From the human T2T-CHM13v2.0 reference genome, Homo sapiens: a stretch of DNA of 64,000 bases. Below, piece by piece: positions 1 to 64,000 of the stretch. Location: the NCBI RefSeq assembly GCF_009914755.1, contig NC_060926.1, one strand, 5' to 3'. The notes under the pieces were generated by a model, which did not search any database, was not told the DNA's origin, and saw only the letters and a list, made by a program, of their open reading frames with translations. Both the position numbers and the translations under genes were made by a program. Within the stretch, counting starts at the first letter, position 1. Each line of letters opens with the position of its first letter.

Positions 1-544
1 AGTGGCATCAGGAGAGAAACACCCCACCCACCCCACCACCTGGACACGCTGCTCCGTGTGCAGACTCTTCCTGCATTCACAGCTCCAGCACTGGACACCA
101 GACCTGCTCCGTCCATTCTGAGCCTCCCCCCAGCCAGCCACCTTGCACTTCCCCTCTATATTTAGAAAGAAAGAAAGGAAGAAAGAGAGGTTTCTTAGTG
201 CCTTTTCTCACCTTTCTTCTTGGAGAAGGAGTGATGTAGGGAAATGCCCTGGCCTACCTGAAGTGAAAGTCCTGCATCCCACTCACCTGGCCCTCTGAGG
301 AAGGACATATTTCACAGAAGCGCCTTTTCCAGACAAAGTGCCAGTGCATTATTACTTAGATCTATTTTCTTGATAATTCATTGGTGTGTTAATGACATAA
401 ATTACTGTGATGTACAGTAATGCATCACTGCCCTCAAGGTCTATTGAGGTTGGATAAGACTACATTTTCTCATCCCCACCCTCCTGAGATTCCTACTTTA
501 CTAAATAGGCTAAGGCTTCTGCACTGGTGCCTTTAAAAAAAAAG

Positions 545-3106
545 GTTTTTTTTTTAGAGTGGTTTAAGGTTCACAGAAAAAACTGAGTGGAAGATGTAGA
601 GAATTCCCAAATACCCCTATCCCAACATACACGCACAACCTTTCTCACTTCAGTATCCTCAAAAGTGGCATATTTGTTACAACTGATGGACCCACATTGA
701 CACATCATTATCACCCAAAGTCCATTAATTTACATGAAGGTTCACTCTTGGTGTTGTACATTCCATTGGTTTTGACAAATGCATGATTACAGGTGTTGAC
801 CCTTATGATATCTTACAGAAAGAGTTATACTGCCCTAAAAAACCTCTGTACCCTGACTATTCATCCCTCTGTTTCCCCTAATCACTGGCAACCACTAGTC
901 TTTTTACTGCCTCCATGGTTTTGTCTTTTCTAGAATTTCATAGAATAGATATCATACAATATGTAGCTTCTAAAGATTGATTTCTTTCACTTAGTAGTAG
1001 CAATTAAGGTTTGTCTATGTCTTTTCATAGCTTGATAGCTCCTTTCATTTTGGCACTGAATTAACATTCCATTGTTTGGATGTTCTACAGTTTATTCACC
1101 TACTGAAGGACATCTTGGTTGCATCTAAGTTTTGGCAATTATGAGTAAGGTTGTTGTAAGCATGCCTGTGCAGGTTTTCATGTGGCAATAAGTTTTAAAT
1201 TCCTTTGAGTCAGTTCCAAGGTGTGTGATCACTGAGGTGCATGATAAGACATGTTCAGTTTTGTAAGAAACTGCCAAATTGTCTTCCACAGTGGTTGTGC
1301 AGTTTGCATTCTCACCAGCAATGAATGAGAGTTCCTGTTGCCCCACATCCTCACCAGAATCTGATGTTGTCAGTGTTTTGGATTTGACCATTCTAATAGA
1401 CCTGTGGTGGTATTTCACTGTTCTTTCAATTTGCAATTCCCTAATGGCATATGATGTCGAACTTATATGCTTACTGGCCATCCATATACCTTCTTTGGTG
1501 AGGTAGCTGTGCAGGTCTTTTACCCATTTTTTAATTTAGTTGTTCATTGTCTTATTGCTGAGTTTTATAAGTTCTTTGTATATTTGGATAAGTACTTTAC
1601 AAGATGTGTCTTTTGCAAATATTTTTCTCCCAGTGTACCGCTTGTCTCCTCATTCATCGTTATTAAATTTTAATGAAGTCCAGCTTATAATTATTTCTTT
1701 TATGGATCATGCCTTTGGTGTTGCATCTAAAAAGTCATCATCATTCCAAGGTCATCTAGGTTTTCTCCTATGTCATCTTCTAGGAGTTTTATTGCTTTAC
1801 ACTTAGGTTTATGATTCATTTTGAGTTAATTTTGAGAAGTGTATAAGGTCTGTGTTTAGATTCATTTTTTTTTGTATGTGAATGTCCAACTGTTGCAGCA
1901 CCATTTGTTAAAAAGACAATCTTTGCTCCATCGTATCGCCTTTTCTTCTTTGTGAAACATCAGTTGACTGTATTTATGTTGGTCTATTTCTGGGCTCTCT
2001 ATTCTGTTCCATTGATCTCTTTGTCCATTCTTTTGTCCATTCTTTTTGTAGTATGGACAGTGTCCATACTACACTGTCTTGATAACTGCAGCTTTGTAGT
2101 AAATCTTGAAATTGGGTAGTGTCAGTCCTCTGACTTTGTTCTCTATTCTCCTTCAATATTGAGTTGGCTATTCTGGATCTTGTTCTTCTCCATATAAACC
2201 TTAGGATCAATTTGTTGATAGCCACAAAATAATTTACTGGGATTTTGATTGGGATTGCATTGAGTCTACAGTTGGGAACAACTGACATCTTGACATATTC
2301 AGTCTCCTTATTCATGAAAAAGAAATATCTCTCCATTTGTTTAGTTCTTTGATTTTGTTCATCAGAGTTTTGTAGTTTTTCTCACATAAATCTTGTACAC
2401 ACTTTTTAGATTCATACCTAAGTATTACATTTGTTGGAGAGTATTAATGTAAAACGTAAATGATAATGTGTTTTGAATTTCAAGTTCCACTTATACATTG
2501 CTGTTACATATGAAAGTGATTAACTTTTGTATTGCCTCTGATTCTATCTTCTGGAAGAGATTGTGGAGAATTGACATAATTTCTTTTTTAAATGTTTGAT
2601 AGGATTTACCAGTGAATCTATCTGGGCCTGGTGCTTTCTGTGTTAAAGGTTATTAATTAATGATTCAATTTCTTCAATAGTTATAGGCCTATTCAGATTA
2701 TCTACTTTTTGTATGAGTTTTGGTAGCTTACATCTTTCAAGGAATTGTTTTATTTCATCTAGGTTATCAAGTATATGAGCATAGAGTTGTTCTTAATATT
2801 CCTTCATTATCCATTTAATGTACATGAGCTCTATAGTGAGATCTTTTTATTTTGATATTAGTAATTTGGATCTTCTCTTTTTTTTCTTAGTTAGCCTGGC
2901 CAGAGGCTTATTAATTTCATTGATCTTTTTAAGGACCCAAATTTCAGTTATGTTGATTTTCTCTATTGATTGTCTGTTTTCAATGAAATTGATTTTTGCT
3001 GCAAATTTTATTTTTCTTCAGCTTACTTTGAATTTAATTTGCCTTTTTTTTTCTAGTTTTCTAAAGTGGGAGCCCAGATTGCTGATTTTATTTGTATTTT
3101 ATTTTT

Positions 3107-3137
<31 letters not shown>

Positions 3138-6100
3138 GAAATGGAGTCTCACTCTGTCACCCAGGCTGGAGTGCAATGGCGCAATCTTGGCTCACTGCAA
3201 CCTCCACTTCCTGGGTTCAAGTGATTCTCCTGCTTCAGCCTCCTGAGTAGCTGGGATTACAGGTGTGTGCCACCATGCCTGGCTAATTTTTGTATTTTTA
3301 GTAGAAACAGGGTTTCACCATGTTGGTCAGGCTGGTCTTGAACTCCTGACCTCGTGATCCGCCCGCCTCATCCTCCCAAAGTGCTGGGATTACAGGCATG
3401 AGCCGTCGTGCCTGGTGGATTATTGATTTTTAATCTTCCTTTCTAATATATGCATTCAATACTATAAATTTCCCTCTAAGCATTGTTTTCACTGCATCTT
3501 GCAAATTTTGATAAGCTGTATTTTCAATTTCATTTAATTCAAAATATTTTAAAATTTCCCTTGAGATTTTCTTTTTGACCATGTGTTCTTTTGAATTGTG
3601 TTGTTTAATCTTCAAGCATTTGGGGGTTTTCCAGCTATCTTTCTGTTATCGATATCTAGTTTAATTTCATTTTGGTTTGAAAGCAGACATTGTATGATCT
3701 CTATTCATGCAATTTAAATTTGTAAATGTGTGTTTCATAGCACAGAATGTGGTCCATCTAGGTGAATGCTCCACGTGAGCTTGAGAAAAATGTCTTTTCT
3801 GCTGTTGTTGGCTAAAGTAGTCTATAAATGTCAATTATATCCAATTAATTGATGGTGCCGTTGAGTCCAACTATGTCCTTACTGATTTTTGGCCTGGTGC
3901 TGTCCATTTCTGATATAAGGGTGTTGAAGTCTTCACATATAATAATGGATTCATCTATTTGTCTCTGCAGTTCCACCAGATTTGCCTCATGTATTTTGAA
4001 GCTCTGTTGTTAGGTGCACACACATTAAGGACTGTTATATCTTCTTGGAGTATTGATTCCTTTATTATTTTTAATGCCCCTCTTTTTCTCTGATAACTGT
4101 TTGCTCTGTCCAAAATTAATATGCTACTTCCACTTTCTTTTGATTAGTATATCATGGTCCACCTTTCTTTATCTACTTAGTTTTAATCTATCTGTGTCTT
4201 TTCATTTAAAGTAGGTTTCTTGTAGACAACATATAGTTGGGTCTTGTTATTTTCATCTACTCTAACAATCTCTGTCTTTTAAATGGTGTATTTAGATCAC
4301 TGACATTTAAGGTAATCATTGATATAGTTGGATTAGTATCTACCATATTTGTTATTGTTTTCTATTTGTCGTCCTTATTCTTTGTTTCTAGTTTTGTCTT
4401 TCACTCATTTTCTGACTTTTGTGGTTTGAACTGAGCATTATATATAATTTCATCTCCTTTCCTTTCATAAAGTATCAATTATACTTCCTTTTTTCTTTTT
4501 TTTTTTTTTCTGGTAGTTGCCCTAGAGTTTGCAGTATACATTTTTAACTAATCCAAGTCCACTTTTAAATAACACTACGCCGCTTTACAGGTAGTGATTG
4601 TATCTTATAATAACAAAATATTTCTAACTTTTCCCTCTTGTTTATTTTATCATTGTTGTCATTCATTTTACTTATACACAAGCACATATATATATACATA
4701 TGCACACATAAACAAATGCATGGTTGCTATGATTGTCTTGAACAAATTGCTATCTGTTAGACCAATTAAGATTAAGAAAAATAAAAATTTTTATTTTACC
4801 TTTACTTGTTCATTCTCTCATGCTCTTCCTTTATGTAGATCTGAGTTTCTGGCCTACATCATTTTCCTTCTCTTTAAAGAACTTCTTTTAATATTTCTTA
4901 CAAGATGGGTCTACTGGCAACAAATTATCTCAAGTTTTGTTTGAGAAAATATTTCTCACTCGCTTTTGAAGGATACTTACGGAGGTTACAGAATTTTAGG
5001 TGCTTTGGTTTTTTCTTTCAATACTTTAAGTATTTCTCTCCATGCCTCTTGCTTGCATGGTTTCTGGGAAAAGTCAGATATAATTTTATATTTGCTCTTC
5101 TATAGGTGAGGGGTGTTTTCCTTTGGCTTCTTTCAAGTCATTTTTCTTTACCTTTGATTTTTTGAAGTTTGAATATCACATGCCTTGGTATAGTTTTTGT
5201 TTGGTTTTGGGTTTTGGTACTTATCCTGGTTTGTGTTCTCTGAATTTCCTGACTCTGTGGTTTAAAATCTGACATTAATTTTGGGAAATTCTCAGTCATT
5301 TTTGTTTCAAATATTGCTTCTTTTCCTTTCTCTTTTTCTTCTTTTACTGCTGATATTCTCGTTACACATATGTTACATCTTTTGTAGTTATCACACAGTT
5401 CTTATTTGTTTCTGTTTGTTTTCATTCACTTCCTTTTCTCTGTTTTTTGGTTTTGAAAGTTTGCATTGTCATATCCTCAAGCTCAGAGATTCTTTTCTCA
5501 GCCATGTCCAGTCTACTAATGAGCCCACCGAAGGTAGTCTTCAATTTGTTATAAGCGTTTTCAATCTCTAGCATTTCTTTTTAATTCTTAGAATTTCCGT
5601 TCTCTGCTTACATTATCCATCTGTTTTTGTATGTTATCTATTTTTTCCATTAAATCTCTTAGCATACTAATCATAGCTTTATAAAATTCCTCATTTGTTA
5701 ATTCCAATATTCCTGTCCTATTTGACTCTGGTTCTGCTGTTTGTTCAGTCTCTTCAAATTGTGTTTGCCTTTGACTATGCCTTATAATTTTTGGTTGAAA
5801 GGTGGACATGATGTACTGGCTGAAAAGACCTGATATAAATAGGCCTTTAGTTAATGTATTGGTAAGATATGAAGGAGAAGTATCCTATAGTCCTAGGATT
5901 AGTCTCAGTTTTTTGGTGAGCTTGTGCCGCTCACCTGTGAACTTCACAAGCGCTTCTCAGGGTTTTTTTTCTCCGTTTGGTGGGACAGGATGGCTGGAGG
6001 GGGCTGGGCTTGTGTATTTCCCTTCCCACAGGTGAAAGACTAAAGGTCCTGGGGTTGCGTATTTCCCCTCCCCAAGGTAGGCGAGGATCTAATATAACCT

Positions 6101-6592
6101 CAGAAGTTTAGGCTGCGGTAAAATAATTTCTTCTGAGGACAGGCCTTTTTAAGAAGAACAGAATGCTCTGGCATATTCCAAAATGGTTCATTTTTCCCAC
6201 TCCCTACCAGAAACACAAGGAGATTTTTCTCCAACATTTACTGTGAGGACCTGGTGGAGATCCTGGAGGTAAAACTCACAAAGGTGTAGAGCACCCGCTC
6301 CATGACTGCATCCCCCTGGAGTTTATATCCATGTATAAACTCCAGCAATTCACCAGTTAGTCCTTACATCTTCCTATCCTGGCAAAGGTTCCTGCAGAGG
6401 TTTCTGCTCTGATATGCCGTGTCTGCCTGTCTGTCTCTCCAATTTTTTGGACAATGAGTTGTCCTGTGACCTCATTCCTCTGATGGATCTAAAAACAACT
6501 GTTGATTCTTCAGTTTGTTCAGCCTTTTTCTTCTTGTTTAGATGAAATAAAGACTCCTAAGCTGCTTACATGCCAGACCAGAAACTGGAAGT
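545..6592 (-). mobile_element. Old, long L1 (L1MC-like) in XDH intron 6, degenerate with internal deletions
   Basis: T-run and L1MC-type 3' end at ~545; ORF2 remnants (NAIPIKIP, LKYFELNE..TAYQNL in the ORF track). Confidence 0.8.
3090..3414 (-). mobile_element. AluS with (TTTA)n tail, inserted in L1
   Basis: Full Alu dimer; imperfect TSD GATTRYTGATTTT. Confidence 0.93.
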
Positions 6593-7159
6593 CTTGCTTG
6601 TACCTGTTTAATGGTTCCTCCATTTCTTTCCTTGTCACCAGATAGCTGTGGTCACTTCTCGCCGTGAGCAGTGTGCCCACCTCTAGTTGACCCTCCACAC
6701 GCTTTCTAGTGTGTGCTGTGGACAGGAAAGCTAGTAACCGAGTTTGTTAGAGCTGTGTGTAAAATAAAAGTAAAAAGGCTCTGAAGAAACATCTCGGAGA
6801 CCTCCGATGAGTAACATGCATTAGCTTCTGAGCACCTTTTGTGTGTCAGGCATTTTGGCTGCTCAGAGCTCTCAGTCTTGCTCTGCTCTGCACTGCAGGG
6901 TAGCTGAATTGAGGGAGGTAAGTTCTGCATGGTGAAATCAAGAGCGATTTCAACTTCCAGGAGGGAAGGCAACTGCTATACTCAAAAATCCTTCTCTTTT
7001 GAAAAATTAAGAGGACTGATTACATTATATCACTTTGAGCAGGTTCTTATGAAGTAAATAGAGGCAAGATTAACAATCTCTGGGTCTCAGGAAACAGTGA
7101 GTAACTTGGGAAGATTATATAGAGGCTACTGGAAGAAATATACCAGCTTCATAATTTAT

Positions 7160-7450
7160 AGTTCCCATTTATTGAATAACAGAAATGTGCCAGGCATTGT
7201 TCTAAAAGCTTTTCAAGAAGTACTTAATTTTTATAAACACAGTAAGGTAGATATTCTAATGAAATCACCTAATAAAATCACCATTTTATTAGGTTGGTGC
7301 AAAAATAATTACAGTTTTTCCCATACTTTTAATGGCAAAACCACAGTTACTTTTGCACCAACCTAATAGAAACAAGGAGACTTGCCCAAGGTCGTGCATC
7401 AATTAAGTGCCTCAAATTGAACCCAGGTCTGCAGAATCTGAATTTGTGCT
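7160..7450 (-). mobile_element. MIR fragment interrupted by MADE1
   Basis: Antisense MIR motifs (CATTTATTGA..GTGCCAGGCA; CTTGCCCAAGGTC; GAACCCAGGTCTG). Confidence 0.65.
7289..7366. mobile_element. MADE1 (Hsmar1 mariner-derived MITE)
   Basis: TIRs TTAGGTTGGTGCAAAA / TTTTGCACCAACCTAA; 78 bp; TA target duplication on both sides. Confidence 0.93.
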
Positions 7451-8363
7451 TTTAGGCATTTTCATTTAATTCCACACTTGTTAATTCTTCATCAGCAGCA
7501 GCATTAATCAGAGTGTGGTGTTTTCCATCCTTATAAGGTCCTGTCTCCTTGTTTACCCACCCCTTCTTGGATTATACGATTATACAGACACAGCACTCTT
7601 TTTCATGATGCTCCAACCCTAAAGGTGAGTGGAAAGCACAGGAGTCTGTAACTCCCCTGGACCCAGAATCAAACTGAAATGAGATGGTTTGATTTGGAGT
7701 CAGGATTAACGTGGCCCAATTGAGAAGTCAAGTAAAACCTGGGGGGAGATTAAGCCAAGAAAGGAGATGCCAGCTCTCTGCCTTCCTTGCCAGATGGCAG
7801 GTGTGTGTATGTGTTTATATAATCAATGCCCACACATCCGGCTGTGACTTCTCACTCAGAGTTATATGAACATTGCAGGGGTTCACAAACTGTCTGGAGA
7901 TCTAATTACCAGTTTCATAAGCCCAAAAGAGTGCCAGCCACAGAAAGCAGCCAGGAGAGGGAAGGAGGAGGGGTGCAAGTGCTGAGCAAGGCCACGTTGT
8001 TATTAAATGCTACATTCAGCACCTGTGCCATGGGCTGAGCCTGCCAGTCTCCAAGGGAAAGCTGCCAAGCCCAAAGGCACTGCCAAGCTCAAAGGCACTC
8101 TCAGGCGGTGAGCCTCTTCCAGGAAGCCGGTCTCCAGACCATCACTGGCAGAAAGTCCCATGCTATTCATAAGAACCCTTCCCTGAATAAGAATGGCAGA
8201 CTCTACTCCCCATGCCAGATGTCCCCAGAGGGAAGACTCACTAACTGGTCATCTTATCATCATTGTTTGTAGACCAGAGGCCCTTGGTCTCCCTCCCCAC
8301 AGTGATTTCTGAGTGTTGCCATTTTAGAAGCAGAGACACTGATGTTCTGGGGTCCCCACTTAC

Positions 8364-8425
8364 CCTGGCAAAGGTCCGGAAGCCCTGGAGGATGGGTCTG
8401 TAGCCTGTGCAGCGGCACAGATTTC
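8364..8425 (-). CDS. XDH: XDH coding exon 6 ([21 protein letters not shown]; Cys148/150)
   Basis: 62 nt; NLCRCTGY motif seen in ORF 8241..8501; donor AGG|GTAAGT. Confidence 0.98.
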
Positions 8426-9268
8426 CTGTGGGCCAAGGAAAAAACTGCAATGTCAGTGCAGGGCCCTGGGATGGGTGAGGAGTTTGTGACTTTGCTTGCA
8501 ACTAAGTTGGGTGCTCTCTTTACCAGGCTGCATATTCTGTTACCTCTGTCTGGAAGGCCTCTTGGCCTTCTCATATCCTGACTTCAGAAAAGTTATCATG
8601 ATTTCAGGAAGTCTTTCCTAGAATGGAAGCCTTCCTAGAATGCCCAGACTGAGTCAGGTACCTCTCCTAAGTGCTCCCACAGTGGCTGATCACAGCTTCA
8701 TCAGTTAGCCTATCAGACTACATTACAAACTCTCCTCTTCAGAGTATGAACTTTTTGAGAGTAGAGGGTGTGTCTTTTATCCCTGTGGCATAGGATGTGA
8801 CTAAAATAACTGAATAAATGATGGAAATGGTGAATAGATGGGGAGGCTTCTCTATTCAATTCAGAGAAGCAGACACATTGGTGGTCTTGGCCCTGCAGAA
8901 TCCTGTTCTGGTGAAAACTGAGAGGGAAGGAAATCATATCACTAGCCCCCGTGGAGTTTTCTAAATGACGTCTTCCTGCACCAGCCATGCACTGCCAACC
9001 CCACTCCAATACTGGTGGAAGGCAGACAGACACCTCAGAAATATGGACACAAAGGCAGGAGACCCCAGGAGGTCTCCACACCAACCAGGAGTTCTCCCAA
9101 GTAAGAGAGGGTTGGCTTTCTAGCAGATCTTAGTCACCACCTTGTTGGGGGGCCTGAGCCCTTCCTCCAAAGGGTAGTCCCTCATGCTTCTCACCCTGGC
9201 ACTTGCCCTGACCTCTGCAGGGCCTCGTTTGCCATTCCACCTCCTAGGCTGTGCCTGAAGGCCCATAC

Positions 9269-9395
9269 CTTGGAAGGCATTCTCAATCTCCTCCATGGTG
9301 GGCTCGGGCTGATTCCGGAGCAGTGTGTACATACTCATGACGATGCCAGGGGTGCAGAACCCGCACTGGGAGCCGTGGCTTTTGGCAATTCTCTC
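9269..9395 (-). CDS. XDH: XDH coding exon 5 ([43 protein letters not shown]; Cys113/116)
   Basis: 127 nt; QCGFCTPG motif; overlaps ORF 9120..9338; AG at 9396-9397; donor GTATGG. Confidence 0.98.
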
Positions 9396-9509
9396 CTAAA
9401 AGATACAGATGACATAGACACCTGGGATGGCAGAACCCTCCCAGGCTCCCCAAAGGACTCGACTGGAGCCAGCACATGTTGAGAGATAGTGGGGGTAGTA
9501 ATCACTGCA

Positions 9510-9712
9510 CAGAGTCAAGCCCCAGTGCCACCATTTACCAACTGTGACCTTGGCCAGTTTCCAAGCCCTCTGAGTCTAGGTTCTTCATCTGTATGATGAG
9601 GACCATCCTTGTAGTTACCTCTAGAGCTGCGATGAGGATTAACTGAGATATTCATGTAAAACCCTTAACACTGTACCTGCATATAGCAGGCAGTCAGCCA
9701 GTGTTAGCTATG
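9510..9712 (+). mobile_element. MIR
   Basis: Core TGTGACCTTGG..CATCTGTA..GAGGATTAA..TGAG. Confidence 0.75.
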
Positions 9713-9744
9713 ACTAGGAAGGTCCCTTCAAAGAACAGTGACTA

Positions 9745-10145
9745 TCATAACCAGAAGGCAGCTTCTGAATGGATTGGGTGTGGCATATGACAGAAACAGT
9801 CAAAGGTGATGTCTAGATTTTTGTCTTGAGCAATTGGGTGGATGGCTTTGCCATTGACTCAGATGGGAGAAGACTGGGGAAGGAAGCCATTAGGAAAAGA
9901 GTAGGGTTTTCTTAAGTTTGAGATTAGACATCCGTATTGAGATGTCAAATAGGCAATTGGAAATGTAACTTCTGAGGGGAGGTCAAAGCTGAAGTTGTAA
10001 ATGAGAGTATAGGGATGAAGAAGGGGAGGGGCCCAGGTCAGGGCTCAGGGCACTGCAGCAATTAGAGACTGAGCAGAGGAGGAGCAAGTGTGGGGAGAGA
10101 AGGAAAAGCCAGAACCACAGTGTCACAGAAACCAAGAGAAAACAA
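9745..10145 (-). mobile_element. L2 fragment
   Basis: Typical L2 antisense purine-rich motifs. Confidence 0.6.
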
Positions 10146-10267
10146 ATAAATGGACAAGAAGTGGAATCTGGCTCTGAAGCCTATTTGTAGCCAAAATAAG
10201 TTGATTAGGAATAAGAACCTGTACCATTGGATAGGGAGGATTTTAGGTTGATTATACAGATACAACC

Positions 10268-10613
10268 TAATTTGGTTTGGCTGTGTCCTCACCCCAATCT
10301 CATCTTGAATTGTAGCCCCCATAATTCCCATGTGTTGCGAGAGGGACCCTGTGGGAGATAACTGAATCATGGGGGTGGTTCCCCCATCCTGTTCTCATGG
10401 TAGTGAATAAATCTGACGAAATCTGAAGGGTTTCTGTTTTCACTTAGCTCTCATTTCTCTTGTCTGCCACCATGTAAGATGTGCTTTTCACCTTCTGCCA
10501 TGATTGTGAGGCCTCCCCAGCCATGTGGAACTGAATCCATTAAACTTCTCTTTCTTTGTAAATTACCCAGTCTTGGTTATGTCTTTATCAGCAGTGTGAG
10601 AATAGACTAATAC
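10268..10613 (+). mobile_element. THE1-family MaLR solo LTR
   Basis: TGGTTTGGCTGTGTCC..AATCTCATCTTGAATTGTAG start and AGACTAATAC end. Confidence 0.88.
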
Positions 10614-10928
10614 TTGACTCCTATGTTTAAACTATTTATTCTTTCTTTCATCTGTTTGTTTCAAAGAAAATAACAAGCCTTAATTAACCCTCTCACGTCT
10701 CCTTCAGGTTGGACAAGTTTAGTAATTTCCCCTCTTCCTGCCTAAGAAACAAATCTATAGATGGGAAGCAATCCCACCCCGACCTGGCTGGCCTCACATG
10801 ACTGGCCCAAGATGCCACTCCAAGGAATAGTACCAGCCTCTCCGCAGGAGGCTCCAGCTCCATCGCCTGAATGACATGTCTCCTCAAATAATCAAGGGAG
10901 GATTAAGACCTGGGCCAAGCTCTGGTAA

Positions 10929-11162
<234 letters not shown>

Positions 11163-11914
11163 CAAAGACCCCAAGTTTCCTCAAACAAAATGCTTTGGGG
11201 ACAATGGCCGTTCCTTCCAACAGGGCTCTACTCCCCTTTCTTTCCACTCAGCCTAACAGCATCCTGATTGTCTCCCCAAACCAGTCTAAGATTATTACTG
11301 CCCATTTGCCCCAGAAATGTTTCGGATTTCAATGCATTTTCAGGTGGTCTGATACCATCAAGGAGAAAGCCTTGCTCAGGCACTAAATCTCTGTCATCTT
11401 ATTTAGCACTTGCTAACCTCCAGTCTAATGAAAGAGGAGGCCTAGCAGTTTACATTTGTACTATCTGCGGGTGGGAGGTAAGGGGTGCAGAATTACCATT
11501 GCAGGGAGTAAGTGGGCTTATAAACAAGGGGCACAGATAATTAAAATTCAAATCTGGGAAGGCTGGGAGTTTCCTAAACACACTCCAGAACAAAGTGAGG
11601 AAGCTCTTCTGCATCCCTTCCTCCAAGTTCTGGACTGGCCTAGCCACCAGATTCAGTTGGCCTCTTGGGTCCCTTCAGATCATGCAATGTTATAACCAAC
11701 CAGCTCACAGGAAGGAGCTTCAGGCTTGGGTGTTTCTTCTTTTCACCTCACGGTACCCAGAGGAGATGGGGAGGTGGCCAGGGTGAAATGCCTTCTTAGA
11801 TTAAGCAGTGAAACTCTTCCCAACAACCCAAAGCAAGTCTGCAACTTTGGCATGAGCCTCCCTGCAGAGGAAAGAGCCTGATCTCAAGAGCACAGCTCCC
11901 TTTCCTCTGTTTAC

Positions 11915-12023
11915 CTGCACAGGATGCAGCCTCGTCTTGGTGCTTCCTATTCCTTCCACAGTTGTCACTGCAACATGGTGCAAGGAGCAGATGGGGGCCA
12001 GGCAGGCATTGGCAGAAAAGTGG
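11915..12023 (-). CDS. XDH: XDH coding exon 4 ([36 protein letters not shown]; Cys73)
   Basis: 109 nt; contained in ORF 11801..12046; AG at 12024-12025; donor CAG|GTAAAC. Confidence 0.98.
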
Positions 12024-12534
12024 CTAGAACCCCAGATTAAGGTCATTCCATTTATTGTCCACTCAGATCATCAGAATGGGCCTGACTGTGAGCTCTGGAG
12101 GACTTTGTGAGGCTTTATGTTACGTCTCTCCGCTCCCATTTATGTTCTTGTCTCTTCTACCAGTGTCCTCACCTCTCCACTGAAGACTCTGGGAAAGGAA
12201 CAAAGGAAGCTCTCCTTATAGGTAAAGCTGAGCCCCTCCAGAGTACTGTGGGATCAGGCATCAGAGCATCCTCAGCCTCTGAGCAGGAGCAACGGAGCCA
12301 GGGTCACTTTCAGTCACCTCTTACTCAGCCTGACCCAGGAGGCTGAGTCAAGAGGAAATTTCTCTGGCAGGCTGCAGCCTTAAAGCATGCTCCTGCCTGC
12401 AGGGCTGTTCCTTAGCTTCCAATCACTTTGCTTCCCTGCATTTCCTCGCCTCTATTGCTTTCATTTCTCTGTGGGGAAAGGGGGAGGAAACCCCCAGGCA
12501 ACATGAGACAGCAAGCCCTTAGCTAGAACTTCCT

Positions 12535-13550
12535 TGCATTCTTCTGTTATTCATCACTCATTCACTTACATTCAGCATCAGTTATTGAGTGCCAGACATA
12601 AGTCAGGCACTCTGCTGAGGGCTGGGAAAATAAAGATGAATAAGATGAAAGCTCTGCCCTTCAATAGACTGCAGTCAACTGAGAAAACCAAAGTCCATAT
12701 GAAGGTGCAATTTAAATCTTGTTAAAGTAAATTAAAAAGGAGACCAGGCCTGAAGACTCAGCAGAGGAAACCAGTTAGGCCTCACAAGTGACCTAAACTG
12801 TGCTTGATTTGCAGCAGAGTCTTAACTTGAGCTACTTCTTACGAATATCTTTATATTAAAAAAAAGCCTTACGATCAACCAATCAGAAGTAGTCAACAAA
12901 CTTATAACTATAGTACTAGGGACTTTCCAGTGGGATAGACCAAGTAAGGCAATTGTATAATTGTAACCAATCAAATAATTTCTTTGCTTTTTGCCTGTGT
13001 CCATCCTACAAAAACCTCCTGCTTGCATTTCCCTGGTGGAGCTCCTGAACTGCTTCTAATGTGGAGCTGCTTGAGCTCATGAACTGTTGTTTTCTCAAAT
13101 AAACTGTAAAAATTGTATCATGCCTGAGTTTACATTGGGAATGCTGTGCACAGGGCACTATGGGACCAGCACAGTCAAGGGGCACCTAACCCAGTCTTGA
13201 GAGATCCAGGATGGCTTCCTGGAGGGGGTGATATTTTTGCCCAGTTGTAAAGAGCTAGTAAGAGTTAGTCAGATAGAGAAATCCTAGGAGAACTTCCCAG
13301 CTTAAACAAAGACCAAGCAATTAGTGGGCCTGTGTCATTGGTATTTCACAATTATCTCTGCTTGAATGGAGTGCTGGGCCCATGGTGAGAAAGAAAACTG
13401 GAGAAGAAACCTGGGGCATACTGTGCAGGGCCTTGCCCGCTAAGCAAAGAGATTTTGTCCTGGGGGCAATGAAGAGCTATTGAAGGGCTTTATGGAATGT
13501 GATATAAATGTGGATTTTAGAAAAGTCATTTTATCAGCAGTTCGGAGCCT
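12535..13550 (-). mobile_element. L2 3' region split by an LTR
   Basis: Degenerate (CATT)n tail at ~12537; L2-like sequence resumes after 13135. Confidence 0.6.
12720..13134 (+). mobile_element. ERV1-class solo LTR (MER92/MER57-like)
   Basis: TG...CA ends, two AACCAATC motifs, AATAAA near 13098; subfamily from memory. Confidence 0.65.
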
Positions 13551-13742
13551 GGTCAATATTATAAGCCTAGAAGATACTTGCTAAGAGATCATTCTACAGT
13601 TTTCCTGTGCACAGATTCTCCATAAAAACAGGGGCTCACACATGCGCACATGCACATACACACATACACTCATGCACTCCCTCACAAGCTGGTCCTGCAT
13701 CGCAGCCCCCATGTGGGTGGTCAGCCAGCAGGCAAAGGATAC

Positions 13743-13839
13743 ACGATCTTGTTCTGCAGACGATCATACTTGGAGAGCATCACTGTGCAAGCCCCGCAGC
13801 CCCCCTCTCCACAGCCGAGCTTGGTTCCACTCAGCCCCA
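13743..13839 (-). CDS. XDH: XDH coding exon 3 ([33 protein letters not shown]; Cys43/48/51)
   Basis: 97 nt; ferredoxin-type CxxGxCGAC motif; acceptor preceded by TCCTTAAC; donor GTATCCTTT. Confidence 0.98.
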
Positions 13840-14990
13840 CTGGGTGGTCAAGAGTTAAGGAGAATGAACTCAGCGAGAGGAGTCTGCTGGGTTGCTAGGA
13901 AATGCCTGGGCAGAGCTGTGGGCAGAGCCATTCATTCCCACACGTGCTCAGGCCCCTCAACCAAGGAAGGCAGCAGGCCCACTGGCCTCCTTATTCAGAG
14001 GGGCTGCACTGCACCCTAGGGAGGCAGGGAACACGGCCATCTCCACTGCACAGAAGAGCAAAGGCATCAGAACCCCATGGACAGCACCCAAGTAGCATCT
14101 CTTGGGACATGAGTTCTAGGACTGGTCAGTCCTAGAGCCTTCTCTTGGGTTGAGGTCTTCTATGTGTGAGCAGGTAAATCATACACCTGAGCATACGGGG
14201 CAGTTCTCACATCACTCCCAGCTGGGCACACCATGAAGCCACTTGGGCCAGAATGAGACATTGATCTGTTCTGGGACCTCTGAGTCCTTGCTTTTCACTC
14301 TGAACTTTTTGGGCTGATAAGTCCCCAAGAATCAAAATTAGGGCTAGACCAGAGGCTTTTGAATATTTGGTCCAAAAGATATGTGAATGGAAATTAAAAT
14401 AGAGTGGTTTTTTTAGGTCTGGGTCCAATATTGGGCCTCACTCTTACATATACTTGCAGAAAGATCATCTGCTACTTTGAGTTTTAAAAGTGCCTAACTG
14501 GTAAGCTATTCTAGAGAACAGCTATTGTGGAGGTCACTTTCCCTGAGTCACATGGCTGCTTCTCCCTCAGACCTGCAGGCCTCTAAGCCACCCACTACCT
14601 ACTGAAGATGGAGGGAACTGAGGATATAATCGCCTGGTCACTTCTCTCATTTTCAAGACAAAATTTAAAAACAATGATATAACATCTTATTTTTGAAAAG
14701 CACTTTCACCTAGATACCTGTTTGACCTCCAGAATGATTTGGTTAGCAGGTAGGAAAGAAACTTCCTCACAGATTTAAAAAAACAACAAACTGAGACCCA
14801 AGAGGTAACGTGGGCCACACAAGATGACACAGGAACACGTTACCCTGCCGGTGTGGCCCCATCACAGCCATCGGACTCCAGACTGGGTGAGCTCCCTTCA
14901 TCACGCTCCTTCCTCCCCAGCACACCTGGGAAGGTTTTCTGTGTCCTAGTCAGGATATATGCAGCTCTCAGCAGGTCAAACAACTTTGGG

Positions 14991-15034
14991 GGCACCTGAA
15001 GACGAATGGTGGCACCTGAAGATGAATGGTGGCA
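14991..15034. repeat. 20-bp tandem duplication
   Basis: GGCACCTGAAGAYGAATGGT x2.2. Confidence 0.9.
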
Positions 15035-15799
15035 GTACAAAGTCTAGCAAGGTCTTCTTCCAGCCTGGAGACCTTTCTGGAAGCTAGTGTAAAAGTCAAG
15101 GCTGGAGTTTTCTCCCCCATCTGGAACTCCCATAAATTGACTCTCAGCACAGATAGCCATAAGCTGCAAGGTCATCCTACTTATGTGCCAACTTTCAGTT
15201 TTGCATTTCATTTAAGATGTGACACAGCCAATTGCTGATAAGGAATTTCTGAGGCTTCTGGGCCTTCAAAACTACAATGGAAATGATTAAAAAATTAAAA
15301 TTTGTTTTATTATTAGAAAGCTAAAATTGATCTCAATAATCTCTGAGAATGAGCTTCTCTTCCCAGACCTCCCAGGTAGATGGGCTGTAAATGGAGTTCC
15401 ATGCAATCACCTGATCCGATCTAGTGACACTTTCACTCCCCAGCACCACCAGGTTTATCTTCTGTGAACCTCCAGATACACCCACTTAAGGTAAAAAATC
15501 CAGAACAAAGTACACCAAAGCCAACCACTGTACTGTCTGATAGGAGGGGAGCAAACCAGAGTGAAAGCATGGGCTCCAGTCTCACTTCTGTGCGTGTTAT
15601 AATAATCTTTGCTGTCCCCAAATATGTCACTGGAAAGACCCACTAGACACCCCCGCTAGGAGAAGGAGGGTTTTGTTGACAGAGGTCAGGATGAGCACAG
15701 TCCTGCTCACAGGCCCCCTGGAGAGTTGCCAGTGCGGGTGAGAGGTTGGGAACACAGCTCTAGGCTTTGGTGCAGTCTCCATCACTATTTCCCCAGAAC

Positions 15800-15975
15800 A
15801 CACTAGCAAAAGGCAGGTCACTTCACATATCAAGGCCTCAGTTCCTCCTCTGTGAAAAGGGAGTGTTACGCTTCCATGGGATTCCTGTGGAGATTGAGGT
15901 GAGCTGCACAAATCACTTTGAATCCTGCCTGTATATAGGAAGTGCTCATTAAATATTAACTCCAATTATTATTAT
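15800..15975 (+). mobile_element. MIR fragment
   Basis: GCCTCAGTTCCTCCTCTGTGAAA core and AGTGCTCATTAAAT end. Confidence 0.6.
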
Positions 15976-16600
15976 CGTTTTAGTTCCAGGGTCCCAGAAT
16001 ACTTCCGATACTCAGAACTAAAGGTAAAGGGGCTTTTCCAGAAGCCCCACCCACACTGAGTGAAGAGCAGCACCCCAGTCTTTCTAAGGAGTCCCCCCAC
16101 CCTCCAGGGCTCCCTGTTTGCTGTTTCTACAATGAATGCTACCTGTATAGGATTCTTACCTCACGCATCCTTTTCCCAATAGACACATGTTCCCTTGCTT
16201 CCCTCCACCTAGGCAGAGCTGGAAACATTCCCCAGGAACTCCATTTATGTATTAAGCAAATGTCACCTAAGGAAGGCCCCCCTCTTCCCACAGAGGAATG
16301 ACCATGAAGCTCACCAAGGCTAATGAGGACCTTTCTACAGGCCCTGGATTAAACCTTGGCATTACTAGAGTCTTAGCGGGGAGACACCTCGAAGATCACC
16401 ACAAACAATCCTCTCATTCAGTAGCTGAGAATTTCAGATTACAGGTGCAACTAAAATGCAAGTGTCCCAAGTCCTAATCCAGTGCTCTTTCCTCCACACC
16501 TCAAGGCCACCCCACCAGTCACTAGGAAACAATGTAAGGCCTACAGAATCAGTCACCATTGCCCCCCTTCTCCGTCACTCCCACTCCAAAGTCAGGATAC

Positions 16601-16658
16601 ACTTTCTTCTCAGGTAGGCCAAAAGGGTTGTCTCTGGATCTGCATTTTTCTCCACCAC
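16601..16658 (-). CDS. XDH: XDH coding exon 2 (VVEKNADPETTLLAYLRRK/L)
   Basis: 58 nt; AG acceptor at 16659-16660; donor GTATCCTG at 16600 (U12-type); continues the frame from exon 1. Confidence 0.97.
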
Positions 16659-16770
16659 CTATTAAAATAAATGAAAGAAAAATATATCATAGGTATACTT
16701 AGTCATCTTTCTGCAATTAATTTCTTCCTTCAGTGTCTCACTCAATAATTTGTAGAGTTAGTAGGAAGTG

Positions 16771-17170
16771 TGATATAGTTTGCACTCTGCCCCTCTAAAT
16801 CTCATGTTTAATTGTAATCCCCAGTGTTGAAGGTGGGGCCTAGTGGGAAGCAATATGATCATGGGGGCAGATTTCTCATGAATGGCTTAGTGCCATCCCC
16901 TTAGTTGTGAATTAGTTGTCACGAGATATTTAAAAGTATGTGGCATCACCCCCTTCTCTCTCTCTCTTGCTCTTACTGGCCATGTGATGTGCCTGCTCCC
17001 ACTTTGCCTTCTGCCATGAGTAAAAACTCCTGGAGGCCTCCCCAGAAGCCAAGCACATGCTGGTGTCATGCTTGTACAGCCTGCAGAACTGTGAGCCAAC
17101 TAAATCTCTTTTCTTATAATTACCCAGCCTCAGGTGTTTCTTTATAGCAATGCATGAATGGCCTAATACA
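16771..17170 (+). mobile_element. MST-family MaLR solo LTR
   Basis: TGATATAGTTTG..CTAATACA; near-TSD AAGTG/ATGTG. Confidence 0.88.
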
Positions 17171-19383
17171 ATGTGCTAAATAGATCATGAAAACTAAGGT
17201 ATTTTTATGGCAACTCCATAAGAATGAACCTATAAACTACAGCCAGACAATGTATATACTCAAATCCTTAAATTCTAAAATTGTACCTCAATGCTCACCT
17301 TGGGACCCACCACAGAACATGCAGGCATTGCACCTTCCACGCTGGCTCGACCAAGGCCAAATCCCCTTCAAATAAAACCTGTCATCTCATTTCAACTGCT
17401 AGATCACACCTGTGAATTTCAGGGGCATCTGAGAGCATGGCATGCAGATCTCGGACTTTGCCTCTTTGAGTATACAATCTCAGATCCTGCATGTGACTGT
17501 GGAAGGCCATTCTGTTGGCCTGTGCTCAGAGCAGAGTGTTGGCATGTGATGCGTATTAGTCAACACTAATACATGTCAGAAATGAAAGAGAAATCTCAAA
17601 CCAAAGATCCATCACTAGGTTCAATAAGGTGGAAAAAGTGGTCTAGAAAGTGCGATGTCAGTTCCCACTGTGAATTGTCAAAGGAAATCTACAAAAACCG
17701 ATTTCAGTACTCTTCACACATTACCAAAGCTTAAAAGGGTGTATATTATTGGGATAATAAAGAGAAAGAATTCATGATAAGGTTTTCGTTGGAGGGAACT
17801 ATACTACCCACACCTTCCTAAAGGAGAAGGGGAGGAATATTTGCCTCCCACCTCAAACTTAGTGAGGGAGCTTGCTTTGTGCTACATAAAAATCTAACAT
17901 GCCACCTTTGCAGCATAGGGGAAGAGATAGGCTTAACAAGAAATTAATACCGACAATGACAAGTTTAAACTCCTCATTAAACTTAAGTTGGAGAGGTGGC
18001 TGTGCTGGGGTTGGTATACACTCCCGGAGCTTGGTAGAGCAGAGGATGTGGAAGTGTCGCCTATGGATGTAATGCAAGCCATTCATGAGATAAAAAGAGC
18101 TGGCTTGGAGGTCTTTAAATCATTTCCCAAAATACAGGATAGAGCATTCAATAAAGAGAGACTGTGTGGAGTGGACTTCCCCAAACTGGAGGCTGATGGA
18201 GAACAGCAGTCTGAGAAAAGTGCATCACTCATATCATGAGACATGCATGCAAATATTCCCTGTGGTGGCCCTTGAAGATCCTTGAAAGCCATCACAAGAA
18301 GAATGAAAGGTCAGCTCCAAACACCTAAAAGGCTCAGAAAGCCGGAAGCCATCTTACAATAGTACCAATTAAAGGAGAGCTTTCTTGCTATCCTCACCCC
18401 GCCGTCCTGAATTGAGACTGTTTGGCAACTTAAAAATAACCATAAGATTTTTTATTGACTAAGAGTAATAAAAAGTTCATGAAACTGCCAGAATTTGTCC
18501 TTTGAATAAAGTTTAAAGGAAAGTAGATGAAATTAATTTTCTTATGTGATTACACCCCATGAGTCCAGCTTATTCAATATCCTGGTTACAAATCATAGAA
18601 GTAATCATAAATGCACAAAATAGCAATCTTTATCACCTTTCTTGTAGACAACATTAAGAGCCTCTTAGCTTACTACCACATTGTTCATTTCTCCTGTACT
18701 GCAGTTCTGCTTTTATCACATCACATCAGTTCCCTGCTCAGTGCTTTTCATGACCACCCACATATTCAAGGTAACATCCAAGTTCCTTAGGCTGTCTTTC
18801 AAGGCCCTTTTCAATATATTCCCAATCTTCATTTTCAGCCTTTCTCCCTTCTACTTCCCTGCCAAGCTGGTCATCTTAGTGCACTAAAAATACATTTTAT
18901 ATCTTCTAATTCCTGTGCCTTTGACTATGCCATTCCTCTTCCACCTGCATTTTGACTTATCAGAAGACTTCAAACAATTTCTTCATAAAGGCTTTCCTTA
19001 TCACTCCAGCCACAAGTGGATTGCTATAGAGAATGACTGTGCCACTCTCAAGGTGTGACAGCAGGATTACCATGGTGCACTCCATTGAACACTCTCAACA
19101 GGATACCAATGGGTATCCCAAAGGAAAAACATTTTGTAGGGAAGTGAGTTAAGGAAATGTTGGGTTAAGCAGATTGCTCTGGTAAAACTTGAGCATCAAA
19201 AGAAATAACAGCCATAATGGGCTATAATACATTAAATACAATTAAAACCTATGAGTCCAAATAGAGTCAACAAACAAACAAATGGAAGATATGGAAAAGC
19301 TCTTCCTGGCAGAAGAATGTCATCTAATAAATATGATTGGCCATCTTGTAATCAACACAATTGATCCAGTTAAGAATCATCAA

Positions 19384-20142
19384 TGGAAATTAGTACAGCC
19401 ACTATGGAGAACAGTTTGAAGTTTCCCCCAAAAATTAAGAATGGAGCTACCATATGATCCAGCAATCCCACTGCTGGGTATATACACAAAAGAAAGGAAG
19501 TCAGTATATAAAACAGATACCTGCACTCCTATGTTTTTTGCAGCATTATTCACAACAGCCAACATTTGGAAGCAACCTAAGCGTCCGTGAACAGATGAAT
19601 GGATAAAGAAAATGTGGTACACATACACACTGGAGTGCTATTTAGCCATAAAAAAGAACGAGATCCTGTCATTTGCAACAACATGGATGGATGGAGCTGG
19701 AGGTCATTACGTTAAGTGAAATAAGTCAGGTACAGAAAGACAAACTTCACATGTTCTCACTGATTTGTGGGAGCTAAAAATCAAAACAATTGAACTCATG
19801 GAGATAGAGTAGAAGGATGGTATCAGAGGCTGGAAAGGGTAGTAGGGGGTAAGAGGAAAGTAGGGATGGCTAATAGGTACAAAAAAATAGAAAGAATGAA
19901 AAAGACCTAGTGTTGGATAACACAACAGAATAACTACAGTCAATAATAATTTAACTGTACATTTAAAAATAACTAAAAAAGTATAATTAGATCATTTGTA
20001 ACACAAAGGATAAATGCTTGAGGAGATGAATACCACATTTTCTATCATGTAATTATTACACATTGCATGCCTATATCAAAGTATCTCATGTACCCCATAA
20101 ATATGTAGATCTACTATGTACCCCCAAAAATTAAAAATTAAA
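19384..20142 (+). mobile_element. L1MA-like 3' end
   Basis: ORF2 C-terminal and 3' UTR motifs (ATATGATCCAGCAATCCCACT) with A-rich end. Confidence 0.82.
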
Positions 20143-20234
20143 GGTCTTTCCATCTCCCCTTCTTCTCTTTTCTTCTGGTTTTTATGTAAATGTTGCAATG
20201 AGCCATCAGTGACTATGAGATCAAGTGTAATACA

Positions 20235-21108
20235 GAACTCCTAAAACTCAACAACTATAAAACCCAATTCAAAAATGGGCAAAGGACTTGAATAGACATT
20301 TCTCCAAAGATCTACAAATGGCCAGCAAATAAATGAAAAGATGCTGAACATCACTAATCAGAACTATAATGAGATTTCACCTCATACCCATTAGGATAGC
20401 TATGATCAACGAACAAACAAATAAACAGAAAATAACTGTTTGCAAGGACGTGGAGAAACTGGAACACCTGTCCACTGTTGATGGGAATGCAAAATGATAC
20501 AGCCACTGTGGAAAAATAAGTAGGACAGTTCCACAAAAAAGTAAAAATAGAACCAGCATATGATCCAGCAATTCCACTTCTGGATTTATACCCAAAATAA
20601 TTGAAGTCAGGGTCTCAGATATTTATACACCTGAGTTCATGACAACGTTATTCACAGTAGCCAAACTGTGAAAGCAACCAAAATGTCCATCAATAGATGA
20701 ATGGATAAGCAAAATGTGATACATCCATACAATGGAATATTATTCAACCTGAGAAAGGAAGGAATTTTTGACATATGCTACAACATAGGTGAACATTATG
20801 CTAAATGAAATAAGCCAGTCACAAAAAGACATACTGTATGATTCCCCTTAAGTGAGGTAGTTTAGTCAAATTCATAGAGACAGAAAAAATGATGGTTTCC
20901 AGGGACTGGGAGAAAGGTAGAATAGGGAGTTATTATTTAGTAAATTTATAGAGTTTGTCTTAAAAGATGAAAGAAGTTATGGAGGTGGACGGTGATGATG
21001 GTTGCCCAATATTATGAATGTATGTAATACCACTGAACTGTACACATAAAAATGATTAAGATGGTAAATTTTATGTATTTTACCACAATAAAAATTATTT
21101 AAAAAAAG
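20235..21108 (+). mobile_element. L1MB-like 3' fragment
   Basis: AAAATGGGCAAAGGACTTGAATAGACATTTCTCCAAAG and L1M 3' UTR. Confidence 0.78.
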
Positions 21109-21696
21109 AATATCAATGGATACTCAAATTAGTGGGTGAAAATTTGATGAACAAGAATTTGTATCATTCCAAATTATCTTCTCACATAGCCTCTATTAAT
21201 TATAAAGGTAAAGAAAAGTTACCTTACAGTGAAGAAACGTGGTGGATAACACCTTAGCCAAGTCACCAAAGTTCGCATCACAAAAAAGACCCAAAAACTG
21301 ACGTTAAAAAAACAAACATAATGACAGAATGCAGTGAGAAAAACACATTACTTCTGTGGTATTCCTGCCCCCCAAATGCAGACTCTGAATCTAATTACAA
21401 GAAAGCATAATACAATTCAATGTGAGGAACATTCTAAAAAAAAACTGGCCTGTTCTTTTCAGAAACACCAATGTCATGAAAGGAAAGCTGAGGAGCTGTT
21501 CTAGATTAGAGGAGACTAAAGACATGGCAACCAACTGCAAGGCGTAATCTTGGATTCCGGGCTGGGGTTGGGGAGTTATAAATGCCAGTATTGGGAAAAT
21601 TGGAATACATTTGCATAAAGTTTATAGTATTACACCAAAGCTAAGTTTCTTGATTTCTATAAATGGACTACAGTTTTGTAAGAATATATTTATTCT

Positions 21697-21992
21697 GGCC
21701 AGGCGCGGTGGCTCACGCCTGTAATACCAGCACTTTGGGAGGCCGAGGTGGGTGGATCACAGGTCAGGAGTTCAACATCAGCCTGGCCAAGATGGTAGAA
21801 CCCCAACTCTACTAAAAATACAAAAACTTAGCCAGGCACGGTGGTGGGCGCCTGTAATCCCAGCTACTCAGGAGGCTGAGGCAGACAATTGCTTGAACCC
21901 AGGCGGCAAGGTTGCAGTGAGCCGAGATCGCGCCACTGCACTCCAGCCTGGGCGACACAGTGAAACCCTGTCTCAGGAAAAAAAAAAAAAAA
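21697..21992 (+). mobile_element. AluS in XDH intron 1
   Basis: Full dimer, poly(A), perfect 17-bp TSD AAGAATATATTTATTCT (21680-21696 / 21993-22009). Confidence 0.96.
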
Positions 21993-22644
21993 AAGAATAT
22001 ATTTATTCTTAGGATAAGAGCTAAAGGAACATGATGTCTGAAACTTACTGTCAAAAGGTTCAGAAATCTATCTTATACTATATATTCATTTATATTAATT
22101 ATGTACATTAATATATAGAATTATTTACGTACTTATAATACATACATGTGTATCTGTGTGTGTGTCCAGAGTGAGAAAGAGAGAATAATAAAGCAAATGT
22201 GGCAAAACATTAACAGTTGGTAAAGTACATAAAGGGTATTTAGTATTTCCTTGTATTCTTCTTGCAGTTTTTCTTTAAATATAAAATAATTGTAAAATAC
22301 AAAGTTAGAGAAGTAATTTATTTACTACAGGATTTCTCAAAGTTTTAAAAATTCATCCACTTATTCCATCCACACTAGTTGGACACCTACTGTATACCAT
22401 GCACTGTGCTAAGTGGTTTAAGAATATCCAAGAAGAGCATCTCATGCTGCTAGTTTTCTGTGAAATACATTTCAGAAGGTATTACTTTGTCTAATTATAA
22501 TCCATCTCTCTAACTAGTATATGGGCTCCAGAATGGCAAATGCCTGATCTTGGAGATCTTATTCCCCCAGTGCATATCCTGTTGTCTGAGGCCTCAGAAG
22601 GAGCTTGATAAATGTTGACTATATGGGGAGTGAGCAAGTGAATG

Positions 22645-22680
22645 ATGAGTAAGTGAGTGAGTGAGTGAGTGAGTGAGTGA
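22645..22680. repeat. (GAGT)n microsatellite
   Basis: Tandem GAGT units. Confidence 0.85.
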
Positions 22681-23078
22681 AAGTCACCGTGACGATCTCT
22701 GTAGCTGACACTCACTTCTTGTGGGGATCACTCCTGGACACCTTTGGCTGCACCCAACCTGCCAGATCCTCCCAGATTCTTCCAGGTGCCACAGTCTCAG
22801 CTAGACAGAGTGACTACTCAGAAAAGCTAGAATGCTGCCTTGCAAAAAGGCTGTCATTACAATAAAAATAAAATACTGGACAGCTCTTTCCCTTTGACTC
22901 TGACTCTAGAACAAAAGAAGATGTGAATGAAAACAATAGTCATCAAGGCTCATCACCACCACAGAAGGCCCTAGAGGTATTCGACTTCTTGCATCGAACA
23001 CCTTCTGCAGGACCCCATTTAGTGAAGCCAGAGTCCTGGACAGTGGTACAAAACAAGGAGAGGAGTAGGCTCACATTT

Positions 23079-23337
23079 AAAAACCAAACACTGCATGTTC
23101 TCACTCATAGGTAGGAATTGAACAATGAGAACACTTGGACACAGGAAGGGGAACATCACACACCGGGGCCTGTCGTGGGGTGGGGGGAGAGGGGAGGGAT
23201 AGCATTAGGAGATATACCTAATGTAAATGACGAGTTAATGGGTGCAGCAAACCAACATGGCACATGTGTACATATGTAACAAGCCTGCACGTTGTCCACA
23301 TGTACCCTAGAACTTAAAGTATAATAATAAAAAAAAA
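23079..23337 (+). mobile_element. Short 5'-truncated L1PA 3' end
   Basis: L1PA 3' UTR with G-rich tract, GTACCCTAGAACTTAAAGTATAAT and poly(A). Confidence 0.92.
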
Positions 23338-25318
23338 GAGTCACTAAGTTCTTACAGCTTCTTTGGTAACTACTTTGCACAATTCCTGTAACAAAAGGTC
23401 TAGAATATCTTCTGAATAAAAATGAGGACAACTTTCTCACAGCTGCCATTGTTTACCCAGGAATTCCCTTGCTTGGTCTTGTTTTTACAGCATTGCTTTC
23501 ACATAATTACTTTCTGCATTGCCCCTCTACCTTTCTTGCAGTTTCTGAAGATGCTACATCATTATAAATTACAAACATGGATATTCATCACAGAAACTGG
23601 CAGTAGTAGAAGCTTCTAGAAATAATAGGATTTGATGTGATGGTACCATCGAAAAATTTAAAATTACTCTCCTAAAGTGAAAGTAAAATGCAAGGGAAAA
23701 TAATTTTCCCCAAGCCAGATTTACCTTGAAATTCTTCTTTCTAGATTTAGTGCATAACAGCAAGCCATCCCTGAAGAAGAGCAGAAACTTATACTTTTAC
23801 AGGTTAACCAATGGTTTGGTTTAATAAATAATAAAACCTCAGAGTAAGACATGACCTTGGACGTCATTGAATCTAGCTGTTTACCCAATGTAAAAATTAC
23901 TAATAAAAATTCCAGAGATGGCTTTGTGTAAGTAGCTCTCCTAGAAAGCCAATTGCACAATGGTTTCCTAGATTTCTACAATGTAATTGCTGAAGGAAAG
24001 AAGTTGTTTGAAATGCTGGATGCAAAATCTTACACTTGAAAGCTTTGCCCTACTTCTTGGGTTGGTACCAGGTGCCAACCCTGAAAAGGATGCAGCTCAG
24101 AGAGGAAACTCTGAACCCAGAAGAACATGGCTGTCCCCATTCCCCAGCACTTCCCAAAGGCACCACTCAAAGAGAGTCCATCAATCTTTGGAGCACTGAC
24201 GTTGAAACAGTTCATGAAATTTCTTTTACAGTCACCCAAACACATCCTGGAAATTTAAGACCTAGGAGTCCAGTGAAGCACATTATTGTTCTTGAAAATT
24301 ATACCAAAAGTCACTCAAAATTACATCAAAAGTTTCTCAACTCAATGCAAAAATGCCAATATAGAAAGACAAATAAAATTGCCCTTCTTTGGGGGACACT
24401 TTGGGCACATTCATCACGCACAGTCCACACAGTAAGTTACAATGTGCAACTATGGGACTCTTTTACTATCCTTTTCATTCCTAAGTGGGAAGTTGAACAG
24501 GTATGAGCATCTCAGCAGTGTTGTAGGAGGGCAAATGGAGGCTAGTGACCATGTAATATGCTTGCCCCCTCTCTCTCTGCACCACATTAAAATTTGCAAA
24601 GATTCTCACTCTTGTCCAAGGGCTGGTACCCATGTCACCTTCCCTAAGTCCCTGTGTACCAATAAGGTAAATTCAAGTAGGTAACAGATTTGCAGCTTAC
24701 ATGTAGAACTCACTGTGTGTGGGTGGGGAGTGGGGGGAATGCAGGAGATGCCCTTTATGAAAAAAAAATTGTGGTTTGCCACAAGGTGTCAGTATATGTC
24801 ACCTCACAGTGAATCAGGACTGGCTGTTAAACCTATATATATAATATATTAGAATCAAAGGCTGCGTACATCTTATATCCTGATAAAAGCAGGAAAACAC
24901 ATTCCTGTTCCTTCTCTCTGTAAAGAGAGCAACGTAAATTTTAGGATATATTTGATTAAAGACAGAAATAGAAGTGTGGTGATGACCTCAAATCTCACCT
25001 AGAACTCAACTCCCCTTTCTCATTCTGTGCCAATCTCCACTACTGCAGAGAGTTGGCAGCTAGCTCACAGATGCCTCTCTGCTTGCCTCTCTCTCCCTCA
25101 TTCTTTGGCCTCTGAGTATCTTGTCTGTGCTCTAGCCCCGAGAAGGTCTTCTTCCCTAATGTTACCAAAATGCAGCGACACCTTTAAAGCGAGAGAGAGA
25201 AAGACAGAACAAGTAAGAGGGGACAGGAAAGACAGAGAACAAGATATGGCTCTGCCAGAGGACACATTTCCCCTCCCAGGGAGAAGGGACACAAAACCAA
25301 AGGTCAGCTCCTACTTAC

Positions 25319-25360
25319 CTTTCTGCCATTCACAAAGAAAACCAATTTGTCTGCTGTCAT
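25319..25360 (-). CDS. XDH: XDH coding exon 1 (MTADKLVFFVNGRK)
   Basis: ATG at 25360-25358; 42 nt matches the human XDH N-terminus; U2 donor AAG|GTAAGT at 25318. Confidence 0.98.
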
Positions 25361-25439
25361 TGTCACAGGTTGGGGTCCCCGAACTCCAGGTACCTCACTC
25401 CTAAGAGACACTGGCAGGTAGTTATCACTGCTCTGTGAC
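25361..25439 (-). other. XDH: XDH 5' UTR (approximate; no upstream ATG)
   Basis: Matches my recollection of the XDH mRNA 5' end; the exact TSS cannot be fixed from sequence alone. Confidence 0.7.
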
Positions 25440-25620
25440 CTGAAAGTTACGCCTCCCAATAAAATGAAATAAGGTCCACCAATGGGAGGGAACCAGCTCA
25501 GAGCTTCAGGGCATGAAGAGTTCTTGGCAAAAGCCACTGGTTTACATAATCAAGGAAGTGCAAACAATCACACACAGCAAATTACAATCTCCACACCTGT
25601 GTCAAAGAGCACAGGAAACT
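25440..25620 (-). promoter_or_regulatory. XDH: XDH proximal promoter (CpG-poor)
   Basis: Inverted CCAAT boxes at 25456-25460 and 25479-25483; AT-rich TATA-like TTTTAT near 25459-25464; TTATGTAA at 25542-25549; GGAAGT at 25554-25559; E-box CAGGTG at 25594-25599. Confidence 0.8.
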
Positions 25621-26413
25621 ACATCCAGATATCAGTAAGGTTGTTGACTTGGCACTAGGCGACTGTGGGTCTTGGGCGCTGCTCTTATGAAACCTGCTTC
25701 GTCCTCCCACTTGCTGCAAGACAGAGAAGGGGAAGACAGAGGAGGGAAAGGACTATTCTCAGAGTCACTGCTAATAGAGCTGATTCACACCCTCTGTGTC
25801 TACATTTGTCATTTTACCATTCAGGTTTACAGCAACACAGACTGACTGCATGAATGCAAGAGTCATTCTTTCACAGCCTGGTGGAGCAGAGAGGTCACAG
25901 GACATGGAGCCCCATGAACCTGACTCAAATCCTGGCATTTGACCTCAGCATGTTACTTACTACCTTCAGAACTCAGTTGCTTTCATCCTGTACAGGATCA
26001 TAGAATGATATCAAGAATAGAAGAATGAGGGACAAATGACATTTTGGGAGTGCCTTGTAAATTTGCAAAGAACCAAAACATGTATCACTGTTGAAAAGAC
26101 ATCTTCAACATCTCAACAAATAAAATCCTAATAGCAAACTATTTTTGAGATTTGTCTTTTATTTGTTTCTCTCAGGAAAATATCCTTGACAAGTTGTCAG
26201 AGTAACTCATAAAAGTATTTCAAAACACCAAATAAATTAAAATGCTCATACCACATAGTCATAGGCTACAGTAACACATAGCTGAAAACCTTTCCCCATC
26301 CAATATCCATTAACTCTCAGTGGAAACACAGATGTGCACGTCCACTGGAGCAGCACTAAAGGGCTCTCTGCAGTCCAGCACCCTCCCAACTGCCCCTACC
26401 AGTTCTTTAGTTC

Positions 26414-26464
26414 AACACACACACACACGCAAAAAAAAAAAAAAAAAAAAAAAAAAAACACACA
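26414..26464. repeat. (AC)n-A28-(AC)n compound repeat
   Basis: A-run at 26431-26458 flanked by AC units. Confidence 0.9.
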
Positions 26465-26717
26465 GAGACCAGCATTCACTCTGGTCTTCTTCTGTCCTGT
26501 AATGACCCATACAGTGGCTCAGCCAGCCTTCCTTAAGTAAGACACCTCCCCTACAACCCTAGCAGGCTACCTGAGGGGGAAGAAAGGAGTATTAGGCAGA
26601 TGTACTTGATATAGCAACAGCTTAGAGAAACTGAAGACTGACAGGACAACCACACAATCAACACAATGCCCCCTCTCACCACAGCCTTAATTTAACCAGG
26701 AGATGAAACTTTACTTG

Positions 26718-26843
26718 TTGGTTGACCAAATATCCCAGTTTGCCCTGGACTATCCTAGTTTTAGCCTTGAATCCCTGACAAATGCCTCAGAGATCCTAGT
26801 AAATCCTTCAGTCCAGGGCAAACTGGGATGGTTGGTCACTATA
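26718..26843. mobile_element. MER81-like hAT MITE
   Basis: TGACCAA / TTGGTCA ends and a perfect 20-bp inverted repeat (26732-26751 / 26810-26829). Confidence 0.75.
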
Positions 26844-26855
26844 AAACTGGTTGTT

Positions 26856-27164
<309 letters not shown>

Positions 27165-27174
27165 TTAAATCTGA

Positions 27175-27372
27175 GAGATTCCCTACCCCAGAAGCCACTT
27201 GGCAATGTCTGGGGATATATTTTATTGTCACAACTGGGGAGGGATGCTACTGGCATTTAATGGATGGAGGCCAGTAATGCCACTAAACATCCTACAAACC
27301 ACAAGACAGTCCCACCCCAATAAAATGAACAACAATGAATGTCAATAGAGCCAAGCTGGAGAAATTCTGCCC
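27175..27372 (+). mobile_element. MER20 (hAT-Charlie)
   Basis: TTGGCAATGTCTGG..GTCACAACTGGGG..TGCTACTGGCAT..AATGTCAATAG. Confidence 0.82.
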
Positions 27373-28264
27373 TGAAAGAAAGAAGGAAGGAGCTGGGGAG
27401 AGAGAGAGACTGAGCCTAGGGCATGTTTTGTAATTAGTCAATTCTTCCAAACCCTCACACCTCTTTGATTGAGAGGCTTTTCCTCCATGCACTAATCTAC
27501 CCAATTTAACAAGCCCTCCCCTTCCTCCTAGGCATTCCCCAGCCAATGCTCCAGGAAAAGCTAAAGGGACGGGCTGAGGAAAGAGCTCAGGCTTTGGAGT
27601 TCCATAGGCTGGCTTGAATGTTAGCTCCACCACTTCTGTGTGCCGCCTTTGGCAAAAATCTCTCTCTTGGCATCAGTATTCTCATTTACAAAACGGAGGT
27701 GGCCATAATTGCTTGGTAAGGACCAACTCTTAGCTGAATGAAATAAAACATAGATTAAATCTGTTGTCCACAGGAGAAACTAATGTTGGTGTGCTTCTCC
27801 CCACTCAGCAAATCTTCAACCCCTCTCTTAACTAGAGGTGAAATTCCTCTCTATTACTATGGAGCATTGAAAGATAAAAGTGAAATAAATTTTCAATAAG
27901 GGTTTGTGTTGTCATGCAGAATTTTCAGCTCTGTAATAACTAGTTGAAACCCCAAATACTGACATTTGACAAAAACTTGAATTAGTATGATTACTTATTA
28001 TTTAGCAAAGTATTTGCCACCATTTTCTTTCTCTGTGACTTTATTTCTTTAATTAACATTAAAATCATACACATTTATCATGTATAATATGATGTTTTTA
28101 AATATGTATACATTGTTAAATAGCTCCATTGAGCTGAATAACATACATGTTACCTCACATATTTATCATTTCTTCTGGTGAATACACTTAAATTGTCGTA
28201 GAGATTTTCAAAATATACATCGTTATTAAGTTACAGTGACCATGTTGCACAACAGATCTCTTGA

Positions 28265-28733
<469 letters not shown>

Positions 28734-31700
28734 GACCTATATTTAGGTGTCTCAATGTTGGGTGCATATATATTTACAATTGTCATATTCTCTTGAGAAA
28801 TTGAGCCCCTTTTCACTATATAATAATTTTTTGCCTCATTGTACAGTTTTTGACTTAAAGTTTATTTTATCTGATATATGTATAGCCAACCTGCTCTTTT
28901 TTGGTTTTCATTTTCATGGATATTTTTTCCCATCCCTTCGCTTGCAGTCTATGTGTGTCCTAAATGTGAGATGAGTCTCTTGTATGCAGCTTATAGTTGG
29001 GTCTTGTTTTATTTATTTATTTTTCCATTCAGCCACTCTATGTCCTTTGATTAAAAAATTTAATCTATTTACTTTTAAGGTAATTATTAATAGGTAAGGA
29101 CTTACTACTGCCATTTTATTGTTTTCTGGTTGTTTTATAGATCTTTTGTTGCTTTTGGCCTATTTTGTTTTCTTACTTTGTGATTAAGTGATTTTCTCTA
29201 GTGTTATGCTGTGATTGCTTACTTTTTATCTTATGTGTATCTACTGTAGGTTTTTCCCTTATGGTTACCACGAAGCTTACATAAAACCTCTTACAGTTAT
29301 AACAGGCTATTTAAAGCTGATAACAACCTAACTTTCATTGCATAAAAAACCCTAAACTTTTGCTCCATTCTCCCTCACATTTTGTTTTTGAAGCTGCAAT
29401 TTACATCTTTTTATATTGTGTATCTCTTAACAAATTATTGTAGTCATTATTTTTAATAGTTTTTTCTCTTAACCTTCATACTAAATATATAAGCAATTTA
29501 CACACCACCATTACAGAATTAGAGTGTTCTGAATTTGACTGTGTATTTACTTTTACCACTGAGTTTTACACTTTCATATGTTTTTGTATTACTAATTAGT
29601 GTTCTTTTCTTTCAGCTTGAAGAACTTCCTTTAGCATTTCTTGTAAGACAAGCTTAGCGATGTAAACATTCTTTCCAGTTTTTGTCTGGGAAAGTCTTTA
29701 TCTCTCCTTCTTCATCGCTCCTTCATTTCTCCTTCATTTCAGCTTTTGAGGTACAATAATTTTGGTTGGCAGAGTTTTTTCTTCAGCATCCTGAATATAT
29801 CATCCCACTATCCCTGGCCTGTAAGTCTCTGCTGATAAATCTATTGCTAATTTCATTGGAACTCTCTGATATGTTATTTGCTTCTTTTTTCTTGCTACTT
29901 TCAGGATCCTCTCTTTGGTTTTTAATGGTTGGATTATAATGTGTCTTGGTATAGTTTTGTTTAATTGAACCTTATTGGAGACATTTGACCCTCTTTACCT
30001 GTGTATTTATATCTTTCCCCATATTTGTAAAGTTTTCTGCTATTATTTCTTTAAATAAGCTTTATACCTCCATTGTCTCTCTCTTCTCCATCTTGAGCTT
30101 TTATGACTCAAAATTTGTACTTTTGAGGTTGTCCCATAAGACCCATAAGCTTTTTTAAAATTCCTTTTTATCATTTTTTTTCTCCTTTGGCTGTATGTTT
30201 TCAAATAACCTGTCTTCTAGTTCACAGATTCTTTCTTCTGCTTAATCAGTATTGCTTTTGATGCTATCTATTGCATTTTTATTTCATTCATTGTATTTTT
30301 CAGCTCTATAATTTCTGTCTTTTTAAATAATTTCAATATCACTGTTAAATTTCCCATTTTGGTTGTGCATTGTGTTTCCTGATTTCTTTGAATTTCTTTA
30401 TATTTTCTTGAAGTTGGCTGAACTTCCTTAAAACAATTATTTTGAAATCCTTGTCAAGCAGTTTTTATATCTCTATTTCCTTGGGGTCAGCTACTGGGAG
30501 ATTATTCTTTTGGTGGTGTTCTATCAACTTGCTTTTTCATGTTTCTTTCTGCCTTCTGTTGATATCTGAGCATTTAAAGAAGTAGTGACTTATTCCAGTA
30601 TTTGCAAACTGGCTTTGTCTGGGAAAGTTTTTCACCAGTCAGCCCGTCCAGAGATTTGGGGCAGGTTGTCTGGTATAATCTGAGAGTGGGCTTTCTGCTG
30701 GAGCCTTCAGGAAGACTGGCCTGATGCCTAGGTCAGCAGGTGAGTGGGCCTGGGGTCAGGATCCACTGGGGTAGACCTATTGATTGAATCCAAGGGCAGT
30801 AGGCCTGGAGCCTGAGTTGGTGAGGGCAAGCCTGGAGCCTATTTCCACTGATGCTTGATGTCTGGGTCTGTAGGCATTGACCTGGTGCTGGGATAAGTTT
30901 TGAACCTGAATGTGCAGGGGCTGGCTTAGGGTGCTAGGGTGGAACCTGAAGCTGTGGGGTCACACTTGGCACCAGAGTGGGCTTGGAGGTTTAATCCCCA
31001 AGTGGATTGGAGTCTGGGCCCACGGACACCTGCCTGGCTCTGGGTTTTACTCTAGTGGACCCAGTGTTGGGTCCAAGGCAAAGTTTAGTGCTCAATTCCC
31101 TGTCCCTGGATATCTCCTTGGAGATCTTGGAGAGATATCCAAGTGAAGGATATCTCTCTCCACTGTGCTGCCTAGGGTTGGGGAAGTGGTAACACAGATA
31201 ATGTAAAACTATTCTTCCTACCCTCTTCAATGCATCTTTTCTCATTTCTATGCTGTACCCAGGTGCTATAATCTCTCAGCTGGTATTCTTAGCTCTTGTG
31301 AAGGCATTTTTTTTTGCATAGATATTTGTTTAAATTGATGTTTCTGCAAAAGGATGAGTGCTGAAAAATCTTATTCCACCATCTTGCTGACATCAGTCTC
31401 TTCTTTGGTACTTTTCAAAATAGTATAAATGAAGGGAAAAAAATCTAAAGTCAGAACTTTTTCCATACTGAATATCTACTGTATATGCTTTTCACATTAG
31501 GATGAATTCTGAAATTTTGGCTGAAGTAATGGAATTTTACCACCTGGTAATAGACCAACTGTGATGTACATTTTATTACATTAACTTACCTTATTCTCCT
31601 AAGAGATATCTTGGCTTTTAATATACACTGCATTGGCATGTGAGGCTTTAAAATTCATAGAAAATCCAGATAAGCCCTGAGGCCTTCTGGACACAGACCT

Positions 31701-33484
31701 CTTCCCAGTGGGAGCCACACTTTCAGGAAATCATAAAAGATAAGAAAAGTAAAAATGCTGCCAAGAGTCATAACTTATTTTTTGAAGAGTGAGCTCCCTC
31801 AGGGCCAAGTACTTCCTGGAAGAAGATGATTCAAGAAAGACTATGGAGTGTTTCCTGAAAGGCTGGTCAGAGCTAGACCAGCATCTGTGGAGACTTTAGT
31901 GCTTTTGAATTCATGCCCTGGCCTTCTGTGCCCTGGCTGTGTCTCTAGCTCTCTTTAGAAGTCACTGCTGGCCTTTATCCTGCCTCTGCAGCAGCTTCTT
32001 CCCAGTCTGCTCCGTCCTTTTTCTTTTCAACCAGATGTACATTCTTGTCTGTAACCTAAGGGCATTCTTGTTCATTTTCTTTATTTACAACAAAGTTTAC
32101 TTTAAAAGAAAGAAAATGTTTTTTCAATATATTCCATTGTTCAGATTTTTTTAACCAAGACTGGTTTCACTCCTACATATGCTCCACTCTGGATGAAAGA
32201 TTTTTGCCATATTCTCAGAGCATTACTACTCAACACCCAATACTCCTTTGTTCTCTCAGACATCTATATTATTAAGTAATCCTAATAATAGTTCTTGACT
32301 ATGAATAACATTTCTTTCACACATCTTGATTTCATTTGATCCTTATAATAGCCCTGTGAGGTAAGTAAGGAAGTTATTTTTATCTTCCTTTTTCAGACAA
32401 AAGCAAGTGAGAGTCAGAGAGGTTGACTTGCCAACTGTCGCACGACAAGCAAATGCCAGTTTCTACATCCGTCACCCATTTCCCAGCAGAAAAGTTATCT
32501 CTCTGATGGTTCTTCACTAGTAAAACCAGGATTGTTAGCATAGCATTTATGGCCCTTCTTAGTCTGGCTGAAATCCAGCTTTCTGGTTGGTAAAGTGTCT
32601 TTCTCTCTTGCCTAGATAGTGGGCCCCTGAGATTAGGAGCAGAACAGTGTTTACCACTGTTTCACTGGTGCCTAGCATAGAGCCAGATCTATAGAAGCAT
32701 CAAAAAATGTTTGTTGAATTGTGTCCACAGTGCAAGGGATGAGTTATGTTTTCACAAATATCTAAGCGTCTGCCTTTTACTAAACACAGAAGTTTCTTCC
32801 GTCATTTCATAGATTCTCAGCATCATTTAACTTCGTTTACCAGTTCCATTCTAACTAAACTTTTGTTAGTTAACCAGCTAGTATTCCTTAAGATAAAGGT
32901 CACATTACTTCATTACTATAGAGGAAATCAATCAATCAAGCAAATACACATCTGGGAGAATCCTCTTAGGAAGATGAGATTATAAAAAAAAATGGACACA
33001 GTCAAAACTAAAAGCATGTAAACTTCAGCCTGGGTCTTCACTGCAAATACACAAAGGCCCAGGGAATAGAAAAGGCCCTCGAAGCAAATGTAAACCCACT
33101 TCAATCTGTCTGCATCATCCTTATGTTTTTTATAATGTATTTTTCACTCAATAAAGTCTGTCACCACAGAGTCACGTGTGGCAACGACCATGTGGGTTTG
33201 GTGGCTAGCTGGACAAAGTAAAGTTTCTCTTTCCACTCTGAGCTGCTCTTGCACAATTCAGGAAAGTAAGTCCTTACCTCTTCACTTATTCAAGGATCAA
33301 CTCACATGTGATCTGTAGACAATATAGACCAATGAGTAGCCACTGGAGAAAATTATTATTATGACTATTTGCACCCTTAATTCCTTCCCCTGATTTATTT
33401 TTACTATTATCATCTGAAATGATACATAGTGCACTCACTTATATGTTTAATGTCTGTCTTCCTGCACCCAGCAGAACGTAAATG

Positions 33485-33920
33485 TGGCAGGAATGTCAAT
33501 CTTCCCACCAAATATTCATGCTCTCCTTCTCTAATGAAGAGTTTCTGCTGGGAAGTCACTATCCAGCCAGGAGCTACATTTTGCAGCTCCCTTATATGTG
33601 GCTAAAGCCACATGATTGAATATTGATGAATGTAATATGGGTAAAACTGATGTGTACAATGCCCAGGCTCCCATTCTGTCTTTTCTACTGTCTGACAACT
33701 GATGTCAATGACCAGGGTGACGTTGGAAGTCACAAATTGAAGACAGCAGAGCTTTCAATAAACTCAAGTGCTTAAATAAATATAATGAGCTGAACATTTC
33801 CCCCTACCCTTGTTGCTTATTGACTTTACAGGAACAAAAAATAAATTTCTATTGTGCTTGCTCACTGAGATTTCTGGGTTTATCTATTATTGCCTCTAGT
33901 ATTACATTCACTAATACAAT
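33485..33920 (+). mobile_element. MLT1-family LTR, degenerate
   Basis: AAATAAATTTCTATTGTG..CACTGAGATTTCTGGG..CTAATACA end. Confidence 0.6.
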
Positions 33921-34169
33921 AAATTCCACAAAGGCAGAGATATTATCTGTTTTATTCAATGCTAAACTCTGCCTGGACATGGTTGGCATACTATTATATT
34001 CAAGAAGTATTTGTTGAATAACAAATGAATGAATGAAAACGATATCAGAACCAGGTTTTAGTTAAACGCAAAGGAGCATAGCTCAAATGTCTGGCTTGGC
34101 CCTCATGCAAAGCTGTGTGTGCAAATGGTATCACTGGGGTTCATAGGCTCCTCAGGAGAACTTATTTTC

Positions 34170-34539
34170 TTTTCTTTTCTTTTTTTATAAAGTGTTTCTT
34201 TTATTTCTGTTTCTTATTTTCAAGCCATCCCGTTCATGTTGCAAAGGCAGTGTAGTGGAAAGATCACCCAACTAGGAGACTGGAGACCTTCATTTGAATC
34301 TTGATCCTGACACTAACTTGCTGGATGACTTTGAACTAGCTACTTAACTATTCAGGGTTTCCTCCTACCTGATGTTGGAGAGTTGAACTTGATGCTGTCT
34401 AGAAAGTCCCTCCTAGGTCAAATATTTGGTAGTTCATCTGAGTCTTTTCTGTCTTGTGGCTCTAATCCACACCTGAGTGGAACCATTCATTTGATCACTT
34501 CCCTTTTTCATCCATTCATACCACAAACAGGTGTTAGGT
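34170..34539 (-). pseudogene. Candidate 5'-truncated retrocopy of a polyadenylated transcript 3' end
   Basis: 20-bp TSD with 1 mismatch (34150-34169 / 34540-34559); T-tract 34170-34186; minus-strand AATAAA at 34200-34205. Confidence 0.6.
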
Positions 34540-34860
34540 CCTTAGGAGAACTTATTTTCATCCCCAGGTCTTCAACCTTAAGTGTCCCCATTCCCATACT
34601 ATGTTTTAAGGATGGATTCCAGAGCAACTTCTACACTAGGCAATATTTACACATCCATTTACTGATCAACCATAACAAGGCTCCGTCATATGACATATGT
34701 CAGGCACTATGCTGGGCACTGAGTAAACTCTAGGGACAAAGAGGCTTAAAGTGTATCCTTACTGTATCTTAGAAATAAACCATGAGCCAACATTATAAAA
34801 ACTGAACCCAAGCTCTTTACTTACCCTCCTAAACTTCACCACTCCCCAGAGCAAGGATGC

Positions 34861-35258
34861 TAGTATGATTTAGATAATTGTCCCACCCAAATCTCATGTT
34901 GAAATGTAATCTTCGGTGTTGAAGGTGGAGCCTGGTGAGAGGTGTTTAGGTCATGGGGGCAGATCTCTCACGGCTTGGTGCTGTCTTCATGATAGCGAGT
35001 GAGTTATGAGATCCAGCTTTTTAAAAGTGTGTGGAGACTCCCTCTCTCTCTGTTGCTCCCACTCTCACCATGTGTCGTGCCTGCTCCCCTTAGCCTTCTG
35101 CTATGATTAAAAGCTTCCTGAGGCCTCTCTAGAAGCTGAGCACATGCTGTCACCATGCTTCCTGCAGAGCTGAAACATAAGCCAATTAAGCCTCTTTTCT
35201 TTATCAATTACCCAGTCTCAGGTATTTCTTTGTAGCGATGCAAGAATGGCCTAACACA
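34861..35258 (+). mobile_element. MST-family MaLR solo LTR
   Basis: CCCAAATCTCATGTTGAAATGTAAT..CTAACACA; perfect 5-bp TSD GATGC. Confidence 0.9.
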
Positions 35259-37662
35259 GATGCAAAATGCAGGCTGATATATTGATATATTTGAAATAAG
35301 TGTAATATGAAAATTTGAGCACTTCCTCCAGATCGCTTGGGCCAACTTCCTAGTTTTATTACAATGGACTCTAAGAAGTCAATTCAGAGCACAAAAGGCT
35401 ACAGGAAGATCACCTGCTGTTCCTGTTCTAAATTTGTTCTTGTACTGGAACTCTCCACAGGAACTCAGTATCGTTAATGCTGTTATTTTCTTTGTTTTAC
35501 TTTTAAAAAGAAAAGAACCTCTTTTCTCCTGCAAAAAGAAGTCCATTAAACTACTGTTTGCATCCCTAGGCATATAACCCCCAAAAGGAGCATATTCCCC
35601 AAAGCAATCAGGGACAGAGGGCAAGCTGACAACCTCAGATCTGTTCTCTAGAGTAAGTTTAGTTTTCCCAACACTCAAGGAGAGGAAATGGAAACTGGAC
35701 TGACTTTCTCCATAGAGTCTTCCCTACTGCAGGAATCACTTACTGGTGGTTTGATCCATGCCTGGCCAATATTGTCTTCTACTGATGGGACATTTCCTTC
35801 CACTCTTTTTCACACTTTTGGAAAATGTCTGCCCCTTTCTCCAGAGCTTTGAAAGTAAGTTGATGTTTGGCATTTATGGGTTAATATTTGAGATTTTGGC
35901 TATTTGTGAGTAATTCTGAAAGTTCATGACATAATATTTAGCATTTTCTGAAACATAAATTTTATCTCATGAGCTACAATAACACAGTTGCCTCTCAGCA
36001 CACTGAGCAAGCCTTGTTGAGAATTTTAAGGGGATTTCTTGTATCATTAGCTTTATTTTGGTGCATTTTATGAGGATTGGGTAAATTAAGACATTCATAT
36101 CTCTTTATTGATCTAGTAAGTAGCTTAAAGCTCTTTTAGGAGACTACAAGTTCTTGCTTTCAATGCTTCCCCAGAAGGCCTCCAGCCTGCTGGCCAAGGC
36201 AAAATCACCTCCATAGTGAGAGACAGTTTGAGGAGGACAAAAGTTTATTAAGAGTGTAATATGTGCCAGGCATTCCATATTTATCTCATTTACTTTTCAA
36301 AAAATCCCTATGAGAGAGATACATTTTTTAATAAATAAAGAAGCTGGCTGGACTCAGAGAAGTTGTCACAAAAAGTCACATGGCTGGTAAGGTATAATCA
36401 AGACTCGAACCCAAGCCCCTGTGATTCTAGAATCTTCTGACAGCAATAGAGAGCAGAGGCTGGGCTTTCCTAGCTGGACACCATCCAGGATGGCCCCTTT
36501 ACACTGTATAGGCGTGGGGGGCAGAGGAAAAACCATCTCATTGAGTCTCACTAACGCAGGGTTGGCAGCAGCAGTGAGAAAGTTTGGCCTTAGAAGAATC
36601 AGAGTGAGGAGAGTAGAAGATGAAACAGCGTGTAGTGTGACACAGCAGGCTCCAAGGCTTTCAGGCCTGTCTTAAAAAAACTCATGGACGTGGTTTGTTT
36701 CTCTGTTTTTAATGTTACAATCACAATAAAGTGCTTTGAGGAAGGAAATCGAACAAGAATCTTGTGAAATTCTGCAAACCCAAACTAAAATGCAGAGTGT
36801 AAAAATGTCACAGGGAAAGAAAAGAACCAGACGGTGGGAAATCGATAGAATCTTAGCTGTCATTCATTTGATAGTTTGGCTCGGGGAGACCTAGAGAAGG
36901 GCCCCAGGTTCCAGGTCCACTCTGCCAGAAGCAGCAGATGGAACGGAACTTGTTAGCCACTGCCAACTCCCCCCGGGTCCCTGAGCCCAGGATATGCAGA
37001 GAAGGGTGAAGGCGCGGCACTCTTGCAGGGTCTGCCCAGTGCTTGGATTTGCTCCTCATTCTCTCAGGAGGACCAGGGGCTTCTGGAAATCAGTGGTCCC
37101 TGGTGGCTTGGAAGCTCCCTGAAACATGGAAGGAAGATGGATCTCAATGGGGAAGGTTTTGACCCTCCATATGTCACGTCTGTGGATCTGAGCAGAGGAA
37201 TCGATAGACTTAGCACAATAGCAGAAGAGAGGGAAGGCAGAAGACCTGAAGGAAGAGCAGCAGAGGAGGGGCAGGCATAAAGAATGGTAAACATAGAATG
37301 GCAACCATAGTCACCTCAGGGATCAGCTCATGGCCTCCTGGTCAAGCTTCCTCTCCCTGTGATTCTTGGCTGTCTTCCATCTGCAGCTAAGTAGCCAGAC
37401 CAGAATAGTCAATAATTCTAGTGATCTGGCAACTATAATTTTCTAGTCTTGATGAGTATCGGTATTGTCACTGTATTAAACTTCCCCTATTCGTCATCTC
37501 CATCTGATCATCATTATTATTCTAAGAATCCCATGTGGAAGTAGGAACTGGGGTGACAAGAATCTGGGTGCTGGCTGCCCCTTGAATGCATCCCATGGCC
37601 CCATAGCCATGACTGCGGTGCCAGTGAAGCAGCAGTTCCCAGGAAATACATGGATTGCCTTG

Positions 37663-37849
37663 CCTGGGGCTGAATGGGAGTGCTTCAATGGTGGGTCTGT
37701 AAGCAAAGATTGTGAACTTGTTCAGGACAAATGAGAAAAAGAGAGTACTTCTTCCTAGGAAAAATTTCATCAGCCTCTCCATGCCTTTGTTATAAACAGA
37801 CAGAGGCCCCATTTAACTGGTCTAGAGAATTTTGGAACCAAACATGAGG
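37663..37849 (+). repeat. Donor segment of the inverted copy at 28436-28622
   Basis: Same alignment; embedded here in continuous unique sequence. Confidence 0.95.
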
Positions 37850-38011
37850 TTGTGATGAAACCATGGAAAGAGTCCCAGTCTAGGAAAAGAGAGACTCAGG
37901 TGAAAGCCAAGGATTTGCTCCTCTCTCTGTCACTTTTGGCAAGCCCCTTTCCCATCTATAAAACTTCAAGGACCCTTCCAGCTCTAACATTTATGGATAT
38001 TATGACATAAT

Positions 38012-38014
<3 letters not shown>

Positions 38015-38074
<60 letters not shown>
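38015..38074. repeat. (TG)~30 microsatellite
   Basis: Uninterrupted TG run. Confidence 0.97.
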
Positions 38075-38075
<1 letters not shown>

Positions 38076-38239
38076 ATGTGTGGTGTGTTTGCATCCTCCT
38101 TTCTGGTGGCCTTTTTATTCACACCATCTGATCCTCACCCATTTCTGAGCAAGTTGGGTCCATGCTACAGGATATTCCCACTTGTCCAGCATTGGAATAG
38201 CTGGAATGCTAAGGAAAAGAGTATAATACCAGATTATGA

Positions 38240-38564
<325 letters not shown>

Positions 38565-41500
38565 CTGTGCTTGTCGTTTTCATGTAACTGTTTGAACCAG
38601 TATTTCCTAATATAGAATATCCTTGAGTAATCCTCCTTTTCGTAAGCCTCTGAAATTTTCTTGATATTCTTGTAGCATGACAAAATATACTGTCATCCTA
38701 AGACTCTTGTCCACCAAGGGATAGAGTGCATTCTCTATCCACTGGGAAATGGAGGTGATAAGAACACTTCCTGCTGACAAAGTCTGATGCTTCTACCAAC
38801 TCAGCCCAGTAACTCTGAAAGTGGACTCACCAAAGACAGAAGTGGCTCACAGCCCCACCTGGAGGCCCAGACAAGAGGTGGCTCTGCCCTGGGTCTGCTC
38901 TTTAGAGGGCTCTACTCTGGCATGCCTGTGGCTATGCCTCTCCCCACTGGGTGAGAAGTTCATTGCGCCTACGGAATGTGACCATTCAGAGCCTATGTCA
39001 CTTTCTGTTTACAGCACTCCCCGTGGATCAGGGCCCCTGCCCAGTGACCTCCAGCTCACTCCCAAGGCCCAGTCTGGCCATTTCCCTTGGCCTATCACCG
39101 CAGAGGGGACCTGTGCTTCTGGTATGTCCACCACTTGGCTCCCAAGATGTATATCTCTAGGTGCCCTGGGGTGACGACTGGGGCAGTGGGCATACCTTAG
39201 ATATGTGGACCATATTATCCACCCATGTGCTTGAGAGAGGATTGTCACAGAATGGGGCAAAGCTAGGGATGAGAAGTCAAGTTAGGGAGGGGAGACAGTA
39301 TGGTGAGGACAGGGGAAACCAGTTTTCTGGAGAGTCTGAAAATGATCAATTATAACCTGATCTTCAGGGTTATTATGAAAGTATACTTGTCAAGTGAGGA
39401 GCATAGAAATTCTGATTTAACATTTTTTAAAGTTAGTTTACAACTGTTAAGAATGAAAACACCTAGCTGATGAGCTTCCATTTGTACCCTTGCCTTGAGC
39501 CCTGCAAATGTGGGAGAGGGCCTGGAAAGTGGTACTGTTCCCACAGCTTGAATAAATACAATCAAGGAGGACGGAAAGATGTTGAGAAGTTGCAAAGATG
39601 CACAGTTTAGGGGGAAATCCCTCCTAAAACTCAAAGCAATGCAAACAGAAGGACTCCAAAGGCACTGAGGATTCACAGAGCCCAGCACAACCCGCCCTGG
39701 CCTCAGCACACAAGCTTGTGCCATCTGGACCCATGTGGACCCAGCCCACCTTCCAGCCTCATTTCCCACTACCTCACCCACACAAACCATCTTTGGCCAC
39801 AATAGACTACTCTTTGCTCCCTGAACTTACTGCCAGTTTTACACCTCAATGCTTTTGCCCAGGTCATTTGCTCAGCCTAGAACTCCCTTTCCCCTAATAA
39901 AATCATGTAAAGCTCAGCTTAAATGCAACCAGCTCTTAAAAGCCTATGACCTTGGACTCCCCACACAACCACACCTAGGGAAACTCACTGGTCTTTCATT
40001 CATGTCCATTGTTATTTTATACCTATGTCTATTATGGCATATCACACAGAAACCAGATCTTACTTGTTTTTGAATCCACATTAACATGTAGTAGTGGTCA
40101 GTAAATACTTGCTCAATGACTTCTGCTCAGTAAAGAAAAGCCACTGATTCTTCTCAAACAGTCTACCTAAGGTTGCTTCCCTCTCACCCGGAAGAGAAAG
40201 TCGTCTTGTGCTTATTCTCCTCATCACTCTTCTCCTTTTTCTTCCTCTTCGCCATTGTTATGACCATGCACTGTGGTTTAATATGGTTTTCTTGTTTATT
40301 TATATACATCAATTCATGGCAGCTTCATATATGTGATATTGTAAGTCTCATTTTCTCCTGAAGAAATAGTTTCTGAGAGTGACGAAGCAGCAGAACTTTC
40401 ACTTGAAGCCCACTTGTTAGTTCTAGAATCAGCACTCCTTCTACTCCACTAGATCCCTGAGGTTCAGACCTGAGCACTCAGGTGGGTCTCACGACAGAGC
40501 AGCTGATGCAGGGCCTGGTGGAGGATCCACACAGAGATTTAATCAGCAGTGGATTGGGGCCAAGAAGGAAGAGTCAGGAAGGAAATCCCCAATGTGTGAA
40601 AAACAAAACCACAACAATCAACAATGAAAATCCAGGGACAGGGAAGTGAGTTCCACCTAAATAAACCCCAATCATTGGACATGCTGGCTTAAGTGAACTA
40701 GGACTTTCCAGAAAACGGGAGGTCACATGGGAGTGACTCAAGGTTTCAACCTCTGAGGGCAATGATTGCTGGAAACTATCTCACAAGGAACACTTCTGAA
40801 GGGATTTGGAAAGAATGCTTGCTAAAGGAAGGAAGCAGTCCAGAAATGGACAAATGAATCCATAAGGAAGGGCTGAGAAAGGGACAGGTGGGAAAAGCGG
40901 TCTCGGTGAAGATGAAGGAGGAAGTCAGAAAGTAGTTCAAAAAAACCAATTCTAGCAGACGGAGGATGAGCCAGGCACTCCTGCCCACCTCTGTGGCCTT
41001 GTGGTTTCCTGTGGCATGATGCCAACTTAATTCTACACAAGCCAGGTGAGTCAGTGCTGGCAAGAAGTCACTGAGAATGGGCCAGACCATGGACTTGTCT
41101 TCCCCAACTCCACCAAAAGCCCTGGAAAGTGAGACACTCTCTCTCATTTCCCGCTGAGAAAGGAGAAGCCCCTCTGCTTGCTGCTTTTCCCCTCTCAAAG
41201 CTCTTCCTAGGTTTCCTCTTTGCCCCTTCAGGAAGCAAAGGTCTCACACTCAAGTCCCTTACTGCTTAGCCGTGCAGTGGGGCAGCTATGATTCACTTTT
41301 ACATTGTGTTGGAAGCATGGCGCTGCATCAGCATTTGTAGAACCAGATAAGGAATACCTACATTAATACCAACTTGTGTCTGTGAAGGCCAGTTTTCCAG
41401 AGCTAAAGAATAAGGCGTGAGAGTCAGATATCAACTGCAAAAATCAGTCATTTGTCTGACCTAAATTAAAGACTCATCTTCACGTGCACAGAACCCGCCT

Positions 41501-42845
41501 TCTCCCTCAATTAGGGCCTGGAGATCCATCCCTTTCCTGTCAGCACCCACTGAAAAGAGAGGAAACAGCAAGGAAAGGGTGGGAAGACACTGCTTCTGTA
41601 CAAAGCTTAACAGAACTCAGGTGTGCCATTCAAAATTCCACCAGGAGCTTCCTCAAGGCCCAACTATGACAGGCCTTGAAATGTCCAGCAGAACCACAAG
41701 CTGACAATTAGTCACCATCAAGAGCCGGTAGATCAGCTTGAGAAAAGACACGGCAGCAGCCAGCAGGCACAGTGGGTGGCACCGTCTAAGATGTGGATGT
41801 CTGTGGCAGCCCCAGCATGTCCCCCTAATTATGGTGTGCTCTTTGACTCAGGAGACATCACCTACAATTAGTTCTGGGACACGTTCTGGGGAGAGGGGCC
41901 TGCAGCAGGCTTTTTCTCTTCTGCAGCACCTGTGGTACACAGATAGACACTGGGTGATACCTAGGAAGGTCTCGAGCCAGCAGCTCCAACCGAGCCCTGT
42001 GCCTCCCTGGTTTCCTATGGGGGCCCGAAGCTTGTTTTTGCTGGCACAACCTATGCCCGAGTAACCGACAGGAATTGGGAAAGAAGGCTCTGCTGTTTTG
42101 ACTCCAAAACTTGCCTCTCAGAGCTCTTCCATTACACTTGTAAGAACTAATTTTTGTCACAAAGGAACTATTTTCAGGAGACTGAAAAATATCCTTCAAT
42201 ACCAGACCAGAAGGAAGAGCTTTCAAAGAAAAAGATCCTAGGGATGAGATTTAGAGAAGGAGATATTAGAGATTAGTAGTGGTCTGTGCATTTTCAGTAA
42301 CATACAGAATGGAAGGGATAGAGAGACAGAGGAGAAGAAGAAGAAGCAAGAATTCAAATGTTTGTAGATCTCAGGTTCACAACTCACTAGCTCTGCATCC
42401 ATTGGCAAGATCTTTATACTCTCTGACCCTATGTCCCCATTATTTAATGGAGACAGTAATAGTTTCCTTACCTGGTGGTTGTAAGAAGACAATGTTTGTT
42501 AATGCCAGGATTAGAGCAAGTATCAAGAAGTGTTTCTGAAAGCAGAAGTTGGAGCTTGGCAGTATTTTATACGTATTTTATGCCACTCTCCCAAAGACTT
42601 CCTGGCCGTGTGCACCTACCAATAAAGTAATGATGTTCTCTCAGCACCTTCTAGGGAAAAGGTTCTGAATCCCACATTGAGACACAGCAATGACCACCAG
42701 CAGGCAGAGAGAGAGAGAGAGAGCACGAACTCCTCCTGTGAGGCCTGTCTTGGGCCAAACTGTGGAAGTAAGTACTCCTTCCTATCACTTGTGGACTAAG
42801 TGGTCTCAGAGATTGGACTAAGTGGTCTTAGATATCCAGGGATCT

Positions 42846-43165
<320 letters not shown>

Positions 43166-44134
43166 TCAGGACCCTTACAGATCAGGAGATCAGGTCCTAT
43201 CCAATAAAAATGCTTAGTGGCCCAAAGGCCAGCAGTATGGATTTGGGTTAGAGGATCAAAGTATAACTGTATTCTCATTCTCTCTCTTTACTAAGACATA
43301 CATATCTAATATGCTTAATGTTTTGTTCCTGATTCTTTACTGTCTTACTGCATTTGGGCCCAGAGGCCCTGACTTCTCAAGCCTGGAGAGATTCAACCAA
43401 ACTAAACCTGCCTGGAAGTGATACATATGACTTCTCATATTTTGTTGGCAGAACCAGTTGCAGATAACTTTAAGGAGGTATGTCCATCAGTCAGCTTAGA
43501 TTGTGTTAAACTGTGGGAATGATCACCCAAGTCTCAAGCATTTATAGAAATAGTGATTTTTTTTTTCTCTCTCATACATCCTGTGGTCATCTAATACCCT
43601 GGGCTCCAGGCTGAAGGAGCAGCCTCTATGTGAGACAATGTCACTCTCATTATAGATAGAAAAGAAAGTCTGTGGGCTGATGTAATAGCTCTAATGCTTC
43701 TGCTCAGGAGTGGCATTCTTCACTTCTACTTGTGGACCAAAATGAGTTTCATGGTCAATATCTGATACCAGAGAAGCATAATCCTCCTATGTGGAGGGGC
43801 ACCACCTCTCATGTGGCCAAGACTGATGGCAAAGGTAGGGAAGTAGAATAATCTTATCACACAGAGGCAGCAGATACTGGGGGCAAAACTTAATCTAACA
43901 CAGCAAGAAAGTATAATCCTATCTATAACTCAAAGTGGAGGGGCATGGGATATTTGTGAATATTAGTGACATCTACCATTACTAGCACTGTAAATGTAAA
44001 CACAGAGGGCTATCGAATAGAACTTCGTCAGAGTAAACCATACACCCTGCCTGGAGGGGATTTGGGACAGTTACACAGAAAAACAGACAATTGATCCAGG
44101 CCTGAGGTTGGAGAACTTATCATTATGTACCTCA

Positions 44135-45560
44135 TATTCATTCAACAAATAATTATGAGCATCTACTAGAGGCCAGGAAGTGCACCCACTGATATACAAT
44201 GGTAAACAAAACAGGCCTTGTGGAGATCAAATATCTCTAGAGAAAGCTAGCATTAAATAAATATATATTTATTGTAATCAACACACAAATAAATATATAT
44301 TTATTAATACAAACTGGCCTACAGGTTACAGTAGGAAAGACTGGCCTCTCAGAACTCTTTCAGAGACAGAATAAGGCCACTTTGAGGAAGTATTGTTGGA
44401 ATTGAGAGTTGACTCAGAGTTAGCCAGGCAAAGAGTGGTGGAAAGAATGTTCCAGGCAGAGCGAACAGGTTGTACAGACTCGCTGAGATGACAAGAGTTT
44501 GGTATACCTGAGGGACCAATGAGAGGAGGGAAATTACTGTAGCGAGTGAGTAGAAAAGCAATTCAAGGGGAAGTTGGTGAGGAAAGCTAAAGCATGCCTG
44601 AGATCATGTTAAGAGTTTTAGATTGTGTTTTACATGACATAAGACGTTGATAGTATTCAGTGGCTGGGGGAGTTTGTGTGTGAGCATGAGACATTGTCCT
44701 ATATCCATTTGTTTAATTACCTGGCTACCACATGGAGAGTGGATTGAAGAGAGGCAGGAGTTATTCAGGCAACAGTCAGGCAAAAGATGATGTGACTTGG
44801 GTTGGACCTGCGGAGATGGACATGGACATGTGCATAATAATTTTAAGACATGTTTTAGGGGCAGAACTGATAGCAATTTGTGATGAATTAGAATATGTTG
44901 GGAGGAGCAATGAGTCAGAAAAAGGTAGCAAGAAAGATGGAGTTGGTTCTTCCTAAGTCCAATTCACCCAGAAGAGAAAGAATGATGAAGGGGTGGGAAT
45001 AAGGGAATCAAATTTTTTCTTGGGACATGTTCATTGTGAGATTTCTGTGAGCCCTCTGAGATAGAAATGTAGAGTAAGTTGTTGAAAGTGAGAGTCTGGG
45101 GCCTGGAATAAAGGTCCAGGCTACAAATGTTTGTTTAAGGATCACAGTATATAGTAAAATCCAAAGTCATGGGAATGGGCGGAATGCAAATTTAAAGCAA
45201 GAAGAGAAGAGGATTGTGGACTGCTTGCTCCCTAAATAACTCAAATATTAGAGTTCAGTTGGGGTAGTGGGGAGAAAGGGCTGCTGGCAAAAGAGTCTGA
45301 GAAGACCAGAAAGCTGGGAGAAAACTTGGGGGTCTGGTGTTAAGGAAGCCAAGAGATGAAGCATGTTTCCGGAAAGAAGTGTTTAACAGCCTAGACTACC
45401 GCAGAAAAGTCCAGTGCGATGAGGACACTGGCTTTGGCAGCACAAAGTGCCCTTCGCAAAATCCATTTCTATGAAATGGAAGAGGCAGAAACCAAAACTG
45501 AATACAGTGAGGATTAAATGAGAGGTGAGGATGAGACTGCAGACAACTCTTGCAAGAAGT
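44135..45560 (-). mobile_element. L2, degenerate
   Basis: ATTCATTCAACAAATA tail followed by L2 antisense body. Confidence 0.6.
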
Positions 45561-47305
45561 GCAGTTAAGGGAGACAGAGCATGGGGGCAATAGCTGGGGA
45601 TGATTAGGATAAAGATGGTAATGTACAAATGTCTGAATAATTATTGGATAAATCCAATAGAGAGTAAAGATGGAAATGTTAACGATGGAACAAAACCGGC
45701 TGATATGGCAAAAAGGGGGAGGGATCAGAGCACAAATGGGGAGTCTGACTTTGCAGAGGAAATGAAATCTCTTCCCAGAAACAGTAATGAAGGAGAAAAA
45801 TTGGGTGGTGATGCCACCAGGTGTTTGAATTTGGTAGTGGAGAGAAACAGGTAGAGTTTCTGTATTGTACACTGTGGGATTTGGGGTGAGGGTGGGGTGG
45901 TGTTTGTGTGTTTTGTTTTTAATTAATATGAGACAAGGTCGTTAGCTGAGAGGAATACAGGGTAAGATGAATACAGCTGGAAAACTGGAGAATGTACAAA
46001 TATTCCTTGAGGAGAGTCAAAGAATGGACTTATCTCGGCTGTGTGGTGACTGGCAGTGCCAGTTTCCCATTTGAGGTTGGAAATCATGAGCCTAGAGTAG
46101 TACTTGTTATCACAGAAGTGAAAAGTCACATCAATCTACCCAATTGTGGGACTGTTGCACAGTTTCAACTGCATGGAGGCAGGCATGGAAAAGGCAGTGA
46201 ATAGGTTTATGCAGAATTGAGTTGCAACAGGCACATGTAATAGGAGGAAAGAGGTGAGAGAGTTGAGGGTATCTGCAAGGGAGGGCCTATAGTAATGGTC
46301 CATTGACTTGTACCTGAATACAAGGTACTGTGGAGTGCTTCATGAGGCCAAGGAGAATGTAATCGGAGAATAGGATATTTGAGTTTGCTACTTAAGCATT
46401 GGTAAAATTATAAATGGCTACCTTTTAATAGAGTTATTTCCTTCTTTTAAATTTATATACCATTAAAGGCACAAATCTTAAGTATACAGTTCAATAATTT
46501 TTGGCAAATATGTACACTCGTTTTGCCCCCACAATTTGTGTCATTCCAGAGAGTTCTTTCATCCCTTTTCCAATCAATCCCCACTCCCTGCCCCCAACAG
46601 TAGCAGCTACTGTTCTTATTTCTATCACTATGCATTACTTCTGTCTGTTATAGAATTTCATATAAATGGAATCATGGAGTATTTATTCTTTTGTATTTGG
46701 CTTCTTTCACTCAGCATGTTTTTGAGATTCATTTATTTAGTAATTCATTTTTTTATTGCTGAATAGTATTGCATTGTAAGAATACACCACAACTTATTTA
46801 TCCACTCTTCTGTTATGCTGGGTAACAGAATAGGTGTGTGTTTAACTTCGTAAGAAACTTCTAGGTAGTCTTTCAAGGTGGGCATAACATTTTATACTCT
46901 CACTGGCAACATATAAGAATTTTAGCTACTCCACATCCTGTCTAATATTTATTGTCATCAATCTCTCCTTTTAACCATTTGAGTAGTTGTCAAGCGGTGT
47001 CTTGTGGTTTTCATTACTTCCCTGATTTTGAACATGTTTTCATTGCTTATTAACAATTTCTACATCTTCTTTTGCACAGTGTCTGTTTTACATTGAGATT
47101 TTTGTCTTTGCATTATTGAACTGTAAAAATTCTGTATATATTCTGAATTCAAGTACCTGCTTGAGGTATACATTCATCTTAAGCATCTTTTCCCAGTCTG
47201 TTGCTTGCCTAGTCACTTGCTTAATGATGTTTCTTGATGAGAAATTTTCAATTTTGTTTTAGCACAACTTATCAATTATTTTATGGTTAATGGTTACTCT
47301 ATTTA

Positions 47306-49719
<2,414 letters not shown>

Positions 49720-49958
49720 AAATTTTTTTCTACTCCAAGATCACAAAAATATTCTGTTTTCTTATAAGTCTTGAAGTTAGAAAACAAAGGTTCTCCAACC
49801 CTGTTCTTTTTCAAGATTGTTTTGGATATTCTAGGTCTTTTGAATTTTTATGTCAGTGTTAAAATCAGCTTCTAAATTTCAACTGGGATTTTGTTTGATA
49901 TTATATTTCTATAGACCAATTTGGGGAGAACTAACATCTTAACAACAGTGAGCCTTCC

Positions 49959-50270
49959 GGCCGGGCGCAGTGGCTCACGCCTGTAATCCCAGCACTTTGG
50001 GAGGCCGAGGTGGGTGGATCACGAGGTCAGGAGATCGAGACCATCCTGGCTAACACGGTGAAACCCCATCTCTACTAAAAATACGAAAAATTAGCCGGGC
50101 GAGGTGGCGGGCGCCTGTAGTCCCAGCTAGTTGGGAGGCTGAGGCAGGAGAATGGCGAGAACCCTGAGGGGCGGAGCCTGCAGTGAGCCGAGATCACGCC
50201 ACTGCACTCCAGCGTGGGCAACAGCGAGACTCCGTCTCAAAAAAAAAAAAAACAAAAACAAAAACAAAAA
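49959..50270 (+). mobile_element. Young CpG-rich AluY
   Basis: Perfect 17-bp TSD AACAACAGTGAGCCTTC (49941-49957 / 50271-50287). Confidence 0.96.
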
Positions 50271-51160
50271 AACAACAGTGAGCCTTCTAATTCATGGACA
50301 TGGTATATCACTTCATTTACTTAGGTCTTTAATATCTCCACAATGCCATGGAATCTTCAATGTAAAGGACTTGAAGATCTTCAGTTAAATTTATTCCTAA
50401 GTACTTTATATTTTTGGTGTTATTATAAGTGGTATTGCTTTGTAAATTTTGTTTCCCAATGCTTCATTGCTAATATATAGAAATACAACTGATTTTTGCA
50501 TACTGACCTCATACCCTATGACATTGATAAATTCACTTGCCCTAGTTGTTTTTATTAGTCTGAGAATAAAGAGTTTTAACTATTTATTTCCAATATTTAT
50601 GCCTTCTATTTCTCTGTGATGTCCACCATATTACACTGATTAGAATTTTTGGAACAATGTTGAGAAGAAGTGGTGAGAGTAGACATCCTTGCCTTGTTCT
50701 TGCTCTTAGAGGGAGCAGAATTATTTTTTATACCTGCCTGATTCCTCCCCCTAAACAGTAAGATTCTCCAGAGTAGGAATCACAACTTATTCTCCACCAT
50801 TTCTGAAATAAAAAAGAGTATGACATTTCAGAAGCATTTAGTAAATATTTATTGGTGTATTAAAGGAATTACATACACATGGCAGAAATGCACTAAGGTC
50901 TCTGTTTTGATTCCTGGCCATATTTGGTGCTGATCCCTTAAAATGAAGTAGGAGCTCATAACCGGGCAGCCACTGATAAAAGAATGTTTTTTTAAGTTAG
51001 TAGTTTCCAATTCTGAGTTTTATGCAAATGTAATGTTAGAACGTCTAGTCATGTGGAGAGGGGTGGGAAGTGGCCATTTTGACCAGGATGCTAAGTAAGA
51101 CACATGCATAATCTGATTCTTAGGTTCCGAGCACACAAAGAACTGTCAAAAGCAACCACA

Positions 51161-51481
<321 letters not shown>

Positions 51482-52934
51482 AAAGCAACCATAGCATTCA
51501 GTTTCACCAACCACAAGTCCCAAATATGCAAAACTATGAAGCTGGCTAAAAAGAATAAAAAACTGGAAAATTAGGATTTGTGGGAAAATAGATTGACTCA
51601 TTCAATACTCATCCACAAAATATCATTACTTATGAATCACGGTGTTATTAAAGCTCGACCATCTGGTTCAGCAGCAACTGTTGATTCAAAGATTTAGCAA
51701 AATGACAGGTGATGATAAGTGTGACCAACTACTGAGAGTTAATGCCAAGCATTGTGCTAAGAGCTTCAAATACCCTACATAGTATTATTCACCAGCACTT
51801 GGAGATAGGCATTGCATCCACTTTATAGATGAGTGGCCAGAGATTAAATGATCATCTCAAACCATGCAATTCCTGTATGCTAGAGACAAGGCCCAACAAG
51901 ATCTCCATTCAAAGTGTGCAAACTTAACCACTAAGCTATACCTCCAAATTCCATGTCATGGTGAGGGGGTGTTGTGAACATCCTTCTCCATCAGCCCTAG
52001 GACCTGGACTGTCAGTCCCATGAGATCAGGGACCATATCTGTATGTCACCACTCTGACCCGAAGTCTGGAATAGTGTCTAGCACTAAATAGGCATTCTAT
52101 CAAATTAAAAAGCTAAATGACACACATTATCAGTTAATCCTAACCACACCCTAATATTTGTCTGTTTCACCTCTCAATAATTTAACTTTTTAAAATTAAA
52201 ATCCTCCATTCTGATGCTGAATGTGCTCATTTCTCATGGTAATTCTAGGTACCTTATCAATTTTTGCTTTATATTTTTGAAATATGTTAAGGTAGCTTTT
52301 AGGTACTTAAGCTTTTTAAGCATTACTTAGAGACCTATTTACTCCTAAAGATGCTTTATGTCTTAAAGTCTATTTTATCTGAGATTAATATCTTGTTGTC
52401 AGCGTTTTTTGTTTAGGATTTAGGTATTTCATCTTTTTTCTAGCCTTTTTACTTTTAACCTTTTCAGGACTTTAAGTTTCAGGCATGTTTTTATAAAAGC
52501 ACGGGCAGAATTTTGTATTACTGTTTTCAAATCCAGTCTAAGTCTATTTTAACTGGCATGTTTAACTCATTTTCACTTTACTGATTATTAAAATATTTGG
52601 GCTTGTTTCTACCATTCTACTCTGTTTTTTTTCTATGACTTTTCTCATTTTTAAAAATATTCCATTCGTGGCATGTTTGGTCTGGAAGTTTTACACTCTA
52701 CTTCAATTATTTTATTGATTGTCTTTGAATGTTACCACTTATAGGTGTTTTTGAAATTTCACTTTGTTTCATTTAAATGTTCTGTTCACTTCTGAAATAG
52801 CTGAGCTTTTAAAATTTTCGCCTTTTCTAAGAACAATTTATCAGAAACCCAGTGACAAAAGTGTGGCAAAAGAACATAACTGTTGCTGTGTTAAGAAAAG
52901 TATTCTGTGAGTATGAGAGATATAAACACTGTGT

Positions 52935-53732
52935 GCAACTATATGATAACAAAAGGGGCAATTCAGCAAGAGCATATAACAACTTTAAATATATATGCAG
53001 CCAACACTGGAGTACCCAGATTTATAAAGCAAATATTATTAGAGCTAAAGAGAGAGATAGGCCTTTTTAATACCATAATATAGGTGGAAACCACAACACC
53101 CCACTTTAAGCATTGGAAAAAGCTTCCAAGCAGAAAATCGACAAAGAAATACTAGATTTAATTTGCACTACAGATAAAATAGCCCTGTAGATATTTACAG
53201 AACATTTCATCCAAAAGCTGCAGAATACGCATTCTGTTCCTCAGCACATGGATAGAACACATGTTAGGTCACAGAACAAGTCTTAAAACATTCAACAAAA
53301 TTGAAACAATATCAGGCACATTCTCTGACCACAATGGAATAAAACTGGAAATTAGTAATGAGGAATTTTGGAAACTATACAAACACATGGAAATTAAACA
53401 ATATGCTCCTGAATGACCAGTGGTTCAATGGAGAAATTAAGATGGAAATTGAAAATTTTCTTGAAACAAATGATAATGCAAATACAACATACAAAAGCCT
53501 ATCAGATATAGCAAAATCAGCACCAAGAGGGAAGTTTATAGCTATAAGTGCCTAAATCAAAAAAAGAGGAAAAACTTCAAATGAATAATCTAATGATGCA
53601 TCTTAAAGAACTAGACAAACAAGAGCAACCCAAACTGAAAATTAGAAAAAGAACAATAATAATAAAGATTGGAGCATAAATAAATGAAATTAACATAAAA
53701 CAAGAATACAAAAGTTCAACAAAACAAAAAGT
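52935..53732 (+). mobile_element. L1 ORF2 endonuclease-region fragment
   Basis: ORF-track peptide NYTNTWKLNNMLLNDQW..ETND; SDHN codons near 53325. Confidence 0.85.
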
Positions 53733-53739
53733 TGTAGTT

Positions 53740-54108
53740 TTTTTTAAATAAAGAAAAGAGGTTTAACTGGCTCATGGTCCTGCAGGCTTTACAAGCAGCA
53801 TGGTGCCAACATATGCTCAGCTTCTAGGGGGGCCTCAGGAAGCTTAAAATCATGGTGGAAGGCAAACAGGGAGTAGGCGTATCATATGGTGAAAGCAGGA
53901 GCAAGAGAGAGAAATTGCGCAGGGATTGTTGCCACATACTTTTAAATGACCAGATCTTGTGGGAAGTCACTCACTATTGTGAAGACAATACCAAGTCATG
54001 AGAGATCCACCCCCCGACCCAAACACCTCCCATCAGCCCCACCTCTTGCATTGGAGATTACAATTCAACGTGAGATTTGGGTGGGGACAAATATCCAAAC
54101 TGTATCTC
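53740..54108 (-). mobile_element. MST-family LTR, truncated
   Basis: AAAGAAAAGAGGTTTAA..GAGATTTGGGTGGGGACAAATATCCAAAC. Confidence 0.82.
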
Positions 54109-54319
54109 ATGGTGCCTGGAATATGATCCAATAACAGAATTAGTTAATCAATAAATATTCAATCTTATCTGGGACTTCCATCTTTAAAAATCTACCTTAT
54201 CTACTTTATAGTGTCCTTGAGGATGCAACAAAGGAGTTAATGAATTCGAGTATGTTTTATACAATCTACATTCCTCAATAAGGTAGTATGTAAGCTCTTG
54301 GAAGAAGTAAATCTTTACT

Positions 54320-55042
54320 CATTTATTTTATTTTGTTTTTTATTTTTAGTTTTTAAACTTTTATTTTAGGTTTGGAGGTACACATGAAGGTTTGTTACAT
54401 AGGCAAACTCATGTCACCAGGATCTGTTGTACAGATTATTTAATCACCCATGCATGAAGCCCAGAACCCAATAGTTTTCTTTTCTGCTTGCCTCCCTCCT
54501 CCTCCCACCCTCCACCCACAACTAGACCCCAATGTCTGTTGTTCCCTTCTTTGTGTTCATGAGTTCTCATAATTTAGCTATCACTTAAAAGTGAGGGCAT
54601 GTGGTATTTGGTTTTCTGTTCTTGCATTAGTTTGCTAAGGATAATAGCCTCCAGCTCCATCCATGTTACCACGAAAGACATGATCTCATTCTTTTTTATG
54701 CCTGCATAGTATTCCATGGTGTATATGTACCACATTTTCTTTATCCAATCAGTCATTGATGAACATTTAGGTTGATTCCATGTCTTTGTTATTGTGAATA
54801 GTGCTGCAGTTAGCATTCACTTTCAAGTGTCTTTATTGTAGAATGATTTATATTCCTAGTAATGGGATTGTTGGATCAAATGGTAGTTCTGCTTTTGGTT
54901 CTTTGAGGAATCATGATACTGCTTTCCACAATGATTGAACTAAACTCTCACCAACAGTATCACACCAGTCAGAATGGCTATTGTCAAAAAGTCAAAAAAT
55001 AACAGATGTTGGCAAGGTTGCAGAGAAAAGGAAACACCCACA
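54320..55042 (-). mobile_element. Older L1PA/PB 3' end with a short inverted 5' piece
   Basis: Antisense 54320-54959 (ORF 54574..54816 is ORF2 C-terminus), then sense 54960-55042. Confidence 0.8.
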
Positions 55043-55087
55043 ACTCTTTGAGTCTGGGTAGATTGAGGCGAGTGTCCTGATATCCTA

Positions 55088-55945
55088 AAGACAGGCAATA
55101 ACAAATTCTGGTAAGGAGTGAAGAAAAGGGACCTCTTGTACACTGTTGGTTGGAATGTAAATTATTACAACCACTATGGAGAACAGTTTGGAGGTTTCTA
55201 AACTAAAAATTGTGCTACCATATGATCCAGCATCCCATGCAGGGCATAAACCCAAAAGAAAGGAAATCAGTGTATTGAAGAGATATACTGATCTCCTATG
55301 TTTGTTGCAGCACTGTTTACAATAGCTAAGATTTGGAAGCAACCTAAGTGTCCATCAACAGATGAATGGATAAATAAAATGTGGTACACATATACAATGG
55401 AGTACTATTCAGCCATAAAAAAAGAATGAGAACCTGTCATTTGCAACAACATGGATGGAACTGGAGATCATTATATTAAGTGAAATAAGCCAGACACAGA
55501 AAGACAAACATCGCATGTTCTCACTTATTCGTGGGATCTAAAAATCAAAACAATTGAATTCATGAACGTATAGAGTAGAAGGATGGTTACCAGAGGCCAG
55601 GAAGGGCAGGGGTGTGGTGGGGGGAGGTAGAGATGGTTAATGGGTACAAAAAAACAGAAAGAATGAATAAGATCTACTATTTGACAGCACAATGGGGTAG
55701 CTGTAGTCAATAATAACCTAATTGTGCAATAATAACCTAATTGTAAATACTATTTGCAACTGTAAATTGTATTTATTTTAAAATAACTTAAACAGTGTAA
55801 TTTGATTGTTTGTAACTCAAAGGATAATGGATATTCCATTCCCCACAATGTGCTTATTCCACACCACGTGCCTGTATCAAAACATATCATGTACCCCATA
55901 ATACATATACCTACTATGTACTCACAAAAAATTAATTTTTAAAAA
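55088..55945 (+). mobile_element. L1MA-like 3' end
   Basis: Similar to 19384-20142; contains a 19-bp tandem duplication at 55708-55745. Confidence 0.82.
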
Positions 55946-57099
55946 TTCAGCAAATAAACACAGTATTGTTGTAGACATTAAACAATATTGATTTTTTAAA
56001 CTTGAAAAAACCCCTGTATTCAAAATGCTAGTTCTTATAAAACAAGAAATATCTAGGCCTGAAATTTTAATAAGATAAAGAAATATTGATTTGCCAAGAA
56101 GGAAAATTATGCTTTTATCTGAAAAAAAAGTGATTTTTTTAAAAGGTAATAGGACTTTTGTAATCTAGTCCAAGTTCCTTATTTCCAGAAAGTAAAAATA
56201 ATTTGCTCAAAATGTTGGCTCATGAGCATGAGATACACTGTGAGAGAATTTCTTTTCTGCAACTATTCATGATTGGAGATGTAGGGAAAATCTAAGCATA
56301 AAATAATAACTGTGAGAATGAGACTGTTTCTTACATAAACCTCTCCATCCAAGTGGGACCCGCAGACAACTCACAACAGGCAACTTGAAGGGAAGCCCTG
56401 GCAGATAAGGAAAGCCATTTGGGTGATGGTTACTGTCAATTGACTGATTTGTATTTGCAGGTCACATGCCTGCAAACCATGTAGCTACCACTAAGGTAAC
56501 AGTGGTGGTGCCTCCATTATCAGCAAAATTCAAACAACTATTAATTAATAGTTGAATTTTGAATAGTTGTTTGAATTAACAACTAAAAATTTTCAAGTAG
56601 TAGCCAGAGGACCTTTCAACTCCTGGAGAGCTTTTTCTTGTGGTCTCTTTATTGAAACAACAAAACATAACAAAATAATTAATCTCTAATTGCCGTCATA
56701 AAGTTCTGAGGTATTTCTATAAAGAACTGCACTTCCAAAGTCCATGAAGAAAATCTTTCATTACTTTCTAGACACAGTTACTATACAGATAGGAGAATAG
56801 TTTAAAATGGTGCTTTCCAAACTGATATTTCGCAGAATACCAGTTCTGATGGGTATTTAAGAAATCTTTGGAAAGAAGTGTCCTAGACTCAAAATACACA
56901 TATGAAATGCTGGGTTAAACAATGTAGTATAATTTCAATGCAGGTCTTCTCAGAGACTTTTCTGTGATTAATGTGCTTTGTGTGAAGGGTTTCCTGGTTG
57001 ATTCAAACAACAGAACATTTTTCTTGTGAGTGCTTCCCCCACAATGTGATTTTTTAACACGCAAACTTTTACAAAATAACACAATATTATTCCCACTAA

Positions 57100-57570
57100 G
57101 CTTTTTTTTATTGTGGTAAAGTATACATGACATAAAATTTACCATTTTAGCCATTTTTAAGTGGACAGGTGAGTGGCATTGAGTACATTCACATTGTTGT
57201 GCAACCATCACTATCATCCGTCTCTAGAACTTGTTTCACCTTTCCAAATTTATACTCTGTACCCATTAAATGATAACTTCCAATTCCCTCCTCCCCCTAT
57301 CCCCTGGCGACCATCATTCTACTTTCTGTCTCTATGAATTTTACCACTCTATAGAGTCATGCAGTATTTGTCCTTTTTTGTGACTGACTTCTTTCACTTA
57401 GCGTAAAGCCCTCAAGGTTCATCCATATTGTAGCACGTGTCAGAACTTTCTTCCTTTTTAAGATTGAATAATCTATCATTGGATAGACCATATTCTGTTC
57501 AGCCGTGCATCTGTGATGGGCACATTGGTTGCTTCCACTTTTGGGTATTGTGGAAAATGCTGCCATAAGT
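57100..57570 (-). mobile_element. L1MB-like 3' end
   Basis: ATAAAATTTACCATTTTAGCCATTTTTAAGTG..ATTCACATTGTTGTGCAACCATCAC. Confidence 0.8.
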
Positions 57571-58415
57571 CACTAAGTTTTATTTACTATAAATTTGACT
57601 CTGGCCCTATTCAAGAAGTTTAAAAAACTTAGTCCAAAACTTTCCTTTTACCCACAAAATCCTTTCTGATGAATAAGAATTTTTGGCTCTGACTAAGGCA
57701 CTTAAAAGCTTTAGACAGCCTGGTATCATGATTTTTTATAGGCACTCTGTCTCACTCTTTCAAGGGAAGCATTTGGCAGCCTCGTAGAACTTTCCAGAGA
57801 GCACACATAGCTGTCTGACTATTTCCACTCCTCATGCTCAGCTTTGTCCTCTTCTGTAACAAGAAATCATTTCTACCACAGGACTTCACTCACATGAGTC
57901 CGTAGAAGCTCTCATGTGGGCACCAGGCAAGAAGCTACGTGACTTAACCTTAAGAATCTGTTTGTTTTTTTCTAATTGGAAGAAGATATTCTCCTATCAA
58001 AAGAAAGGGCCTTTCATCAAGTATTTAAGACCCTAGTATCTTTACTAGGCTGAAATTTTATTGCTCTCCATCAGAATTCTTTTAAGAATTAAAGAACAAA
58101 GAGGAGGTACTGTGCTTTCTTTTAAGTCAGAGAAGCACGAATTGACGTGACCTCGTGTACAGTGAGAAGAGTGTGCAGGGATGCTTTTAGAAATTAAAAG
58201 GCAACCACATTGGCCAGTCAGACAACATGGGGTGGATGACAAGAGTCTAAGAAATGCCAGAGGAAAAGCTTTTCCTCTGGCTTCTGGAAAGTCAAGTTAT
58301 TGACAATTTTCAAGTGGATAAGAAGAATATTAAGAAGGTGAAATATCTGTTCTACATGCAAGACACAAGGCTTTACAATACATTATCTTCTACTTAACCC
58401 CTTCCTTCTCTGTTA

Positions 58416-58469
58416 ACTGCATTTATTCTGGCCCAAGTTTTTGACTGCATTGATTCTGGCCCAAGTTTT
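58416..58469. repeat. 28-bp tandem duplication
   Basis: ACTGCATTKATTCTGGCCCAAGTTTT x2. Confidence 0.9.
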
Positions 58470-59614
58470 CCAGGCCATCCCAATTGCCCTATCCTTTGAG
58501 ATTTAAACAAAAGTGGATTAAATGACTCTGTCATGCATATGACAAGCTCTCTCCACCCTTCTTTCACTATGATTGCTAGGAATTCTTAGAGACTTATGTT
58601 AATATTTCTCCTGGTCATCACTTGGTTCAACTTTCTCCTGTCACAGAATTCTTGTTCTCTGCTGTATCTTCCCTCTTGCAGCTCTTTTCTTCTCTACCTT
58701 ACATAAACCCAAACCTGGAGCACTCAGTCCCTTTTTGAAAACATTTTCCCAAGCATCATTCATACATGGAGATATGAAGAGTAGGGATGTAGTGAAGATC
58801 TTGGAATACTAGCAGAGAAGTCACAGTCCTGAGAAACTCCCCAAGATTGAATATAGAACTTCTCATCTGCCTTCTCTTCTCTGTTTTGTGCATCTTGCTA
58901 GGACCTCTTCCCAACACACCCTCTATTTTTTCCTTAGGTTATTCCTTGTGTCTTTGGTGAGGGGAGGAAGATGGAAGGAATCATGAGGCAGGGTGGGGTT
59001 GGAGAGGTGCTGTCCTCACCTCGTCTGCTTCGAAGTTGCCCTTGAACACTCAAAATTTTGCTTTCGTTATTTGTGAAGAATGATTTAGTCTTCTTTGACT
59101 GATGCCAACCAATCTAGGAAATTCTCCGAGGGCTACTCTTTCATGTCAGAAAATAGCACAGCCGGATGCTTTGTTAAATACAGCCTCTTCTTAAAGACGT
59201 AGAGTTTATTTCTTGTTTATCAATATTAAGCCTAGTCTTCCTGACTAGAGCTCACCTTAGCTCAGCTGTTGCACACTTTTCTGAAGATAATGAGTGTTAA
59301 ACAGAAATTAGGCCAAAGTTCTGTTTGAGGAGAAAACTCTTCAGATTGAGTCTCTTGTTGGCAGATTACTTAGGAAGGCGTAATCAGTGTTCACATTGCA
59401 ATTTACCCCCTTGCCTGCCTGCACCTCCATGTTTAGGATCAGAAGGGAAAATGATCTGCTTTGAAAGCACAGAAAAAGAGGAGCCCAGAGACACCATTTT
59501 GGAAAATGCATTCAAGCACTGTCCAGGGGAGAGGGTGCCCAGGACCCTTGGTTAATCTGGTCCAGGGGGCAAGTCCTTCCCTGTGGTGGCTCTTCTTTTG
59601 CTTCCGTTGCCTAC

Positions 59615-59968
59615 TGATATGGTTTGGCTGTGTCCCCACCCAAATCTCAATTTGAATTGTATCTCTCAGAATTCCCATGTGTGGTGGGAGGGACCCAGGG
59701 AGAGGTAATTGAATCATGGGGGCAGGTCTTTCCCATGCTACTTTCATAATAGTGAATAAGTCTCATGAGATCTGATGGGTTTATCAGAGGTTTCTGCTTT
59801 TGCTTCCTCCTCATTTTCTCTTGCTCCCACCATGTTAGAAGTGCCTTTCACCTCCTGCCATGATTTTGAGGCCTTCCCAGCCATGTGGAACTGTAAGTCC
59901 AATTAAACCTCTTTTTCTTCCCAGTCTCAGGTATGTCTTTATTAGCATCATGAAAACAGACTAATACA
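59615..59968 (+). mobile_element. THE1 solo LTR
   Basis: TGATATGGTTTGGCTGTGTCCCCACCCAAATCTC..CTAATACA; perfect TSD CCTAC. Confidence 0.93.
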
Positions 59969-60619
59969 CCTACTCAATGAGAATCCTTTGAAAAATTGAG
60001 TTCTCATGTGTCTCGATCACAAATCAGCAAAAGTGCTGGTCAGGCCAATATGCTTCTAGTCTTCCTCATAACACATTCCTCATTGTAAATAATTAAAACA
60101 GCATTTGGGTTTTATAAATCTTCTTCTTGATAGCTCTGTTAGCATTACTGAGCATCTAACCCCTATCATCTCTAGTATATTGGGTCCTAAGATCGCAAGC
60201 CAAGGGCCTTTACTGGAACTCAGTGTATTCACCAAGGTAAATGTCACTTGGCAATGTGAGGCTTCTTCATGATGGGTCAATTGGCCTTTCCCAGGCAACA
60301 ACTCTTATGTCTTTTTATGGGTTCCATTCTTCGGTTCAGAAAGTAGAAACTACTTTGAGAATTTTAAGCAGGAAGGGACTTAATTCAGAGAATTAGATAT
60401 TTTCAAAATCATTGTAGGGGCTTAAGGATCAGGTTCTAGACTGGTCCTCCTGGAATAATCCCCAGGAGTATAGAACTCATCCATCATGGAAACGACTCCT
60501 TTGAGACTGTCACTGTAGCTATAGATACAAAAAGTCACTGCCTTGCTTGCTGCCTCTCATGCCTAGGAAATTGGACAGTGGACACCCCAGGCTGTAATTA
60601 AGATTAGAAGTCACAGAGG

Positions 60620-62340
60620 AGGTAGCATGGGGCAGGATGTCAAAGTAGAAGGCGCCATCAATCATGCTCCCAGAAGGACACCAATTTAACAACTATCTAC
60701 ACACCAAAGAAGTACGTTCATGAGAATCAAAACACAGGTGAGCACTCATAGTATCTGGTTTTAACTTTGCATCACTGAAAGAGGTATCGAAGAGGTAGGA
60801 AAAGCAGTACTGAATCACCAATGCCACCCCTTCCCCATATCCAGCAGTGACAGCATGATGCAGAGAGCGATTCTATGTTGGGAAGAAGGAGAGTGCAGCA
60901 TTTGTGAGACATTGAACTCAGTTCTGCCCTGTTATAGCAGAAAGCAAAATTGGACCAAACTCAGCTGACACCCACCCATGGAGTGAACATTCCTAGCCAG
61001 AGAGGAATCACCAATCTCAGTGGTCAGAACTTGAGTTCCCACAAGCCTTTCCATCATGATCTAAAGTGCTCTGGGGCCCTAAATTAACTTGGATGGCAAT
61101 CTAGGCCACAAAGTCTGAACCTTCTAGGTGAGTCCTAGTGCTGAACTAGGTCCAGTGCCTGTGTACTGGGTAGGGGAGGAGTGGGAACATGACCTACTGA
61201 GACATCAGCTAGAGTGGCTAAGGGAGTGGCATCACCCCTTTCCTAACCCCAGGCTGCACAGCTCATGGCTCCAAAAGAGCTCCCTTCCTTCTGCTTGAGG
61301 AGAGGAGAGGTAAGAGTGGGGAGGTCTTTGTTTTGCACATTGGATACCAGCTCAGCCACAGCAGGATTACGGCATTGGTCAGAGGCATGAGACACCCTTT
61401 CCAGGTCCTAGCTCTCAGATGATATTTCTACACATACCCTACACCAGAAAGGGACCTACTGCCTTGAAGAGAAGGACCTACTTCTGGCAGGATTCATCAC
61501 CTGCTAACTGAAGAAGCCTTGGGCCCTGAATAACCACCAGCAATACCCAGGTAGTACATCGTGGGCCTTGGGTGAGACTCTGAGACTAGCTGGATTCAGG
61601 TGAGACTCAGCACATTCTGAGCTGTAGTGGCCATGGGGCGAGACTCCTTCTGCTTGAGAAAAGTGGAGGGAAAAATAAAGGGAGCTCTGTCTTTCACCTC
61701 AGGTACCAGCTAGGCCATAGGTGCGTAGAGCACCAAGCAGGCTCTTGGAGCCCCCAATTCCAGGACCTAGGACTTGGATGGCATTTCTGGATCTGCTCTG
61801 GGGCAGAGTGGAACCCACTGCCCTGAACAGTGAGTCCCAGGCGAGGCATCATTCACCACAAGCTGACTGAAGAGCCATAGGGTCTTTAAGGAACATAGGT
61901 GGTAGTCTGGTAGCACTCTCAGTGTGTCTGTGTTGGTGGTGGCCATGGGATGAGGCTCCTCTGCCTTTGGAAAGGGGAGGGAAGAGTGGGAAGAACTATA
62001 TGTTGTGGTTTGGGGGACAGCTCAATCAGAGTACAACAGAACACTAGATAGACTTCTAAAGTTGTTGACCTGGCTTCCAGATGGCACCTCTGGACTTGCC
62101 TGAGGCCTGGGGTAACATGTCATCCTGGAGGGAAGGACACAGGCCTGGATGGCTTTGCCACCTGCTGATCACAGAGCCCTAAGGCATTGAGCAAGCATAG
62201 GCAGTAATGAGGTAATGATTACAATAGGCCTTGGGTGAGACCTAATGCTGTATTGGCTTGAGGTCAGAACCAGCACTGTCCTAGTGGTGGTGGCCATAGG
62301 GGTGCTTATGTCACCCTGCACCCAGCTTCGGGGTGGGGGG

Positions 62341-62382
<42 letters not shown>

Positions 62383-64000
62383 AAGGAAAGAAAGAAAGAA
62401 AAGAAAGAGAGAGAGAGAGAAGAAAGAAAGAAAAGAAAGAAAGAAAGAAAGAAAAAAGAAAGAAAGAAAGAAAAAAGAAAGAAAGAAAGAGAAAGAAAAA
62501 AGAAAGAAAGAAAAAGAAAGACTCCATTTGTTTGGGAGAAAGTAAAGGAAGAAAACAAGAGTCTATGTCTGGTAATCCAGGGAATACTTCTGGATCTTTT
62601 ACAAGACCATCAAGGTAGTACCTCTATGAGTCTGCAAGAACCACAGCATTACTGGGCTTGGGATGTCTCCTAAAGCAGATATAGCTCAGATCACAACACA
62701 CAAGTCTTTTTGAATATCTGGAAAGCCTTCCCAAGAAGAATGGGTACAAACAAGCCCAGACAGCAAAGACTGCAATGAATACCCAGTAATTCTTCAATAC
62801 CCAGACACAGATGAACATCTACAAGTCTCAAGACCTTGCAGGAAAACATGATCTCACCAAATGAACTAAATAAGGCACCAGGGACAATCTTGGAGAAACA
62901 GAGATAAGTTATCTTTCAGATAGAGAGTTCTAGATAATTGTTTTCAGGAAACTCAAAGAAATTCAAAACAATACAGGGAAATAATTGAGAATTCTATCTG
63001 ATAAATTTAACAAAATAAAGCAGAAATTCTGGAGTTGAAAAATAAATTGACACATGGAAAAATGCATCAAAGTTTTTAAATAGCAGAACTGATCAAGCAA
63101 AAGAAAGAATTAGTGAGCTTGAAGACAGGCTATTTGAAAATATATGGTCAAAGGAGACAAAAGAAAAAAGAATGAAAAACAGTGACACACATCTGCAGCA
63201 TGTAGAAAATAGCCTCAAAAGGGTAAATCTAAGAATTATTGGCCTTAAAGAGGAGATATAGAAAGAAACAGAGGTATAAAGTTTATTTAAAGGGATAATA
63301 ATGTAGAATTTCCCAAACCCAGAGAAATACATCAACATTCAAGCAGAAGAAGGTTATAAAATATTAAGCAGATTTAATCCAAAGAAGACTACCTTAAGCC
63401 ATCTAATAATTAAATTCCCAAAGGTCAAGGATAAAGAAAGGATCCTAAAAGCGCCAAAAGTAAAGAAATACATAACATACAATGGAGCTTGAATACATTC
63501 AGAGCAGACTTTTTAGTGGAAACCTTACAGGCCAGGAGAGCATGGCATGACATATTTAAAGGGCTGAAGGAAAAAACTTTTATTCTAGAATAGTACATAT
63601 AGGGAAAATATCCTTCAAATATAAAGAAGAAATAAAGATATTCCCAGACAAACAAAAGCTGAAGGATTTCATCAACACCAGACACACCCTGTAAGAAATG
63701 CTACAGGGAGTACTTCAATTAGGAAGAAAAGGAGATTAATGAGCAATAAAAAATCATTTGAAGATACAAACTCACTGGTAATAGTAAGTACACAGAAAAA
63801 CACTGAATATTATAACACTGTAACTATAGGTTGTAAACTACTCTTGTCCTAACTAGAAAGACTAATCATGCACCAATCAAAAATCATAACTATAACAACT
63901 TTTCAGGACATAGACAATACCTTAAGATATAAACAAAAACAATGGAAACTTGAAAAACAGGGGGACAAAGTTAAGATGTAGAGTTTTTACTAGTTTTCTT
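60620..64000 (+). mobile_element. L1M 5' UTR plus degenerate ORF1, running off the window
   Basis: Repetitive long 5' UTR; ORF1 remnants (DQAKERISELEDR near 63091; ETLQARR near 63519). Confidence 0.8.
62335..62521. repeat. G-run/(GA)n/(GAAA)n polypurine tract
   Basis: About 187 nt of purines with a single C. Confidence 0.97.

What the first reader, a model, noticed from the sequence alone, without database searches (positions are those of the whole stretch)
34150..34559. Orphan retrocopy: non-TE sequence with TSD, poly(A) and polyadenylation signal
Seen: CCTCAGGAGAACTTATTTTC (34150-34169) recurs as CCTTAGGAGAACTTATTTTC (34540-34559). Just inside the left copy is a T-tract (34170-34186), with a minus-strand AATAAA 13 nt upstream of it. 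The right junction reads TTTTC/A, an L1 endonuclease-like nick. The ~350-bp body is neither Alu nor L1 but holds a decayed MIR-like piece. Known: these are hallmarks of target-primed reverse transcription. Inference: a 5'-truncated processed copy of an mRNA or lncRNA 3' end, or an orphan L1 3' transduction. Repeat maskers and pseudogene pipelines would probably miss it.
Basis: partly seen in the sequence, partly recalled or inferred. Interest (0 to 1): 0.72.

Follow-up and report, generated by a model that had tools for sequence, protein, structure and literature searches.

The report
Chromosome 4 snippet retro-copied near XDH
A 359-base piece of non-coding chromosome 4 sits copied, with an added A-tail and a duplicated landing site, just upstream of the XDH gene on chromosome 2; it was likely pasted in by the LINE-1 machinery in an ape ancestor, a real but ordinary event with no sign of function.

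Summary
Confirmed, and the parent was found. Window 34185-34543 (minus strand) is a copy of chr4:87,703,272-87,703,630, with 13 differences in 359 bases (3.6%) and no indels. Homology stops at a 21-nt target-site duplication on one side and at an A-tail on the other. The chr4 donor has no tail, and its AATAAA is followed by the most pyrimidine-rich 30 nt of 346 such sites in 220 kb. That points to a polyadenylated RNA inserted by LINE-1 target-primed reverse transcription (about 0.97), roughly 10-20 million years ago (calibration recalled). The source of the RNA is open. No LINE-1 of matching age lies within 20 kb upstream of the donor; the nearest is 68.5 kb away, past 90 AATAAA signals, and no offspring of it were found. 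Best guess: an orphan 3' transduction from a source element since lost (0.5). Rival: an unannotated host transcript copied in trans (0.35). The class is described (class 1 templated insertions, orphan transductions). No evidence of function. New member of a known kind; low interest.

The parts
34149..34169 (-). Target-site duplication, copy at the 3' (tail) end of the insert; predicted to be the original target sequence
   Evidence: 21 nt, 1 mismatch (34153 vs 34543) to the other copy
34170..34186 (-). A-tail, 17 nt with two G interruptions in a GAAAA rhythm that echoes the start of the duplication; 34170-34184 are not in the donor, 34185-34186 could be donor or tail
34200..34205 (-). Polyadenylation signal AATAAA, 13-15 nt before the tail; present in the donor at chr4:87,703,610
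34185..34543 (-). Copied body, 359 nt, collinear with G000:C4:87703272-87703630 (+), 13 substitutions, no indels
34250..34353 (+). Decayed dispersed-repeat piece inside the body (MIR-like; name recalled), carried over from the donor
   Evidence: 75% and 82% to two other loci
34539..34543 (-). 5' junction microhomology: 5 nt that belong to both the donor and the duplication; the single duplication mismatch (34543) carries the donor's base
34539..34559 (-). Target-site duplication, copy at the 5' end of the insert; its edge at 34559|34560 reads TTTTC/AT on the + strand, the inferred endonuclease nick

Best explanation
A 359-base stretch of chromosome 4 is copied here with an added A-tail and a 21-base target duplication; it was likely inserted by LINE-1 target-primed reverse transcription of a polyadenylated RNA, most likely the read-through tail of a LINE-1 (or SVA) that no longer lies next to the donor. 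Shown: the donor, the two junctions, the tail, the duplication, the divergence and the absence of a nearby source in this assembly. Inferred steps: (1) a Pol II transcript crossed chr4:87.703 Mb on the + strand and was cut and polyadenylated 13-15 nt after the AATAAA at 87,703,610; (2) L1 ORF2p nicked the chr2 target at TTTTC/AT and primed on the tail; (3) reverse transcription stopped after about 360 nt and joined through a 4-5 nt microhomology, leaving a 5'-truncated insert without L1 sequence; (4) this happened about 10-20 million years ago in a hominoid germ line; (5) the driving element sat within about 1 kb to a few kb upstream of the donor, was polymorphic and was later lost, while the copy was kept. 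The copy most likely does nothing. Steps 1-3 stand at about 0.97; the confidence given is for the whole account including the lost source.
For: One strong paralogue in the genome (96%, E 5.6e-163); the other 2 of 4 matches besides the window itself are weak repeat hits. Homology limited to window 34185-34543, none in the chr2 flanks. No second copy of the donor's flanks at high identity: 2.7 kb upstream, 4.8 kb further upstream, 3.6 kb downstream. The donor reads on into unique sequence without a tail. An AATAAA falls in a 21-position window by chance with P about 0.03 at the local frequency. The 30 nt after the cut have 26 pyrimidines (rank 1 of 346 + strand AATAAA sites in 220 kb) and 18 T (3 of 346 reach it), as expected of a working poly(A) site. 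The next AATAAA upstream is 1097 nt away, which leaves room for a close source with an ordinary transduction length. Base rates: 3,669 L1 transductions against 274 processed pseudogenes in tumours (PMC7058536, passage); 229 orphan transductions against 143 non-reference pseudogenes in 1,019 germ-line genomes, whose authors note that sources may not co-segregate and mark some source loci as unknown (bioRxiv 10.1101/2024.04.18.590093, passages). Reference copies whose source L1 is absent from the reference are described (PMC13009371, passage).
Against: No source element is seen. A blastn of a young full-length L1 against 220 kb of chr4 finds only an antisense 75% fragment at 2.7 kb and a sense 84% element ending 26 kb upstream, and no SVA-type hexamer array. 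The lost source is therefore unobserved and rests on base rates. The germ-line 'orphan' count is defined only by aligning outside exons and so does not separate cis from trans. No sibling copies were found, although active sources often leave several. The nick TTTTC/AT departs from the TTTT/AA preference (PMC2912911). No outgroup empty site could be read.
Confidence: 0.5

Rival explanations
1. Same insertion chemistry, but the template was a host Pol II transcript (unannotated lncRNA, enhancer RNA or intergenic read-through) ending at this poly(A) site and mobilised in trans, as proposed for class 1 templated insertions.
For: No L1 source within 20 kb. The donor's poly(A) site has the most pyrimidine-rich downstream element of 346 nearby. 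A single-copy stretch that looks like an enhancer or promoter lies about 10 kb upstream (function by eye only). PMC5110952 (parts 1-3 of 4 read) describes polyadenylated intergenic or intronic fragments used in trans.
Against: No transcript evidence was available. No splice junction in the copy. Trans-mobilised mRNA copies are the rarer class in tumours (274 vs 3,669 transductions), and a rare intergenic RNA should be a rarer template still (inference).
Confidence: 0.35
2. Long-range or spliced 3' transduction from the full-length sense L1 still present 68.5 kb upstream (C4:87,628,756-87,634,795).
For: Right orientation, full length, 97% to a young L1. Second-codon-position difference in ORF2 is 1.6%, so about 3.2% expected between a copy and its parent of that age, against 3.6% seen. 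It lacks the 129-bp 5' UTR segment (no indel over 4 nt there), placing it in late L1PA3 or L1PA2 (PMC5860796, passages). Its 5' end is the only CpG-island-like stretch in 220 kb.
Against: 90 AATAAA and 70 ATTAAA lie between it and the donor. Pipelines accept sources within 3-10 kb. No near-identical copy of its 3' flank among 40 scored of 28,648 candidates or 40 of 4,025 (best other hit 86%). A sense full-length L1PA2-6 falls within 68.5 kb by chance with P about 0.07, or 0.13 at double local density.
Confidence: 0.09
3. The template was an excised intron: the donor's downstream sequence is a splice acceptor, and the copy ends at the branch point of a trimmed, debranched and tailed lariat.
For: The donor reads as a branch-point-like motif, a 16-nt pyrimidine tract and CAG right after the copy's last base (read by eye).
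Against: An AATAAA at the usual distance explains the end without this (chance about 0.03). T-rich poly(A) downstream elements look like pyrimidine tracts. No exon is known there. No splice-site model was run.
Confidence: 0.03
4. A DNA-level event (break-repair patch or small interspersed duplication), with the repeat and the T-tract coincidental.
For: There is a 5-nt microhomology at one junction, which break repair also gives.
Against: A 21-nt duplication (0 in 10 simulations), a tail absent from the donor and an end 13-15 nt after AATAAA would all have to coincide. Class 2 templated insertions lack these features (PMC5110952).
Confidence: 0.02

Closest known systems
Class 1 templated sequence insertion (TSIP; Onozawa and Aplan, PMC5110952)
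   Same: Distant intact donor, target-site duplication, non-templated A-tail 10-30 nt after a cryptic AATAAA, non-annotated intergenic or intronic template, L1-type target.
   Different: TSIPs were defined as present-day polymorphisms. This one is in the T2T reference and 3.6% diverged from its donor, so it is likely old and fixed (not tested). Its nick reads TTTTC/AT rather than TTTT/A.
Orphan L1 3' transduction (PMC7058536; PMC13009371; bioRxiv 10.1101/2024.04.18.590093)
   Same: 5'-truncated insert of unique sequence with no L1 portion, ending at a downstream poly(A) signal. Length 359 nt against medians of 335 bp (somatic) and 968 bp (germ line) in PMC13009371.
   Different: No full-length source within 10 kb upstream of the donor in this assembly; nearest age-matched one is 68.5 kb away.
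5'-truncated processed pseudogene or lncRNA retrocopy
   Same: Tail, duplication, poly(A) signal, 5' microhomology.
   Different: No splice junction in the copy; no annotated parent exon could be shown; no open reading frame of 170 codons or more other than L1, one zinc-finger pseudogene and two chance frames in 220 kb around the donor.

Membership tests
Class 1 templated insertion (L1 TPRT of non-TE RNA) | Target-site duplication of at least 5 bp | tested here: met
   21 nt with 1 mismatch, or 16 nt perfect
Class 1 templated insertion (L1 TPRT of non-TE RNA) | Non-templated A-tail of 10-40 nt | tested here: met
   15-17 nt with two G interruptions, absent from the donor
Class 1 templated insertion (L1 TPRT of non-TE RNA) | AATAAA 10-30 nt upstream of the tail | tested here: met
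   13-15 nt; present in donor and copy
Class 1 templated insertion (L1 TPRT of non-TE RNA) | Distant, intact donor locus | tested here: met
   G000:C4:87703272-87703630, 96.4%
Class 1 templated insertion (L1 TPRT of non-TE RNA) | Preference for a 5'-TTTT/A-3' nick | tested here: inconclusive
   TTTTC/AT: T-rich with a pyrimidine/purine step, but not the consensus (consensus). That such variants are commonly cut is recalled; the paper was not held.
Class 1 TSIP (as a polymorphism) | Presence/absence polymorphism in humans | not testable with these tools
   One assembly only; 3.6% divergence makes fixation likely
Orphan L1 3' transduction | Insert holds no L1 sequence | tested here: met
   No match of a full-length young L1 to 34149-34559; the whole body aligns to the donor
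Orphan L1 3' transduction | Full-length sense L1 or SVA within about 10 kb upstream of the donor | tested here: not met
   None within 20 kb in this assembly. It works like one, but membership is not shown unless a lost source turns up in apes.
Processed pseudogene / lncRNA retrocopy | Introns removed relative to the parent | tested here: inconclusive
   Collinear over 359 nt with no indel; too short to span more than a last exon
Processed pseudogene / lncRNA retrocopy | Parent is an annotated, transcribed exon ending at the same poly(A) site | not testable with these tools
Any TPRT insertion | Empty site with one copy of the target in an outgroup | not testable with these tools
   No other primate or mammal genome is held (no relatives)

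The most novel reading that the evidence does not exclude
The copy is a fossil record of an RNA no catalogue lists: either a spliced or read-through transcript running 68.5 kb from the surviving full-length L1 to this poly(A) site, far beyond the 3-10 kb that pipelines allow, or an excised intron copied up to its branch point. Either would mean that fixed tail-and-duplication copies of unique sequence can be mined genome-wide as a dated archive of ancestral germ-line transcripts and vanished L1 sources.
Probability: 0.12. Interest if true: 0.55.

Novelty: new member of a known kind. Interest (0 to 1): 0.24.

Why it matters
Little on its own: no coding content, no siblings, no sign of function. 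It is a clean, datable example of LINE-1 moving unique non-coding DNA between chromosomes in the ape lineage. It shows that an intergenic chr4 poly(A) site was in use in the germ line or early embryo, and it is a possible phylogenetic marker. It lies 8.7 kb upstream of the XDH start and on XDH's strand, between the promoter and a RefSeq enhancer at 40339-41538, but it lost the donor's T-rich downstream element, so an effect on transcription is speculative.

Tried and rejected
Structured RNA: no Rfam match at E up to 1 in 32000-37000. Segmental duplication: chr2 flanks have no chr4 homology; donor flanks have no high-identity second copy. Reverse direction (chr2 as donor): only chr2 has tail and duplication. 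Adjacent L1 or SVA source: none within 20 kb; the 84% sense L1 at 26 kb and the 85-89% one at 81 kb are too old for a 3.6% copy (inference). Offspring of the 68.5-kb L1: none among the scored candidates (only 40 candidates are scored per search). Parts of the 68.5-kb interval were not searched for copies: I queried about 12 kb of it. Anchoring the donor to a homeobox gene failed: no hit near C4:87.8 Mb among the 150 listed. A 244-codon minus-strand frame at C4:87.639 Mb has no Pfam match and overlaps an Alu-like stretch. Duplication length does not separate cis from trans: only short duplications do (PMC2912911, parts 1-2 of 5). Literature: searches listed no paper on this locus; one search listed none on lariat-derived retrocopies; one search listed 18 papers naming the recalled neighbouring lncRNA, none opened. 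Only listings were seen for these. Tubio 2014, Onozawa 2015, Solyom 2012, Szak 2003 and Flasch 2019 were not held, so their text and supplements, which might list this locus, were not seen; supplements of the bioRxiv preprint were also not seen. Chr4 sequence more than 10 kb downstream of the donor was not examined.

Full report
Observation. A 21-nt direct repeat with one mismatch lies at 34149-34169 and 34539-34559. Among 6 such pairs in the window it is the only one that is not, by its letters, an Alu, L1 or simple repeat, and ten order-4 Markov simulations of 64 kb gave none. Inside the left copy lies a T-tract (34170-34186); a minus-strand AATAAA (34200-34205) lies 13 nt from it; the right edge reads TTTTC/AT. 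No Rfam family matches.

The parent. A search of the whole assembly with the body gave 4 matches: the window itself, one at 96% over all 353 bases on contig C4 (taken to be chr4 from its number and length), and two weak hits to the internal repeat piece. A wider query fixed the limits: window 34185-34543 equals C4:87,703,272-87,703,630 on the + strand, with no homology in the chr2 flanks. The two differ at 13 of 359 positions (3.6%, Poisson 95% interval 1.9-6.2%), without indels; 5 of the 13 look like CpG decay (read by eye). At the 3' end the donor runs on into unique sequence where the copy has its tail. At the 5' end the last 5 bases of the duplication also match the donor, and the one mismatch between the two duplication copies falls on the outermost of them and carries the donor's base. 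The simplest reading is a 21-nt duplication joined through a 4-5 nt microhomology; a 16-nt perfect duplication is the alternative. The donor's flanks have no second copy at high identity, so this is neither a segmental duplication nor a family.

The RNA end. The copy stops 13-15 nt after an AATAAA that the donor also has; at the local frequency a hexamer falls in a 21-position window with P about 0.03. The 30 nt after the cut in the donor hold 26 pyrimidines, the most among 346 + strand AATAAA sites in 220 kb, and 18 T, reached by 3 of 346 (the 30-nt window was chosen after seeing the site). This is what a working cleavage and polyadenylation site looks like. The same letters could also be read as branch point, pyrimidine tract and acceptor; I give that little weight.

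Age. With recalled calibrations (human-chimpanzee about 1.2%, human-orangutan about 3%, human-macaque about 6.5%) the divergence points to a hominoid ancestor, about 10-20 million years ago. It is therefore likely fixed in humans, which was not tested.

Who made the RNA. A young full-length L1 from the same assembly (L022) was compared with 210 kb upstream and 10 kb downstream of the donor. Within 20 kb upstream there is only a 75% antisense fragment. A sense element at 84% ends 26 kb away and is too old. A full-length sense L1 at 97% ends 68.5 kb away. Its age fits: 1.6% at second codon positions of ORF2 and no 129-bp 5' UTR segment (PMC5860796 passages). But 90 AATAAA lie between it and the donor, no near-identical copy of its 3' flank was found (40 candidates scored each), and such proximity has a chance of about 0.07-0.13 (using counts). 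No SVA hexamer array was found. So the defining source of a classical 3' transduction is missing in this assembly. Two readings remain. (a) The source was a polymorphic L1 or SVA close to the donor that was later lost; the next AATAAA upstream is 1097 nt away, transductions outnumber trans-copied mRNAs 3,669 to 274 in tumours (PMC7058536 passage), and absent sources are documented (PMC13009371 passage; bioRxiv 10.1101/2024.04.18.590093 passages). (b) An unannotated host transcript was copied in trans, the reading given for class 1 templated insertions (PMC5110952, parts 1-3 of 4). From recall only, the donor lies in a gene-poor interval between a lncRNA (LINC02994) and NKX6-1; the anchor search did not confirm this.

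Comparison with what is known. It meets the structural definition of a class 1 templated insertion (duplication, tail, signal, distant intact donor), with a non-consensus nick and untested polymorphism. It works like an orphan transduction but fails the source test. It cannot be called a processed pseudogene without a parent transcript. A set of 1,019 genomes held 229 polymorphic orphan insertions of this type, so the kind is common. Searches listed no paper on this locus, but several key papers and all their supplements were out of reach.

Verdict. Real, explained in its main mechanism, open in the origin of its RNA, and without evidence of function. New member of a known kind; interest 0.24.

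Noticed in passing
L002:1856-1885 (G000:C4:87703631-87703660): Just past the copied stretch the donor has a branch-point-like motif, a pyrimidine tract and CAG, so the site reads both as a strong poly(A) downstream element and as a possible splice acceptor.
   Followed up: partly
L028:5357 to L027:1396 (G000:C4:87628756-87634795): Full-length sense L1, 97% to a young L1, with its own short duplication, nested in an older same-sense L1; its 5' end is the only CpG-island-like stretch in 220 kb. Its ORFs are interrupted. From recalled coordinates its antisense promoter may coincide with the start of LINC02994 (unchecked).
   Followed up: partly
L007:9100-9900 (G000:C4:87692500-87693300): Single-copy stretch with GC-box, CCAAT-like and forkhead-like motifs (by eye) about 10 kb upstream of the donor; a candidate enhancer or start site for a host transcript.
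   Followed up: no
L033, G000:C4:87573789-87575374: Intronless, frameshifted C2H2 zinc-finger sequence on the + strand (Pfam zf-C2H2 hits); looks like a processed pseudogene of PLAGL2 (name recalled).
   Followed up: partly
window 47316-49697: 5'-inverted young L1 (94-97% to L022), two segments meeting at 48705, the twin-priming structure. A similar inverted L1 lies at G000:C4:87643907-87645219.
   Followed up: no
G000:C4:87530000-87680000: Most long L1 copies in this interval lie on the + strand, which might reflect minus-strand transcription of the region or chance.
   Followed up: no
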